Source of the DNA: Pseudomonadota bacterium
GTDB taxonomy: Bacteria; Pseudomonadota; Gammaproteobacteria; Thiotrichales; Thiotrichaceae
Assembly: GCA_002747455.1 (NCBI GenBank)
Contig: PDPG01000041.1
Span: 14,980-78,979, forward strand
Direction: 5' to 3'
DNA length: 64,000 nt
Part shown: in pieces, positions 1 through 64,000 of the stretch
Layout of the letters: every line of letters starts with the position of its first letter
Numbering within the stretch: position 1 is the stretch's first letter
Translations under genes and position numbers: made by a program
The notes under the pieces: generated by a model
Database searches by the model: none
What the model was told of the DNA's origin: nothing
What the model saw: only the letters and a program-made list of their open reading frames with translations

Positions 1-73
1 TAACGCTTTTCCCTGCCGCACGCCATCCAGAGTAAAACGCAATTGGCAGCAGCAGGAATAATAATTCACTCAT
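1..73 (-). CDS. lapB: LPS assembly protein LapB (YciM), 5' end only, runs off the window
   Basis: Manual translation from ATG at 73 gives MSELLFLLLPIAFYSGWRAAGKSV, matching the LapB N-terminal anchor pattern (MxELLFLLLPxA..GW); lies just downstream of ihfB. Not in the ORF track because it is truncated. Confidence 0.75.
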   Translation of the reverse strand, partial: MSELLFLLLPIAFYSGWRAAGKSV

Positions 74-108
74 GACTCAGGAAATTCTCAGCTCATTGCA
101 AGCTGCCA

Positions 109-417
109 CTACTGTTCCAGAATTGGGAAGTTTTCCTTTGCGGCGTCTACCCGGTCACGCAGTGCTTTACCCGGTTTAAAATGAGGCACATGCTTTGGTG
201 ATAAATCGACCGCTTCACCCGTCTTTGGATTACGACCACGACGAGCGGCACGATAATGTAAAGAAAAGCTACCAAACCCTCTGATTTCAATACGCCCTCC
301 AGACGATAATGTATCACTCATCTGTTCCAGCAGAATTTTCACAGACAGTTCAACATCACGACCACTTAAGTGGCTCTGTTTTCTGGAAAGAATGTCAATG
401 ATTTCGGATTTAGTCAT
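109..417 (-). CDS. ihfB: Integration host factor beta subunit
   Basis: MTKSE.. start, [25 protein letters not shown] signature; follows rpsA as in other Gammaproteobacteria. Confidence 0.97.
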
Positions 418-509
418 GCTCGCTTACCCCTCTGCATTGGTCGGGCAGAGTTTACTACGACTGATCAGTAAATCCTAGAGAGAAATAGAATAACAGCTTG
501 AATTTAAAT

Positions 510-548
510 AAAAAAAGCCAACCGTAAATTAACACAGTCGGCTTTTTT
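510..548 (-). terminator. Rho-independent terminator after rpsA
   Basis: Minus strand GCCGACTGT-gttaattt-ACGGTTGGC stem (with G-U pairs) followed by a T6 tract. Confidence 0.8.
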
Positions 549-611
549 GAACACACCACCCACCCAGTGTAGAGGGCGACTAATGTGCTTGATTACACAA
601 ATAAAGCGTAA

Positions 612-2276
612 TTATTCGCCCATCTGTTCTTTGAAGATGTCACCCAAAGAAGTACCTGCCGGAGCGCGATTACTATACTCTTTCATCACTTCCGCTTCAT
701 CAGCATACTCTTTTGCCTTGATTGACAAGTTCATTGTGCGGCTCTTGCGATCGACCCCCATAAACTTCGCTTCAATCTCTTCGCCTACTTTCAGGACAGT
801 CGTGGCATCTTCCACACGATCACGTGACAATTCAGAAGCACGCAAGCTTCCTTCAATGCCATCACCCAGATCAACCTTAGCCATCTTAGGTGTAACTTCT
901 GTGATTGTACCCTTGACGATGCTGCCCTTAGGGTTAGCCGCGAAGAATGCAGAGAATGGATCCTGATCCATCTGCTTGATACCCAGAGAGATACGCTCAC
1001 GCTCGGGATCAACAGCCAGAACGATTGCTTCCACCTCATCGCCCTTCTTGTAATCACGAACTGCTTCTTCGCCCTGTACATGCCAAGAAATATCAGACAA
1101 GTGTACCAGGCCGTCAATACCGCCTTCTAGGCCGATAAAGATACCAAAGTCGGTGATCGACTTGATATTACCTTTAACCACATCATTCTTATTAAATGAC
1201 TTAGCAAACTCATCCCAAGGATTCGCCTTGCACTGTTTCATACCCAAAGAAATACGACGACGTTCTGCATCAATATCCAGAATCATGACTTCCACTTCAT
1301 CGCCCAACGTCACAACCTTGGATGGGTTAACGTTCTTGTTGGTCCAATCCATTTCAGACACGTGAACCAAGCCCTCAACACCATCTTCGATTTCAACGAA
1401 ACAACCGTAGTCAGTCAGGTTACTTACCTTACCGAACAGACGCGTGTTCACTGGGTAACGACGTACCAGATCTTGCCATGGATCTTCACCCAACTGCTTC
1501 AGACCCAGAGAGACACGGCTCTTTTCTTTATCAAACTTAAGAATCTTCACATCGACTTCATCACCCATCTGGATGATTTCTGAAGGATGCTTAACGCGCT
1601 TCCAAGCCATATCGGTGATGTGCAACAGACCGTCGATACCACCCAAGTCAATGAACGCACCGTAGTCAGTCAGGTTCTTAACTATACCCTTAACCACTTT
1701 ACCTTCTGCCAATGTTTCAAGTAATGCATCACGCTCTGCACTGTACTCTTCTTCAACCACAGCACGACGGGAAACAACCACATTGTTACGACGCTGATCC
1801 AGCTTGATTAGCTTGAATTCTAACTCTTTACCTTCCAGATAAGTTGTGTCACGAACAGGGCGTACGTCAACCAAAGAACCTGGCAGGAATGCACGGATAT
1901 CACCTAACTCAACGGTGAAACCACCTTTGACTTTACCACTGATGATACCGGTAATAATTTCATCATTCTCAAGTGCCTCTTCCAGCACTTCCCACGCACG
2001 CAGACGACGGGCTTTTTCGCGAGACAGCTTAGTTTCACCGAAACCGTCTTCAACACTTTCCAGCGCTACTTCAACAACGTCGCCTTTTTCAACGGTGATC
2101 TCACCGGCTTCGTTCTTGAACTGCTCAGCAGGAATAACGCCCTCAGACTTCAGGCCGGCACTCACTGTCACAAAATCAGGAGTTACTTCGACAACGGTAG
2201 CGTTGACTAAAGAGCCCGGATTCATTTCGATAAACGTTAGACTCTCTTCAAATAACTCTGCAAAACTTTCGCTCAT
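612..2276 (-). CDS. rpsA: 30S ribosomal protein S1
   Basis: [12 protein letters not shown] start, repeated S1 domains ([21 protein letters not shown]; [11 protein letters not shown]); cmk-rpsA-ihfB synteny. Confidence 0.99.
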
Positions 2277-2380
2277 GGTATAAAACCTTAAAAATATAGA
2301 TCGACAGCACCCTGCTTATGTCGGGTTAAGTTGACCTTCATTGGCAAACTCGCCTCAGAAAGTAGATTACATAAAGCTAC

Positions 2381-2393
2381 TAACTGACTGATA
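2381..2393 (-). promoter_or_regulatory. Possible IHF site in the cmk-rpsA spacer
   Basis: Minus strand TATCAGTCAGTTA fits WATCAR-N4-TTR and is preceded by an AT-rich stretch. Confidence 0.35.
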
Positions 2394-2435
2394 AATATAT
2401 ACAATCAACAGGGTATTCAGTAGCCTTACCAAAAA

Positions 2436-3122
2436 TTACGCTAAACTAGATTTGCGGGACTCGTATAGCCTTAGCACCTCAGACACCACTTCATCAATGG
2501 ACAAAGCACTGGTATCGACGATGTGCGCATCCTCAGCCGGGCGCAAGGGCGAGTGATCACGGTTCATGTCCCGCGCATCACGTTCTTGAATATCGCTAAC
2601 CAAGCCGGCGAGGTTAGCACTAAGCCCATGATCTTTCAACTGTTTCAAACGTCTTTGTGCGCGTACCTCAGCACTTGCTGTCAAGTAGATTTTTAAACTG
2701 GCATCGGGGAAAATGGCGGTCCCCATATCCCGACCATCGGCGACCAAACCAGGGAGTTCTGCAAACGCTCTTTGACGTTCCAACAAGGCTTCACGAACAG
2801 CACTGACAACGGCAACTTTTGAAGCGGCCTCTCCGGTACGTTCACTACGAATAGCACTGCTCACATCAGCACCTTCCAGAATCACCCTCAGTACACCACC
2901 TTCTTCGGGAAGAAAACTCACTTCTAAATTTCTGGCAATATCGGCTAGTTGATCAACATCATCAAAAGTGCAGCCTTTCTCCATTGCAGCATGAGCAACC
3001 AAACGGTACAGCGCACCACTATCCAGAATGTGCCACGATAACTTTGTTGCAACCCGCTGAGAAACCGTACCCTTGCCCGACCCTGCCGGGCCATCAATAG
3101 TGATTACCGGAGCTTGAACCAT
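2436..3122 (-). CDS. cmk: Cytidylate kinase
   Basis: ITIDGPAGSGKGT P-loop, LDSGALYR, VADGRDMGT, RDARD motifs. Confidence 0.97.
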   Translation of the reverse strand: MVQAPVITIDGPAGSGKGTVSQRVATKLSWHILDSGALYRLVAHAAMEKGCTFDDVDQLADIARNLEVSFLPEEGGVLRVILEGADVSSAIRSERTGEAASKVAVVSAVREALLERQRAFAELPGLVADGRDMGTAIFPDASLKIYLTASAEVRAQRRLKQLKDHGLSANLAGLVSDIQERDARDMNRDHSPLRPAEDAHIVDTSALSIDEVVSEVLRLYESRKSSLA

Positions 3123-3204
3123 AACTGCCGCCTTTATATTGCTGATGTCATTGTGCTGGCATTAGAACTGATTAGCGGCTATGGATCAAGTTGGCCATCG
3201 CTCA

Positions 3205-4482
3205 CTAAGCTGCCTGCTGCATTAGGCGATTGGCTTTTCGCCGCTGAAGCTCACTCCCATCAGCAATCACCTCTCGAAGTACAGACTTTGCCGATTCAAA
3301 ATCCGCAACCTCAAGATACGCCTCTGCCATATCCAGCTTCAGATCCACTTCTAATGTTCCTTCGTCGAACATTTTGAATACATTTTCCTCAGGATGGTGA
3401 GCAAGTTGGGCAAAACTTCGTTCTTCTTCGGCAACCGGTGTTTCCAGTAATAAATCCAAGCCATTTTCCTGATCAGCTGCCTGTGGCTCAGGATCAGGCG
3501 TATTAACTGCGCCGGAGCGCTTTCGGCGCGTTGCCAGCAATGCAACCATGACCAAAGAAAATAGTGCACCTGCTAGTACCATTAACCAAATCGGCAAATT
3601 CAGTTTTCCTCCAAACAAACTCAACTGTGGGCTTTCAGAGGTTTCACCAAAATAGTGAATACCGGGCTGTGACTCCTGCAGCACATGTTGAAGCTGCCGA
3701 TTCTCCTGTGTAAGTCGCGCAATCGTCTGGTCAGCTTGCGCACGGAGGAATATATTGTTTGATAACTCCGTTTGTGCTTTTGATAATTCCTCCTTTAGAG
3801 ATACCGTTTCTTGTTGAACAGCACGTAGTTTTTCCTGAAGTTCAAGCAACTCTGAAGAACTCACCTCGCCATTAACAAGCTTAGATTGATTATCAAGTAG
3901 CTTGGTTAAGCGAATGACTTCTTTATCTAAAATTAGTAATTGCTCATCAGATTTCTGACTATCCAACTCCAGCTGCCTAATTTTCTTCTCCAGCGTTGCC
4001 GTTTCGCGCTTTAATACCTCAACCTGACTAATCAGGCTACTACGTTCCGCTTCAAGAAAAATAATCCGATCCTGCATTTGTTGCGGTGTACGATCAGGCA
4101 AGTTAGCCACAGCCACATCAGTCGAAGCATCTGTTGAATGCTGAGGAGCAGCAACATTTTTTGGTGTTCTAAACCTTGGTTCGTTGACTAACCAATCATT
4201 CCCCGGCAATACCAATAATGCATCCCGCTTCAGGAGGTTCATATCCCCTCTCACGAATGCCGAAGGATTGGCCGCGACAATGGCTTTCATCAGTTGAAGT
4301 GTTGACCGATTCGGCCCAACATAAAAACGGTTTACAATTTTACCCAGTGTGTCTCTGGACTGCACAGGGCCATAGATCACATCAGCCGAGGCAGGTGCTG
4401 CCAAGCCCAACGTCGTTGAAACTACGAGCGCACTGATAAAAACACGTGAATTTAAGTATTTTGGCAGGATAAATACCGACAT
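3205..4482 (-). CDS. Compact FimV/HubP-like polar landmark protein (paralog A)
   Basis: Signal peptide; FimV-core LysM-like segment YGPVQSRDTL..NPSAFVRGDMNLL; coiled coil; single TM; C-terminal LDMAEAYLEVADFESAKSVLREVIADG FimV C-terminal motif. Confidence 0.8.
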   Translation of the reverse strand: MSVFILPKYLNSRVFISALVVSTTLGLAAPASADVIYGPVQSRDTLGKIVNRFYVGPNRSTLQLMKAIVAANPSAFVRGDMNLLKRDALLVLPGNDWLVNEPRFRTPKNVAAPQHSTDASTDVAVANLPDRTPQQMQDRIIFLEAERSSLISQVEVLKRETATLEKKIRQLELDSQKSDEQLLILDKEVIRLTKLLDNQSKLVNGEVSSSELLELQEKLRAVQQETVSLKEELSKAQTELSNNIFLRAQADQTIARLTQENRQLQHVLQESQPGIHYFGETSESPQLSLFGGKLNLPIWLMVLAGALFSLVMVALLATRRKRSGAVNTPDPEPQAADQENGLDLLLETPVAEEERSFAQLAHHPEENVFKMFDEGTLEVDLKLDMAEAYLEVADFESAKSVLREVIADGSELQRRKANRLMQQAA

Positions 4483-4626
4483 AACAATGCTCCAGCTTTG
4501 GTACCGAAGATTCGCCGGATGGCCCCGGTTAGGTCATTCTTATGATTTTTTATTGCGAATCCTGTCGGGAAATCTATCACCCCTGCCATAAAAATCTTGC
4601 AAAACCTGACAGGCGGTAGTTGAACC

Positions 4627-6165
4627 CTAATCAGCTAATCGTTTCAACATCAGTTGTGCCGATGCAGATTGCTGCCGACTGCCTTCTATTTGCACCTCTG
4701 CCAGTAATTCACGCGCTGCCTGCAGGTCTCCCAGCTCATCATAAGCTTCAGCCATCGCCAACTTCAACTCAGCCTCTGTTTGTTGATACTCAGAAACATC
4801 CGACTCAGAGGCCTCAGTAGTATTACCCTCTGCGTGCAGTGGCTGCTCCATAGTGGGATCAAGAATTGCAACTCGCGATGGATCACGCCGTGGTGGAACC
4901 CTTAGTGCATCAACATCTGGCTCAATTTTGTTAGGATCTACAGCACGGAAAACCAGCGTATCTTCAACGGATGGCTTGATCAGCGAATCTTGCTCTGCAG
5001 GCACCAAACCATCAGGGATGACTTTAGACCTTCTACGAGCCAGTAATACCATTAGCGCTGTTAGCGCCAGCCCTCCTAATAACAGACCCCATAATGGGAA
5101 TGTCACCGGCCTGCTCAGGCGCGCTACAGTGTCTTTACTTTTTATATTAGAACTCTGATCACCTACGGCGTGAGAAGGTGTTGCGTCCACAGCAGAACCA
5201 GTCGCAACCTCATTCTCGCTATTGACCACTGGGCGATCATCAATACGTTTTGAAGCTGACAGTTCAAGTGCCAACGCCTCATTTTCTTCCTTTAATTTGG
5301 CAATTTGAGACTCGTAGCGGTCAACCTTTTCGGTTAACGCTTTCACCTTCTTTTCTAGCGCGAGGTACTCAGTCTTTTTTGCTTCAAGTGAATTTTCTAA
5401 CGCCGATACCGCTTCATCTTTTGAAGACTGTAGTGTTGCAATACTCGCCTCTAAGGACTCAATTTGACGATCACGTTCAGCTATTATTGCCGCTTGCTCG
5501 CTTGTCAATGAAGCACTATTGTCCCGATTATCTAACTTGGCTTGCGCCAAACTAGATGCCGCTTTTGCTCTTGCCTCGGACAACTCGGTTCGCACTGCCT
5601 TGAGTGCAACATTAGCAGATTTTATCTCCGCATTCAGCCGTACATTACTTGCTCGCAGCTCTGAGATTTTTTCATTCTGCCTCGCCGTTTCTGCATCCAG
5701 TGAACGAAGCTTTTCATTCGCCCGGTCTCTCTCCGCACGAACAGAGGCCAGTTTTTTCTCAAGTGACTCAACTTTGGCATCACTCTGCCTTGATAGAACA
5801 GTCGCTTGCCGACGATTAACATGCCCTCTTCCTGATACAGTGGGAGTGACAGACCGAGCAATCGTCTCATTGCTTGGCAATGTGAGCATGACATTTTGCT
5901 TAAGCAAGCCCATATCATGATAAATAAACGCCTGAGGATTTCTGCGGAATATCTCCCGCATAATCGTCTGATCAGGAAATGGGCTAGCCATATAGTTCTC
6001 GTTTACAATGCTGCTAAGCGTTTCGCCTGCTCGAACCGGGCCATAACGGGTATCAGCCATCACGACAGATTGCAGCACAACAAAGCTACATAAAGCAGCA
6101 GGCAACAACGATCCTGCCCTATTACAAATAGAGAATAAACGAGAACTAGTCATAAGAAACCTCAA
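4627..6165 (-). CDS. Compact FimV/HubP-like polar landmark protein (paralog B)
   Basis: YGPVRAGETL..NPQAFIYHDMGLL core; long coiled coil; single TM; C-terminal LAMAEAYDELGDLQAARELLAEVQIEGS. Start overlaps the Roadblock stop (ATGA). Confidence 0.8.
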   Translation of the reverse strand: MRFLMTSSRLFSICNRAGSLLPAALCSFVVLQSVVMADTRYGPVRAGETLSSIVNENYMASPFPDQTIMREIFRRNPQAFIYHDMGLLKQNVMLTLPSNETIARSVTPTVSGRGHVNRRQATVLSRQSDAKVESLEKKLASVRAERDRANEKLRSLDAETARQNEKISELRASNVRLNAEIKSANVALKAVRTELSEARAKAASSLAQAKLDNRDNSASLTSEQAAIIAERDRQIESLEASIATLQSSKDEAVSALENSLEAKKTEYLALEKKVKALTEKVDRYESQIAKLKEENEALALELSASKRIDDRPVVNSENEVATGSAVDATPSHAVGDQSSNIKSKDTVARLSRPVTFPLWGLLLGGLALTALMVLLARRRSKVIPDGLVPAEQDSLIKPSVEDTLVFRAVDPNKIEPDVDALRVPPRRDPSRVAILDPTMEQPLHAEGNTTEASESDVSEYQQTEAELKLAMAEAYDELGDLQAARELLAEVQIEGSRQQSASAQLMLKRLAD

Positions 6166-6524
6166 AGAATCTTGGCGATACTCTCCGCGGCACGCTTAAC
6201 ATCAAGAAAGATCAAACCCAAACGTGCATTCGGTTTTGCCAGTACGGTTACAACAGCTTCGTGACCCGCATGCGTCATAAGAATATAACCTTGGTCACCT
6301 TTGACCAAAACTTGCTCCAAAGTACCACGAGCCAATTCCTGAGCCGTTCGATCCCCTAATGACAGCATGGCAGCACTCATTGCCCCCACACGGTCCTCGT
6401 CCATGGCAGCTGGTAATAATGCTGCCATCATCAGACCATCCTTTGATAATACCGCCGACGCCTCAATGTCAGCAGTTGAGCCATTTAAATCACTCAAAAT
6501 TGAATTCAGCATTTCTGCTCGCAT
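6162..6524 (-). CDS. Roadblock/LC7 (MglB-like) protein
   Basis: 120 aa; IEASAVLSKDGL..EDRVGAMSAAML..LEQVLVKGDQGY..LGLIFLD pattern of Roadblock/LC7; SD AGGAG upstream. Confidence 0.9.
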   Translation of the reverse strand: MRAEMLNSILSDLNGSTADIEASAVLSKDGLMMAALLPAAMDEDRVGAMSAAMLSLGDRTAQELARGTLEQVLVKGDQGYILMTHAGHEAVVTVLAKPNARLGLIFLDVKRAAESIAKIL

Positions 6525-6549
6525 GAGTTTTACTCCTGTGAAGTCTATT

Positions 6550-7206
6550 TTAATTCAGTATCATTGCGCCAGGAGCGCCATAACGTCGCTCTAACGCCCA
6601 TACCAGTTGTGTGAAAGCGGGCTGGTTTAATTGTGGCATCCCTCCCACGATTAGCGTGAAACGGTCGCCACCAACATACAGTGGCCAAAATCCGATTTCA
6701 CTATTGCCTGCGGCATCAATCAGGCCCCAGGCCCGTTGTGTATAGCCGAGGTTTCCTTTGAGGACATCTTGGTGTCTTCTATATATTGCTGTCAGGCTGG
6801 CACTCAGTGCGGCTAGTTCTTCTGCGGCCTCGTGAGGAAAGCCAGAGCTTCCCAAATAAAGTCCCTGCCCTTCAGCCAAGACGGCACGTCCGTTGTCAGA
6901 CAAACTTTGCAATAACCCTGGCAGCATCTTTTCCAAACTCCCCGTCGGTGCAAGCTGAGGTTCCTTTTGCCCACAGATAAAACCGGCATCTTGAAGCAAA
7001 TGAACAAACTCCAAGGTCTCTGTTTCATTACTTAAGCCACCAAGTGCTTGGGTGTTTTCAAGATTGAAAGCGGGTGTTTCATCAGCCCTTAGCAGACGGC
7101 GTAAAAACTCACGCCCAAATTGATCCGCATCGGACTGCACCGCATAAAAGCTCCCACCGGGCGTCACGCCCATATATAAATCTTCATTTGAAATAAAATT
7201 ACTCAT
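6550..7206 (-). CDS. Two-domain protein with a divergent C-terminal Roadblock/profilin-like fold
   Basis: C-half AVLAEGQGLYLGSSGF...AEELAALSASL resembles the Roadblock beta-hairpin plus helix; start overlaps the GTPase stop (ATGA). Confidence 0.55.
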   Translation of the reverse strand: MSNFISNEDLYMGVTPGGSFYAVQSDADQFGREFLRRLLRADETPAFNLENTQALGGLSNETETLEFVHLLQDAGFICGQKEPQLAPTGSLEKMLPGLLQSLSDNGRAVLAEGQGLYLGSSGFPHEAAEELAALSASLTAIYRRHQDVLKGNLGYTQRAWGLIDAAGNSEIGFWPLYVGGDRFTLIVGGMPQLNQPAFTQLVWALERRYGAPGAMILN

Positions 7207-7748
7207 AACATTTCCGCTCCGGGTGTCAGAGACATTAACATCGCTTGAATTAATAACGATACATCCTTGCGTTTGCGAGCATCCACTTCAAACACGGGGG
7301 CTCTAATTTTTAGCTGGTCCAACCAATGCCGATAATCATTTACAGTGGGCGTACGATGCGTATCCATACGGGTTACGCCAACAACAAGCTGCTGGGCTGC
7401 GATAAATTCACGAAAAGCCTGAGTATAAAACCTCAAATCCTGCTGAGGGTCTTTACGAGAATTATCAATTAATAACACCAGCCCTATCCCCCCTTTTGTG
7501 AGGATATCCCACATAAAATCGAAGCGCTCCTGACCCGGTGTGCCATAAAGATGAACCCGCTCATTCTCACCTAGCTGAATCATCCCATAATCCATCGCTA
7601 CCGTGGTTTCAGGCTTTTTCAACTTTGCCATATCGGATGCCTGTTCATCTGTTGTGACAATATCAATATCACTAATCACACGAATAGCCGTTGTCTTCCC
7701 CGCGCCGACAGGGCCGGTAAAAATAATTTTTTTGTTATCAGTACTCAT
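7203..7748 (-). CDS. MglA-like small GTPase (ATP_bind_1/CvnD type)
   Basis: 181 aa; G1 GPVGAGKTT, G2 ETTVAMDYG, G3 YGTPGQERF, G4 variant TRMD, G5 DAR. Confidence 0.9.
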   Translation of the reverse strand: MSTDNKKIIFTGPVGAGKTTAIRVISDIDIVTTDEQASDMAKLKKPETTVAMDYGMIQLGENERVHLYGTPGQERFDFMWDILTKGGIGLVLLIDNSRKDPQQDLRFYTQAFREFIAAQQLVVGVTRMDTHRTPTVNDYRHWLDQLKIRAPVFEVDARKRKDVSLLIQAMLMSLTPGAEML

Positions 7749-7758
7749 TATTTCTGCT

Positions 7759-9114
7759 TTAGCCCCCTATCAAACGTTTTAGTAAACGTGAAAATAAGCC
7801 ACGCGGCGCTTCGGTGGCACGTGTGGTAGGCTGTTTTTTAATCAATTTATCAGGATCCTGTTCAATTAATCCAAGGGCACTCGCTGCGTTATAAAAAGAA
7901 AAAACATAACGCTGAGGGATCTTCAATGACTTGGCGACATCAAAAGCACTGAGCGGGCCGGTAGACCACAAGGCGGCAATCGACATAACATGCGGGAAAT
8001 GTTCCAAGCGTGTCAGACTTGGCCAGTGTTTCAAAGCAACCGCTTTTGCCGGATCTAGCTCCCGTGACAATACCCCCTGTGCAGACAACAGACTGCTTGT
8101 CCAAACGAACGACTCAAGATCGTAAAGCGCAGAGGTTTGCTGCACAATCATGTCATTAAGCTCGTGAACTTCCTGTGTGCTTAAAATATGCATTTTCCCG
8201 CCATCCTGCACATTGCAGGCGTTGATAAAGGCTTCAAACTCCGGTGTATTCAGCGGAATTGCACAGAAAACCCGGTGTATTTCAGGCAGCACATAAATAC
8301 GCGCTTGTGGGAAATTAAGTAACACACCCTGCTGACATTGTCTGGCTAATCTCACTGCATCTTTTAAGCTGGACAGGTAAAAACTATCCTCCACCTGCAC
8401 ACTGCTATAGTCCTCTCCAGGATCAATATCAGGCCGCGAGCCGCACAGTTGTGCCCAGCGTGCTTCTTGCTCTTCTGGGGTCAATTCCGGCTCGCTGGGC
8501 GCTTGTGCTGATAAAGCAGTTCCTTCGAAGCCAGACACCATCCCCTCATCAGCCTTCGATAAGTCTTCTGTTGCCATAGCATCTTTTTGGTCAGCAACGA
8601 CATCGCCTACTAAAGGAATGTTGACCGAATGGTCAGCCGCTGGTTTTATTTCAGGGCGCTGTAGCGGCGTGTTTTTTTTGAATGCGGCACGCGCCTGTTT
8701 TTGCTGCTCCAAGTGCTGTCGCTGATCCTCAGAGGCAACTGCGGATGCAGTAATTGACTCAGGCTTATTAGGCAAATTTTCGGAAAGCTTGGATTGTACC
8801 TGTTCGGCGGCATCCAATAACGCCCGACTGGTTAGTGGTTTTGCTAACCAAATTGCATCCTCAAGTTCGACCGGGGCAATCGACAAAATAATGGCCGGTT
8901 TATGCCAGACTTGGAATGCTTCTTCATAATGCTGCCGTGCTGGTGGGTAGTCATAATCAATGATAAGTACATTCGCCTCATCCTGAGTATCGACCACCTT
9001 AAAAATATGCTGACCAAGCTTGGCAAAAAAGAAATCCAGAACTGCCTTATTGTGTGTGCCAACATCCTCAAGACACACACGCAACGTAATATTCTGATTG
9101 GGTTGATCAATCAT
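7759..9114 (-). CDS. Receiver-like N-domain, low-complexity linker, C-terminal WP/winged-helix domain protein
   Basis: N-terminal VLIIDYD...WLAKPL resembles receiver beta3-Asp and KP; Q/P/E-rich linker; C-terminal LKHWPSLTRL followed by an HTH-like segment (AFDVAKSLKIPQRYVFSFYNAASALGLI). Confidence 0.55.
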   Translation of the reverse strand: MIDQPNQNITLRVCLEDVGTHNKAVLDFFFAKLGQHIFKVVDTQDEANVLIIDYDYPPARQHYEEAFQVWHKPAIILSIAPVELEDAIWLAKPLTSRALLDAAEQVQSKLSENLPNKPESITASAVASEDQRQHLEQQKQARAAFKKNTPLQRPEIKPAADHSVNIPLVGDVVADQKDAMATEDLSKADEGMVSGFEGTALSAQAPSEPELTPEEQEARWAQLCGSRPDIDPGEDYSSVQVEDSFYLSSLKDAVRLARQCQQGVLLNFPQARIYVLPEIHRVFCAIPLNTPEFEAFINACNVQDGGKMHILSTQEVHELNDMIVQQTSALYDLESFVWTSSLLSAQGVLSRELDPAKAVALKHWPSLTRLEHFPHVMSIAALWSTGPLSAFDVAKSLKIPQRYVFSFYNAASALGLIEQDPDKLIKKQPTTRATEAPRGLFSRLLKRLIGG

Positions 9115-9129
9115 TGATAATAGTGACCT

Positions 9130-9825
9130 TTATTGGGTGTCAGGTTTAGGCAAATCCCAAACGGCCCCCGGTTCACGGCCTTGCTCCTGCAATAATCGCC
9201 GTAAACGCGCCTGACTATCATAATCCTTCGAATAGCTATACACGCGAAGTAACTCTTGTTCCGCTCTGGGATCACCTTCTGGATTCAACACTTCCTGCTC
9301 CAGCAGCTCTTGTGCTTCTTCCAGTTGACCATACTCCAGACAATCCAACGCCTCTTGGTAATAACTGGTATAAGCAGCCGCCCTACGCTCAGACAGCACT
9401 AACAGAGGCTCTGCTTTTTGAGTTAAACCGGTGGCCAGTACCGAGCCTGCGATAAAACGATCGTCATAACCACGCTCAAAGCCATCCGTCAGCCATATCT
9501 GAAAATATTGTTGATCAGCCTCGGACAAGTGCTCCCGAACCTGCTGGAAGACCAGCGTACGCAGCTTCAGGCCATTGTCGCGCAAAGCAATGAACAAATC
9601 CTGCAATGCACCGGCAAGATTATCCTCATTTTGATTCATTAGAACGCGTTGAACTTGCGCGCGTAGATCCAGCGGATAACGGCTAACATGATGTGCAAGG
9701 TGACGGCGACCGGGGGAAGTCTTTAACTCATCACGAAGCTGCAATGCTTTTTGATTATCCAAACTGAATGTTGCGGGAAGTTTAGCAATCTCCAACGCAT
9801 CCGTGTTATCACGGTTTACATTCAT
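9130..9825 (-). CDS. Soluble alpha-helical protein with a FimV-type TPR segment
   Basis: C-terminal EALDCLEYGQLEEAQELLEQEVLNPEGDPRAEQELLRVY resembles the FimV cytoplasmic TPR pattern; no TM or signal peptide; first gene of the operon. Confidence 0.55.
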   Translation of the reverse strand: MNVNRDNTDALEIAKLPATFSLDNQKALQLRDELKTSPGRRHLAHHVSRYPLDLRAQVQRVLMNQNEDNLAGALQDLFIALRDNGLKLRTLVFQQVREHLSEADQQYFQIWLTDGFERGYDDRFIAGSVLATGLTQKAEPLLVLSERRAAAYTSYYQEALDCLEYGQLEEAQELLEQEVLNPEGDPRAEQELLRVYSYSKDYDSQARLRRLLQEQGREPGAVWDLPKPDTQ

Positions 9826-10194
9826 ATTAAGATGTACCCAAAATCCTGATTGACACTCAAGGAATTACGGAATAGTTGCTAGACTGTATAAGAAAGAAAA
9901 CCAAAAAGATACACAACACTCTAATTTTTCTGATGATTCTTTACAGTTTCCAGACCAAACTACTGAACGGTTAATAACCTCCGATATTGCGATAAAGACA
10001 GTTTTAAAACGATTATCTGCTTATATTGACCCATAACCACCCAATCCAATGAAAACATTGAAATAAAAATTTTCCAAGATTTATACTCGGCACCATAAAA
10101 GCGATAATAATCCCACTGATTGTTGTGCTGATACCCCTCCAAACCGATCTGCACAGCAAAACACAGCCCCAATTCGCCAAAAGGCCATACACTT

Positions 10195-10584
10195 ATGTTC
10201 AGAAAAAAAACGAAACTTGCTGAACCCACACAACCGCGTCGTATTGCATCCCAGTTGGAACCTGACGTTGAGCTAGTGGGCGACCTTTCCTTTTCAGGAC
10301 TCCTTCAGGTTAAAGGCAATATTTATGGTAATGTCATCGCGCCAATGGATTCTGATGCCACACTACTAATTGAACCCGGCGCGACTATTACCGGCGAGGT
10401 ACGCGCCCCTTATATTCAAATTAAAGGCAAAGTCACCGGCGATGTATTTGCTACCAAGCGCATCCGCATCAATGTAGGTGCGATTGTGATTGGCAATATA
10501 CATTATGAAGAAATCGAGCTAGATCAAGGCGCACACTTGGCCGGACGCTTAATCTCCACAAAAGAAGAGCGCATTACTGACTAA
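10195..10584 (+). CDS. Bactofilin (polymer-forming cytoskeletal protein, CcmA/BacA family)
   Basis: Repeating beta-helix motifs LVGDLSFSGLLQVKGNIYGNV..ITGEVRAPYIQIKGKVTGDV..IGNIHYEEIELDQGAHLAGRL. Confidence 0.9.
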   Translation: MFRKKTKLAEPTQPRRIASQLEPDVELVGDLSFSGLLQVKGNIYGNVIAPMDSDATLLIEPGATITGEVRAPYIQIKGKVTGDVFATKRIRINVGAIVIGNIHYEEIELDQGAHLAGRLISTKEERITD

Positions 10585-11168
10585 CAACACGAATCAGGCT
10601 GCGCATCCGCTGGCAATGTCATACCCAAGGCTTCGCTAAGCCGTGCCCACTCAAAAAACGGGCCGGGGTCTGTTTTTCTATTGGGTGCGATATGTTCGTG
10701 TCCAGTGATGGCCTGCTTATCAAGACTGGGGTATTGGCTTTGTAGCTCTCGAATCAGGGCAATCAATGACTCATATTGCGCATCACAAAATGGCTCAAAG
10801 TCTGAGCCTTCTAACTCAATGCCAATTGAGAAATCATTACACACCTCGCGTGCTCTAAAACACGACACACCAGCATGCCAAGCTCGTTTATGAAACGGCA
10901 CATACTGTACAACGTCACCACTTCGCCGAATCAAAATATGGCTTGATACCCGTAAGTGAGTAATTTCAGCAAAAAATGGGTGATCGCTTTCACACAGACA
11001 ATTCGTAAACAATTGATCAATATACTCGCCACCAAATTGCTCAGGTGGTAATGAAATATTGTGGATCACGATCAGGCTAATATCGTTCGGGTCAGGCCGC
11101 TCATCACAATTAGGGGATGGTAGGAAGCGGGCATTGCTAACTAAACCGGAATGTTTGGATATTTTCAA
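10581..11168 (-). CDS. ampD: 1,6-anhydro-N-acetylmuramyl-L-alanine amidase AmpD
   Basis: PSPNCDERP, VIHNISLPP, VSSH, RAWHAGVS, NDFSIGIELEG, GHEHIAPNRKTDPGP. Start moved to TTG 11168 by family length (track start 11219). Confidence 0.95.
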   Translation of the reverse strand: MKISKHSGLVSNARFLPSPNCDERPDPNDISLIVIHNISLPPEQFGGEYIDQLFTNCLCESDHPFFAEITHLRVSSHILIRRSGDVVQYVPFHKRAWHAGVSCFRAREVCNDFSIGIELEGSDFEPFCDAQYESLIALIRELQSQYPSLDKQAITGHEHIAPNRKTDPGPFFEWARLSEALGMTLPADAQPDSCC

Positions 11169-11436
11169 AGAAACCCCAACAAGATAGAAGGTATCGATAA
11201 AACACCGGCTCAATTCCAAGGGAAGTGAGCCGGAGGTACTGCTAGATTGGGGAACGTCAGGTTAAATCTGATACACCGGATTGACAAGCATTAAAAACTT
11301 AACATTGCCAAAACGTAATCTTAACTCAACAGTATTTTTCTCCACATCCATCGCCTCAAAACCAGCGCCCAAATTCACCCCTAAAACAGTCTTTCGAAGG
11401 GATTTTATCGGTGTTTGTCAAGGATAAATTTCTGAC

Positions 11437-11647
11437 TTATTCACACCTACCGTTTGTCGGTTTTAAAATGTCAAGTAAATTGAATCATATTTCTCACATC
11501 AAAATAAAGTAACGTAAACTATTGTTTTATATAACAATTAAAAGACTGATTATTTTTTAAGCAATCTGCTGGAAGCCAGGTTTTTAAAGGCTTTCGCAGG
11601 CTTTTCAAACTACTATTCACAGACTTATGCACAGCTTCTGTGGACAA
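11437..11647. promoter_or_regulatory. DnaA-box cluster with IHF-like site (DARS-like element)
   Basis: TTATTCACA 11437-45, CTATTCACA 11613-21, TTATGCACA 11625-33, reverse TTGTCCACA 11639-47; IHF-like AATCAGTCTTTTA (minus) 11539-51 in an AT-rich tract. Confidence 0.6.
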
Positions 11648-11736
11648 ATCTCCCTCAGCAAAAGTCAATACCAATTTGGAGCAAAGATTCATCAACCCGA
11701 CAAAATAATGAGCCATATCACACAGGCATTAATGCC

Positions 11737-14406
11737 CTAAAAATTCAGCGAAATATCCCGATGCTCAGACTGACACATCGCGATATGTTTGGCTTGGGCA
11801 TCACTTAGGCGAGGCTGCGATCGAAGACCAATGGTTTTAGAGATCGCCGTGTCATAGACCTGCAACGCTGGAGCCAATGACTTTTCAGCACGCTCACGCC
11901 ACTGCATCTGCGCCACATAACGATCAATGGCATTCTTTTGATAGCCCAGTGCTTTTGTCCGGCCTGCTGCTGAATCATCTTTTTTGATTGTCCGCCGCGC
12001 TTTGGATAGTGCCGACTTGATGTTGCTGGCTCCGGCTACATCCCCCAAACGACTTTCAATGGCTTTAATCGTTTTCATCGCAGCATCCTTTGGTGCATGG
12101 CTGATAGATTCTGCCAAACTGTCAATTTGTGGCCGCAAGTCCCGTAATGCAGTAGTCGCTGCAATGATTTTTTGCAAGTCCTTAACCGATTCGTAGGCAC
12201 TGTCAGTTAGGTTGTAGTATTCACGACGCGACTTTGTCAGCGCCTGACTCAGCTCAGAATAACGATCACGCGCCGCTTGCCAGTTTTCAGGGATAGATTC
12301 CTGTAGCCGTGCCTGTTCCGCTTTTTTCGCCTTGATCTCGGCAGTCATTGTATCGCTGCTTACCGAGTGATCCCCTGCTTCATAGGCTAAATTTCTAATC
12401 CCCTCTTCCAGTGTTTTAATGCGCTCAGACAGACGATTAATATCCTGCTCAATCTTCCGTACATTGCGATGCAGTGGCTCATATTCCGGCACATAAGCCG
12501 CCAGGGACTGCTTTGCAGTAGCGATATCCGCCATTAAGGCAAAACTGTTTGCAGCATTAGCAGTACCTTCTGTCCAGCTACGCTGTAAGTCTTCTGGCAA
12601 ATAAGACACATCCAAACTCCGCGCCTTGCGGATGGCAGCGCGAATGTTGCTCTCATCAGCACTGTACTCATCCACCACATAATCTTCCAAACAACGCTGA
12701 AGCTTAGGATTCATCGGTGGCGGGGCTGTATCCGACAATAAGTGGGTACGATTCGGTAGATAATTAACCAGCACCGGAAAATACCCGGCTATTGCCAAGC
12801 CAACGAGCTGCAAGCCAATAAACACCATCGCACCCTTGTAGATATCCATGGTTCTAATGGCCTTTTCTGCCACGCCACGCAAATAAAACAGCGCAAAACC
12901 AAACGGTGGTGTCAGGAAAGAGGTCTGAATGTTCAAACCAATCATCACGCCCAACCACACAGCCGTGATATTTGCCTCAGGGTTTGCCAGCAGAATGGGC
13001 GCAACTATCGGCACCACCACGACAGCAATCTCAATAAAATCAAGGAAGAAACCCAGCAGGAAGATTACCAACATGACCACCAGGAACTGTGTCCAAAAAC
13101 CGCCGGGAAGCCCTGTCAGATAATGTTTAACTAGTTCTTCACCACCAAATGCCCGAAACGCTGAGGTCAGCATTGCCGCACCGATCAGAATAATGAACAC
13201 CATTGAGGTAGTTTTAGCCGTCTCAACCATGACCTTTTTTAAGGTGTCATCGACTCGGTAAACACGCCAGGCGCTCCAGGCCACGGCGAACAGCAATACA
13301 GCTACAGCGATAGCCGCATAGATAATGGCTTGACGATCTTCATCGCTTTGAATATGTCGCACATTGAGCGAATGTTCACTGCGTAAGTAGGCGATACATA
13401 TCAGCGAAGCCACGGCAAGAATCGCCGGAATAAATGACGACCAGCCGCCTCGGTGAAGCCGATAGCCTGCCATAATCATGGCACCAACCGCACCGATGGA
13501 TCCCGCCTGATTTACTGTCGCGACACCTAAAATGATGGAGCCAAGTACCACAAAAATCAGCGTTAACGGTGGCACCAGTGAGAGCAAAATGCTGCGTACA
13601 AATTTGGCATCATACGCACCTTTATAAGGCACCGGTGGCGCGAGGCTAGGCTTGAGCCATGCAACCACGAGGATATACAGCATGTACAAGCCAACCAGAA
13701 TGGCACCGGGAATCAGCGCCCCCATGAACATATCTCCGGCACTGGCAGATACCACATCAAACTGCGACGGCATGGAAAACTCGCCAGTGGCTTCCCTATA
13801 CAATGCCTTGCGTGCGGTATTGGCCTGATCTGCTGCGCTGGATAGTTGGTCAGCCAGGATAATGAGTACAATCGAAGGCGGGATAATCTGTCCCAAGGTA
13901 CCAGAGGCGCAAATTGTGCCGGTGGCTAAGGGCTTGGAATAATTATTTCGCATCATGGCGGGCAGGGAAATCAAACCCATAGCGATCACCGTCGCGCCAA
14001 CAATGCCCGTCGTTGCCGCCAGTAACGCACCGACGAATACCACCGAAATACCCAAGCCGCCCGGAATTGGGCCAAACAACTGCGCCATTGCCACCAACAA
14101 ATCTTCGGCGATTTTTGAGCGCTGTAGCATGATGCCCATAAAGATGAACAACGGAATTGCAATCAAGGTATCCCGCTCAACAACCCAGTACAAACTTCGG
14201 AAGTTGGTCACACCGGCACTTAGCCATTGCTTGGGGCCGTCCTGAGCAAAATAAGCACCGACATCACCAGCGAATAGATAGCCGCAAGCCGCAGCCAGTA
14301 ACACCGTAATAATCGCAGAACCGGGCAAGGCAAAAGCCACTGGAAAACCGGATACCAGTGCCGCCGCCATCAGCAGAAACAACACTCCTAAAAAGACTAA
14401 TTCCAT
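11737..14406 (-). CDS. TRAP transporter large permease (DctM) with ~330 aa soluble C-terminal extension
   Basis: ASGTLGQIIPPSIVL, LGFFLDFIEI, QTSFLTPPFGFALFYLRG motifs; 889 aa versus roughly 430 for a typical DctM. Confidence 0.9.
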   Translation of the reverse strand: MELVFLGVLFLLMAAALVSGFPVAFALPGSAIITVLLAAACGYLFAGDVGAYFAQDGPKQWLSAGVTNFRSLYWVVERDTLIAIPLFIFMGIMLQRSKIAEDLLVAMAQLFGPIPGGLGISVVFVGALLAATTGIVGATVIAMGLISLPAMMRNNYSKPLATGTICASGTLGQIIPPSIVLIILADQLSSAADQANTARKALYREATGEFSMPSQFDVVSASAGDMFMGALIPGAILVGLYMLYILVVAWLKPSLAPPVPYKGAYDAKFVRSILLSLVPPLTLIFVVLGSIILGVATVNQAGSIGAVGAMIMAGYRLHRGGWSSFIPAILAVASLICIAYLRSEHSLNVRHIQSDEDRQAIIYAAIAVAVLLFAVAWSAWRVYRVDDTLKKVMVETAKTTSMVFIILIGAAMLTSAFRAFGGEELVKHYLTGLPGGFWTQFLVVMLVIFLLGFFLDFIEIAVVVVPIVAPILLANPEANITAVWLGVMIGLNIQTSFLTPPFGFALFYLRGVAEKAIRTMDIYKGAMVFIGLQLVGLAIAGYFPVLVNYLPNRTHLLSDTAPPPMNPKLQRCLEDYVVDEYSADESNIRAAIRKARSLDVSYLPEDLQRSWTEGTANAANSFALMADIATAKQSLAAYVPEYEPLHRNVRKIEQDINRLSERIKTLEEGIRNLAYEAGDHSVSSDTMTAEIKAKKAEQARLQESIPENWQAARDRYSELSQALTKSRREYYNLTDSAYESVKDLQKIIAATTALRDLRPQIDSLAESISHAPKDAAMKTIKAIESRLGDVAGASNIKSALSKARRTIKKDDSAAGRTKALGYQKNAIDRYVAQMQWRERAEKSLAPALQVYDTAISKTIGLRSQPRLSDAQAKHIAMCQSEHRDISLNF

Positions 14407-15425
14407 TATGCTTCTCCGCCTTCTAGTGCATCCGAGCCAGATTCATTGCTGATAATTGCAATACTCGCTAGTAAGTAGCTGGCAAATTGAAAGGCCATTG
14501 ACACTGCAAACACCACCAGGAAGCTGGCCATTAAATACTTCACATACATGCCATAGCCACTTTGCGATAATTCAAAGTTAAATATGGGACTGATTAAACT
14601 GCCCTGTTTGGTATCCATGCCCAGCCACAAAATAGTCCAGCACAGCGGCAGCCCCAGCAATAAACAACCAAAACTGTTGATCCACGCCTTGGTGCGACGA
14701 CTGAAGCCTGCGTACAGAATATCCACCCGTACATGGCCACCTTCGACCAAGGTATAGGCACTGGCAAACAGGAATAAACCGGCATACCAGAAACGCACCA
14801 AATCCCCCATAAAGGCTTGTTCGTAGGAGAAGATAAAACTGGATAATACAATGCCAAATTCTGCAATCACCACCAATAGAGCCAACCAGATAAACCCTAA
14901 GGAGCGACTAAACCAGGCAATGAGCATTGATAAAGCCACTAACGGATAATGCACAAAAGTTCCACGCCAGCTTGATTGCTCCAAACTCTGTGACAGAGAC
15001 TCACCCACCAGTGGGGTTAGTAACTTCTCTATTCGCAAAAATGAAATTGTCGCGTCAACTAGCCCAATGAGAAAAACAGACCAGAAAGCCACCCTGACCA
15101 GATACGCAGCCCATGACGCATATTTTGCCGAGTCTTGCTGCAATGTGGTATCTGGTGTCTTTGTGATTTTTTGCTGTAAACGTACCAATACAACAATACA
15201 TAACAGCACAAAGCCCGCTGATTTTAACAGTGCGCTGGTGGGTAGGGTTGCATCACCACGGAAATGTCCAATCAATGCATCCACATTCGGTACATCCAAC
15301 CAAAATATCAGATAGCGACTAAACAGAAACAACAAGACACTGACCGACATCAACGCAGCAACTAGCCGCCAGAAACGTCGGTATCCTGGAACAGAATTGG
15401 TGGTCATCGTGTGGATATTCCCCAA
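14406..15425 (-). CDS. TRAP transporter small permease (DctQ) with N-terminal extension
   Basis: AYTLVEGGHVRVDILY motif, multiple TMs, between SBP and DctM; start TTG 15425 or ATG 15407. Confidence 0.85.
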   Translation of the reverse strand: MGNIHTMTTNSVPGYRRFWRLVAALMSVSVLLFLFSRYLIFWLDVPNVDALIGHFRGDATLPTSALLKSAGFVLLCIVVLVRLQQKITKTPDTTLQQDSAKYASWAAYLVRVAFWSVFLIGLVDATISFLRIEKLLTPLVGESLSQSLEQSSWRGTFVHYPLVALSMLIAWFSRSLGFIWLALLVVIAEFGIVLSSFIFSYEQAFMGDLVRFWYAGLFLFASAYTLVEGGHVRVDILYAGFSRRTKAWINSFGCLLLGLPLCWTILWLGMDTKQGSLISPIFNFELSQSGYGMYVKYLMASFLVVFAVSMAFQFASYLLASIAIISNESGSDALEGGEA

Positions 15426-15468
15426 GCAGACAATGAAAATAAAACACAGAAATAATACAGCACAAACA

Positions 15469-15495
15469 ATAAACGGAGCACACAGCTCCGTTTAT
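15469..15495 (-). terminator. Hairpin/partial terminator between the TRAP SBP and permeases
   Basis: Perfect 11-bp stem ATAAACGGAGC-5 nt-GCTCCGTTTAT followed by T-rich sequence on the minus strand. Confidence 0.7.
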
Positions 15496-15515
15496 GATTG
15501 ATCAATCCGCAACAA

Positions 15516-16604
15516 TTACAGCCCTAGTACACGGTTGCGTTCTTGCACATAAGCCTGATCCGAGACTTGAGTCCACGCCCCCAAATCAGCACGGGCTTTC
15601 ACAAAGCTCTCGTAAATTTCTTTTGTGAGCGAGTCATGTTTAATCACATCGGCGAGAACTTCCTCTGTTGCCTCACCAAAGCTGTCGTAAGTATCTTCAG
15701 AGAACTGACGCAATTTAACACCGTGATTTTTTACCAGTGATTTTAACGCCGCACCATTATTAGCATTATATTCGGCCACCATCATGTCATTTTCCATAGA
15801 CGCCGCCGCTTCGATCATCATCTGATCCGCTCTAGAAAGGCTTTCCCACCACTTTTTATTCATGCTAAGAGACAGCATTGAACCCGGCTCGTGCATGCCC
15901 GGATAGTAGTAGAACTTAGCCGCTTCATAAAACTTCATAAGCTCATCATTCCACGGGCCAACCCACTCAGTTGCATCAATCGCACCAGACATCAGGTTTT
16001 CATAAATCTGTCCACCCGGCAGGGACACTGGGGATGCACCCAGCTTTGCCATGACATCACCACCTAACCCCGGAATGCGGATTTTCAGACCCTTAAAATC
16101 GCTAGCAGACTTGATTTCCTTACGGAACCAGCCCCCCATCTGAACGCCGGTATTACCACACATCAACGCCTTTAAGCCAAACTTGCCTGTCAATTTATCC
16201 CAAAGCTCCTGACCACCACCGAAGCGAATCCACGCATTCATCTCACTGTAGGTCAGTCCAAAAGGTACGGATGTAAAGAAGGAGAAGCCCGGATGCTTAC
16301 CTTTAAAATAATACTCAGCACCGTGATAAATCTGCGCATTGCCGCCTGCAACTTCATCAAAGACGTCAAACGCTTTGACCCGTTCACCCGCAGCAAAATA
16401 ATTCACCTTGATTCGGCCATCACTCATCGTATTGATGCGCTCTGCAAAGCGCTGTGCAGCCGTTCCCAGACCCGGAAAATCACGTGGCCAGGTAGACACC
16501 ATATTGACTTCAAGGCGTCCTTTTGCAATCGCTGGCGCAGCAACCGCGCCCGCCGAAGCCACCGCTCCAAGTGCAGCCCCTTTTAATACATCACGTCTAT
16601 TCAT
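15516..16604 (-). CDS. TRAP substrate-binding protein, Tat-exported, TakP/SmoM-like (keto-acid type)
   Basis: MNRRDVLKG twin-arginine signal; WPRDFPGLG, GNTGVQMGGWF, DATEWVGPWND, YYYPGMHEPG; GAGGA SD before ATG 16604. Confidence 0.9.
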   Translation of the reverse strand: MNRRDVLKGAALGAVASAGAVAAPAIAKGRLEVNMVSTWPRDFPGLGTAAQRFAERINTMSDGRIKVNYFAAGERVKAFDVFDEVAGGNAQIYHGAEYYFKGKHPGFSFFTSVPFGLTYSEMNAWIRFGGGQELWDKLTGKFGLKALMCGNTGVQMGGWFRKEIKSASDFKGLKIRIPGLGGDVMAKLGASPVSLPGGQIYENLMSGAIDATEWVGPWNDELMKFYEAAKFYYYPGMHEPGSMLSLSMNKKWWESLSRADQMMIEAAASMENDMMVAEYNANNGAALKSLVKNHGVKLRQFSEDTYDSFGEATEEVLADVIKHDSLTKEIYESFVKARADLGAWTQVSDQAYVQERNRVLGL

Positions 16605-16810
16605 AAGCAATCCTCATTCTCCTCTGTTTATTGTAAAACCCCAAAAACTTAACGGCACGAGAAGCCGTTCGGGTGACCCAAAAATCACAAGCGGCTTAAT
16701 TATTGCCGATAAAATAAGGAAAGTAAAACCGCGCAATGCAGCCGTTCAACGGGCAATCAGTGGCTTGTGATAGTGCCCAGCATATTTGAGAAAACGCGGC
16801 CGACCACTGT

Positions 16811-19135
16811 TTAATCCGCAATGGGCTGCCGTGACCAAAAACGCTGATTCACCCTGCGATACCGCACAGGCTTAACTGCGTGATTGTTGTGTGGGAATTT
16901 AAACTGAACGGCCCCGTCTTTAGCAGTTGTCAACACATCTACCTTATGCTTTTGATAGCGCGCGACCGCCCGGCGATCAGGATGCCGGAAACGACTGCGA
17001 TAACCTGCTGAAGCCACCGCCCAACGCGGACGAACCGCCCGAATAAATGCCTGGGTTGATGAACCATTGCTGCCATGATGTGGCATCAACATGACGTCTA
17101 CGGCCAATTTCTCTCGCTGAGTTTTCAGCAGCAGTCGCTCCGCCTGCTTTTGAATATCCCCCGTAAGCAACATGCTATGGTATTGGTTACTCACTCTCAA
17201 CACGCAGGAACGATTATTATCATTACCTCGCGTGATTTCAGTTGGGTGTAAAAACTCAAAACTCACCGCTCCCCAGCGCCATGCCACACCTTGCCGACAG
17301 ACATTAGCAACCCGCTCCGCCAAGACATTGGGTTGATTACCATACACTCTCCCAACTGGCATTTCGCTGAGTAAAGCGCCAGCGCCGCCACTGTGGTCAC
17401 GATCATCATGCGACACAACCAGGACATCAATATCCGATATGGCCTGATGCCTTAAATAAGGCAACACCACCATTTTACCCAGGTCATAGTTTTCATTAGG
17501 CCGATCACCCGTGTCATACACCAAGGTTTTATGCTGTGTCTGAATCACCACGGACAACCCCTGCCCGACATCCAACACCGTTAGCCAAAACGCCCCAGCA
17601 TCATGTGGCGCTGGAGGCTTATAGAATACCATTGGAATAATCACCGCCACAGCGCTGTAACGCCACGTCATCCCGGATGGCAGCAATAATAACCCCGCAG
17701 AAAATACAGCCAATATACTGAGCGTTAGCGGTAAATACGATAATCCAAGACTCGCCATTGGCAAGGCTGCCAGCCAATTCAGGACAACGAATAATCCATC
17801 TAAGTGCAAGCTAACAAAACTCACCACATGGCTTGCCAACCCCTCACTAATGTAACTTAATAAAACCGCCAAAAAGCTAAACGGCACTACAATCAGCGAC
17901 ACCCAGGGAATCGCCAGCAGGTTTGCCACCGGGGATACCAGCGAACCTTCCCCAAAAAATACCAAGCCAATAGGCAACATTAGCAATGATAGATAAACCT
18001 GCAAACGCAGCAATTGCAGCGACTCCCTCCCCACGGTACGTGACAAAATCCATAGGATAATAGCCACTGCCGCAAAGGACAGATAAAAACCAACACTGAG
18101 CACCGCCAAAGGATCAATCAGCAGCACCGCAACCATTGCCAAGGCCAGCACTCGGCTGACGGTAAACTGTTTTTTACTGGCCAACAGAACCAAAGCAATT
18201 ATGACCATTAATAAGGCGCGTTGGGTCGGAATACTGAAACCGGCCAACATTGTATAAATACTGGCTAGAGCCACTCCGACAAATGCACCCGCGTGTCGCA
18301 CCGGAAGATATAAACCTAGCGATGGGAAGCACCACCAGATGGCATAAGCCATCACCAAACCAAAGCTTGCAACCAAGCCGATGTGCAGACCAGAAATTGC
18401 CATCAGGTGGCTGGTGCCAGTATCACGCAAGATCTTCCATTGTGCCGCCGACATGGCTTGTTTATCCGCAATCATTAATGCTCTGAGAATACTGGCATGT
18501 TCTTCATGTCTGGATAAACGATTGAGTTTTGCCCGAATAGACTCCCGCCAACGATTAACGGAATACCAGGCAGCTGGAGCAAGTCGCCGTTGTTGTGTTG
18601 ATTTTCTGAGATAACCCTTGGCTTCAAGACCTTCTGCAAATAGCCATTTCTCGTAGTCAAAGCCACCCGGATTCATAAATCCAGTGCCACGCTTCAAGCG
18701 AACCTGAAACTGCCATTGCTCCCCTGCCTTGACAGCCGGTAGATCACGGTATGCGTTCAGTTGAATCAGCCCGTGCCAGGGAATGACGCGATTTCCCTCA
18801 AGCAGACGTGCTTCTGCTACCTTAAACTGAAATGCCAAGCGGCCAGCATGACGATCAACCAAACTTGCCACCGTGCCTTTAAGTAGCAGGTCTTTGCCCT
18901 CATAGGCTGCTGGAAATGACTGCCTTTGTCGAACATCAGCGACCATTAAGACCAGACTGAACCCCGCAGCTGCCGCTAACACAAGGCAAGTGATTCGTTT
19001 ATCGAAAGGACGGAAATAGACCAAGAAAAAAACACTCACAAGCAGTATACTGGCGCTCAGTGAGAAATGAGGCAACTCCGAGACGTATAATGCCGACATA
19101 CTGCCCAGCAATAGCCCGATTGCTATCTTACGCAT
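16811..19135 (-). CDS. comEC: DNA uptake channel ComEC/Rec2
   Basis: NPGGFDYEKWL, GTSHLMAISGLHIG, LDVGQGLS, SHDDRDHSGG, HHGS metallo-beta-lactamase motifs; likely ATG 19135. Confidence 0.95.
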   Translation of the reverse strand: MRKIAIGLLLGSMSALYVSELPHFSLSASILLVSVFFLVYFRPFDKRITCLVLAAAAGFSLVLMVADVRQRQSFPAAYEGKDLLLKGTVASLVDRHAGRLAFQFKVAEARLLEGNRVIPWHGLIQLNAYRDLPAVKAGEQWQFQVRLKRGTGFMNPGGFDYEKWLFAEGLEAKGYLRKSTQQRRLAPAAWYSVNRWRESIRAKLNRLSRHEEHASILRALMIADKQAMSAAQWKILRDTGTSHLMAISGLHIGLVASFGLVMAYAIWWCFPSLGLYLPVRHAGAFVGVALASIYTMLAGFSIPTQRALLMVIIALVLLASKKQFTVSRVLALAMVAVLLIDPLAVLSVGFYLSFAAVAIILWILSRTVGRESLQLLRLQVYLSLLMLPIGLVFFGEGSLVSPVANLLAIPWVSLIVVPFSFLAVLLSYISEGLASHVVSFVSLHLDGLFVVLNWLAALPMASLGLSYLPLTLSILAVFSAGLLLLPSGMTWRYSAVAVIIPMVFYKPPAPHDAGAFWLTVLDVGQGLSVVIQTQHKTLVYDTGDRPNENYDLGKMVVLPYLRHQAISDIDVLVVSHDDRDHSGGAGALLSEMPVGRVYGNQPNVLAERVANVCRQGVAWRWGAVSFEFLHPTEITRGNDNNRSCVLRVSNQYHSMLLTGDIQKQAERLLLKTQREKLAVDVMLMPHHGSNGSSTQAFIRAVRPRWAVASAGYRSRFRHPDRRAVARYQKHKVDVLTTAKDGAVQFKFPHNNHAVKPVRYRRVNQRFWSRQPIAD

Positions 19136-19291
19136 AAAACAACTTAACCATTCGCTTGTGTGAACTCCCGACAGAGGGAAGGCCCATTTTGCTGGAACCT
19201 TAGCGCAGTGAAGTTGCACTATAGCTTAACCTGCAAGTTCACGTCGTGAGATCGCATTGTTTATTAACCGCCAATCAGGGACATTGATGGT

Positions 19292-19852
19292 ATGCCAAAA
19301 AAGTTTTTTAAGCGATATTCTCCTGATCCGAAGCGAATTAAAGAAACCCCCGGCTTAGGCTTTTTAGGTGAGCGTCTGCATCAACCCAATCTATGGCACT
19401 TTAATCGACACTCGGTCAGCAAGGCTTTTGCCATCGGCTTATTTTGCTGCTGGATTCCACTCCCGTTCCAAACGGTGATTGCCGCCTGTCTTGCCCTTTA
19501 TTTCAGAGCCAATCTGGCACTATCCGTTGCTTTGGTCTTTCTCACTAACCCAGTAACCATTCCACCCGTGTTCTATTTTGCCTACCGGCTTGGTAACTGG
19601 ATTTTAGGTGGGGAAGGCATAGATTTCAGTATAGAGCTAAGCTGGGATTGGCTGGTCAATAGCATGGGGCTTGTCTGGCAGCCGTTGTTTTTGGGCTGTT
19701 TATTATCAGGGATATTCACGTCAATGCTGGGCTATTTAACGGTTCAACTTATCTGGCGGCAACACATTCGCAAGCACCAGAAACTGCGTCTGGCGCGTCC
19801 GGCCAATCAGAAACCCAAGTCAGGTGATATTGCTGTGGACAAAGCGAAATAG
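19292..19852 (+). CDS. DUF2062 family membrane protein
   Basis: LWHFNRHSVSKAFAIGLF..P.PFQ..TNPVTIPP pattern; usual neighbour of comEC/lolD. Confidence 0.85.
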   Translation: MPKKFFKRYSPDPKRIKETPGLGFLGERLHQPNLWHFNRHSVSKAFAIGLFCCWIPLPFQTVIAACLALYFRANLALSVALVFLTNPVTIPPVFYFAYRLGNWILGGEGIDFSIELSWDWLVNSMGLVWQPLFLGCLLSGIFTSMLGYLTVQLIWRQHIRKHQKLRLARPANQKPKSGDIAVDKAK

Positions 19853-19858
19853 TAAGAC

Positions 19859-20590
19859 CTAGACAGAAGCCTCCTCGGTAACAGCCTGTGTGTGGGTGGT
19901 TTCTGTCAAGTGGCCATCCACCAAACTGAACTGACGATCCATTTTCTCTGCTAACTGTAAATCGTGCGTTACGATAATAAACGTTGTTTGCAAATCGTCA
20001 TTTAGTTCCTGCATCAAGCTAAACACTTGCAACGCTGTTTTCTGATCCAGATTACCCGTTGGCTCATCGGCTAACACCGCAGCAGGTTTTGTCACCAAGG
20101 CACGCGCAATCGCTGCCCGTTGGCGCTCACCACCGGATAATTGACCCGGCTTATGGTCCAGACGTGATTCCAGGCCAACTTTAGCCAGCATCTCAGTGGC
20201 TTGCCTGGTCGCCTCGCTCACGGCTAAACCGCGAATCAATAACGGCATGGCAACATTTTCAAGTGCAGTAAACTCTGCCAACAAGTGATGGAACTGATAG
20301 ATAAAGCCTAACGACTGATTTCTCAGCTTGCCACGATCCGCATCCGAGAGCTGAGCCATGTTGTTGTCCAGTACTGTAACACTGCCAGTACTTGGCAAAT
20401 CCAAACCACCCAACAGATGTAATAAGGTACTTTTACCGCTGCCAGAGCTACCAACAATGGCCACCTTTTCACCGGCTTTAATGTCCAGATTAATGCCCTT
20501 CAATACCTCAACATCCAACTTGCCTTCCGTAAAACGCTTGTGCAACGCCTGACAAGAAATAACGGTTTTATTTTCACTCATATTATTCAT
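19859..20590 (-). CDS. lolD: Lipoprotein-releasing ABC ATPase LolD
   Basis: [39 protein letters not shown]. Confidence 0.95.
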
Positions 20591-21836
20591 ACCTTAATGC
20601 TTCGGCCGGTTGTACTCTGGAGGCTTTCCAGGAAGGATAAAGCGTTGCCAACATAGACAACATTAATGCAGATACCGCAATCACGACCACATCTAACCAA
20701 CGCACACGAGACTCCAATGTGCTAATGCCGTAAACGTCTTCGGAGATAAAGTTGACACCAAACATACGCTCTAAAAATGGCACAATGACATCAACATTCA
20801 TCGCCAATAACACGCCCAGCATTACCCCCAGAACAGTGCCGATTACACCGATCAATGTCCCCTGCACCATAAAGACTTTCATTACATCACGAGGTGTCAT
20901 TCCCAATGTGCGGAAAATCGCAATATCCGCGCCTTTATCTGTGACCACCATGACCAAGGTGGAAACTAGATTAAACGCCGCCACCGCGATGATCAGACCC
21001 AACAGGAAAAACATCATGGTTTTCTGTAACTGAATCGCCTTAAAAAAATTCTCATTTTGCCGCGTCCAATCACTTACCCAATAATCTTCGCCGGAATTCG
21101 CGGCAACCACTTCACTCACCGCTCGGGACTGGTATAAATCATCCAAACGTAAACGCAAGCCTGTGACCTGATCACCCATTTCAAACAAAGAAGCAGCATC
21201 TGCCATATGCACGAACACAGTGCCTTGATCATATTGCTGCAAGTCAACGCGGAAAATGCCACTCACGGTAAATTGCCGAAGGATTGGAATTTCGCCCAAA
21301 TCAGCGCCATTGGCATTGGGTATCAGCAAAGTAACACTGTCCCCCACATCCACCTTTAGGGATTCCGCCAGCTTTGCCCCCAGGATGATGTTGTTTTCAC
21401 CAGCGACCAACTGCTCAAAACTGCCCTTGCCTTCCAGCATGTGACGACTGACATCTCCGGTTTGTTTTGCAAACTCTGGCAATACACCCTCTAAAATTGC
21501 GCCTTGTACGCGCCCACCTTCATTCAGCATGACTTGTTTTTCAACAAAGGGGGAGGCAGCCACAACATGATCCAGTTTTAACAATTGCTCACGACGTTGT
21601 TGCCAGTTAGCAATCATCGCATCGGTTTCTGACACAGTGACATGCGACACCATGCCAAGAATCCGGTCGCGCATGGCTTGTTCAAAACCATTCATCACCG
21701 ACAGCACTGTAATCAGCACCATCACACCAAGCGCAATACCAATCATGGACGCAAAGGAAATAAATGACACAAAGCTTTTTTCTCGGCGCGCGCGGGTATA
21801 GCGTAAACCAATGGCCACTTCTAAGGGTTGAAACAT
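20583..21836 (-). CDS. Lipoprotein-releasing ABC permease, LolC/LolE family
   Basis: [50 protein letters not shown]. Confidence 0.92.
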
Positions 21837-23083
21837 TATTCGTACCTCAGTGATTCAGCAGGCTGTACTGCGGCTGCCCGATTCGCCGGATAAATCGTCG
21901 CTAATACCGCCAACACCAGTGCCGAAACGGTAATCACCCAAACATCTGACATATGCAACTCGGATGGCACGTTTGAAATATAGAAAATATCGGCAGGAAA
22001 AATTTTAAAGCCAAAGAAATTTTCCAGTGCAGGGATAATCGTCTCCAAATTACCGGCTAACAAAACACCACCGACAGCCCCTAGCAACGCACCAAAAATG
22101 CCAATAATGCTACCCTGAATAATAAAAATTTTCTTAATGGCCGTGGGTGAAATCCCCAGGGTTCGTAAAATGGCAATATCGGCCTGTTTGTCATTAACCA
22201 CCATGACCAGAGATGACACCAGATTAAACGCGGCTACCACAACAATCAGCAGTAGAATAAAAAACATCATGGTTTTTTCCATACGAATGGCGCTAAAGAA
22301 GGTTTTATTATCACGCCCCCAGTCACTCACACTTACGCCATCGCCTAATTGCTTTTGCAGACTTGCAGCGACATCCTGCGCGGCGAACAGGTCATCCAAA
22401 CGCACCCGCAAGCCACTAATTTGTCCCTTCATTTTAAAGAGTCGCGCCGCATCATTCATATTAATGAACGCGGTACTACCGTCATAGTCACGCATATTCA
22501 TTTTATAAATGGCCGTGACGGTAAAGCGCTTCGTACGAGGAATGACGCCTGCGGGGGTGACTCGCGCCAATGGTGTGATGACGGTGACTTTATCGCCAAT
22601 AAAAGCACCAATCGCATTGGCCAGCTCACGACCAATGGCAATGCCATACTCGCGGTCTTTCAGGGTATGCAGACTACCATCCAGCATGTGCGCTTCCAGT
22701 TCACTGACAGCCCCCTGTCTTTGCGGCTGAATGCCTTGCATCAGAACACCACGCATCTCGCCATTGGCACTAATCATCACTTGCTGCTGAATATATGGTG
22801 CCACACCGTCAACTTGCCGAGTTCCCGCCACCTGCTGATCCAGGGACTCCCAACTGCTTAATTTACCATCTGTCCCTGAAACCGTGACATGGGCAACCAT
22901 GCCCAGTATTCTTTCTCGTAGTTCTTTTTCAAACCCATTCATAACAGAAAGAACAGTGATCAGTGCTAACACCCCAATCATGATGCCTAACATTGAGGCC
23001 AACGAGATAAAAGAGATGTAGTGATTTTTGTGTTTGGATCGCGTATATCGCAAACCAATAAATAATTCTAGTGGTTTAAACAT
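21836..23083 (-). CDS. Lipoprotein-releasing ABC permease, LolC/LolE family
   Basis: [54 protein letters not shown]. Confidence 0.92.
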   Translation of the reverse strand: MFKPLELFIGLRYTRSKHKNHYISFISLASMLGIMIGVLALITVLSVMNGFEKELRERILGMVAHVTVSGTDGKLSSWESLDQQVAGTRQVDGVAPYIQQQVMISANGEMRGVLMQGIQPQRQGAVSELEAHMLDGSLHTLKDREYGIAIGRELANAIGAFIGDKVTVITPLARVTPAGVIPRTKRFTVTAIYKMNMRDYDGSTAFINMNDAARLFKMKGQISGLRVRLDDLFAAQDVAASLQKQLGDGVSVSDWGRDNKTFFSAIRMEKTMMFFILLLIVVVAAFNLVSSLVMVVNDKQADIAILRTLGISPTAIKKIFIIQGSIIGIFGALLGAVGGVLLAGNLETIIPALENFFGFKIFPADIFYISNVPSELHMSDVWVITVSALVLAVLATIYPANRAAAVQPAESLRYE

Positions 23084-23150
23084 AGCGCATCTTTATTGAT
23101 TATGACTGGCATTAATACCAACTAAAATAATGAGTAAACTGGTGAATACC

Positions 23151-23456
23151 ATGAAACTTAATCCTTTATTGCTGACTGCATCATTAACCATTTTGTCGTT
23201 ATTATCAGCATCTCACGTTGCACAAGCTGAAATTCTTAAGATTGGCAAACACGCCAAAGTCATCACCAAAGCCGATGCACCCCGCCGAGGCTTATCCATG
23301 AAAGCGGTTCAGGCCAAGTTTGGCAAGGCCAAAAAAATCAGCGTGTCCAAAGGAAGAGTCACCAAACGAAACCCACGGATTACCCGCTGGAACTACGGCA
23401 GTTTTTCAGTATTCTTTGAAAATGATCACGTTGTACACACGGTGGTTCATCGTTAA
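23151..23456 (+). CDS. Small exported conserved hypothetical protein (SmpA/OmlA-like C-terminus)
   Basis: Signal peptide, then PRRGLSMKAVQAKFG...ITRWNYGSFSVFFENDHVVH; start 23151 or 23130. Confidence 0.6.
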   Translation: MKLNPLLLTASLTILSLLSASHVAQAEILKIGKHAKVITKADAPRRGLSMKAVQAKFGKAKKISVSKGRVTKRNPRITRWNYGSFSVFFENDHVVHTVVHR

Positions 23457-23834
23457 GCAATTGGCTTTATCGTTAGTCGGGTGGCAGTTTACTACAGGAC
23501 TGGAGTAAGTCAGCTATCATTTTTGTAATACTGCCCATCATACCCGTTTCCAGCTAGCTCAGTACGTCACTGCATCACTGGTCAGCTACGGTGAACGTTC
23601 AGGTGAAATACCCCATTCAAAAAAATAAACACAGTTGCGAGCAATTATATTGTCGATCAGCCAGCAAATTTGTTTATTATTAGCGAACGAAGGTGCACAA
23701 CCAAATGTACATGGACTGTTCTTCTTTTCGGCCCACCGAAAGCGGCACTCTTTATACGAGCAGATCACGTAGTTTCGCGTGATTGTGTTGTGTGCAAATA
23801 TCATCTGAATGACACACATTTGAAGGAGTCACAC

Positions 23835-24944
23835 ATGAAATGTAGAGCGGCTATTGCTTGGGGTCCTAAGCAGAAGTTGGAAATTGAAGACGTTGAAGTT
23901 GCAGGCCCAAAGGAAGGCGAGGTTCTGCTAAAAGTACATGCCAGCGGTGTGTGCCACACGGATGCGTTTACCCTGTCAGGTGAAGACCCCGAAGGTGTGT
24001 TCCCTGCCATTTTGGGCCACGAAGGTGGCTGTGAGGTTGTGGAAATTGGCCCCGGTGTTAAAAACTTAAGCGTGGGTGATCACGTCATCCCATTATACAT
24101 TGCCGAGTGTGGCGACTGTGAGTACTGTAACGGTACCAAGTCGAATCTATGCCAGACGATTGCACCTACCATCTGGACGGGTTTTATGCCAGATGGTACA
24201 CGACGCTTTAAGTCGCGTGGACAAGACATTTATCACTATATGGGTTGCTCGACTTTCTCTGAGTACACAGTGGTTCCTGAAATTGCCTTGGCAAAAATCA
24301 ATAAAGCTGCGCCATTGGATAAAGTCTGCCTACTGGGCTGTGGTGTCACCACGGGGATTGGTGCAGTACTGAATACCGCAAAAGTGGAGGCCGGCTCTAG
24401 CGTTGCGGTCTTTGGCTTGGGTGGCATTGGTTTGTCCTGTATTCAAGGCGCAGTCATGGCGGGGGCATCACGCATTCTGGCGGTCGATATTAATCCTGAT
24501 AAATGGACTATGGCGAAAAAACTGGGCGCAACAGACTTTGTGAATCCAAATGAAATTGGTGGCTCTGTGAGCGAGTACATTCAGGAACTCACCAACGGCG
24601 GCGTGGACTACTCTTTTGAATGTATCGGTAATGTTCATGTAATGCGTGATGCGCTGGAATGCACCCACATGGGCTGGGGTGTCTCCACGGTGATCGGTGT
24701 TGCTGGTGCAGGTCAAGAAATCAGCACTCGCCCCTTTAATCTGGTTGTTGGCCGCACCTGGAAGGGTACAGCCTTTGGTGGTGTAAAAGGCCGCACCGAG
24801 CTGCCAGGTTATGTTGAACGCTATATGTCTGGTGAGATTGAGCTGGATAGCATGGTCACCCATACCATGGGGCTGGAGGACATCAATAAGGCTTTCGACC
24901 TGATGCACGAAGGTAAAAGTATCCGTTCTGTTATCTTAATGTGA
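23835..24944 (+). CDS. frmA: S-(hydroxymethyl)glutathione dehydrogenase / class III ADH
   Basis: [27 protein letters not shown], Zn cluster CGDCEYC..C; SD AAGGAG before ATG 23835 (track start 23670 is too long). Confidence 0.95.
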
Positions 24945-24954
24945 GGCTTCCCCC

Positions 24955-25800
24955 ATGCAACAGATTGAAAGTATCAAAGAGTTTGGCGGTTACCTGAATC
25001 GCTATACTCACCAATCTTCGGTGAATCAGTGCGAAATGACGTTTTCGGTGTATTTGCCGCCGCAGGCAGAAACTGGTGCCGTGCCAGCCTTGTATTTTTT
25101 ATCGGGTCTGACGTGCACTGATGATAATGCACGCACTAAAGCAGGTGCTCAGCGCTATGCCGCAGAGTATGGTATTGCCATCGTATTTCCAGACACCAGC
25201 CCACGGGGTGAGAATGTGGCAGATGAGCCAGATCGTTATGACTTGGGGCAAGGTGCGGGCTTTTATGTCAATGCCACGCAAGCGCCCTACTCGTCCAATT
25301 ATCAGATGTATGATTATGTGACGCAGGAACTTCCCAACTTGCTGGAAGCGGAACTGCCATTGATAAAGGGCGTTAAGTCTGTTACCGGACATTCTATGGG
25401 GGGGCATGGCGCATTAATTTGCGCGCTGAAAAACCCGGAAGCTTACCGCTCGGTATCAGCGTTTGCGCCGATTTGTAATCCGGTGAATTGTGGCTGGGGT
25501 CAGGGCTGCTTTGCTGCCTACTTGGGGAATAATCAAGACAGTTGGGCGCAATACGATGCTACAGAATTGGTTAAGAATGGTGCTCGTGTCAACAATATCT
25601 TGATTGATTCTGGTTTGGCAGATGAGTTTTACGATGAAGGCCAACTCCTTCCTGAAAACTTGCAAGCGGCGTGCGAAACAGCAAGACAGCCCCTAGAACT
25701 ACGCCTGCAAGCGGGCTACGATCATAGTTATCACTTTATTGCCACATATATCGGCGAGCACATCGCTTATCACGCGGCGGCCTTAAAAGCCTCAGCGTAG
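24955..25800 (+). CDS. fghA: S-formylglutathione hydrolase
   Basis: LSGLTCT, GHSMGGHGAL, GYDHSYHF; paired with frmA. Confidence 0.95.
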   Translation: MQQIESIKEFGGYLNRYTHQSSVNQCEMTFSVYLPPQAETGAVPALYFLSGLTCTDDNARTKAGAQRYAAEYGIAIVFPDTSPRGENVADEPDRYDLGQGAGFYVNATQAPYSSNYQMYDYVTQELPNLLEAELPLIKGVKSVTGHSMGGHGALICALKNPEAYRSVSAFAPICNPVNCGWGQGCFAAYLGNNQDSWAQYDATELVKNGARVNNILIDSGLADEFYDEGQLLPENLQAACETARQPLELRLQAGYDHSYHFIATYIGEHIAYHAAALKASA

Positions 25801-25825
25801 TATTTGAGTAGGCGCACCGGTGAAG

Positions 25826-25860
25826 AAAAAATGGCCACGCAAGTCTCTGCTCGCGTGGCC
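25826..25860. terminator. Hairpin after fghA
   Basis: GGCCACGC-12 nt-GCGTGGCC; the A-tract is on the left, so the U-tract is on the minus strand and its role for fghA is uncertain. Confidence 0.4.
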
Positions 25861-25993
25861 TGCTGTGCATAAAAAGCTGTATATCTAACTATATGGTTTT
25901 CAAAATAGTACCCCCCTTAAAATTTGTGCAATACTCCCGCTCCTATCCGGTAAATATGCCGGTATTCGCAAACTGAAGTTCAAGGATTTACTC

Positions 25994-27568
25994 ATGTCAC
26001 AAGCGACCTCGCGCCCTGTCCAACGTGCATTAATTAGCGTTTCTGATAAAAGCGGCATCGTGGAATTTGCCCGCCAGTTACAGCAACGCAATATTGAAAT
26101 TCTCTCTACTGGCGGCACCGCCAAACTACTGGCCAGCAATAATATCCCGGTCATTGAAGTGTCTGATTACACGGGTTTTCCTGAAATGATGGACGGCCGC
26201 GTAAAGACGTTGCACCCCAAAATTCACGGAGGCATTTTGGCGCGTCGCGGTACGGATGATGCGATCATGGAAGCGCATGACATTCCCGCTATTGACTTGA
26301 TTGTGGTCAACCTGTATCCATTTGAAGCCACTGTCGCCCAGTCGGATTGCACACTGGAGGATGCTATTGAAAACATTGATATTGGTGGCCCGACCATGGT
26401 TCGTGCCAGTGCCAAAAACCATGCACACGTCACCATTGTCGTTGACCCCAATGACTATGATGATGTGATTGGCCAACTCAATGATCATAACGGCATTATC
26501 GACACACAAAGCCGCTTCAAGCTGGCGGTAAAAGCCTTTGAGCACACGGCACGTTATGATGGCATGATCGCCAATTATCTGGGGAAAATTGTTGAAAATG
26601 GTCAACCGAAAGGCTTTGCCAGCACTTTCAACACACAACTGACATTGGCACAAACCATGCGTTATGGTGAAAATCCACACCAAAATGCAGCCTTCTATGT
26701 CGAACCCAATCACACGCAAGCCTGTATCGCGTCCGCCAAGCAACTCCAAGGTAAGGCGCTTTCTTACAATAACATTGCGGATACTGATGCCGCTTTGGAA
26801 TGCGTGAAGCAATTCACGAACTCCCCGGCCTGTGTCATTGTTAAGCATGCCAACCCTTGTGGCGTCGCCAAGGCAGACACATTGCAAGAGGCTTATGACA
26901 AGGCCTTCCAAACTGACCCTGAATCCGCATTTGGCGGCATTATTGCGTTTAACCAGCCTTTGGATACGACAACCGCGCAAGCCATTGTTGATCGTCAGTT
27001 CGTTGAGGTGATTATCGCACCCTCCGTTGAAGATGGTGTAAGTGAGATTGTCGCAACCAAGCCGAATGTGCGTTTATTAGCCTGCGGTGACTTTGATACT
27101 ACCCACTCGACCTTGGATTATAAGCGTGTCACAGGGGGCTTACTGGTGCAAGACAGCGATCAACGACTGTACCAGGAACTCGATATTGTAAGCGCCCGAA
27201 CACCTAGTGAGGCTGAGATGGATGACATGCTGTTCGCTTGGAAAGTTGCCAAGTTTGTAAAGTCTAATGCCATTGTCTATGCCAAAGACGGGCGCACCAT
27301 AGGCGTTGGTGCAGGACAAATGAGCCGGGTGAACTCCGCGCGTATTGCTGGCATTAAAGCCGAGCACGCAGGCTTAGCGGTTCCCGGATCAGTGATGGCC
27401 TCCGATGCCTTCTTTCCATTTAAAGACGGGATTCAAGCCGCAGCCGAAGCAGGCATTACAGCCGTCATTCAGCCGGGTGGCTCAATGCGAGATGCCGAGG
27501 TTATTGAAGCGGCAGATGCGGCAGGTATGGCAATGATCTTTACCGGAATGCGTCACTTTAGGCACTAG
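25994..27568 (+). CDS. purH: Bifunctional AICAR transformylase/IMP cyclohydrolase
   Basis: [49 protein letters not shown]. Confidence 0.98.
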
Positions 27569-27581
27569 GGTGAGATATGAC

Positions 27582-27626
27582 AGCCAAAACACATGACCTG
27601 AGTTTTATGAGGAATGTGTTTTGGCT
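27582..27626. terminator. Hairpin between convergent purH and the prp operon end
   Basis: Perfect 13-bp inverted repeat AGCCAAAACACAT / ATGTGTTTTGGCT with a 19-nt loop. Confidence 0.55.
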
Positions 27627-27638
27627 AGTCTGTTTTAC

Positions 27639-27881
27639 CTATTCATAAATTGTTGCCGCTTGTAAGGCATCAGCGAAGATTTGCCAACTTGGATATTCGG
27701 GGCTGACTTCGATATGACAGTTCTCGTAGAAGCCGTCGGCATCTTCTAGCCACGCGCCAAGTGCCTCCAAAAACTCATACGCGGACACGTTCCCCCACTT
27801 ATCAGGAGCTTCCGCACTTAACTCCTTAATTAGAGCAATGAGCTCCTTCTTGCTTTCAATTCTCTTGTGGTCTATTCCCAC
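27639..27881 (-). CDS. Small acidic protein, DUF7660-like (W.N....FLEAL.AWLED.DG.Y.N...PSW..FAD.L.AA..YE)
   Basis: 80 aa, GTG start overlapping the prpF stop by 10 bp; the family pattern is recalled, not searched. Confidence 0.6.
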   Translation of the reverse strand: MGIDHKRIESKKELIALIKELSAEAPDKWGNVSAYEFLEALGAWLEDADGFYENCHIEVSPEYPSWQIFADALQAATIYE

Positions 27882-29053
27882 GAATCACCTGGAACTCGCA
27901 CCCATCCTTCCATCAGAACCCTTGCGCTACGGCTCATCACCACTTTATTCACCGTCCAGCCGTTGTCTCCTTCACAGGCTTCTGCACCTACTTTCAAGGT
28001 TCCCGAAGGATGTCCAAAGGTCACGGCGTCGCGCTCGCCACCGCCTGCGGCTAAATTCACTAAGGTTCCCGGAATCGTTGCTGCAGTGCCAATGGCCACG
28101 GCGGCTGTTCCCATCATCGCGTGGTGCAATTTCCCCATCGACAAGGCGCGAACATTCAGGTCAATGTCACCCTTGTTAATCTGCTTACCGCTGGATGCAA
28201 CATAGGACTGCGGCGCACCCACAAAAGCCACCTTTGGCGTATGTTGCCGCGCTGCTGCTTCTGCAACGTCGTTAATCAATCCCATTTTCACCGCGCCATA
28301 GGCTCGAATAGTTTCAAACATGGCCAACGCCTTGTCATCCCCATTAATGTCTTCCTGCAACTCACAACCGGTATAGCCAATGGCGTCCGCATTTAAGAAA
28401 ATCGTCGGGATGCCCGCATTAATCATGGTGGCTTTAAACGTGCCCACACTCGGCACTTTCAGGTCATCCACCAGATTTCCCGTTGGGAACATGGCTTCAC
28501 TGGCATCTACCGGATTTACAAATGCCACCTGTACTTCTGCTGCTGGGAAGGTGACACCATCCAGTTCAAAGTCCCCTGTTTCCTGCACCTCACCATTCGT
28601 CATCGGCACATGCGCGATAATTGTTTTCTGAATATTCTTCTGCCAGATACGCACCACCGCAATCCCATTTTCAGGAATGTGATCGGCAGCCACCAAACCA
28701 TTACTAATCGCAAACGAGCCCACTGCCGCAGTCAGGTTGCCACAGTTTCCGCTCCAATCCACAAAAGGTTTATCAATCGACACTTGCCCAAACAGATAAT
28801 CCACATCATGATCCGGCTTTTCACTTTTTGATAAAATGACCGTTTTGCTGGTGCTTGATGTGGCACCGCCCATACCATCGGTTTGCTTACCGTAAGGATC
28901 AGGGCTGCCAATCACGCGCAGTAATAGCTTATCACGCGCCTCGCCTGCGACCTGGGCCGCTGGTGGAAGGTCAGTCAGCTTAAAGAACACACCCTTACTG
29001 GTTCCACCACGCATATAAGTTGCGGGAATTTTAATTTGTGGTGCATGTAGCAT
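27872..29053 (-). CDS. prpF: AcnD-accessory aconitate isomerase PrpF
   Basis: YMRGGTSKGVF, DGMGGATSSTSK, SGNCGNL, HHAMMGT, SRSARVLMEG. Confidence 0.97.
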   Translation of the reverse strand: MLHAPQIKIPATYMRGGTSKGVFFKLTDLPPAAQVAGEARDKLLLRVIGSPDPYGKQTDGMGGATSSTSKTVILSKSEKPDHDVDYLFGQVSIDKPFVDWSGNCGNLTAAVGSFAISNGLVAADHIPENGIAVVRIWQKNIQKTIIAHVPMTNGEVQETGDFELDGVTFPAAEVQVAFVNPVDASEAMFPTGNLVDDLKVPSVGTFKATMINAGIPTIFLNADAIGYTGCELQEDINGDDKALAMFETIRAYGAVKMGLINDVAEAAARQHTPKVAFVGAPQSYVASSGKQINKGDIDLNVRALSMGKLHHAMMGTAAVAIGTAATIPGTLVNLAAGGGERDAVTFGHPSGTLKVGAEACEGDNGWTVNKVVMSRSARVLMEGWVRVPGDSWE

Positions 29054-29091
29054 GGCCTACTCCTTCAAATCATCAAGTTTGTATTGGGATG

Positions 29092-29124
29092 AATGGGTGA
29101 TGCATCATATCTGCATCACCCATT
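29092..29124. repeat. Perfect intergenic hairpin between acnD and prpF
   Basis: AATGGGTGATGCA-7 nt-TGCATCACCCATT with no U-tract; more likely an mRNA-stabilising element than a terminator. Confidence 0.6.
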
Positions 29125-29138
29125 ATGAGGACGTTATC

Positions 29139-31745
29139 CTAAGCAGCATTGGACTGTAAAAAGTCCTGGGCAAAGCGCTGCAGTACGCCACCTGCGGCAT
29201 ACACAGACACTTCCTCAGCCGTATCCAAGCGACACTTCACCGGAATCTCAACACGCTCGCCATTGTTACGCTGCATAATCACCGTTAATGCCGCACCCGG
29301 CGCAATGTCACCGACCACATCAAAGGTTTCAGTCCCGTCAATCTGGTAGGTTTTTCGTGTATCGCCATTAACAAATTCCAGCGGCAACACACCCATGCCA
29401 ACCAGATTCGTCCGATGAATCCGCTCAAAACCTTCTGCAACAATGGTTTCCACACCAGCCAGACGCACACCCTTCGCCGCCCAATCACGCGACGAGCCTT
29501 GGCCGTAGTCCGCACCTGCAATAATAATCAATGGCTGAGCACGTTGCATATAGGTTTCAATCGCCTCCCACATACGCATTTGCTCACCTTCTGGTTCTAC
29601 CCGTGCCAGAGAGCCTTGAATAATCTCGCCATTCTCATCACGGCACATTTCATTCAGCAGCTTAGGATTGGCAAAGGTGGCACGTTGTGCCGTTAAGTGA
29701 TCACCACGGTGCGTTGCGTAAGAGTTAAAGTCTTCTTCCGGCAAGCCCATTTTGTGCAGATAAGCCCCTGCTGCACTGTCCAACAAGATGGCATTCGACG
29801 GCGATAAGTGATCGGTAGTAATGTTGTCACCTAACACGGCTAGTGGGCGCATCCCTTTCATAGTGCGCTCACCCGCTAATGCGCCTTCCCAGTAAGGCGG
29901 ACGACGAATGTAAGTGCTCTTTGGATTCCAGTTGTACAGCGGTGTTTCCGCTTCTTGAATCACTCCCAGATCAAACATGGGGTTGTAAACCTGCTGGAAC
30001 ATTTCAGGTTTTACACTGGACTCCACTATCGCATCAATTTCATCATCAGAAGGCCAGATGTCTTTCAGTGTAATGGGGTTGCCATCCTGGTCGCTCCCCA
30101 AGCTATCTTTTTCAATGTCAAAACGTATCGTACCAGCAATGGCGTAAGCGACAACCAAGGGCGGTGATGCCAAGAAGGCTTGCTTAGCATAAGGATGAAT
30201 ACGGCCATCAAAGTTCCGGTTGCCCGATAACACGGCAGTGGCATATAAGTCACGGTCGATAATTTCTTGCTGGATAACAGGGTCCAGCGCCCCCGACATG
30301 CCGTTACAGGTGGTACAGGCAAACCCCACGATACCGAAGCCAAGTTGCTCAAGCTCCGGCAACAAACCGGCTTCCTTGAGATACAGCTCGGCAACTTTTG
30401 AACCCGGCGCAAATGAGGTTTTTACCCAAGGCTTACGCACCAAGCCCAACTCATTGGCCTTACGTGCCACCAAGCCAGCAGCAACCACGTTGCGAGGGTT
30501 TGAGGTATTAGTGCATGAGGTAATGGCTGCGATAATCACCGCACCATCCGGCATTTTGCCTTCCGCTTCTTCGGTTTTTGCCTTATCCAAATCTTTAGCG
30601 ATACCACGAGCCGCCAGATCAGCCGTTGCCAGGCGACGGTGAGGATTAGATGGCCCAGCCATATTGCGCTCAACAGTTGACAGATCAAAAGTCAGCACAC
30701 GCTCGTATTTTGCATCCACCAGATCATCAGCCCACAGACCAGTTTGCTTTGCGTATTGCTCGACCAAGGCCACTTGCTCAGGCGCTCGGCCAGTGAGCTT
30801 TAAATAATCAATCGTTTGCTCGTCAATGTAGAACAAGCCAGCAGAAGCACCATATTCTGGCGTCATATTAGAAATCGTCGCACGATCACCGATGGTTAAA
30901 CCTTTGGTACCCTCCCCGAAAAACTCAAGATAGGACGAAACCACTTTTTCATTACGCAAAAATTCGGTAATCGCCAATACAATATCGGTCGCAGTAATCC
31001 CCTGCTTGCGCTCACCGCGTATATTCACGCCGATAATGGTTGGTACACGCATCATGGAAGGCAGCCCCAACATGACTGTTTCTGCTTCCAGACCACCGAC
31101 ACCAATCGCCATGACACCCAGTGCATCAACATGCGGCGTGTGCGAGTCAGTTCCCACACAAGTATCGGGGAAGGCAACGCCATCACGCGCTTGAATCACG
31201 GGTGACATTTTCTCCAGATTAATCTGGTGCATAATGCCATTACCCGCTGGAATCACGTCCACGTTTTTAAAGGCGGTTTTTGTCCACTCGATAAAGTCAA
31301 AACGATCCTTATTGCGACGATCTTCAATGGCCCGGTTTTTCTCGAAAGCATCCGCATCAAATCCTGGTGCTTCAACCGCCAGTGAATGATCAACAATCAA
31401 CTGTGTTGGCACAACAGGATTTACCTTGGCAGGGTCTCCCCCTTGATCCGCGATGGCATCGCGCAAACCGGCTAAATCTACCAATGCGGTTTGCCCCAAA
31501 ATATCGTGACAAACCACCCTGGCCGGATACCAGGGGAAATCCAGTTCTTGTTTATTGCCGATCAGCTGTTTGAGTGAATCAGTCAGGGTATCAGGGTTAC
31601 AACGACGAACTAACTGCTCTGCCAATACGCGAGAAGTATATGGCATGGCGGCATAGGCACCGGACTGGATGGCTTCCACTGCTTCGCGCGTGTCGTAGTA
31701 ATCCAGTTCAGTTCCTGCTAAATGTTTTCGATATTGAGTGTTCAT
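29139..31745 (-). CDS. acnD: Fe/S-dependent 2-methylisocitrate dehydratase AcnD
   Basis: RVVCHDILGQTALVDLAGLRD, AAITSCTNTSNP, FACTTCNGMSG; SD AGGAG before ATG 31745. Confidence 0.97.
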   Translation of the reverse strand: MNTQYRKHLAGTELDYYDTREAVEAIQSGAYAAMPYTSRVLAEQLVRRCNPDTLTDSLKQLIGNKQELDFPWYPARVVCHDILGQTALVDLAGLRDAIADQGGDPAKVNPVVPTQLIVDHSLAVEAPGFDADAFEKNRAIEDRRNKDRFDFIEWTKTAFKNVDVIPAGNGIMHQINLEKMSPVIQARDGVAFPDTCVGTDSHTPHVDALGVMAIGVGGLEAETVMLGLPSMMRVPTIIGVNIRGERKQGITATDIVLAITEFLRNEKVVSSYLEFFGEGTKGLTIGDRATISNMTPEYGASAGLFYIDEQTIDYLKLTGRAPEQVALVEQYAKQTGLWADDLVDAKYERVLTFDLSTVERNMAGPSNPHRRLATADLAARGIAKDLDKAKTEEAEGKMPDGAVIIAAITSCTNTSNPRNVVAAGLVARKANELGLVRKPWVKTSFAPGSKVAELYLKEAGLLPELEQLGFGIVGFACTTCNGMSGALDPVIQQEIIDRDLYATAVLSGNRNFDGRIHPYAKQAFLASPPLVVAYAIAGTIRFDIEKDSLGSDQDGNPITLKDIWPSDDEIDAIVESSVKPEMFQQVYNPMFDLGVIQEAETPLYNWNPKSTYIRRPPYWEGALAGERTMKGMRPLAVLGDNITTDHLSPSNAILLDSAAGAYLHKMGLPEEDFNSYATHRGDHLTAQRATFANPKLLNEMCRDENGEIIQGSLARVEPEGEQMRMWEAIETYMQRAQPLIIIAGADYGQGSSRDWAAKGVRLAGVETIVAEGFERIHRTNLVGMGVLPLEFVNGDTRKTYQIDGTETFDVVGDIAPGAALTVIMQRNNGERVEIPVKCRLDTAEEVSVYAAGGVLQRFAQDFLQSNAA

Positions 31746-31867
31746 GGAGTCTCTCCTTTGCCAAGTGCTCAAGGGGCTGTCCTCCCCTAAATAAAAACGC
31801 TGATGGGCGACCTCTTCACTTGCCGCCCACCATTTTGACTCGTTTGAATTATTGTCAATCGGTACGT

Positions 31868-33022
31868 TTAGTCACGCTCATCCAGCGGCACGTACTTTTG
31901 ATCTTCAGGACCAATGTAGTTGGCTGAAGGACGGATGATCTTGCCATCCTGACGTTGCTCGATTACGTGTGCGCCCCAACCGGAGGTACGTGCAATCACG
32001 AACAATGGCGTGAACATATCCGTTGGTACGCCCATTTGCTCGTAAGACACGGCTGAGAACCAGTCCAGGTTCGGGAACATTTTCTTCTCTTCCCACATCA
32101 CCGACTCCAGACGTTCCGCAATATCGAACATCTTCATGTCGCCATTGGACTCGGACAGCTGCTTGGCCACCCGCTTAATGACCTCGTTGCGAGGATCAGA
32201 CACCGTGTATACCGGATGCCCAAAGCCGATAACAATTTCTTTGCGCGCCATTCGCTCACGAATATCTGCTTCGGCCTCATCCGCACTGCGATAACGCTTT
32301 TGAATTTCTGAGGCCACCTCGTTAGCACCACCATGCTTTGGCCCACGTAATGCGCCAATTGCTGCCGTGATACAGGAGTGCATATCTGAGCCTGTTCCAG
32401 CGACCACACGACCCGTAAACGTGGATGCATTGAACTCATGTTCTGCGTATAAAATCAGCGACGTGTGCATCGCTCTTACCCATTCTTCCGGTGGCTTTTC
32501 ACCGTGTAATAGATGCAAGAAGTGGCCACCGATGGAGTCATCATCCGTCTCAACATCAATACATTTGCCATTAACACTGAAGTGATACCAGTACAGCAGC
32601 ATGGAACCAAAGCTGGCCATTAGGCGATCCAGAATATCGCGGGCTTCTGCTTCAGGATGGGTATCTTTTTCGGTCAGGCACGTTCCCAATACAGAACAGC
32701 CGGTACGCATCACATCCATCGGGTGCGCTGAAGGCGGAATGCTTTCTAGTGTGGCCATAACAGCGGCAGGCAAGCCACGCATTGACTTCAGCTTTGCCTT
32801 GTACTTTTTCAATTCTGCCTTGTTTGGCAATGTGCCATGAACGATCAGGTGAGCAATTTCTTCAAACTCAGCCTGCTCTGCAAACTCCAGAATGTCATAG
32901 CCGCGGTAGTGTAAGTCATTACCTGTGCGTCCCACCGTACAGACAGCGGTATTACCGGCCGCCGTCCCTGAAAGGGCAACGGATTTTTTGGGTTTAAATG
33001 CGGGTTTGGTTTGCTCGGTCAT
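31868..33022 (-). CDS. prpC: 2-methylcitrate synthase
   Basis: [39 protein letters not shown]. Confidence 0.97.
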
Positions 33023-33025
33023 TGC

Positions 33026-33907
33026 TTAGCCCTCTTCCTTAAATAATGCATCTAACTTTTGCTCGTAATCGTGATAACCCAGATAGTCGTATAAATCCAT
33101 CCGTGTCTGCATGGTGTCCAGTACGCCTGCCTGAGTACCCTGCTCCCGTAATTGGGTATAAACATTCAGGGCCGCCTGATTCGCCGCGCGGAATGCTGAC
33201 AACGGATACAGCGCGATACTTACATCCGCAGAAGCCAGCTCGTCGGTGGTAAATAATGGTGTCGAGCCGAACTCCGTGATATTGGCCAAAATGGGAACAC
33301 CCACAGCCTCAGCAAACTGCTTGTACATCTCAAGATCAGTCATTGCCTCTGGAAAAATCATGTCGGCCCCGGCTTCCACACAGGCACACGCTCGATCAAT
33401 CGCGGCATTTAAGCCCTCCACTGCAAGCGCATCAGTACGCGCCATGATGACGAACTCAGGATCTGTTTTTGCATCCACCGCAGCTTTAATGCGATCGACC
33501 ATTTCCGCCTGTGACACAACCGCTTTATTTGGGCGATGTCCACAGCGCTTCTGTGCAACCTGATCTTCAATATGCACAGCGGCAGCACCCGCCTTGGTAA
33601 AGGCACGAACAGTACGGGCAATGTTAAATGCGCCTCCCCAACCAGTATCAATATCCACCAACACCGGCAGCGTGGTCACCTCGGTTATACGACGCAAATC
33701 AATCAGTACGTCTTCCATCGTAGTAATTCCCAGGTCAGGAATACCACAAGAACCTGCGGCCACACCACCACCAGAGATATACAGTGACTTATAGCCACTT
33801 GCCTCAGCCAGTCTTGCGTGATAGGCGGTTGTCGCACCCACACACTGCAAGGGTTTCTCAGCTTTAATCGCTGCGCGGAATTTCGCGCCTGCTGACTCAA
33901 TACTCAT
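33026..33907 (-). CDS. prpB: 2-methylisocitrate lyase
   Basis: [43 protein letters not shown]. Confidence 0.97.
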
Positions 33908-34207
33908 GCTATTTACTCCAAGAAAGGCTCGTGCTGTTGCCAGTCACGCCCTTATAAAATACAAAACTCCAAATGGCACTCACCGCTTTTTGTGAATACC
34001 GCAGATCATCCATGCAATGATTAACTTTTGAAGCTGACCTTTAAAGTCATCCGCCGCCCCAAATACTGCGCACTCGGCGATGAATTTCCTCACACTTCGG
34101 CATAGCCAACCTCCTCAGATTTGCGTATTAAAAGCAGTAATAAAGACACTGCTCCATTGTGTATTGGCGGTCATACTAGCACCCGCAAGAAGTGTTTCCC
34201 AAGCACT

Positions 34208-34250
34208 AAAAAAGGCCGGAACGCTTCTGAAACGTTATCCGGCCTGTTTT
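34208..34250 (-). terminator. Rho-independent terminator after mqo
   Basis: Minus strand AGGCCGGATAACG..CGTTCCGGCC followed by T6. Confidence 0.75.
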
Positions 34251-34339
34251 GCGAAAGGATCAATATAGACTATTAAATCGCCTGATAGCTAACCACCTCT
34301 ATAATGAAAAAACATCATTAAAATAATGAGTTAACTGAT

Positions 34340-35839
34340 TCATTCACTGCTGTAGTGGTCATCGAGTTTAAGTGTACTCAGGGTGTATTTACGCACACGA
34401 TGTAATAGCTCAGCATCCCCATCTAAAGATTCACCATAAGACGGAATCACTTGCTTTAAACGTACTTTCCAGTCGCCATTTTCCATCTGTTCCTGGAAGC
34501 CTTTTTCGATGACCTTAACCATCGTCTGTACCGCTGTCGATGCCCCCGGCGATGCACCCAGCAACGCCATCAAGCTGGCATCTGCAGAGGATACAACCTC
34601 CGTACCAAACTCCAACTTTCCACCTTTCTCAGCATTTTTCTTAATAATCTGCACGCGCTGACCAGCAATAGCCAACTCCCAGTCTTCATTCTTGGCTTCT
34701 TTATAAAACAAGCGCAGTGTATCCATGCGATCTTCAAACGACAGGCGTACTTCTTTAATCAGGTAACGGGTCAAATCCATATTGTCGCGGGCGACCGAAA
34801 GCATTGGCACCAGGTTATTGAATTTAATCGTTTTGATCAGATCAAGGTACGAACCCTGTTTCAAAAACTTTGTGGTGAAACCGGCAAAAGGTCCAAACAA
34901 CAAGGCTTTTTTACCACCGATAATTCGGGTATCCAGATGTGGAACCGACATTGGTGGCGCACCAATAGGCGCTTTACCATAAACTTTCGCATGATGTTGC
35001 TCGACAACTTCAGGCTTGTGACAAACCAGCCACTGTCCACTTACTGGAAAACCACCGTAACCATCGGCTTCGGGAATGCCAGATTTTTGTAAGAGTGACA
35101 GTGCACCACCCCCAGCTCCTAAGAAAACAAATTTAGCGCGAACAACTTTCTGCAGACCTGTCAAAGTGTCTTTCATGACAACTTCCCACTCGCCATTGTC
35201 GCGTCGGTACAGGTCTTCTACATTGGTACTTACCCAAAGATCGAAGTTATCACACTTGCGTAAGTGACGAACCAGACTACGGGACACCTGCCCAAAATCA
35301 ACGTCCGCACCATAACGTACCCGCGTTGCCGCCACCTTCTGATTTGGGCTGCGACCTTCCATGATCAATGGCATCCACTCACGCAAAACTTCAGGATCCT
35401 CGGAGTATTCCATGTCCTTGAACAAGTGGTGGGAATGCATCGCCTCATAGCGTTTGCGAAGAAAATCCACATTACCTTCACCCCAAACAAAACTTATGTG
35501 AGGAGCAGGGTTAATGAAGTTTGATGGCTCTGGCAAAACCTGTTTTTCCACCAGATAGGACCAAAACTGCAAACTAAATTCAAACGCCGGATTGATAAAT
35601 TCAGGCTTACCCGTATCTATACTACCGTCCGCTTTAACCGAGGTGTAATTAAGCTCACAATATGCCGCGTGGCCTGTTCCGGCATTATTCCAACCACTTG
35701 TGCTCTCTTGCGCACCCTTGCCCAACCGCTCGACCATCAACATGGACAGGTTCGGATCCAGTTCATTCAGCAGTGCGCCCAGCGTACTACTCATTGCACC
35801 AGCACCGACCAGCAGTACATCTACGTGTTTATCTATCAT
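34340..35839 (-). CDS. mqo: Malate:quinone oxidoreductase
   Basis: GAGAMS FAD motif, NNAGTGHAAYCELNY, APPMSVPHLDTR, LLGASPGASTAV. Confidence 0.97.
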   Translation of the reverse strand: MIDKHVDVLLVGAGAMSSTLGALLNELDPNLSMLMVERLGKGAQESTSGWNNAGTGHAAYCELNYTSVKADGSIDTGKPEFINPAFEFSLQFWSYLVEKQVLPEPSNFINPAPHISFVWGEGNVDFLRKRYEAMHSHHLFKDMEYSEDPEVLREWMPLIMEGRSPNQKVAATRVRYGADVDFGQVSRSLVRHLRKCDNFDLWVSTNVEDLYRRDNGEWEVVMKDTLTGLQKVVRAKFVFLGAGGGALSLLQKSGIPEADGYGGFPVSGQWLVCHKPEVVEQHHAKVYGKAPIGAPPMSVPHLDTRIIGGKKALLFGPFAGFTTKFLKQGSYLDLIKTIKFNNLVPMLSVARDNMDLTRYLIKEVRLSFEDRMDTLRLFYKEAKNEDWELAIAGQRVQIIKKNAEKGGKLEFGTEVVSSADASLMALLGASPGASTAVQTMVKVIEKGFQEQMENGDWKVRLKQVIPSYGESLDGDAELLHRVRKYTLSTLKLDDHYSSE

Positions 35840-35963
35840 GGTTCAAACTCGCCAGAAATTACAAAAGAAACCTGCCACCCGTTGTCTCTGATGGCACACG
35901 AGTCACCCCCAACGCATCGTGTGGGAGTCACTCATTAGTCTTACAATCCGTTCTACCGTATCG

Positions 35964-38804
35964 TCAAATCAGATTGAGCGTCGTAGCAATCACTCTCTTC
36001 TGTGCAACATCATGAGCCTTGGAGCTGCCTTCCGCTGGAGCAGCCATAGAGGCGCGTGTCACCGGAATCAATGTCGCCCCCTCACCCAAAACCTCACGAA
36101 TGTTTGGCTGAATGCTTAACCACGCACCCTGATTAAATGGCTCTTCCTGAGTCCACTTGTAACGCTCAATATTCGGATATTTATCCAGCACTGCTTTCAA
36201 GTCAGCAGCCGGAAATGGGTAAAGTTGCTCAAGACGAACAATCGCAATATTGTCAATTGACTCGGCACGTCTACGCTCTAACAACTCGTAATATACCTTA
36301 CCGCTACACAGCACCATTTCAGTGGCCTTCGCAGGGTTCAATTCATCCACTTCATCAATCACATTCTGGAAGCCACGCTCGGTGTAGTCGGCCATCTCAT
36401 TCACCGCCAATGGGTGACGTAGTAAGCTTTTCGGAGTCATAACGATCAATGGTGTACGATACTCACGTTTGATCTGGCGACGCAACATGTGAAAAACTTG
36501 AGCCGGCGTACTCGGCACACACACTTGCATATTATCCTGCGCGCACAACTGCATAAAGCGCTCCAGACGAGCTGATGAGTGCTCAGGCCCCATCCCTTCA
36601 TAGCCATGCGGCAATAACATAATAAGCCCACAATGCAACGCCCACTTCTGATATGCCGAACTGATAAACTGGTCAATCACCATCTGTGCGCCATTGGCAA
36701 AGTCACCAAACTGCGCTTCCCAGATAACCATTTTATCTGGCTCTGTCGTGGCATAACCGTACTCAAACGCCAGTACTGCCTCTTCTGATAATAAGGAATC
36801 AATAATGGCAAAAGACCGTGGCTTATCGTCAATATGCTCCAGTGGAATAAAACACTCGCCAGTAGTTTGCTCATGGAATACCGCATGACGATGGAAGAAC
36901 GTACCACGCCCCACATCTTCACCGGAAATACGGATTGGATTTCCTTCTTCCAGAATGGAAGCATACGCCAGATTCTCACCAAAGCCCCAGTCTGTGGGCA
37001 CTTCCTGGTTGGCCATCTGCACACGTTTCTTCACAATCGCCTTAACACGCGCATTCAGTGAAAAGTCATCCGGTGTCTTGGTAATCGCTATTCCCAAACG
37101 CTGGAACATCTCTGCACTAATCGTGGTATCAACTTTTTCATCCCAACGGGATCCCGTAAAACGACTCCAGTTGACTGGAAAGTCTTGTACATGCACTCCG
37201 GGGGGGATCAGGTGTGGCACTGTCTCAACACCATCTTCCAACGCCTTACGATAATCAGCGATATATGAGGCGACTTCCTCTTTGCTCACCACACCCATGT
37301 CAATCAGCTTATTAGCATAACGCGTCTGTGTAGTTGGCAGTGCCTTGATTTTTTTGTACATCAATGGCTGAGTTGCCGAAGGCTCATCCGCCTCATTGTG
37401 TCCGTGACGACGGTAACACACCAGATCAATAAACACGTCTTTACGGAATTTCAGACGATAATCAACTGCCAGGCGCGTTACATTAACCACCGCTTCAGGG
37501 TCATCGGCATTAACATGGAATACTGGCGAACCAACCATTTTGGCAAGGTCTGTACAGTACTCTGTTGAGCGGGCATCTCGAATTGCTGATGTGGTGAAGC
37601 CAATTTGGTTATTCACCACGATATGGATCGTGCCATTAGTGTGATAACCCCGCGTATCCGACATGTTCAACATTTCCATGTTGACGCCTTGACCGGCCAA
37701 GGCGGCATCCCCGTGAATGACCACGGGCAATACAGAGCGTCGCGCATCTTCAGGGTCACGACGATCCTGACGGGCGCGCGAAGCCCCTTCCACCACAGGG
37801 CCAACAATCTCAAGGTGAGATGGGTTAAAGGCCATAGCCAAATGAACCGGGCCACCTGGTGTTTGCATGTCGGATGAGTAACCCATGTGGTACTTCACGT
37901 CGCCGGAACGACCACCACTGTCCACACTGCCTGCAAACTCATTAAACAACATGGCCGGCGATTTTCCCATGATGTTGATTAATACATTCAGGCGGCCACG
38001 GTGCGCCATACCGATAACAATTTCACGTGTGCCATTCTTGCCAGTACGCTGAATCAGCTCATCCAGCAAGGGAATCAGACTATCACCACCTTCCAGAGAG
38101 AAGCGTTTTTGGCCCACAAATTTTGCATGTAAATAACGCTCAAGCGTCTCCGCTGCCACTAACTGCTTCAGCAGATATTTACGGGTATCAGCGTCATACG
38201 AAGGTTTTAGGGTGTGGCGTGTCAACTCCTGCTGAATCCAACGCTTCTCATCCGAGTTGGAGATATACATATACTGTGCGCCCGTAGTCGAACAGTAAAC
38301 AGCCTCCAGTTGGGCAATAATGTCACGCAGCTTTGCATCACCAATACTGGTCATTGAACCGGAGTTAAAGACAGTATCCAGGTCCGCATCACTTAACGAG
38401 TGATAAGCCAGCGTCAACTCAGGAACAACGACCTCCTCCCCTTCTTTCAACGGGTTGATGTTCGCTTTCATATGCCCCAGCAAACGGTAAGCATTAATCA
38501 GTTGCAGAACATTTACTTGCTTTTCGCGATGCTCAATATCTTCACTGGCCGGAGCCGATGCCGCCTGTGCGCGAAAACCCAGATTGCGGAACAAATCACG
38601 TTTGGCGGAATGGAAGGCTTCAGTCGCCCCCTGAGTTTCAACATCCTGAGGTAACTCGTCGAAATACCGCTGCCAGTTTGCTGACACGGACTGCGGATCT
38701 TCAAGATACGACTCGTACATCGACTCAAGATACGCCGCACTATCACCATCCAGCAGTGAATCCTGTTTCATTTTTTCAAAAAGACTTTGTTCTGTTATTG
38801 CCAT
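35964..38804 (-). CDS. sucA: 2-oxoglutarate dehydrogenase E1
   Basis: GQKRFSLEG, GMAHRGRLN, GDVKYH, HGDAA, YRRHGHNEADEP, GYEGMGPEHSSARLER. Confidence 0.98.
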   Translation of the reverse strand: MAITEQSLFEKMKQDSLLDGDSAAYLESMYESYLEDPQSVSANWQRYFDELPQDVETQGATEAFHSAKRDLFRNLGFRAQAASAPASEDIEHREKQVNVLQLINAYRLLGHMKANINPLKEGEEVVVPELTLAYHSLSDADLDTVFNSGSMTSIGDAKLRDIIAQLEAVYCSTTGAQYMYISNSDEKRWIQQELTRHTLKPSYDADTRKYLLKQLVAAETLERYLHAKFVGQKRFSLEGGDSLIPLLDELIQRTGKNGTREIVIGMAHRGRLNVLINIMGKSPAMLFNEFAGSVDSGGRSGDVKYHMGYSSDMQTPGGPVHLAMAFNPSHLEIVGPVVEGASRARQDRRDPEDARRSVLPVVIHGDAALAGQGVNMEMLNMSDTRGYHTNGTIHIVVNNQIGFTTSAIRDARSTEYCTDLAKMVGSPVFHVNADDPEAVVNVTRLAVDYRLKFRKDVFIDLVCYRRHGHNEADEPSATQPLMYKKIKALPTTQTRYANKLIDMGVVSKEEVASYIADYRKALEDGVETVPHLIPPGVHVQDFPVNWSRFTGSRWDEKVDTTISAEMFQRLGIAITKTPDDFSLNARVKAIVKKRVQMANQEVPTDWGFGENLAYASILEEGNPIRISGEDVGRGTFFHRHAVFHEQTTGECFIPLEHIDDKPRSFAIIDSLLSEEAVLAFEYGYATTEPDKMVIWEAQFGDFANGAQMVIDQFISSAYQKWALHCGLIMLLPHGYEGMGPEHSSARLERFMQLCAQDNMQVCVPSTPAQVFHMLRRQIKREYRTPLIVMTPKSLLRHPLAVNEMADYTERGFQNVIDEVDELNPAKATEMVLCSGKVYYELLERRRAESIDNIAIVRLEQLYPFPAADLKAVLDKYPNIERYKWTQEEPFNQGAWLSIQPNIREVLGEGATLIPVTRASMAAPAEGSSKAHDVAQKRVIATTLNLI

Positions 38805-38817
38805 GATAATGTTTAGC

Positions 38818-39075
38818 CTAAATAAGTGCTGTTGGACTCAGGATAACGCCGTATTCATCGGCACACACAAGGTCGCTGGTTGCAAAGCGAGCGCTCACAA
38901 ACCTGACTGCTCCGTTATGCGATCCTTTGTTATTTTTAACGCCTCTCAGCGGCGGGTTCCGAGTACCTTAACACCCAGATCCATTGCTTTGATATCCGCA
39001 GAATCACGAATTAACCCGTGGATAATAACACCTTTCCCACCGTTCGCCACGGCTTTTGCGCCAGTCTTGATATTC
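38818..39075 (-). pseudogene. rraA: Frameshifted, 5'-truncated RraA-family remnant
   Basis: Reassembled frames read LAQ(K)AVANGGKGVIIHGLIRDSADIKAMDLGVKVLGT / PLRGVKNNKGSHNGAVRFVSARFATSDLVCADEYGVILSPTALI*, with apparent single-base deletions near 39055 and 38952; stop TAG at 38818-20. Confidence 0.75.
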
Positions 39076-39090
39076 CTGTTATCATCGTGC

Positions 39091-40908
39091 TCATTGCACA
39101 GGCCGCTGTACTTCTGGAGATTCTGTCTGATTCTCCCCGGACAGCGTGGCAGATAACGGTGAATCTGCATAGATATTCTGGAAACGAATTTCCTGCGCAT
39201 ACGGAAACACATCACCAAAACTGCCACCACGAATCCTTTCCTGAACCGCTTTCCAATACGTCACGTCAAGCAAGTCTTTGTGGTGCTTTAAAAATAACTT
39301 ACGTCGCTCTGCTCGGGAGGATACAAAGAGCAAAAACTCCTCGGGGAATACGTCACGATCATCAATGGAATACCACGGCTCAGATGCCATCATTTGCTGC
39401 GGTGTACCTGGTGGCGGGATTTTGCGGAAGTTGCAGTCTTCCATTAATTCAATTTCATCATAATCATAGAAAATGACGCGGCAATTATTGGTAACACCAA
39501 AGTTTTTCAGCAACAAATCGCCGGGGAAGATATTTGCCTCCGCCAAATCCTTAATAGCATTTCCGTATTCAATAAATGCCCGTTCCAGTTGATCATCCTC
39601 AGCTTTATCAACGAACAAATTCAGTGGTTCTAGACGGCGCTCAATGTAAAGGTGGCGAATAATCAGGTAATCGCCTTCCACTTTAATGCTGGATGGAATG
39701 CGCTCGTATAAACTATCCAGTAATTCCTTGGAGAAGCGCGCCAAAGGCAGAGCAACGTGTGAAAACTCCAATGTATCAGCCAAGCGCCCTACCCGATCGT
39801 GCATTTTCACCAATTGATATTTATCTTTAACAATTTGGGTTGTCACTGTCTTGGGTGGCGCAAATTTATCGTTAATAATTTTAAAGACAAAAGGGTAGGA
39901 CGGCAAAGTAAACACTGTCATCACCATACCCAGCGTCCCCTTACTCACCACGAGCTGGTCGTTCGAGTGTTTCAGATGATCCAGAAAATCACGATAGAAC
40001 TCTGTCTTACCTTGTTTTTGCAGGCCAATAGAGGTGTAAAGATCTGCCGCAGTCTTGTGCGGTAGCATCTGGTGCAGGAAATTAACCACTGCCGATGGCA
40101 CTTCGGTATCCACCATGAAATAGGCGCGGGCGAAGCTGAACAGATTAGTAATGTCACGGTGCTTGGAGACCAGGGCATCGACGTAAATCTTGCCATCTTC
40201 ATCATGCAGCAATGGTACGACAAAGGGATGATGATGTGCGCCATCTAACGCACGAGCAACAATATAAGCCGCTTTGTTGCGATAAAAAATAGGCGCTAAA
40301 ACCTGAATCTGGTAGGAGTCTGTATACTTGCGCGTGGTCCTCAAGGACTGCCGTAGCTGATCGGTTAGGCGCATGACATCGCGCTTCAGATCGGCAAATT
40401 CCAACCCGACATCAAATGCTTTAAGCACTTCACGAACAGTACTTTCTAACTTGCCTTTAGTGGGGTAGTAGCTGTGATAAACCGGATTATCACCTGTCAG
40501 GTATTTAGTTGAGAGTGCGGGGCGAACAAAGATATAGTCGTTATTGTAGTAGCGGCGATTAAAAGATACAGTGAACACCGAGTTGTAAAATGTTTCTGCC
40601 AGCTCCGGCTGACGATGTTCGTACAGTAACGCGACATATTCCCGCTTAACCTCTTTCCACAATGACTTATCAATCGCTTGCAGATCAAATTTATTACGCA
40701 GCGCCTCGCATGCTTCATCCACCCGTCTGGAGTACAACAGAATCCGCTCGCGAGCCGCAACCCTGTCGGCAGCCCAGTCCTGTTCAATATAACGCTGCCT
40801 TGCGCCACGGGTAATATCCAAAAAAATTCGATAATGCCGGTTAAAAGCATCCAACACGTCTTGTGCGATTGCTTTAACGTCAATGTCTTGCGTTTGATCT
40901 GTTTTCAA
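39091..40908 (-). CDS. aceK: Isocitrate dehydrogenase kinase/phosphatase
   Basis: RQPELAETFYNSV, FSFARAYFMV, GLQKQGKTEFYRD, GMVMTVFTLPS, HDRVGRLADT, NIFPGDLLLKNFGVT, FYDYDEI; TTG start with SD. Confidence 0.96.
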   Translation of the reverse strand: MKTDQTQDIDVKAIAQDVLDAFNRHYRIFLDITRGARQRYIEQDWAADRVAARERILLYSRRVDEACEALRNKFDLQAIDKSLWKEVKREYVALLYEHRQPELAETFYNSVFTVSFNRRYYNNDYIFVRPALSTKYLTGDNPVYHSYYPTKGKLESTVREVLKAFDVGLEFADLKRDVMRLTDQLRQSLRTTRKYTDSYQIQVLAPIFYRNKAAYIVARALDGAHHHPFVVPLLHDEDGKIYVDALVSKHRDITNLFSFARAYFMVDTEVPSAVVNFLHQMLPHKTAADLYTSIGLQKQGKTEFYRDFLDHLKHSNDQLVVSKGTLGMVMTVFTLPSYPFVFKIINDKFAPPKTVTTQIVKDKYQLVKMHDRVGRLADTLEFSHVALPLARFSKELLDSLYERIPSSIKVEGDYLIIRHLYIERRLEPLNLFVDKAEDDQLERAFIEYGNAIKDLAEANIFPGDLLLKNFGVTNNCRVIFYDYDEIELMEDCNFRKIPPPGTPQQMMASEPWYSIDDRDVFPEEFLLFVSSRAERRKLFLKHHKDLLDVTYWKAVQERIRGGSFGDVFPYAQEIRFQNIYADSPLSATLSGENQTESPEVQRPVQ

Positions 40909-41286
40909 AAGACCTCACCATTTCACAAAGCCGAACCACCTAAGCCTCCCAATACCTTGAGCGAACGCTACCACAAAATAGGTAGCTGTGATAACCTCCC
41001 GAAGCTGACAAATCAACAATCATAGTGATGATTAAATATAGCAATACCTTACATTTAATATAAGCATAAGCTTGCTTGATATAGACTATTGGTTAAACCT
41101 GTACGTTTCCAAATATGCCCCTCAGTATAATCTCGGAGATGTTACAGAATGCGCCACTCAGCAACACCTTAGGAACAGGGGCAATAGAACTTACGGCGTA
41201 TTACCAAGTGTGCTCATTGCTAAATTCACTATCCTGAAGTAGACAGAGACACCACCCTAAAACACATCTAGGAGCATGTACTTAAA

Positions 41287-43925
<2,639 letters not shown>

Positions 43926-43966
43926 CCGGCAGTTATATAGGATCTCCTAGATTTAAGGAAACTCGA

Positions 43967-45133
43967 ATGAATTTACACGAATATCAAGCTAAAGCGTTGT
44001 TCCGTGAGTACGGCATTCCAACTCCGGTTGGTTATATCGGTAAGACGGTTGAGGAAGTTAAGGCGGCGGCTGAAAAAATTAGCACACCTAAAAAAGTGGT
44101 TAAGGCACAGGTTCATGCAGGTGGCCGTGGTAAAGCCGGTGGCGTTAAGCTGTTTGACAGTGCGGATGAGGCGGCTGAATTTGCAGGCAGCTTGTTGGGT
44201 ACTAACCTGGTGACTTTCCAGACCGATGCAAAGGGTCAGCCAGTAAATACCATTTATGTGGAAGAAACCAGCGACATTGCTCGTGAGTTATACCTAAGTG
44301 CAGTTCTGGATCGCTCTTCGCGGCGCATTGTAATCATGGCATCAACCGAAGGTGGCATGGATATTGAGGAAGTGGCAGCCAAGACACCAGAGAAGATTCT
44401 GACTGCCACCGTTGATCCGATAGTTGGTGTAATGCCTTACCAGTGCCGTGACATCGCCTTCGCAATGGGGCTTGAAGGTGCTCAGATTAAGCAGTTTTCT
44501 AAAATCCTCATCGGCATGGGCAAGCTGTTCAAAGAAAAAGATTTGTCTATGGTTGAGGTGAACCCGCTGGTCGTGACTGAACAGGGTGACCTGCTGTGTC
44601 TGGACGGTAAGATCGGCGTTGATGGCAGCGCCTTGTATCGCCACCCTGATCTGGAGGCACTGCGCGATATGTCTCAGGAAGATGCTCGTGAGGCGCGTGC
44701 TGAAGAATGGGAATTAAACTATGTTGCCTTGGATGGCAATATCGGTTGTATGGTAAATGGTGCGGGTCTTGCCATGGCAACGATGGATATCATCAAGTTG
44801 CAAGGTGGTGATCCGGCAAACTTCCTTGATGTAGGTGGTACCGCAACGGCTGAGCGTGTGGCTGAAGCGCTAAAAATCATTCTGTCTGATGACAAGGTTG
44901 AAGGTATTTTGGTGAATATCTTTGGTGGAATCGTCCGTTGTGACTTGATCGCTGAGGGTATTATCGCAGCGGTTAAAGAAGTGAACATTCAGGTTCCTTT
45001 GGTCGTGCGTTTGCAAGGTAACCATGCCGAAGAAGGGGCGGCATTGCTGGAAGCAAGTGGTCTTGACCTAATCAGTAAAAATGATCTAACAGAAGCTGCA
45101 AACGCGATTGTTGCTGCGGTAGGAGAAAAGTAA
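43967..45133 (+). CDS. sucC: Succinyl-CoA synthetase beta subunit
   Basis: [49 protein letters not shown]. Confidence 0.98.
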
Positions 45134-46005
45134 TGAGTGTTTTAGTCAATAAAGATACTAAAGTCATCTGCCAGGGATTCACTGGCAAGCAAGGTACTTT
45201 CCACTCTCAGCAAGCGATTGAATACGGTACGCAAATGGTAGGTGGTGTGACGCCAGGCAAAGGCGGTGAGACTCACCTAGACCTCCCCGTGTTCAACACT
45301 GCGCGTGAAGCGGTTGAAGCAACTGGCGCCAATGCAAGTGTCATCTACGTGCCAGCTCCATTCTGTAAGGACTCCATTATCGAGGCCGCCGAGTCTGGTG
45401 TTGAGCTGGTTGTGTGTATTACAGAAGGTATTCCCGCCTTGGATATGCTGGATGCAAAGATGATCGTCGATAGCCTTGGTGTACGTCTGATCGGTCCGAA
45501 CTGCCCAGGAATCATTACACCTGATGAGTGTAAAATCGGCATCATGCCGGGGGCTATGCACAAAGCGGGTAAAGTGGGCGTAGTGTCCCGCTCCGGTACC
45601 TTGACTTATGAGTGTGTCAAACAGACTTCTGATCTTGGCTTCGGTCAAAGTACCTGTATCGGCATTGGTGGTGACCCTATTCCGGGCACTAACTTCATTG
45701 ATGCGCTGACTTTATTCGAGAACGATCCACAAACTGAAGCCATTTTAATGGTTGGTGAGATCGGTGGTAGCGCGGAAGAAGAAGCGGCTGAGTTCATCAA
45801 GAGCAATGTCACAAAACCGGTGATTGCCTACATCGCTGGTGTTACAGCACCTCCGGGAAAGCGTATGGGACATGCCGGCGCAATCATTGCTGGTGGTAAA
45901 GGTACCGCTGACGACAAGTTTGCTGCACTGGAGGCTGCGGGTGTTTACACGGTTCGCTCCCCTGCACAACTTGGCCAAGGCGTTAAAGCGCACACTGGCT
46001 GGTAG
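45133..46005 (+). CDS. sucD: Succinyl-CoA synthetase alpha subunit
   Basis: [29 protein letters not shown]. Confidence 0.98.
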
Positions 46006-46145
46006 GCGCTGTGTTCTCAGCGCGAGCTGACTAGAGAGTCACAAAATCCCGCAATCTGATTTTACTCCTGTTGAGTATCAGGTTGCGGTTCTGGTTTATG
46101 GGCTTCGAGCAGACGCTACATCACATTAAAGATCGGAGAGGCTTT

Positions 46146-48743
46146 ATGTTAGAGAATTACAGAAAACACGTTGAGGAGCGGGCTGAGCTTAGCATCGTTC
46201 CCAAAGCGCTTGACCCTGCTCAAACGGCTGAGCTGGTGGCATTGCTGAAAAACCCACCTGCTGGTGAGGAGGAGACGATACTGGATCTGATCACTCATCG
46301 TGTTCCTGCGGGCGTGGATGAAGCAGCTTATGTGAAAGCCGCGTTTTTGGCAGATATTACCAAAGGTGAAGCAAGTTCCCCGTTAATCGACCGATTACAC
46401 GCCACCAAACTGCTTGGTACTATGTTGGGTGGCTATAATGTCCAGCCACTGATTGATTGCTTGGATGACGACGATCTGGCTGCCGAGGCCGCCGCCGCAT
46501 TATCCCACACCTTGTTAGTATTTGATGCCTTCCACGACATTAAAGAAAAAGCCGATGCCGGAAACCAATACGCAAAACAGGTCATACAGTCGTGGGCAGA
46601 CGGTGAATGGTTCACATCAAAACCAAAGCTTGCGGAAAAGATCACACTAAAAGTTTTCATGGTACCCGGCGAAACCAACACAGATGACCTGTCCCCTGCC
46701 CCTGATGCCTGGTCTCGTCCTGATATTCCTTTACATGCGCGAGCAATGCTGAAAATGGAACGTGAAGGCATTGTACCGGATGAACCGGGAAAAGTAGGCC
46801 CGATCAAGCTTATCGCCGAAATGGAAGAAGATGGCATACCGTTGGTTTATGTGGGCGATGTGGTCGGTACGGGCTCTTCGCGCAAGTCTGCGGCGAACTC
46901 AGTGATGTGGTATATCGGCGACGACATTCCTTTCATCCCCAATAAGCGTGATGGTGGCTTCTGCTTTGGTGGAAAAATTGCGCCAATTTTCTTCAACACC
47001 CTGGAAGATGGCGGTGCGTTACCACTGGAAATGGATGTTTCGAAGATGGAAATGGGTGATTTAATTGACCTGTTCCCATACGAAGGTGTAGTGAAGCGCA
47101 GTGGAACTGACGAAGTAATTGCTGAATTTGAGCTAAAAACGCCGGTGCTAATGGATGAGGTGCAGGCCGGTGGTCGTATTCCATTGATCATTGGCCGTGG
47201 CTTGACTGCACGTGCACGCGAAGCATTGGGTCTCCCCCCTTCTGACTTATTCTTGAAACCAATTGATCCGACAGATACCGGCAAAGGTTACACATTAGCC
47301 CAGAAGATGGTGGGTAAGGCCTGCGGCGTTAAGGGGGTTCGCCCCGGTATGTATTGCGAGCCTAAGATGACGACAGTAGGCTCTCAGGATACCACCGGCC
47401 CGATGACACGCGACGAGCTCAAAGACTTGGCTTGTCTGGGCTTCTCCGCAGACTTGACCATGCAATCTTTTTGCCACACTGCGGCTTACCCAAAACCGGT
47501 TGATGTCAAAACCCACCACAGCCTGCCAGACTTTATTATGAATCGTGGTGGCGTATCTTTGCGTCCGGGTGATGGTGTTATCCATTCATGGCTGAACCGT
47601 ATGCTACTGCCGGATACCGTTGGTACTGGCGGTGATTCCCACACTCGCTTCCCTCTGGGTATTTCGTTTCCGGCAGGTTCTGGTCTGGTTGCTTTCGCCG
47701 CTGCAACCGGTGTCATGCCGCTGGATATGCCGGAGTCGGTGCTGGTTCGTTTCTCTGGTGAATTACAACCCGGCATCACTTTGCGCGATCTGGTCAATGC
47801 GATTCCTTACGCCGCCATTCAAGAAGGCTTGTTGACGGTAGAGAAGGAAGGAAAGAAAAATATCTTCTCTGGCCGTATTCTTGAAATTGAAGGATTGCCA
47901 CAGCTAAAGGTTGAGCAGGCGTTTGAACTCTCCGATGCTTCTGCCGAGCGTTCCGCATCGGGTTGTACTATAAAGCTGGATAAAGAACCGATCATTGAGT
48001 ATCTGCAATCCAACATCGTTATGCTGCGATGGATGATTGCTTCAGGCTACGGTGATGTCCGCACCATTGAGCGCCGTATCAAGGCGATGCAGGAGTGGGT
48101 TGCTAATCCTGAGCTGCTGGAGGCCGACAAGGATGCCGAATATGCCGCAGTCATTGACATTGATCTGAATGACATTAAGGAACCAATCCTTGCCTGTCCA
48201 AATGACCCTGATGATGTCAAGCTGTTATCGGAGGTTGCGGGCACACATATTGATGAGGTATTTCTCGGCTCTTGCATGACGAACATTGGCCACTTCCGTG
48301 CCTCAGGTAAGCTGCTGGAGAAATTAAGTGGCTCTGTACCGACCCGCCTGTGGATTGCACCGCCTACCAAGATGGATGAAGCCCAACTGGTGGAGGAAGG
48401 GTATTATGGTATCTTCGGTCGTGTAGGCGCCAGAACAGAAATGCCCGGTTGCTCACTCTGCATGGGCAATCAGGCGCGGGTTGCGGCGAAGAGTACGGTG
48501 GTGTCGACCTCCACCCGTAACTTCCCCAACCGTCTGGGTGATGGTGCTTTTGTGTACCTATCATCCGCAGAACTTGCCGCAGTTGCGTCGATTCTTGGTC
48601 GTATCCCAACGGTTGAAGAATATATGGCGTATGCAGCAGATCTCGACACCATGGCAGATGATGTTTACCGCTATCTCAATTTCAATGAGATTGAGAGCTA
48701 TCAGGATGCAGCAGAGACTGTTATTCCGATTCAGGCAGTTTAA
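46146..48743 (+). CDS. acnB: Aconitate hydratase B
   Basis: [49 protein letters not shown]; ATG 46146 (track start 46071 is too long). Confidence 0.98.
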
Positions 48744-48759
48744 ACACTTTAACCTACAC

Positions 48760-48795
48760 AACGCCCCGCCCGGCCCAAGCGGGGCGTTTTTATTT
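48760..48795 (+). terminator. Rho-independent terminator after acnB
   Basis: AACGCCCCGC-loop-GCGGGGCGTT-TTTATTT. Confidence 0.8.
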
Positions 48796-48816
48796 AACCA
48801 CAGGACTTTGGAAACG

Positions 48817-50415
48817 ATGACAACAATTAACGTCTCTAAGTACGGCATTGAGCAAGTAAGCGAAATAGTCTACAACCCCTCTTACGACACTCTGTATCAG
48901 GAAGAAACTCGTGATGATCTGACAGGTTATGAACGCGGAATCCAAACGGATACCGGTGCGATTAACGTAAAGACCGGCATTTTTACTGGCCGCTCGCCAA
49001 AGGACAAATACATTGTCCGCGATAACATGACCAAAGATACCATCTGGTGGTCTGATCAGGGTAAGAACGACAATAAGCCCATGTCCCCCGAAGTGTTTGA
49101 AGACCTACAGCGACTGGTTGCCAAGCAATTATCTGGAAAAAGACTGTTTGTCATTGATGCCTTCTGTGGCGCAAATGAAAGCTCCCGCCTGAATGTACGC
49201 TTTATTACTGAAGTCGCCTGGCAAGCGCATTTTGTTAAAAACATGTTTATCCGTCCCTCTGAGGAAGAGCTTGAAGGCTTTGAACCAGATTTTGTTGTGA
49301 TGAACGGTGCCAAGGTCACTAACCCAAATTGGGAACGACAGGGACTAAACTCCGAGAATTTCGTTGCCTTCAACCTAACCAAAGGCGTACAACTTATCGG
49401 TGGCACCTGGTACGGCGGTGAGATGAAGAAGGGTTTGTTCTCAATGATGAACTACTTCCTGCCACTGAAAGGCATTGCCTCTATGCACTGCTCTGCCAAT
49501 ATGGGCAAGGAAGGCGACACCGCTATTTTCTTCGGCCTGTCCGGAACGGGTAAAACAACATTGTCAACCGATTCTAAACGTGCCCTGATCGGCGATGACG
49601 AGCACGGTTGGGATGATGACGGTGTGTTCAATTTTGAAGGCGGCTGCTACGCCAAAACTATCAACCTCAATGCTGAGGCTGAACCTGAGATCCACAAAGC
49701 GATTCGCCGGAATGCCTTACTTGAAAACGTCACCGTCCGCGCAGATTCCTCCATTGACTTTGATGACAGCTCGGTCACAGAAAATACACGTGTTTCTTAC
49801 CCGATTGAGCATATTGAGAATATCGTACGTCCATATTCACGCGGCGGCGCAGCTCAGAAAGTTATCTTCCTGTCTGCGGATGCGTTTGGTGTATTGCCGC
49901 CTGTTTCAAAACTAACACCGGAGCAAACCCAATATCACTTTTTATCTGGCTTCACCGCTAAATTAGCTGGCACAGAGCGCGATGTTGACAAGCCTACGCC
50001 GACATTTTCAGCATGTTTCGGCGCAGCTTTTCTCAGTCTCCACCCAACAAAGTATGCAGAAACGCTGGTCAAACGCATGCAAGATGCTGGCGCAACTGCT
50101 TATTTGGTAAATACTGGATGGAATGGAGCCAACAGTCGTATCTCCATTAAGGATACCCGTGGCATTATCAATGCAATTTTGGACGGCAGTATTGAAGAAG
50201 CAGAATGTAAAACCATTCCTTACTTCAACCTTGCCGTACCCATGGCACTTCCCGGTGTAGATAGCGGTATCCTAGATCCGCGTGATACTTACAAAGATGC
50301 AGAAGAATGGAATAGACGCGCTCACAATCTGGCAAAGTTGTTCATTACTAACTTTGTGAAGTACACCGATACCCCTGCTGGTGAAGCCTTGCTAAGTGCA
50401 GGCCCACAGCTTTAA
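48817..50415 (+). CDS. pckA: PEP carboxykinase (ATP)
   Basis: [49 protein letters not shown]; true ATG 48817. Confidence 0.97.
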
Positions 50416-50458
50416 ACAGACATCATTTATCATCAACATGACTGCATGATGTTCCGGC

Positions 50459-50492
50459 ACAAAAAAACCGCTTTCACCAGCGGTTTTTTTGT
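50459..50492. terminator. Bidirectional terminator between pckA and fadD
   Basis: ACAAAAAAACCGCT-TTCACC-AGCGGTTTTTTTGT. Confidence 0.85.
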
Positions 50493-50528
50493 CAGTATCC
50501 TTTTTTACTTCATCACGCCTTAACCAAC

Positions 50529-52196
50529 TTATGCATCCCTATCCCGCAACTCACGACGAAGTATCTTACCCACATTACTCTTGGGCAGCTCATCCGTAAT
50601 AATAATCTGCTTGGGCCGCTTGTAGCCGGTCAACTCATGATGTAAGTAATCCTTTAGCTCTTTTTTTGTCAAACCTTCATCACTCGGTACAACAAACAAC
50701 TTCACCGCTTCGCCAGATTTTTCATCTGGCACACCGACAACACCTGCTTCCAGCACCTTAGCATGGCTCGCTGCCACATCTTCAATCTCATTCGGATACA
50801 CATTAAAGCCAGAAACAATAATCATATCCTTCAAGCGATCCACGATCCTGACAAAGCCTTGTTCATCAATCTCGGCCACATCACCTGTTCTTAACCAGCC
50901 ATCAGCATCCAATACATTGGCAGTCTCATCAGGGCGATTCCAGTAGCCCTTCATGACCTGAGGCCCTCTCACGCACAACTCACCCGGTTCATTCAGGCCA
51001 AGCTCCACGCCTTCAGCGTCACGGATACAGACCTCTGTTGAGGGCAGTGGCAAACCAATCGCCCCATTAAACTCTTTCAGGTCAACAGGGTTAATACATA
51101 CGGCTGGTGAACTCTCCGTCAGGCCATACGCTTCAACCAAAGTACAGCCAGTAATACGCTTCCATTCTTCGGCAACATAACGCTGAACCGCCATACCACC
51201 GCCCAGTGACAATCGCAGATTCGAGAAATCCAGTGACTCAAAGCCCGACGTGTGGATCAGTCCATTAAACAAGGTATTAACACCCGTAATGGAAGAAAAG
51301 CGTCGCCCCTTGAGCGTTTTTACAAAACCTTTCATATCGCGGGGGTTGGTAATTAGCAAGCTGTTTGCACCCAACTTCATGCTAAACAGGGCATTAGCCG
51401 TCAAGGCAAAGATGTGATACAGCGGCAAGGCTGTAATGGATAACTCCTGCCCTTCATGTAACTCACTCGCTGCCCAAGTATGTGCCTGTAGCAAGTTGGC
51501 AAGCATATTGCGGTGCGTCAGTGCTGCTCCTTTAGCAACACCCGTCGTTCCACCCGTATATTGTAGGAATGCTATATCCTCGTGACCCACTTCGGCTTCC
51601 TGAAAGGGATATTTATCACCTTCGGCCAAAACTGTTTTAAGCTTAACCGCAGTGGGCAAATTAAACTTCGGCACCATTCTTTTTATATATTTGACGACGA
51701 TGTTCACCAATAGTGATTTTGGGAAATCAAGAAAATCAGCAAGTTGTGTAGTAATAACAGTCTTTACCGGTGTGTGATCAATCACATCCGACAAGGTGTG
51801 GGCAAAATTTTCCAGAATAATGATTGCCTTCGCGCCAGAATCCTTTAACTGATGCTCCAACTCACGATCAGTGTACAAAGGATTTGTATTGACAACGATC
51901 AAGCCTGCACGTAGGGCACCGAACAAAGCCACTGGATATTGCAGCAAGTTCGGTAGCATAATCGCAATCCGATCACCCTTTTTCATGCCTGCTACATGCG
52001 TCAGATAGGAAGCAAACTGCGTGGCTAGCCGATCAAGTTCCTGATAAGTAATTTGCTTACCCATGTTCTCGTAGGCAGGCCTATCACCGAACTTGCCAAC
52101 ACTTTTAGCCACTAAATCGTTCAGTGATGAGTAACTACTCAGATCAATTTCAGGGTCTACACCTTGCGGATAACTTGATAGCCAGATTTTTTCCAC
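50529..52196 (-). CDS. fadD: Long-chain fatty acid-CoA ligase
   Basis: FLQYTGGTTGVAKGA, EAYGLTESSP, GWLRTGD, KSNVGKILRR; GTG start with GAGGAG SD. Confidence 0.93.
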   Translation of the reverse strand: MEKIWLSSYPQGVDPEIDLSSYSSLNDLVAKSVGKFGDRPAYENMGKQITYQELDRLATQFASYLTHVAGMKKGDRIAIMLPNLLQYPVALFGALRAGLIVVNTNPLYTDRELEHQLKDSGAKAIIILENFAHTLSDVIDHTPVKTVITTQLADFLDFPKSLLVNIVVKYIKRMVPKFNLPTAVKLKTVLAEGDKYPFQEAEVGHEDIAFLQYTGGTTGVAKGAALTHRNMLANLLQAHTWAASELHEGQELSITALPLYHIFALTANALFSMKLGANSLLITNPRDMKGFVKTLKGRRFSSITGVNTLFNGLIHTSGFESLDFSNLRLSLGGGMAVQRYVAEEWKRITGCTLVEAYGLTESSPAVCINPVDLKEFNGAIGLPLPSTEVCIRDAEGVELGLNEPGELCVRGPQVMKGYWNRPDETANVLDADGWLRTGDVAEIDEQGFVRIVDRLKDMIIVSGFNVYPNEIEDVAASHAKVLEAGVVGVPDEKSGEAVKLFVVPSDEGLTKKELKDYLHHELTGYKRPKQIIITDELPKSNVGKILRRELRDRDA

Positions 52197-52363
52197 GTCT
52201 ACTCCTCAATGCAATACTTCGGACAAACCGTCACCGTAGTTTATTATTATTTTCTAATCTCCACGATGAACCGATGGTAAATTCAATTTACTTATACGTC
52301 AATCAATTACCCTTGCTGCAAACTGCCCCCCGAATTACCGCAAACAAAAAGTAACCACTCCAC

Positions 52364-53797
52364 TCATTCAGCAGGCCGGTAGACTTTAACATTGTGATAC
52401 CCCAGTTCATGCAAATAGGCTGCATGTAGTTGACTCATAACGCCTTTATCACAGTAGAGTAGATATTCTTTGCCCTTGTCCAGTGTTTCAAATCGCTTAT
52501 TTAACTGATGAAACGGAATATGTAAATTAGCCATTTCCAGCGGTGACTCTGTTGCCCGAATATCAATTAGTGTCTGTCCATTAAGCTCTGCCACACAGCC
52601 CACCTGTGGTTTCTCATTAACTTCTTGGATAATGTTGGCCATCGACACTTTATGCATACTCTCCAGTGCCGCATGAAACCAACTATCTCCTAAGGCTTCT
52701 TCTGCTTGTTTTACTTCAGAGAATCGGGCCGCAACGGTTGGTTTTTTTGAGATAACGCCGCAGTACTCAACCATATTTTTTGCAAATATCGCACTGCCAA
52801 TGTCTTCCGCAATGTTGATAATGTCCGTCTTATCCATCGCAATCAGTGGTCGCAGCACCAAGTGATCCGTACCCTCATTGATGACTGATAAATTTGCCAA
52901 GGTCTGACTGGACACTTGCGCCAGACTCTCCCCTGTCACCAAGGTACTTACTCTGGCTTTACTAGCGACCACATCCGCCACACGCATCATGGCACGCTTG
53001 AGCAATACGCCATTCAGCGAAGGGTTGGGTAATGCCATTAAATCAGCCACAAAGTGCTCCAATGACACATTGTAAAAATACGCACTGTGGCTACATCCGA
53101 ATTTTTGCCAAAGGTATAAAGCCGCTTGCTGCGCACCCAGCGAATGAGCGGGGCCACCGAGATTAAAAAACAAATAATTCACCCGGCAGCCACGGCGCAT
53201 CATTTGGTAACTGGCAACGGAGGAATCAAAACCACCGGAAATCAGGCTCAACACCGACCCCTGCGTACCAATGGGGTATCCGCCCAAGCCCAAAACCTTG
53301 TCACGAATGAAATAGACTTTATCCCGAAGTATCTCGATTGAGACCGTAATATCCGGCTGCTTCAGCTTAACGTGGCTATCCTGGCTGTTGGCCAGCAGTA
53401 CCGCACCCAATTTGCGTTCCACATCCAATGATGAAAAATCATGCTCACCAACCCGATGACAACGCACCACAAAGCTCTTGCCAGAAATTTTATCTACGTA
53501 ATAACCAACAACCTTTTCAGCAAGGAATGCAATGGCATCTTTTTCTGGCAGCGATGCACTTTCCACTGTCAGGATGCTATGAATGCCGGGAACATCACCC
53601 AATCGCCGTTGACAGCTTGTCGATAACTCCGCCGTACAATCAATTTCCAGACGATTTGAGTGCGCACGAACGCGAACTTTGGGATCAATGGCGCGAAGTA
53701 CCTGACGCACATTTTTAGAAAGCTGATTCAAATGCCAAGCACGAACTGAGCGGCTTTTGATAAAACTTTCGGAAGCGACTTTGACGATAAAACGCAT
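52364..53797 (-). CDS. thiI: tRNA 4-thiouridine synthase ThiI (THUMP, PP-loop, rhodanese-like)
   Basis: LISGGFDSSVA, TGESLAQVSSQTL, EYCGVISKKPT, C-terminal YCDKGVMS. Confidence 0.93.
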   Translation of the reverse strand: MRFIVKVASESFIKSRSVRAWHLNQLSKNVRQVLRAIDPKVRVRAHSNRLEIDCTAELSTSCQRRLGDVPGIHSILTVESASLPEKDAIAFLAEKVVGYYVDKISGKSFVVRCHRVGEHDFSSLDVERKLGAVLLANSQDSHVKLKQPDITVSIEILRDKVYFIRDKVLGLGGYPIGTQGSVLSLISGGFDSSVASYQMMRRGCRVNYLFFNLGGPAHSLGAQQAALYLWQKFGCSHSAYFYNVSLEHFVADLMALPNPSLNGVLLKRAMMRVADVVASKARVSTLVTGESLAQVSSQTLANLSVINEGTDHLVLRPLIAMDKTDIINIAEDIGSAIFAKNMVEYCGVISKKPTVAARFSEVKQAEEALGDSWFHAALESMHKVSMANIIQEVNEKPQVGCVAELNGQTLIDIRATESPLEMANLHIPFHQLNKRFETLDKGKEYLLYCDKGVMSQLHAAYLHELGYHNVKVYRPAE

Positions 53798-54000
53798 ACG
53801 GTGATGTCCTGATACTGAGCGAGGTCTTAAGTGGTGCGGAGTATATCACCGAGCTTTATGCGCGACAAAAGATCATTGCTTGGTGTGGGAGGTAAAACAG
53901 TTAATGCATCTATTACTAAATTATTGTTTTACAAAGAATTATGGCGTATTTTTTCTACCGTATTGTTACGCTGAGCAAAGCGTTATTCCTTTAAAACACT

Positions 54001-54034
54001 TTGTACATCCTTAGCTTGTACGTTACGATGTACG
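54001..54034 (+). promoter_or_regulatory. Sigma70 promoter and operator of TA module 1
   Basis: TTGTAC(54001-06)-17 bp-TACGAT(54024-29), overlapped by TGTACA/TGTACG/TGTACG at 54002, 54017, 54029. Confidence 0.65.
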
Positions 54035-54044
54035 AAATACAGAT

Positions 54045-54338
54045 ATGGAATGTGCAATGCAAAGGTTAAGAATAGATCAAGATATTAAGCCTCTCTCGGA
54101 AGTTCGAACCGGGATTGCGTCATTTATAAAACAAGTTCATGACACCAAAAGACCTGTTGTTATTACCCAACACGGAAAAGGGGTCGCAGTCCTTTTGGAT
54201 GTCAACGAATATGAATCAATGCAAGAAAGAATAGAGCTTTTAACAGACATACAAACGTCGATCAACCAGATAGACAATGGAGAGGGCGTTGGACACGATG
54301 AAGCAAAAGAAATGGTGATGCAACGGATTTCTCAATGA
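54045..54338 (+). CDS. Phd/YefM family antitoxin
   Basis: IKPLSEVR..KRPVVITQHGKGVAVLL; ATGA overlap with the toxin. Confidence 0.9.
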   Translation: MECAMQRLRIDQDIKPLSEVRTGIASFIKQVHDTKRPVVITQHGKGVAVLLDVNEYESMQERIELLTDIQTSINQIDNGEGVGHDEAKEMVMQRISQ

Positions 54339-54631
54339 AAATAATCTGGTCTCCTTTGGCTGTCGATAGAGTAGCCGAAATTGCAAATTACATCGCGACA
54401 GATAAACCAACCGCCGCTGAAAAATGGGTAGACGGGGTATTTTCAAAAGCTGAAAACTTAACATCGTTTCCCAAATCAGGAAGAATTGTTCCCGAATTAA
54501 ATAAAGCTCAATATCGAGAAATTATCTATGGAAATTACAGAATAGTGTATCGGATTGAAGAAGAACAAATATCCATTCTGACCGTTCGTCACGGCAAACA
54601 ATTGCTGCCAATTGAAGAAATCTTGACATAA
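54335..54631 (+). CDS. RelE/ParE family toxin
   Basis: MKIIWSPLA..FPKSGRIVPE..YREIIYGNYRIVYRI..ILTVRHGKQ. Confidence 0.9.
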   Translation: MKIIWSPLAVDRVAEIANYIATDKPTAAEKWVDGVFSKAENLTSFPKSGRIVPELNKAQYREIIYGNYRIVYRIEEEQISILTVRHGKQLLPIEEILT

Positions 54632-54780
54632 ACAAGGTAGGCAGCAAGTAAGTAACCCTTCACGGGGTTGTATTTAGAACATAGGGCGGTGCGGTGGGTT
54701 AAACCATCAAAAGGCGATGACTGGCTGGGACCAACACCCTGCATGCAACTCCACGCAGGATGCTTTGCCGAAGCAACGAA

Positions 54781-55653
54781 TCAAGAAACCCCAGCCTGAT
54801 TCTTGGCTGCACGCACCGTGTTATACATCAGACAGGCAATCGTCATTGGCCCCACGCCACCCGGCACCGGCGTAATTGCACCAGCAACATCTTTGGCAGC
54901 ATCAAAATCCACATCACCCACCAAACGATTTTTACCCAACGCTTCATCGTAAATACGGTTAATCCCCACATCAATCACTGTGGCCCCAGGTTTTATCCAT
55001 TCACCCTGGATAAAGTGAGGAATACCAACGGCCGCGACCAAAATATCCGCCCCCTGACACACAGATGGCAAGTCTTTGGTGCGTGAATGCGCGATAGTCA
55101 CAGTACAGTTTTGCTGTAATAACAACGCGGCCATTGGCTTGCCAACGATATTTGAGCGGCCAACCACCACGGCATTCATGCCGCTTAAATCACCCAGCTC
55201 GTCCTGTAACAACATCAAGGAACCCAGCGGCGTACAGGGCACCAGATTATTCTGACCGACGGATAAAGCCCCCACATTACTAATATGGAAGCCATCTACA
55301 TCTTTATCGGGATTAATGGCATTGATGACTGAATCACTGTTGATCTGTTTCGGTAAGGGCAGCTGCACCAAAATACCGTGCACCTCAGTATCATTGTTCA
55401 GTGTATCAATCAGGGACAGCAGTTCTTCTTCGGTTGTTGAAGCGTCCAGATGGTGCGAGCGTGAGTCAATACCTAATTGTGCGCAACGCTTCACTTTGGC
55501 ACCGACATACGTCGCACTTGCCGGGTCTTCGCCCACCAGCACGACAGCAATACAGGGGGATAACTGCTTATCTTGTTTCAATGAGACGATTTCATCGGCC
55601 AATGTCTCGCAAAGACGGTCAGCAAATGCTTTTCCATCAATTAATTTGCTCAT
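54781..55653 (-). CDS. folD: Methylene-THF dehydrogenase/cyclohydrolase
   Basis: [42 protein letters not shown]. Confidence 0.98.
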
Positions 55654-55707
55654 GGACTCTCTCCAACAGGGTATTTAAAAAATAGTTGAGCAATGATGAT
55701 GACACGC

Positions 55708-55721
55708 TTGATCGGTGTCAA
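55708..55721 (+). promoter_or_regulatory. FNR/Anr-like box upstream of the phosphotransferase-kinase gene
   Basis: TTGATCGGTGTCAA (reverse TTGACACCGATCAA), one mismatch to TTGAT-N4-ATCAA; weak -10-like TTAAAT at 55745-50. Confidence 0.5.
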
Positions 55722-55785
55722 TGCAATTAAGCGGGACGCTAGCGTTAAATGTGCTGATGAGTCGCAGACTATTACGGAAATTGTT

Positions 55786-57420
55786 ATGCCCCAAGCCGCG
55801 TCATCTACCCTCGCCCATCGTCTGATAGAATCCCTGCAACACGCTGCTGAAACCACGCATCCTGAGCAGATTCATCTACTGGAAACACACATTTCTCAGA
55901 TCATCCTGACAGGCGAGATTGCTTATAAGATCAAAAAGCCTGTCAACCTGGGATTTCTCGACTTTCGTACCTTGCAACAACGCAAATATTATTGTGAGGA
56001 GGAGCTGCGCCTTAATGCGCGTTTGGCGAAAGCACTCTATCTAGGGATTGTTACCATTAATGGTACGCCGGAAAAGCCCGTTATCAATGGTGAGGGGCCG
56101 GTCATTGAATACGCCATTCGTATGCGGCAATTTCCGCAGTCTGCACAACTGGATAACCGGCTGCAACAGGGCCTGTTGACCACTGAAAACATGGAAGCCT
56201 TGGGCGATATGCTGGCAGCGTTTCATCAGTCACTCCCCGCTGCAAACCATGAAATTGAATATGGTGATACAGCACATATCCTAAAAAATGTTGACGACAA
56301 TCTAACGGTACTTGCGGGCTATTTTTACGATGACGCACACAATACAAGCAAGCCGAACGGCGGCCTATCAGCTGAACAGCAAGCCTTGGCGCGCATCACG
56401 GACTGGGTAGAAACACAAAATGCTGCGCTAGAAGAAACCTTTATCCAGCGCAGACGTGATGGCTTTACCCGTGAGTGTCATGGCGACCTGCACTTGAAAA
56501 ATTTGATCTGGCTGGATGAGCAGCCCATTGCATTTGACTGTCTGGAGTTTGATGAGTCACTGCGCTGGATCGATGTGATGTGCGAAGTCGGTTTTTTGGT
56601 CATGGACTTAATGAGTCACCAGCAAAACACCCTCGCCTATGCATTTCTGAATCAATACCTGCAACACACCGGCGATTACGCTGGTCTGACCGTGCTGCCC
56701 TATTACATCAGCTATCGCGCAATGGTTCGAGCCAAGGTTGATACCCTACGCCACCAGCAAGCAGGTATCAGCCCACAGGAACTTAAAGTGGCGGATAGCG
56801 AACTACACAGTTATCTGGACTTGGCACTACACATCAGTGAGCCAAGACAACCGATGTTGATTATCACACGGGGTATGTCCGCTTCCGGCAAAAGTACCAT
56901 CAGCAAGCCACTGGCTGCGGAATTGGGTGCGATACGCATCCGCTCGGATGTTGAACGGAAACGACTTTATAAGCTGCAAGCTACTGATTCCGCTGCCAAT
57001 GACATCGGCACGGGTTTATATAGCCAAGCCATCAGCGCCCAAACTTATGACAAGCTATTGAGTCTTACAGAACAGGTTTTATCAGCGGGCTTTCATGTCA
57101 TTGTGGATGCAGTGTTTATGCACAAGGCGCAGCGCGAACTTTTTCAGAGGCTGGCCGAAACCAAGGGCTACCGCTTTGTCATTCTGGAATTTACTGCAAG
57201 CCCCGACACCTTGCGTGAGCGGATTGTTCACCGGGAAACAGGCGCATCGGATGCAGACTTACCCGTATTGGAACACCAGTTAAAACAGTGGCAAACGTTG
57301 GATAACGAGGAGCGCAAGCACCAGTTTGTGGTCAACACGGAAAGCCGCGCCGTACCACAAACACTGGCAAATCAACTGAGGCGACACCACCTTGTAACAG
57401 ACACGCCGTCTGCTCCCTAG
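55786..57420 (+). CDS. Aminoglycoside-phosphotransferase-like / P-loop (AAA_33, gluconate-kinase-like) fusion
   Basis: ETHISQI..AYKIKKPV.LGFLDF, RECHGDLHLKNL, FDCLEFDESLRWID; P-loop GMSASGKST, RSDVERKRL; likely ATG 55786. Confidence 0.88.
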   Translation: MPQAASSTLAHRLIESLQHAAETTHPEQIHLLETHISQIILTGEIAYKIKKPVNLGFLDFRTLQQRKYYCEEELRLNARLAKALYLGIVTINGTPEKPVINGEGPVIEYAIRMRQFPQSAQLDNRLQQGLLTTENMEALGDMLAAFHQSLPAANHEIEYGDTAHILKNVDDNLTVLAGYFYDDAHNTSKPNGGLSAEQQALARITDWVETQNAALEETFIQRRRDGFTRECHGDLHLKNLIWLDEQPIAFDCLEFDESLRWIDVMCEVGFLVMDLMSHQQNTLAYAFLNQYLQHTGDYAGLTVLPYYISYRAMVRAKVDTLRHQQAGISPQELKVADSELHSYLDLALHISEPRQPMLIITRGMSASGKSTISKPLAAELGAIRIRSDVERKRLYKLQATDSAANDIGTGLYSQAISAQTYDKLLSLTEQVLSAGFHVIVDAVFMHKAQRELFQRLAETKGYRFVILEFTASPDTLRERIVHRETGASDADLPVLEHQLKQWQTLDNEERKHQFVVNTESRAVPQTLANQLRRHHLVTDTPSAP

Positions 57421-57466
57421 CTCGGCGGGGGCAGTAAATACCTCGCCCAAACGCTGAATCACCTAC

Positions 57467-58318
57467 CTATGCTTTGGCGGGTAGCGGTACAGCCAGCACA
57501 TCGCAACGCGCATGTGAGGATACATAATTAGTCGTTGAGCCAACAAACGAGCCAATTCCCCGACGGCTACGCGTACCCAGCACGATCAAATCCACATTTT
57601 GCGCCTGTGCGTAGGACACGATACTGGCCATCGGCGATCCCAAAATCACCTGACCCTGCTCCTTCGGAACACCCAACTCCTCCAGCAAAGCATTCAGCTG
57701 CCTTTTGCCACTATCCACCAATGATTCCTGCAGCTCGGCAACATTTCCCGCAGCAACCCCCATGCCTAATGGCTGGTAGTAATAATCATTCAGCACCGCT
57801 TCATTCACGACATGCAACACCCGCAGATCCGCAGAAAAGTGGTCTGCAATTGACTTGGCACGGTGCGCAGCATAACGCGCGTTCCTGGAAAAATCCACGG
57901 ACACCAGCACACGCTTGTAATCCGTATCCTCAGCTTCTTCCAACATGGCTTTCAATAGCTGCTCACTGCGAAGCCAGTCCCACGCTTCATGCGCATTTTC
58001 TCTATCGAAATACTTCACTTCGCCATCAACAAACGGCTTGCCTAAATTAACCGCCCAACGCTCCCAGAGTTTATCCCCTACGATGGCAATTTTTTCAAAC
58101 TGATCTTGATGACTCAGGCCAAATTCAACATCTTCTTTCAGCACACCCAGCTCTGCGCCATCAAACTCATCCAACTCAATCAATAGGGAAATTTTTCCAT
58201 AACGCTTGATAAGACCTTCCAATTCGGGCAGAAAGTTGTGATATTCCTCATGGGTCAAACGCCCAGACACACGAATAGCAAAGATATTATCTTCTCTAAC
58301 GGGGATAAACTGAAACAT
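57467..58318 (-). CDS. SpoIIAA-like (STAS/SEC14) domain fused to a universal stress protein domain
   Basis: N-half AIRVSGRLTHEEY..FEKIAIVGD..VKYFDRENAHEAWDWL; C-half VLVSVDFS..DLIVLGTR..VGSTTNYVSSHARCDVLAV; AGGAG SD before ATG 58318. Confidence 0.88.
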   Translation of the reverse strand: MFQFIPVREDNIFAIRVSGRLTHEEYHNFLPELEGLIKRYGKISLLIELDEFDGAELGVLKEDVEFGLSHQDQFEKIAIVGDKLWERWAVNLGKPFVDGEVKYFDRENAHEAWDWLRSEQLLKAMLEEAEDTDYKRVLVSVDFSRNARYAAHRAKSIADHFSADLRVLHVVNEAVLNDYYYQPLGMGVAAGNVAELQESLVDSGKRQLNALLEELGVPKEQGQVILGSPMASIVSYAQAQNVDLIVLGTRSRRGIGSFVGSTTNYVSSHARCDVLAVPLPAKA

Positions 58319-58414
58319 TTGTCTACTCCTTAAATTATTGAGTGAGGCTGCCACTGACTCCGCCACGATACCCTGTGCGTCATCACACACATTTGAACTG
58401 GCCCCATCTGCGAT

Positions 58415-60220
58415 CTACTTCTGATAGTCCTCCACCGGAATACTTTCCAGTGGCTTGCCACCTTTAAGTGGGGGCGAATTACATTCTAAAAATACCCGAA
58501 GTTTACAAGACTGGCACTTCTCATGATCCAACGCAACGGTCGTAATTTTATTAATCGCTTCTTTCTTCCCCTCAAAGAAAAACCGCGCACCAATGTGTTC
58601 ATCAAAATGACCACGATGAATAAAGTTATTCACTTTTGGCTTTAGCTCCGCAAAATATAGCCCGCCGCCCTTTTGTTGTAAACGGTCAGACTCCTGCTCA
58701 ATCATCTCCGCGCCTGTCATATCAATAAAATTCACGGCCGTGCCAATCACCAGAATATGCTTAATGCCCTGTTTTTCACTAATGTAATGCAGACGGTTTT
58801 GAATATGATTCGCAGAGCCAAAATAAATCGACATATCAATGCGGATAATTTTTAGTTGTGGGCACTCTTTCAAATTGTTCCGGCGGGACTCTTTGATCAG
58901 TGTGGCCTTGCCTGTTTCAGGGTCATAATCCGATGCTAGGCTGATGACATCGGGAATAGAGGTTCGGGCCAAAAAAATCACCAGCGATAGCAGCACGCCC
59001 AGATAAATTGCAAACTCCAGCTCCAGAAATAGCGTAGCAAAAAAGGTGGTTAATAAAATGCTGCTTTCTGAACGACTGGTGGTAAAAATTTTGTGGATGG
59101 TTTCCCAATTTACCAAGCTGTACGCCACCAGTAAAATGATCCCCCCCATTGCGGCAGTTGGCAGGTAACGGGTTATCGGTGCAATCAGCAAAATAATTGC
59201 GGCCAAAATCACTGCGGCAAAGATGGCCGATAATGGCGTTTTCGCACCTGAGGCATAATTTACGCCAGAGCGGGTAAACGAGCCGGAGCCAGCGTAACTG
59301 GAGAAAAAGCTACCCACCACATTCGACATACCCTGCCCGAAAAATTCCTGATTGCCATCAATGCGTTGGTGTGATTTTGAAGCAATCGCACGACTAATCG
59401 ACACCGCCTCAATTAACCCCAATAAGGCCACAGCAAAGGCTTGTGGTGCCAAGGCTTTCATGCTCTGAAAGGAAAAATCAGGTGATGATAGTGGCGGTAA
59501 ATGAGCCGGAATCTCTGCCACAAACTCAATCCCCACCAGTTCGCCGCCCATTGCTAGTGCAGTCAGGCCACCAACAACCAGCGCAATCAACATATTGGGA
59601 AGTTTTGGTATAAAACGCTTAATCAAAATAGCCGTGAATAAAGTCACCATACTAACCGCAAAAATAGCCCAGTTAATCGATGGCAACTGATGGAAAATAT
59701 CAAACCATGTATGCAGAAAAGATTCTCCGCGCGGAACATCCACACCCAACACGTACTTCATCTGACTACTGGCAATCAGAATGGCCGCCCCTGCTGTAAA
59801 CCCAACCACTACTGTGTGCGAAACAAAGTTTACCAGAACCCCCAAACGCGCCACCGCAAACGCCAACTGATAGACACCGGCCAAAAACGTAATGGTCAGT
59901 GCATTTTGAATATAAGCATCACTCCCCGGCTCAACATCACCACCGCTTAGTGCCGCAAAAATAACAATGGAAATTGCCGTCGTCGGCCCTGAAATCAGAT
60001 GCAATGACGAACCAAACAACGCCGCGATAATGGGTGTTATCATCGCCGTGTATAAGCCGTATTCTGGCGGTAATCCGGCAATGGTCGCGAAGGCAACACC
60101 TTGTGGCAAGACAATCACAGCCCCCGTCAGGCCAGCCATAAAATCGGCTTTTAAAGTCTCTTTGGTCACGCCAGGCAGCCAAAACATGAACGGAAATAAA
60201 AAGTACAATAAGGAATTCAT
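58415..60220 (-). CDS. SulP family anion permease with STAS domain
   Basis: ADFMAGLTGAVIVLPQGVAFA, GLPPEYGLY, GSFTRS, C-terminal STAS (IIRIDMSIYFGS). Confidence 0.93.
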   Translation of the reverse strand: MNSLLYFLFPFMFWLPGVTKETLKADFMAGLTGAVIVLPQGVAFATIAGLPPEYGLYTAMITPIIAALFGSSLHLISGPTTAISIVIFAALSGGDVEPGSDAYIQNALTITFLAGVYQLAFAVARLGVLVNFVSHTVVVGFTAGAAILIASSQMKYVLGVDVPRGESFLHTWFDIFHQLPSINWAIFAVSMVTLFTAILIKRFIPKLPNMLIALVVGGLTALAMGGELVGIEFVAEIPAHLPPLSSPDFSFQSMKALAPQAFAVALLGLIEAVSISRAIASKSHQRIDGNQEFFGQGMSNVVGSFFSSYAGSGSFTRSGVNYASGAKTPLSAIFAAVILAAIILLIAPITRYLPTAAMGGIILLVAYSLVNWETIHKIFTTSRSESSILLTTFFATLFLELEFAIYLGVLLSLVIFLARTSIPDVISLASDYDPETGKATLIKESRRNNLKECPQLKIIRIDMSIYFGSANHIQNRLHYISEKQGIKHILVIGTAVNFIDMTGAEMIEQESDRLQQKGGGLYFAELKPKVNNFIHRGHFDEHIGARFFFEGKKEAINKITTVALDHEKCQSCKLRVFLECNSPPLKGGKPLESIPVEDYQK

Positions 60221-60351
60221 CGCGATCGTTTAGGGTACAGGTGCTAAAACTCCCCAAGTTTACGCCTGTTTCTTGTAAATAAGTTAATTTCAGACAAGTA
60301 TTTTTTACTAAAAAGGTCGATTAGGGGCTACGAATAAAGCTTATGACATTT

Positions 60352-60393
60352 TTGATATAGCTCAATGTCAGAATCATTTCCTCAGCGTACGAT
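60352..60393 (+). promoter_or_regulatory. Class II FNR/CRP-family promoter of the SLAC1/TDT gene
   Basis: TTGATATAGCTCAA at 60352-65 (one mismatch) and -10 TACGAT at 60388-93 place the box centre at -41.5 from an inferred +1 near 60400. Confidence 0.65.
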
Positions 60394-60426
60394 CGGTGCC
60401 CTTTTACTCATTCGCAGGTAAGTTAC

Positions 60427-61404
60427 ATGGATACCACTCAACAGGAAACCGAATCACGCCTGGCGTATATGCCCATTTCATTCTTTTCCATTGTCATGGG
60501 CTTGTCGGGGCTAACCATCGCTTGGCATAAAGCACAGCCTGTATTCGGCATGAATCTTGGCTTGATCAATATCATTCTACCCACATTAGTGTCGGCCATC
60601 TTCTTAGTATTGGCCTGGAGCTATACCCAAAAGATCATCCGGTTCCCGGAAAAAGTGGCCGGCGAGCTGAAGCATCCGGTAAAACTCAGTTTTTTCCCAA
60701 CGATTTCCATAAGCATCTTGCTGCTTTCCATCGTTTTCCTGTCAATCAGCCCCGCTATCGGGCGGGTACTCTGGGCAGTAGGTGCCACAGCGCACATTGG
60801 CTTCGTCCTTTATATTATCAGCACGTGGATGCACCAAGGCCACTTTCAGGTACAACACATTAATCCGGCCTGGTTCATCCCTGCGGTGGGTAATGTAATC
60901 GTGCCCATTGCTGGTGTTCCGCTGGGCTTTGTCGAACTATCATGGTTCTTCTTCAGCATTGGCATACTATTCTGGATTATTTTGATGACGATCGTGTTTT
61001 ATCGTCTCTTATTCCATGACCCCATCCCGACCCACATGCTGCCAACATTATTTATTTTGATTGCACCGCCTGCGGTCGGATTTGTATCTTATATGCGCCT
61101 GACAGGGGAATTGGATTCATTCGCCAGAATTTTGTATTTTTCCGGTCTGTTCCTGACATTACTCCTGTTCTCACAAGCCAAACGCTTCCTGAGATTGCCA
61201 TTTTTCTTGTCATGGTGGGCCTACTCGTTCCCTGTTGCTGCGATTACTATTGCCAGCATGGTGGTGTTTGAACACACACAAAAAACTGGTTTTATGTGGA
61301 TCGGCGGTCTGCTCTTAACCTTGCTAACCTGCCTGATCGGGCTATTACTGGTGCGTACCGCAATAGCAATTAAAAATCGGGAAATCTGCACTGACGCACA
61401 TTAA
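60427..61404 (+). CDS. SLAC1/TDT (TehA-like) anion channel
   Basis: PISFFSIVMGLSGL, NPAWFIPAVGN, TLFILIAPPAVG, FFLSWWAYSFP; about 10 TMs. Confidence 0.9.
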   Translation: MDTTQQETESRLAYMPISFFSIVMGLSGLTIAWHKAQPVFGMNLGLINIILPTLVSAIFLVLAWSYTQKIIRFPEKVAGELKHPVKLSFFPTISISILLLSIVFLSISPAIGRVLWAVGATAHIGFVLYIISTWMHQGHFQVQHINPAWFIPAVGNVIVPIAGVPLGFVELSWFFFSIGILFWIILMTIVFYRLLFHDPIPTHMLPTLFILIAPPAVGFVSYMRLTGELDSFARILYFSGLFLTLLLFSQAKRFLRLPFFLSWWAYSFPVAAITIASMVVFEHTQKTGFMWIGGLLLTLLTCLIGLLLVRTAIAIKNREICTDAH

Positions 61405-61425
61405 CGGCGACTCAAAACACGTTAC

Positions 61426-61463
61426 AAAAGGCGCATATCCCTAAACAAGGATGCGCCTTTTTT
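61426..61463 (+). terminator. Rho-independent terminator after the SLAC1 gene
   Basis: AAAAGGCGCAT..ATGCGCCTTTTTT. Confidence 0.8.
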
Positions 61464-61533
61464 AGTGATTGACGAGATAAATGCCAAGCTTCACACTCGC
61501 CCTATTCTCCATCATTGCGAGTGATCACAATTC

Positions 61534-63030
61534 ATGTCACATACCGTCAAACTGTCCCCTCTGATGATTCAGGGCTGCACCTCCGATGCTGGAAAATCGT
61601 ATCTAGCTGCCGGATTCTGCCGTCTTTATGCCAACCGGGGGATTCGTGTCGCACCATTTAAGGCGCAGAATATGTCGAATAATGCAGGCGTGACACCCGA
61701 TGGCGGTGAAATTGGCCGCGCACAATTACTCCAGGCACAAGCAGCGAGGCTCAGTCCCAGCGTTCACATGAATCCGGTGTTACTCAAACCGGAAGCCGAC
61801 TCACTGTCACAAGTCATTTTACTTGGTAAAGCTCAGCCACAACTCAAACAGATTCCTTGGCAAGCCCGTAAAGATTATCTTTGGAAAACGGTCAAAAGCA
61901 GCCTACAAAATATGCAGGATGACTATGAATTGCTGATTATCGAAGGTGCAGGCAGTCCCGCTGAAATTAATCTGCGCTCAGGCGATATTGTGAATATGCG
62001 CATTGCATTGGCAGCGCAGGCCAAGGTATTACTGGCTTCAGATATTGACCGTGGCGGTTCATTCGCTCACCTGCTGGGCACATGGCATTGCCTTGAAGAA
62101 AAAGAGCAACAGTGCATTGCCGGTTTTTTACTAAATAAGTTTCGGGGCGATGCCTCATTGCTGGGTAACGCGATGGAGTGGCTGGCTGGCAAAACTGACA
62201 TTCCCACACTAGGCATTGTGCCAATGCTGAATTTGCCGCTGCCGACAGAGGATGCGTATTCCCAGGAATCCAGCACTTCGCACTCCGGTATTACACAACA
62301 GGATAAGCTCGAAAGTACTGGCACATCCCCTGCCCCCAAAACTGCCATTATTCGCACACCCTATATGTCTAACTTTGATGAGTTTGATGCGCTATTCCAT
62401 GAGCCGCAAATTAGTGTCAGTTTTGTCGATCAGGTGCATGAATTAACAGACATTGAGGCCGTGATTATTCCCGGCTCCAAGCATGTCAGTGTGGACTTGG
62501 AGTTTTTAAAACAGAATGGCTTTGCCGCTCGACTACACCAACTAGCCTCACAAGGCGTACAAATTCTGGGCGTATGCGGCGGCATGCAAATACTCGGCAA
62601 AAGTTTGCGTGACCCGCACAATCTGGAAGGTGGCTACCACAGCCAAGGACTTGGACTATTGGCGATTGACACCACACTAGAGGCGGAAAAGACGACCCAG
62701 CAAACCACTGCGACCTTAATCGGTAGTGGCGCTCAAGTGACGGGCTATGAAATTCATCATGGAAAAACCCACGCAGATGCTGGTGTAAAACCTTATCTAA
62801 AAAACCAGCAAGGTGAAGTGATTGGTTATGTGCAGGGCAATATTGCGGGTATGTACGCACACGGCTTATTTGACAATGCCGTGTATCGACAAGAATTTTT
62901 ACAAAAACTAGGCATTCGTGCCCAAACAGGTGAATGGGCTGAACAAGTAGATGCCGCACTGGATACACTGGCGCTCCATTTAGAAAAGCATTGTGACATG
63001 GCTGCAATTGATCGGGCGATTGGGCTTTGA
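61534..63030 (+). CDS. cobQ: Cobyric acid synthase
   Basis: QGCTSDAGKS, PFKAQNMSNN, EGAGSPAEINL, DIDRGG, GVCGGMQILG, GYEIHHG, YAHGLFDN. Confidence 0.93.
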   Translation: MSHTVKLSPLMIQGCTSDAGKSYLAAGFCRLYANRGIRVAPFKAQNMSNNAGVTPDGGEIGRAQLLQAQAARLSPSVHMNPVLLKPEADSLSQVILLGKAQPQLKQIPWQARKDYLWKTVKSSLQNMQDDYELLIIEGAGSPAEINLRSGDIVNMRIALAAQAKVLLASDIDRGGSFAHLLGTWHCLEEKEQQCIAGFLLNKFRGDASLLGNAMEWLAGKTDIPTLGIVPMLNLPLPTEDAYSQESSTSHSGITQQDKLESTGTSPAPKTAIIRTPYMSNFDEFDALFHEPQISVSFVDQVHELTDIEAVIIPGSKHVSVDLEFLKQNGFAARLHQLASQGVQILGVCGGMQILGKSLRDPHNLEGGYHSQGLGLLAIDTTLEAEKTTQQTTATLIGSGAQVTGYEIHHGKTHADAGVKPYLKNQQGEVIGYVQGNIAGMYAHGLFDNAVYRQEFLQKLGIRAQTGEWAEQVDAALDTLALHLEKHCDMAAIDRAIGL

Positions 63031-63097
63031 GTGGTGTAACATCGCATATAGTAATTCACTAAAAGCATGAATCGTTATCAACCAAAGTCAATCACAA

Positions 63098-63141
63098 TAG
63101 ACTTTACACAAGACCACAGGTAAACTAGTCACCTAACTAGT
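63098..63141 (+). promoter_or_regulatory. Sigma70 promoter and operator of TA module 2
   Basis: TAGACT(63098)-17 bp-TAAACT(63121); palindromes ACTAGT at 63124 and 63136 within the direct repeat AACTAGTC. Confidence 0.6.
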
Positions 63142-63173
63142 CTTTTATCTTTTTTGATTGAGGAGTTTACACC

Positions 63174-63434
63174 ATGCAAAGTTGGCCAGTACAAGATGCA
63201 AAAGCACGCTTCAGTGAGTTTTTAGACACCTGCTTGTCAGATGGCCCTCAAGTGGTCTCTCGACGGGGGACAGAAACAGCCGTTTTAGTGTCACTCAGTG
63301 AGTGGAAGCGTTTGCAATCGGTGGCAAAACCATCACTGAAATCATTATTACTCAGCCCTGTCGGGCGCACAGATGACCTATACATTCCAAAACGTGGAAA
63401 TGCCCGCCGCCGTGTAGTGCAAGAAATAATCTGA
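63174..63434 (+). CDS. Phd/YefM family antitoxin
   Basis: WPVQDAKARFSEFL..GPQVVSRRG..AVLVS; GAGGAG SD. Confidence 0.9.
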   Translation: MQSWPVQDAKARFSEFLDTCLSDGPQVVSRRGTETAVLVSLSEWKRLQSVAKPSLKSLLLSPVGRTDDLYIPKRGNARRRVVQEII

Positions 63435-63435
63435 T

Positions 63436-63840
63436 ATGTATCTTGTTGATACCAATGTAGTTTCTGAATTGCGGCGAATCAAACCACACGGTGCTGTTGT
63501 GTCGTGGATTGAGTCAGTTAATGAGGCTGACCTATTCCTGTCTGCGGTAACCTTGGCAGAGATTCAGGCAGGTATTGAAATCACGCGTGAGCAAGACGAA
63601 GCGCGGGCGACAGAACTTGAGTTGTGGCTAAATGCTGTTGCAGAAAGCTACAACATCATCCCAATGGATGCTCGAACATTTCGCCTTTGGGCAAAGTTGA
63701 TGCATAGAAAATCAGACACACTTTACGAAGATGCCATGATCGCCGCCACTGCCAAAGTACATAATTTTTCGGTTGTGACTCGTAATGTCAGTGACTTTGT
63801 CGGCTTTGATGTTCCGATAGTCAATCCATTTGACGGTTAA
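63436..63840 (+). CDS. VapC (PIN domain) toxin
   Basis: YLVDTNVVSEL, SAVTLAEI, DAMIAATA, VTRNVSDF. Confidence 0.92.
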   Translation: MYLVDTNVVSELRRIKPHGAVVSWIESVNEADLFLSAVTLAEIQAGIEITREQDEARATELELWLNAVAESYNIIPMDARTFRLWAKLMHRKSDTLYEDAMIAATAKVHNFSVVTRNVSDFVGFDVPIVNPFDG

Positions 63841-64000
63841 GTGCCCTCAGTAAGTTGGACTCACCTTAGCACGTTCCATTGATTTCCTTGTCAGTCCCCT
63901 TCCTTGGCCTTTTCCAGGTACTTCTCGACTTGCGAACCGATATACGCAGTGGTCAGCTCAACATTAAGCCTACTCTGGGCTTAAGCGTTAGAAAGAAACA

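Follow-up and report, generated by a model that had tools for sequence, protein, structure and literature searches.

Genes g1 to g5 of the Leucothrix locus described here constitute a Group 3 MglA system, a type that has hardly been studied functionally, and two miniature FimV-like genes (g6 and g7) follow on the same strand. From gene neighbourhoods and homology, we lean with modest confidence towards reading the whole locus as an extended Group 3 MglA-type switch operon, in which the soluble protein g1 and the mini-FimV proteins would serve as a FimV-type anchor in split form, positioning the switch. The initial annotation had proposed an undescribed control system; its core of GTPase, Roadblock and receiver-like genes is, however, the Group 3 MglA system catalogued in 2014 for beta- and gamma-proteobacteria (Wuichet and Sogaard-Andersen, 2014; PMC4316618), and it is the extended form with mini-FimV, accompanied by bactofilin, that appears to be new. 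The statement that the FimV-coupled version lacks a functional account agrees with the public literature, in which no such description was found and no searchable paper combines FimV, Roadblock and GTPase.

Gene order and the GTPase cassette

All seven open reading frames lie, as first annotated, on the minus strand of the window (the whole stretch of DNA analysed, 64,000 nucleotides), and HMM and fold evidence backs the names given to them. From g1 (9130-9825, 231 aa) the series runs through g2 (7759-9114, 451 aa), the GTPase g3 (7203-7748, 181 aa), g4 or R4 (6550-7206, 218 aa) and g5 or R5 (6162-6524, 120 aa) to the mini-FimV genes B (g6, 4627-6165, 512 aa with a TTG start) and A (g7, 3205-4482, 425 aa). 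Gaps of 15 bp, 10 bp and 25 bp separate g1 from g2, g2 from g3 and g4 from g5, the last containing an AGGAG Shine-Dalgarno sequence, and 144 bp lie between g6 and g7. Two ATGA overlaps had been reported; the one formed by the g3 stop and the g4 start stands, whereas g6 begins either at a TTG (6165), which makes the g5/g6 junction a TTGA overlap, or at an ATG at 6153, which lies 8 nt past the g5 stop, is preceded by a GAGG Shine-Dalgarno sequence and would yield 508 aa. The order g1 to g5, a cassette that g1 opens in almost all loci, is repeated in essentially all 80 related loci fetched, and the arrangement is therefore not a product of chance.

The initial annotation had named profiles by which these genes could be checked (ATP_bind_1, Roadblock/LC7, TIGR03504 and TIGR03505). 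In profile searches, g3, a predicted MglA-family small GTPase of Group 3, indeed matched PF03029 ATP_bind_1 (E 1.3e-11), as well as TIGR00231 small_GTP (E 4.5e-7), and among PDB structures it comes closest to the MglA proteins of Myxococcus and Thermus (E 6e-5). Across 80 homologs, G1 (GPVGAGKTT), T48-T49, G3 (GTPGQE), G4 (T126..D129; TRMD, without Lys) and G5 (DAR156-158) are invariant or nearly so. Such deviations, namely xxPGQ in G3, absence of the Lys of NKxD in G4 and DAR in G5, have been described for MglA of Groups 2 and 3 (PMC4316618). Beyond the GTPase motifs, the Group 3 assignment draws on the adjoining receiver-like g2, on the two coupled Roadblock genes and on a matching taxonomic range, with related loci from Thiotrichales, Chromatiales, Methylococcales, Burkholderiales and Rhodocyclales.

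Judged by its profile matches, g5 is a canonical Roadblock/LC7 (MglB-type) protein: it is kept in all related loci and matches Robl_LC7 (E 2.3e-15) and, weakly, NCBIfam MglB. R5 presumably serves as a GAP or regulator of g3, probably working jointly with R4. The latter is a divergent Roadblock-like protein with an N-terminal extension, and the Roadblock profile, clear in g5, matches it weakly (E 0.002; 18.3 bits, under the 23-bit cut-off). The top PDB match of the g4 profile is the conservon Roadblock protein CvnB5 (3LEQ, E 0.057), the L. pacifica ortholog is entered in UniProt as 'Roadblock/LAMTOR2 domain-containing', and the protein is highly conserved (mean column identity 56%). Outside Thiotrichaceae, stand-alone copies of g1 directly adjoin an R4-like gene in six loci, and other such copies sit in g1-g2-R4 cassettes without GTPase.

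The designation of g2 as receiver-like was borne out for its N-terminal domain. In the AlphaFold2 model (mean pLDDT 81.9), a CheY-like receiver fold is joined by a disordered linker (about residues 117-204) to a C-terminal alpha/beta domain, which ends in helices resembling a winged helix, a likeness seen solely in the helical pattern of the predicted model. Almost all of the top 50 Foldseek matches in the PDB are receiver domains (probability about 1.0), with E values of 2e-3 to 7e-2 and target-normalised TM-scores of about 0.5-0.65 against stand-alone receiver domains. Among g2 homologs, D55 and K92-P93 do not vary, and D53 hardly does. No Pfam family matches g2, and 28 homologs yielded no consistent Pfam match, no DUF742 and no HTH family detectable by sequence. 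The protein corresponds to the Group 3 component listed as 'conserved protein of unknown function' (PMC4316618).

Mini-FimV proteins, g1 and the bactofilin gene

The predicted g6 product comprises a signal peptide, a LysM-like FimV core, a periplasmic coiled coil, one transmembrane helix (about 358-376, by hydropathy) and, in the cytoplasm, a tail of about 135 aa with the FimV C-terminal motif at its end; g7 shares this layout (LysM-like domain 40-96, transmembrane helix 298-316), and its tail of about 108 aa ends in the same motif. TIGR03504 FimV_Cterm exceeds its cut-off of 30.65 in both g6 (34.8 bits, E 1.2e-8) and g7 (44.4 bits, E 1.2e-11), whereas TIGR03505 FimV_core remains below its cut-off of 43.45 (30.3 bits, E 2.7e-7, and 35.1 bits, E 8.5e-9, respectively). 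The LysM-like core of both proteins has a conserved motif pattern common to the full-length FimV (1063 aa) encoded elsewhere in the genome; the g7 domain model shows a beta-alpha-alpha-beta topology (pLDDT 80), and its top Foldseek matches are LysM proteins, albeit weak (E 0.1-1.4). In RefSeq, the L. pacifica g7 ortholog is labelled 'FimV/HubP family polar landmark protein'. The large acidic, TPR- or repeat-rich cytoplasmic region of FimV/HubP is absent in g6 and g7. Since the tails are this short in comparison with the canonical 1063-aa FimV, these proteins are miniature relatives and not full hubs; their earlier description as FimV/HubP-like anchors holds for the C-terminal family and fails for hub size. 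Most single FimV-like genes of other genera are closer to g7 than to g6, and a second cassette-linked copy occurs in Leucothrix loci only (L001 and L003).

In the soluble g1, a conserved domain at the N-terminus is followed by a FimV-type TPR-like segment at the C-terminus; the protein has the conserved motif LEYGQxExAxxLLExAxL...ELLxIY and matched no family, TPR included, in a Pfam search. Residues 149-227 align with residues 633-712 of the genome's full-length FimV (hhalign, 81%, E 1.3e-5), the g1 profile matches the FimV C-terminal domain (PDB 4MAL, E 0.002), and the FimV-type segment matches an ORF of ~950-1280 aa, presumed to be FimV, in about 40 Thiotrichaceae genomes. These alignments make the C-terminal segment of g1 a homolog of the cytoplasmic TPR region in full-length FimV; an 81% probability across about 80 TPR-like residues is, however, modest, and counts against the anchor reading. 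Moreover, this genome has a g1 paralog directly upstream of a third mini-FimV gene, and the same pairing with a further mini-FimV was found in 13 of 13 evaluable Thiotrichaceae loci without GTPase (12 of 14 loci when this genome is set aside, the remaining two being cut by contig ends). AmpD or PBP4 genes adjoin some g1 modules. The FimV relationship of g1 had no place in the initial annotation, nor had the conserved neighbour on its other side.

This neighbour is a bactofilin gene (10195-10584, plus strand, 129 aa; PF04519, E 2.1e-21, 76.5 bits against a cut-off of 27.9), divergent from g1. The 369-bp intergenic region between them (9826-10194) is presumed to be the promoter region of both the bactofilin gene and the operon, and contains two promoter-like sites on the plus strand at 10058-10108. 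A bactofilin homolog adjoins g1 in 46 related loci, divergently in Thiotrichaceae, and co-directionally and abutting it in Sphaerotilus, Leptothrix and Rhodocyclaceae. Over the 72 loci with enough flank, bactofilin and mini-FimV were both present in 39, neither was present in 30 and three were discordant (2 + 1).

Evolution of the linkage and rival explanations

In a tree of concatenated GTPase, R4 and R5 sequences, the FimV-linked loci fall into one clade of mostly filamentous bacteria (SH-aLRT 85), made up of Thiotrichaceae, Sphaerotilus/Leptothrix and one Rhodocyclaceae MAG. Of its 56 rows, 50 have FimV; contig ends account for two of the six that do not, and mini-FimV is found at the cassette 3' end in 50 of the 54 evaluable loci, nearly all of which also have a bactofilin gene beside g1. 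Four clade loci have no FimV-like gene despite ample flank, three of them also being without bactofilin. The linkage has outlasted rearrangements, with PAS/PhnD genes intervening between R5 and the FimV gene in some loci and missing there in others, FimV duplicated in Leucothrix and bactofilin inverted, and the beta-proteobacterial loci carry all nine genes in one direction with little space between them. Linkage in close relatives, which the initial annotation had proposed as a check, was thus found in Leucothrix, most other Thiotrichaceae and Sphaerotilus/Leptothrix. As a general property of the GTPase cassette it does not hold: when 400 genomes were sampled evenly across the class, no FimV-like gene lay beside the cassette outside the same family, and most Group 3 cassettes have no adjoining FimV-like gene. 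The FimV core domain itself occurs in 58 of 59 GTPase-bearing genomes, compared with 311 of 400 overall. The FimV link is clade-specific, and one gain with a few losses explains the pattern; because this is essentially one evolutionary event, persistence of the FimV/bactofilin association may partly reflect inheritance and not selection.

In the anchor reading, mini-FimV would bind peptidoglycan at a fixed site, such as the pole or septum, and its short tail, together with soluble g1, would rebuild a FimV-like cytoplasmic platform ('split FimV'). As a proposed adaptor and detached cytoplasmic TPR module, g1 would bridge this platform to the R4/R5 pair, which would set the GTP/GDP state of g3, and the switch might then operate at one set location, perhaps a patch of bactofilin. 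Input or output would come from g2 and from PAS and PhnD-like genes. What the switch controls may be type IV pili (T4P) or else, in these filamentous bacteria, polar or septal structures of the envelope (holdfast, gonidium differentiation, wall remodelling). The adjacency of mini-FimV and bactofilin in the clade is suggestive, though not proof, of a switch that acts at a fixed location in the cell. Against the anchor reading stand the 144-bp gap ahead of g7, the lack of an adjoining FimV-like gene in most Group 3 cassettes, with an association that is essentially one event, and the four clade loci without a FimV-like gene.

An MglA/MglB-like polarity oscillator, positioned by a FimV hub and setting the leading pole or the direction of T4P twitching or gliding, would agree with the MglA structures nearest to g3, with the T4P motors in the genome (four PilT/PilU-family genes above cut-off), with Pseudomonas FimV being a T4P-associated hub and with the positioning of PilB and PilT by SofG with BacP in Myxococcus. 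Furthermore, in Snodgrassella soft-agar spreading was altered by a point mutation in an orphan mglB of Group 3 (PMC11112851), although this is a single allele without a direct pilus assay. We nevertheless hold this explanation to be unlikely: neither the cluster nor its surroundings contained a pil or other T4P gene in the loci whose flanks were examined, and the genes beyond it are housekeeping in the two relatives inspected, which leaves the specific type IV pilus control of the initial annotation unsupported. In addition, mature filaments of Leucothrix and Thiothrix are sessile, the Group 3 partners and motifs are unlike those of the Myxococcus Group 1 system, and the separate full-length FimV is the likelier T4P hub.

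Also improbable as the main account is a signalling pathway in which mini-FimV would be a transmembrane peptidoglycan or periplasm sensor, acting through g1 and the Roadblock pair on the GTPase and finally on transcription. Its output would pass through the winged-helix-like C-terminus of g2, as Wuichet and Sogaard-Andersen proposed for Group 3 from the receiver-like and winged-helix architecture (PMC4316618). The majority of cassettes include sensor genes of PAS and PhnD-like type, which this genome keeps unlinked from the cassette, and the AmpD or PBP4 neighbours of g1 modules and the regulatory nature of the related actinobacterial conservons point the same way; yet no HTH family was found in g2 by sequence, DNA binding is putative, the fold-search matches are confined to the receiver domain, and a bactofilin neighbour and a FimV-type anchor suit scaffolding better than transcriptional signalling. 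The positioning and signalling models are compatible, neither excluding the other. We give little credence to adjacency without function, that is, to independent envelope or cytoskeleton genes that landed once beside the cassette and were passively inherited. A single gain, the majority of cassettes, which work without mini-FimV or bactofilin neighbours, the gap ahead of g7 and the opposite strand of the Thiotrichaceae bactofilin gene would all fit it, but the link persists in two orders even though the loci have been locally rearranged, the nine beta-proteobacterial genes are tightly packed in one direction, bactofilin and mini-FimV are absent together at three of the four FimV-less clade loci, and passive synteny offers no explanation for the pairing of FimV-related g1 with mini-FimV in GTPase-free loci.

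Comparison with known systems

With P. aeruginosa FimV and Vibrio HubP, the mini-FimV proteins have in common a putative LysM-type periplasmic domain, a single transmembrane helix and the FimV C-terminal TPR-like motif. FimV keeps the receiver protein PilG at the pole via the adaptor FimL (PMC10519157), and this adaptor-mediated tethering of a receiver-domain protein resembles the proposed chain from mini-FimV through g1 to g2 and the GTPase. In contrast, g7 and g6 measure 425 and 512 aa against about 900-1600, have no long acidic or repeat-rich cytoplasmic region, appear to receive their TPR part separately from g1 and coexist with a full-length FimV; moreover, FimV and HubP are known to recruit FimL/PilG and ParA-type ATPases as clients, and are not known to recruit Ras-like GTPases.

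Myxococcus xanthus MglA/MglB likewise pairs a small MglA-family GTPase, to which the nearest solved structures belong, with Roadblock regulation, and bactofilin is the landmark of a small GTPase in SofG-BacP. A Myxococcus-type Group 1 module combines a GTPase of canonical G4 with RomR/RomX and a single MglB homodimer as GAP. Assignment to it was rejected, given G4/G5 motifs of Group 2/3 type, two dissimilar Roadblock genes and other partners: Myxococcus has nothing equivalent to g1 and g2, its partner genes are unlinked whereas those here are clustered, and its system works without a FimV-type anchor. Actinobacterial conservons (CvnA-D/Mfp; Group 2 MglA) also encode in one operon a GTPase with the same odd G4/G5 motifs and a Roadblock protein; this assignment was rejected too, as the operon here has no CvnA-type histidine kinase gene and DUF742, hence a CvnC-type protein, was detected in 0 of 28 g2 homologs.

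The closest likeness in composition is to the Group 3 MglA systems, with the same GTPase subgroup (PGQ in G3, G4 without Lys, DAR in G5), the same receiver-like and winged-helix-like partner, two coupled MglB/Roadblock genes and the same taxonomic range. The 2014 description names no g1, PAS/PhnD-like, bactofilin or FimV-like gene, and those found here are conserved parts of a wider cassette or belong to this clade's version of it.

The seven-gene operon and its Group 3 MglA core

The window belongs to the genome of a Leucothrix (2.59-Mb assembly, 75 contigs), whose GTPase shares 91% identity with the L. pacifica GTPase. Seven minus-strand ORFs fill positions 9825-3205, encoding g1, a protein with a C-terminal FimV-type TPR-like segment; g2, a receiver-like protein; g3, an MglA-family GTPase; g4 and g5, the divergent and canonical Roadblock proteins R4 and R5; and g6 and g7, the mini-FimV proteins B and A (512 and 425 aa). 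From g1 to g7, the gaps are 15, 10, -4 (ATGA), 25, -4, and 144 bp, the last of these preceding the final gene. The seven-gene observation of the initial annotation was borne out apart from one detail, since the g5/g6 overlap, described there as ATGA, is read from the sequence as TTGA with a TTG start or, alternatively, as an ATG lying 8 nt past the stop behind GAGG.

Most of the gene names proposed at that stage were likewise upheld by HMM scans. The GTPase matched PF03029 (1.3e-11) and small_GTP (4.5e-7), and the canonical Roadblock protein gave a match at 2.3e-15; the Roadblock match of R4 was weak and under the cut-off (E 0.002), and the top PDB match of its profile was the conservon Roadblock CvnB5 (E 0.057). 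Conservon membership was rejected because the core has neither a kinase nor a DUF742 protein. In both g6 and g7 the FimV C-terminal motif scores over the NCBIfam cut-off and the LysM-like FimV core domain under it; their layout runs from a signal peptide and the LysM-like domain through a long coiled coil and a single transmembrane helix to a short cytoplasmic tail of ~110-135 aa. The model of the g7 N-domain presents a beta-alpha-alpha-beta topology, and its top structural matches, which are weak, are LysM proteins. No Pfam or NCBIfam family was found in g1 or g2; the AlphaFold model of the g2 N-domain resembles CheY-like receivers, with Asp55 and Lys92-Pro93 invariant, and in the fold search with the g2 C-domain the listing was filled by receiver-domain matches.

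The 80 related loci fetched keep the g1-g5 order almost without exception; they belong to Thiotrichales, Chromatiales (with Halothiobacillaceae), Methylococcales, Burkholderiales, and Rhodocyclales. This core corresponds to what Wuichet & Sogaard-Andersen (2014) catalogued as the Group 3 MglA system. Group 3 systems are described there as confined to beta- and gamma-proteobacteria, where the 2014 survey also recorded them in Neisseria, Xanthomonas, and Stenotrophomonas, and are recognized by a G4 motif without lysine and a G5 motif DAR (PMC4316618). The window GTPase has exactly these motifs, which vary little or not at all across 80 homologs, and the solved structures nearest to it are MglA proteins. 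In the sampled gamma- and beta-proteobacterial genomes, the Group 3 GTPase occurs in 59 of 400 (~15%). This core, already catalogued, is functionally unstudied and has no assigned cellular role; the sole experimental hint found for Group 3 comes from Snodgrassella, in which an mglB allele changes spreading on soft agar (PMC11112851), and our literature search found no paper joining FimV, Roadblock, and GTPase.

Departures from the usual cassette (the g1-g5 core) were also observed. Two loci, L194 (genome G199) and L197 (genome G140), keep g1, g2, R4, and R5 with no GTPase gene, L194 additionally holding PAS and PhnD-like genes, and no GTPase match at E<=1e-20 was obtained genome-wide in G199; the accessory proteins of these variants may therefore act independently of a GTPase or with a distant one. 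The genome of the window further encodes an orphan GTPase paralog (contig C38:11679-12608; locus L112: 7680-8609), 45% identical over the GTPase domain and with a C-terminal extension of ~130 aa, which has no recognizable Roadblock gene adjacent and a rhodanese-domain gene two genes downstream.

Linkage of the cassette to mini-FimV and bactofilin genes

HMMs built for the FimV-like N-domain and C-motif were sensitive enough to detect the genome's own 1063-aa FimV. With them, a FimV-like gene was located at the 3' end of the cassette in almost all Thiotrichaceae loci, in the Sphaerotilus/Leptothrix group, and in one Rhodocyclaceae MAG, and no cassette-linked FimV-like gene was detected in Halothiobacillaceae, Methylococcales, Chromatiaceae, or Thiodiazotropha. 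Of 400 genomes sampled evenly across the class, 59 possess the GTPase, and a FimV-like neighbor occurred only in those of the same family. In the tree of GTPase, R4, and R5, the FimV-linked loci fall in one clade (SH-aLRT 85) with FimV in 50 of 56 rows; two of the six FimV-less rows are contig ends, hence 50 of the 54 evaluable loci are FimV-linked, and five changes (one gain plus a few losses) suffice to explain the linkage on this tree.

This linkage outlasts rearrangements, since R5 and the FimV gene are separated by PAS and PhnD-like genes in Thiothrix and Sphaerotilus, and in Leucothrix these genes were relocated to another contig and the FimV gene was duplicated. Thus, the coupling of GTPase switch and FimV-like anchors put forward in the initial annotation is kept in close relatives and does not come apart there, as a trait of one clade and not of Group 3 at large; its persistence may derive in part from shared ancestry. 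The FimV-like genes of the operon were also considered as the main FimV of the genome, a reading rejected because the 1063-aa FimV lies on another contig. Genome-wide, FimV was present in 58 of 59 cassette genomes versus 311 of 400 overall (p ~6e-6, estimated by hand, ignoring phylogeny, and for a protein that is common), which is weak support for an association.

Regarding the relocated genes, most other bacteria have them after R5 within the cassette. The Leucothrix pair (162 aa, PAS; 248 aa, PhnD-like; HMM E 3e-84 and 8e-111) is found at C72:20330-21561 (L174: 6331-7562), so that the Leucothrix system is split over at least two loci. As for the distribution of the cluster, Thiotrichaceae cassettes have as their sister group (SH-aLRT 85) those of Sphaerotilus/Leptothrix and of one Rhodocyclaceae MAG, and another Rhodocyclaceae cassette (L076) is placed elsewhere in the tree, suggesting that the extended cluster was horizontally transferred between filamentous bacteria of shared habitats.

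At the opposite end, a bactofilin gene (window 10195..10584, plus strand; PF04519, 2e-21) adjoins g1 in 46 loci of the FimV-linked clade. In Thiotrichaceae it is transcribed divergently from g1; in beta-proteobacterial members it abuts g1 in the same direction, and nine genes are packed tightly there on one strand. Bactofilin and mini-FimV genes co-occur closely (both in 39, neither in 30, and discordant in 3 of the 72 loci with enough flank). Beyond them lie unrelated housekeeping genes, and both therefore mark the cluster edges. The flanks hold UbiA, FabA, TatD, HrpA, DUF3025, and similar in the two relatives checked, and AmpD, a DctM-type transporter, and cmk in the window.

Within the window flank, an 889-aa minus-strand ORF (11737-14406) joins a TRAP-transporter DctM membrane domain to a C-terminal coiled-coil region of ~250 aa, an unusual architecture with no evident tie to the operon. 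A gene for an AmpD-type N-acetylmuramoyl-L-alanine amidase (10581-11219, minus strand) adjoins the bactofilin gene, as it does in two other Leucothrix loci (L192 and L193), and in two genomes of one unrelated genus an AmpD gene is located beside or near a stand-alone g1-R4 pair; these neighbors may denote a peptidoglycan-related role, or chance.

Kinship of g1 with FimV

The C-terminal ~80 residues of g1 align to residues 633-712 of the full-length FimV (hhalign probability 81%, E 1.3e-5), and the g1 profile matches the solved FimV C-terminal domain (E 0.002). Furthermore, in a 61-genome family sample the g1 segment matches an ORF of ~950-1280 aa, presumed to be FimV, in ~40 genomes. By these alignments g1, a universal cassette protein, is itself related to FimV, the similarity spanning a short TPR-like segment.

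The same genome also harbors a GTPase-less module (C5:24180-26202; L111: 7181-8458 and 8535-9203, minus strand), in which a third mini-FimV (425 aa) is immediately preceded by a g1 paralog (222 aa), with no GTPase nearby; a gene for a PBP4/DacB-type D-Ala-D-Ala carboxypeptidase comes after this module. In other Thiotrichaceae, second g1 loci present a g1-like gene followed by mini-FimV in 12 of 14 cases, the other two being contig-end cuts. Outside Thiotrichaceae, ten stand-alone g1 loci were retrieved in the class-wide sample and none had a mini-FimV neighbor; this pairing is consequently not supported as general beyond the family. An R4-like gene directly adjoins g1 in six of these ten loci; of the other four, two are cassettes lacking the GTPase (g1-g2-R4...) and two are partial cassettes where the contig ends. 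The recurrent placement of g1 beside either mini-FimV or R4 is the pattern that would be expected of an adaptor between them.

A putative anchored GTPase switch

The specific claim of type IV pilus control made initially is unsupported, as no pilus gene was found beside the cluster in the flanks checked (two relatives and the window). The genome does encode type IV pilus motors, with full-length FimV as the more obvious pilus hub; four PilT/PilU-family genes, three of them in tandem, score over the TIGR01420 cut-off (C52:31400-34662 and C72:57475-58494), a large set of retraction-ATPase paralogs given a genome size of 2.6 Mb. Next to some of the g1 modules are AmpD and PBP4 genes, a hint that the process concerned may be one of the cell wall and not a pilus. 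The genera of the FimV-linked clade are mostly filamentous, holdfast- or sheath-forming bacteria, and this lifestyle fits, as a single-clade correlation, a role in pole or septum differentiation. Regarding co-transcription, a search of public sequencing runs found none that contains this DNA, and metatranscriptome contigs at the Sphaerotilus natans locus (at least 10 kb) present flat depth across and past the cluster; they probably include DNA and are uninformative on this point.

The functional reading that we consider most likely draws entirely on gene neighborhood and remote homology. Mini-FimV would be held to peptidoglycan via its LysM-like domain, and its short tail, ending in the FimV C-terminal motif, would constitute together with soluble g1 a split FimV-type platform; g1 would recruit the R4/R5 Roadblock pair, which would control the nucleotide state of the GTPase, while bactofilin may supply a polymeric patch and g2 and the PAS/PhnD-like proteins would supply input or output. 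It is a tentative and rather unlikely proposal that g1 acts as a freestanding soluble version of the FimV TPR module, bridging peptidoglycan-anchored mini-FimV (or perhaps, in bacteria without mini-FimV, full-length FimV) to R4/R5 and forming with the bactofilin patch an anchored GTPase polarity switch. With this switch, filamentous Thiotrichaceae and Sphaerotilus-type bacteria would designate a pole or septum as the site where a gonidium, holdfast, or pilus is to form.

The cluster of this clade brings the switch together with bactofilin and a FimV-type membrane protein bearing a LysM-like domain and, along with the FimV kinship of g1, yields a testable hypothesis on the site of the switch and its contacts (mini-FimV tail-g1, g1-R4/R5, and R4/R5-GTPase) and, for the cell-polarity field, a direct set of interaction and localization experiments. 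If true, Group 3 MglA systems would gain their first cellular function and FimV-type hubs their first Ras-like client. The hypothesis would then join two so far separate fields, that of the polar hubs FimV and HubP and that of polarity modules with Ras-like GTPases, and might bear on pole definition in filamentous sulfur and sheathed bacteria.

In brief, the initial interpretation finds partial support, and the locus appears to be a new clade-specific version (mini-FimV, bactofilin, and a putative split-FimV adaptor) of a known, unstudied GTPase switch. Pseudomonas FimV keeps the receiver protein PilG polar via FimL (PMC10519157). In Myxococcus, the small GTPase SofG has a bactofilin, BacP, as its landmark. 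Each type of contact proposed here has, in this way, a precedent in FimV-FimL-PilG or in BacP-SofG.

Follow-up and report, generated by a model that had tools for sequence, protein, structure and literature searches.

Conserved putative FNR/FixK-type class II sites upstream of a two-domain kinase gene and a SLAC1/TehA-like gene in Leucothrix: a probable extension of a low-oxygen-type regulon

Class II FNR/Anr promoters, as known for E. coli FNR and Pseudomonas Anr, carry the inverted repeat TTGAT-N4-ATCAA centred at -41.5, and the same TTGAT-N4-ATCAA box is bound by the paralogues Dnr, FixK and Anr. The genes hemN, ccoN and ccp are classic direct targets of FNR/Anr; to our knowledge, neither a kinase fusion of an APH-like phosphotransferase with an AAA_33 domain nor a SLAC1/TehA-like channel is among the known targets. 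No report of E. coli tehA as an FNR-regulated gene was found, and its regulation by NsrR is reported to be weak (PMC2884951). In M. tuberculosis, the DosR regulon includes Rv2004c, whose product shows a mild phosphotransferase activity (PMC8701281); Rv2005c codes for a USP (PMC5309233).

Here, a locus from a Leucothrix metagenome-assembled genome was compared with these systems. It lies in a window of 64,000 nucleotides, by which the whole stretch of DNA analysed is meant, and comprises the following features.

54781 to 55653, minus strand: folD, methylene-THF dehydrogenase/cyclohydrolase, divergent from the kinase gene (Pfam and NCBIfam)
55693 to 55721, minus strand: folD sigma-70 promoter, -35 TTGACA at 55721-55716, 17-nt spacer, -10 CATCAT at 55698-55693
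55708 to 55721, no strand assigned: box 1, FNR/FixK-type inverted repeat (direct reading and motif scan)
55743 to 55751, plus strand: conserved CGTTAAATG block, whose TTAAAT is the putative kinase-promoter -10 (cross-species alignment)
55786 to 57420, plus strand: two-domain kinase, APH-like phosphotransferase and AAA_33 P-loop kinase (Pfam and motifs)
57467 to 58390, minus strand: fusion of a SpoIIAA-like domain (PF11964) with USP, second gene of the SulP operon
58415 to 60220, minus strand: SulP/SLC26 anion transporter with STAS domain (PF00916, 334 bits; TIGR00815)
60352 to 60365, no strand assigned: box 2, FNR/FixK-type inverted repeat (direct reading and motif scan)
60388 to 60393, plus strand: -10 hexamer TACGAT of the SLAC1 promoter, 22 nt after box 2, in class II geometry
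60427 to 61404, plus strand: monocistronic gene for an anion channel or transporter of the SLAC1/TehA (TDT) family (PF03595)
61426 to 61463, plus strand: intrinsic terminator past the SLAC1 gene, a GC-rich hairpin followed by UUUUUU (folding)
61534 to 63030, plus strand: cobQ, cobyric acid synthase, border conserved on the right-hand side of the syntenic block and outside the unit (NF001989, 559 bits)

The first-pass annotation had named a kinase fusion, a SpoIIAA-USP protein, SulP and SLAC1/TDT in this region, and these gene identities were upheld by Pfam and NCBIfam. In the kinase, the N-terminal APH-like domain (PF01636, 36 bits; motifs HGDLHLKN and DCLEFD) is followed by a C-terminal AAA_33 domain (PF13671, 103 bits; P-loop motif GMSASGKST), so that the architecture of Rv2004c-type kinases is present with its motifs intact. 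Alignment with the congeners placed its true start at ATG 55786 rather than at 55693. More than 8000 homologues carry the name [quoted passage not shown] or "AAA family ATPase", and a search by sequence found no relatives with a solved structure. The SLAC1 protein matched PF03595 with 190.3 bits (gathering cut-off 27.9) over residues 15-311 of 325, and structures in the PDB were matched across the whole protein with values of 1e-21 to 5e-29, including SLAH3 (5e-29), SLAC1 and H. influenzae TehA (9e-24). It stayed below the cut-offs of both the TehA equivalog NF008032 (167.6 against 342) and TIGR00816 (170.4 against 237), and is thus a member of the family and not a TehA orthologue. The folD product was matched by NF010785 with 454.8 bits against a cut-off of 396. 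SulP scored 396 bits with TIGR00815 (cut-off 380.45) and 55 bits for the STAS domain, remained under the equivalog cut-offs of DauA (259.8 against 614) and BicA (204.6 against 880), and had prestin/SULTR4;1 as its best solved-structure match. The SpoIIAA-USP gene lies 24 nt from the SulP stop; gene callers choose a later ATG for it (283 aa).

Both boxes were found where they had been claimed. As read directly from the sequence, box 1 (TTGATCGGTGTCAA, 55708-55721) and box 2 (TTGATATAGCTCAA, 60352-60365) each match 9 of the 10 specified positions of TTGAT-N4-ATCAA, with one mismatch. A CRP site (TGTGA-N6-TCACA) was rejected from the sequence of the half-sites. Seven boxes with at most one mismatch occur in the window where 3.6 were expected, and seven were reached in 8 of 100 shuffles. 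The count in the window alone is thus not significant; the support lies in conservation between species and on a genome-wide excess of class II arrangements: across the genome, nine boxes of this quality lie in promoter positions with class II geometry, whereas the mirrored control gave none. The ordinary box number in the window and the AT-rich nature of both the motif and the spacers would suit an origin by chance, or conservation for reasons such as ordinary promoter elements or the site of a different factor, with no control of CRP/FNR type. We consider this most improbable, since both half-sites and the fixed 22-nt distance to the -10 are kept in 4 to 6 lineages, and the layout recurs at canonical FNR targets, besides the genome-wide excess and the spacing at box 2 described below.

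The first-pass annotation had placed box 2 at -41.5 relative to a TACGAT -10, and the predicted geometry fits this: TACGAT follows 22 nt downstream, and with transcription predicted to begin near 60400, 27 nt before the SLAC1 ATG at 60427, the box centre (60358.5) falls at -41.5. Counterparts of box 2 were present in L. arctica (TTGATATTCATCAA, a perfect 10/10 match), L. pacifica (TTGATTTTCCTCAA) and L. mucor (TTGATTTGTCGCAA, two mismatches), and GTAYGATC or GTATCATC stood at the same 22-nt spacing past the box in all four Leucothrix species. In the alignment of the SLAC1-SulP intergenic region, where mean column identity was 54%, the longest invariant block (TTTTTGAT.T...CAAT) falls on box 2. 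Box 2 was also considered as an ordinary -35 element and rejected: paired with TACGAT, its TTGATA would leave a spacer of 30 nt and so cannot form an ordinary sigma-70 promoter, and a conserved -10 at 17 nt is lacking. Sharing of the box with SulP was considered too; its centre is about 111 nt upstream of the likely SulP start (placed by a conserved TAAACT), outside the usual class I positions, and the box was left unassigned to SulP. From box 2, the monocistronic SLAC1/TehA-like gene would be driven from the predicted start, and its transcript would stop at the gene's own terminator, which folds with -20.9 kcal/mol (z = -3.27; none of 200 shuffles folded as well).

Box 1 was compared in six lineages with diverged flanking DNA, namely the window's own, L. 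pacifica (TTGATAAGTGTCAA), L. arctica (TTGACAAGCATCAA), the metagenomic loci L070 and L071, in both of which it is also kept, and L. mucor, where it is degenerate with only half retained. The first-pass annotation had made its proposal depend on conservation of the boxes, and this was borne out: four Leucothrix species retain box 2, and box 1 persists in five of the six lineages. The CGTTAAATG block begins 21 nt past box 1 and is identical in the window's own lineage, L. pacifica, L070 and L071, with TGTTTAATG in L. arctica. TTAAAT, 23 nt past the box, would serve as the -10 of the kinase promoter, a weak one at this spacing, and transcription of the APH+AAA_33 kinase gene, driven by box 1, would be predicted to start near 55756. 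The divergent folD promoter matches 10 of 12 positions, and its TTGACA-N17-CATCAT arrangement is kept in L. pacifica and L. mucor. Its -35 coincides with the right half-site of box 1, which is also constrained by this role, and because of this overlap box 1 may also dampen folD. A role as mere folD -35 offers no explanation in L. arctica, where box 1 is intact and folD does not adjoin. Taken together, the comparisons support both boxes as likely real FNR/FixK-type class II sites conserved within Leucothrix; in the loci compared, neither the boxes nor the gene linkage was found beyond the genus boundary.

The same layout was observed at further genes of the genome. The hemN promoter has a box followed after 22 nt by TAnnnT, as at the SLAC1 gene, and this is conserved in L. 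pacifica. At ccoN-1, three congeners have a perfect box and the window's genome a box with one mismatch; since this box is located within the coding end of the gene upstream, part of its conservation is due to constraint on the protein. One cytochrome c peroxidase gene (C44) has a box with a spaced -10, and a second peroxidase gene (C55) has a box shared with rnfA and without a scored -10. On sequence grounds, this box-bearing set of hemN, ccoN and the peroxidase genes is to be read as the classic FNR/Anr regulon, which the kinase and SLAC1 genes would join in a small low-oxygen-type regulon together with ccoNOP (cbb3 oxidase), hemN and the cytochrome c peroxidase genes. We consider it probable that the two boxes are separate class II FNR/FixK-type activator sites for the kinase and SLAC1 genes within such a regulon, with a regulator that is most likely an unbinned [4Fe-4S] FNR. 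The motifs with their geometry and conservation, the regulon context and the presence of a regulator gene in the sample are direct observations; FNR binding, oxygen-dependent expression and the positions of the transcription starts are what we infer from these data.

The proposed FNR control thus had the conserved sites, the shared layout at hemN, ccoN and the peroxidase genes and an FNR in congeners in its favour; against it, no gene or fragment of the CRP/FNR family was found in the window's 97%-complete assembly. The congener FNR has a C-x2-C-x5-C cluster together with a central Cys, and its recognition helix is of the E--SR type. A 3.8-kb contig of the sequencing sample SRR6011893, in which the window's SLAC1 contig is present as well, encodes an FNR (P0006) with 83% identity to the L. 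pacifica protein; four further FNR homologues at 66-69% identity (P0011, P0013, P0018, P0023) came from other samples. On the 3.8-kb contig, yebC adjoins this genuine FNR gene with its Cys cluster, and the identity profile of the contig's proteins to L. pacifica and L. mucor is the same as that of the assembly's own proteins. The YebC family has no member in the assembly, exactly one in each of five relatives tested, and a match in all ten bacterial control genomes. It is the joint absence from the assembly of the universal yebC and the fnr linked to it that makes a binning gap detectable, and such a gap is the likely reason for the absence of the regulator, the evidence that the fnr-yebC contig belongs to the window's organism being circumstantial.

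A true loss of FNR from a reduced genome, with the boxes left as relics that are undecayed or otherwise kept and oxygen regulation gone, was weighed against this. The genome measures 2.6 Mb and those of congeners about 5 Mb, the second ccoN copy, near fnr in congeners, is lost here, and box 1 shares one of its halves with the folD -35, all of which, with the missing CRP/FNR gene, would agree with such a loss. However, the boxes at the SLAC1, kinase, hemN and ccoN genes match those of FNR-bearing relatives in quality while nearby intergenic DNA is saturated with changes, and the sample also contains an fnr-yebC contig of Leucothrix type, yebC being missing from the assembly; we judge relics very unlikely. 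A deletion scar was sought in the window's genome via the congener fnr neighbours, which are USP and kefB in L. arctica, ccoI-2 and DsbD_2 in L. mucor and L. pacifica, and hemN in metagenomic relatives; these neighbours proved uninformative for this purpose.

The sites could also be real and used by a Cys-less paralogue of FixK/Dnr type that answers to NO, a cascade or another signal, in which case a low-oxygen response would be absent or indirect. Leucothrix congeners have 3 to 5 CRP/FNR paralogues, and L. arctica has one of 221 aa, without the N-terminal Cys cluster and with the same E--SR helix (ETLSRVF), 3 kb from the kinase gene; paralogues of this type are known to bind the same box. Nevertheless, the sole family member found for the sample is the Cys-cluster FNR, the assembly contains no paralogue, and the co-regulated hemN, ccoN and ccp are classic direct FNR/Anr targets, which makes this reading unlikely and leaves a genuine [4Fe-4S] FNR on a short unbinned contig as the most likely regulator.

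The four genes had further been taken for one FNR unit bracketed by the two boxes. The boxes do stand at those positions, but they do not bracket the SLAC1 gene, as box 2 falls between SulP and SLAC1, and the single unit had to be given up: class II sites are present only at the kinase and SLAC1 genes, and the SulP-USP operon is separate, runs in the opposite direction and has no evident FNR site. It would sit between its two neighbours through genus-level synteny. A contig scan with the USP fusion returned a sole match, in a distant Allopseudospirillum, which was uninformative for synteny. The L. arctica genes for the kinase and SLAC1 are on different contigs, and each still has its own box. 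At three loci of the Leucothrix lineage (the window's own, L. arctica and L071), the kinase gene has a USP gene within 1.5 kb; in L. pacifica and L. mucor, the distance is about 3 kb. A DosR-like pair of kinase and USP genes had also been proposed; when co-occurrence was checked, none of 13 loci from other genera had a USP gene within 1.5 kb, so the analogy is loose and no conserved pair exists. As for sulfur oxyanions in particular, nothing in the present results points to them.

If confirmed, this low-oxygen control would give bacterial SLAC1/TehA-like channels and the very common APH/ATP-binding kinases, both of them poorly understood, a defined physiological cue and would narrow the substrate search for both families, for which culturable Leucothrix strains are suited. 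The case also illustrates that, in a metagenome-assembled genome nominally 97% complete, the apparent lack of a regulator can stem from a binning gap.

In comparison with known systems, the arrangement shares with class II FNR/Anr promoters the inverted repeat, the 22 nt to the -10, the targets hemN, cbb3 oxidase, cytochrome c peroxidase and USP-linked genes, and, in the regulator of Leucothrix congeners, the Cys cluster and E--SR helix. It differs in its targets, namely the APH+AAA_33 fusion kinase together with the SLAC1/TehA-like channel, and in having the regulator gene outside the assembly; the finding is a routine regulon extension, two genes added to an ordinary low-oxygen regulon, and no new system. 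Like Rv2004c-Rv2005c of M. tuberculosis, where a phosphotransferase-type protein lies by a USP under a hypoxia regulator, the Leucothrix kinase gene is 0.2 to 3 kb from a USP gene. The regulator is DosR there and, as proposed, FNR here, and the window's USP carries a SpoIIAA-like domain in the same protein and would be transcribed together with SulP. We presume, in line with the shared NCBI product name, that Rv2004c has the architecture of the window kinase. Should the homology hold, the widespread APH+P-loop kinase family might have been recruited independently in distant phyla by the hypoxia regulator at hand, which is DosR in mycobacteria and would be FNR in Leucothrix, in both cases beside USP genes. 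Under this reading, which we regard as unlikely, the kinase family would have a conserved role in survival at low oxygen, e.g. by phosphorylating a small molecule or nucleotide, and a SLAC1-type channel would serve bacteria as a dedicated valve for anion release when oxygen is low. With the TDT/SLAC1 family (TehA of H. influenzae and E. coli, plant SLAC1/SLAH, yeast Ssu1 and Mae1), the window protein shares PF03595 over its full length. The window SulP resembles known SulP/SLC26-STAS proteins (DauA, BicA, SULTR, prestin) in having PF00916 and PF01740 and a TIGR00815 score above cut-off, whereas its sequence is nearer to eukaryotic SLC26/SULTR structures than to bacterial ones, and its gene is followed in the operon by that of a SpoIIAA-like-USP protein, with no FNR site assigned to it.

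The genes that the first-pass annotation had called in this region were borne out by Pfam and NCBIfam, and a direct read of the sequence placed both FNR-type boxes exactly where it had put them. The features are as follows, in window coordinates.

Features of the region (genes assigned by Pfam and NCBIfam)
54781-55653, minus strand, folD
55708-55721, box 1, TTGATCGGTGTCAA, fits TTGAT-N4-ATCAA at 9 of its 10 specified positions
55786 (start ATG), APH + AAA_33 kinase fusion
57467-58390, minus strand, SpoIIAA-like + USP fusion
58415-60220, minus strand, SulP + STAS
60352-60365, box 2, TTGATATAGCTCAA, fits TTGAT-N4-ATCAA at 9 of its 10 specified positions
60427-61404, plus strand, SLAC1/TDT
61426-61463, strong intrinsic terminator 3′ of SLAC1 (z = -3.27)
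61534-63030, plus strand, cobQ

Alignment with congeners moved the kinase start from the open frame's earliest ATG (55693) to ATG 55786, and box 1 is therefore intergenic. The kinase retains its catalytic motifs: its APH domain has HGDLHLKN and DCLEFD, its P-loop domain GMSASGKST; its family returned more than 8000 matches under generic catalogue names, and a search by sequence for a structurally solved relative found none. Since the strong terminator lies directly downstream of SLAC1, this gene is read as monocistronic, and the USP fusion and SulP genes, both on the minus strand with 24 nt between them, are an operon of their own. Directly past cobQ, Pfam labels a PhdYeFM antitoxin / PIN toxin pair (63174-63840).

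The sequence TACGAT (60388-60393) was found 22 nt past box 2, so that the box is centred at -41.5 from a predicted start at about 60400, 27 nt before the SLAC1 ATG. The window's genome is a Leucothrix, and the counterparts of box 2 were TTGATATTCATCAA (perfect) in L. arctica, TTGATTTTCCTCAA in L. pacifica and TTGATTTGTCGCAA in L. mucor, in all three with the same 22 nt after the box and then GTATGATC or GTATCATC. The spacer upstream of SLAC1 was otherwise diverged, with a mean column identity of 54%, and its longest invariant block lay on box 2. In L. pacifica the FNR-type promoter is intact ahead of a split SLAC1 orthologue (L040:10509-11229, on its contig C81), probably a pseudogene: two ORFs overlap there, both 138 aa long, one spanning residues 1-106 and the other 191-325.

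Box 1 was matched by TTGATAAGTGTCAA in L. pacifica and TTGACAAGCATCAA in L. arctica, and it was kept in two metagenomic Leucothrix loci (L070, TTGATAAGTGTCAA; L071, with the window's own sequence). In each of these loci a conserved block, CGTTAAATG (TGTTTAATG in L. arctica), starts 21 nt downstream of the box. Both boxes were conserved within Leucothrix, the left half of box 1 being lost in L. mucor only. The right half of box 1, read on the minus strand, is TTGACA, which together with a 17-nt spacer and CATCAT makes a good sigma-70 promoter for folD (55693-55721), kept in L. pacifica and L. mucor; because this half-site is the folD -35 element, the conservation of box 1 is partly owed to folD. 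In L. arctica, the neighbour of box 1 is a USP gene, not folD, and both half-sites were retained, so the palindrome is selected in its own right. Counted from the folD start, a dimer on box 1 would sit near -28.5, and a single bound dimer could simultaneously activate the kinase gene and hinder or occlude folD.

The number of boxes in the window is by itself not more than chance: seven with at most one mismatch were counted where 3.6 are expected, and as many turned up in 8 of 100 shuffles. The whole genome held 257 such boxes, with slight enrichment outside coding sequence. When class II geometry in promoter positions was scored, nine boxes (at most one mismatch) were obtained genome-wide vs none in the mirrored-sequence control. 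Support for the boxes as candidate regulatory sites comes from the interspecies comparison.

The same layout of box, 22 nt and TAnnnT occurs in front of hemN, where it reads TTGACCTAAATCAA and then TAGGAT and is also kept in L. pacifica, and in front of the C44 gene for a di-haem cytochrome c peroxidase. Another peroxidase gene, on C55 and divergent from rnfA, has a box with one mismatch and no scored -10. Ahead of ccoN-1, a perfect TTGATTTCGATCAA was present in three of three congeners and TTGATTTCTGTCAA in the window's genome; this box is embedded in the 3′ end of the gene before it, and coding constraint therefore accounts for part of its conservation. The genes hemN, ccoN and cytochrome c peroxidase are the classic FNR/Anr target set. 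Perfect TTGAT-N4-ATCAA boxes were also seen at three further places in the window's assembly (G000): at C18:16131, flanked by alaS and the gene of a Tat-signal flavoprotein (sulfide:quinone-reductase or FccB-like), at C44:53337, in front of a DppB-like ABC permease gene, and at C60:35019, in front of the gene of a transglutaminase-like membrane protein. Of the three, only the DppB-like site has a spaced -10 (TAACTT at 21 nt). On the window's own contig, about 2.3 kb past the window end, a gene for a CBS/cNMP-binding nucleotidyltransferase is closely preceded by a one-mismatch box (TTGATCGGCATCAT, C67:81272); the L. arctica homologue of this gene is 2.4 kb from fnr.

A gene for the regulator was sought in the assembly (2.59 Mb, 75 contigs, 97.4% complete), and no CRP/FNR-family gene was found there: Pfam HTH_Crp_2 matched an Lrp/AsnC protein only, cNMP_binding a stand-alone 164-aa domain only, and NF008365 nothing. 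Congener FNRs had no match to the assembly by tblastn, and the best E-value of the FNR profile against all six-frame fragments, with filters off, was 0.4. The 164-aa protein (C37:37202-37696; L002:1378-1872) is the sole cNMP-domain gene of the assembly and has no DNA-binding domain. The FNR that the congeners carry is genuine: it has C-x2-C-x5-C and a central Cys, and its helix reads ETVSR or ETISR. A protein collection search returned an FNR (P0006) 83% identical to that of L. pacifica. It is encoded on an unbinned contig of 3.8-4.7 kb (3.8 kb as Logan contig SRR6011893_1505046; PDWI01032611.1; L065/L066), from the sample (SRR6011893) that also contains the window's SLAC1 contig, together with genes for a membrane protein, DUF2520, DsbD_2 and YebC. 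This contig had no DNA or protein in common with the assembly. The assembly lacks any YebC-family gene; exactly one was present in each of five relatives, and 10 of 10 bacterial control genomes had a match. The proteins of the fnr contig are 76-92% identical to those of L. pacifica and 64-90% to those of L. mucor, the profile of the assembly's own proteins. The missing overlap, the missing yebC and the matching identity profile tie this contig to the window's organism, of which fnr is likely a part, omitted by binning. The 97% completeness figure conceals at least one gap, in which both fnr and the universal yebC are missing. At 2.6 Mb, the window's Leucothrix genome has about half the length of its complete congeners (4.8-5.2 Mb), and it has one ccoN copy vs two in L. 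pacifica, L. mucor and L. arctica, where the second is near fnr and yebC. The boxes may instead be read by a FixK/Dnr-type regulator, since congeners have 3 to 5 CRP/FNR paralogues, and in L. arctica a paralogue 3 kb away from the kinase gene has FNR's recognition helix but not its Cys cluster.

The first-pass annotation had joined the four genes into one FNR-controlled anion and stress module. The gene order folD / kinase / ... / SpoIIAA-USP / (thioredoxin 2) / SulP / SLAC1 / cobQ is shared with L. pacifica and L. mucor, where additional genes have been inserted past the kinase, and the divergent SulP/SLAC1 pair was found in these two and the window's genome only. The L. arctica kinase gene, which there is divergent from a single-domain USP, is on another contig than SLAC1, and each of the two keeps its box. 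Outside Leucothrix, a comparable box was present at none of 12 kinase and none of seven SLAC1 orthologue loci; a conserved candidate with two mismatches occurred in one genus. Box 2 was also considered as a site shared with SulP, but about 111 nt lie between it and the likely SulP start downstream (inferred from a conserved TAAACT element), which is beyond the usual class I positions. The split in L. arctica, the genus-limited boxes and synteny, and this distance support kinase and SLAC1 as two genes that would be regulated independently, rather than one four-gene unit. The window data point to no particular anion or kinase substrate.

The boxes and genes thus stood; their interpretation was partly supported, its sulfur-oxyanion part and its likeness to a DosR pair being speculation. 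Rv2004c belongs to the DosR regulon and has mild phosphotransferase activity (PMC8701281), and Rv2005c is a USP (PMC5309233). At none of 13 kinase loci outside Leucothrix was a USP gene found within 1.5 kb of the kinase gene. The SLAC1-like protein scored under the TehA equivalog cut-off; E. coli tehA was reported to be no more than weakly NsrR-regulated (PMC2884951), and a literature search turned up no TehA/SLAC1 homologue reported to be under FNR control. The SulP protein fell short of both the DauA and BicA cut-offs and by sequence was closest to eukaryotic SLC26/SULTR structures (prestin, 1.7e-85; SULTR4;1, 3.7e-71), with weaker matches to bacterial SLC26/BicA structures (about 1e-37 to 6e-40). 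The kinase and SLAC1 promoters are no new kind of system, and an ordinary FNR-type regulon extended at genus level to two under-studied genes is a credible reading of them.
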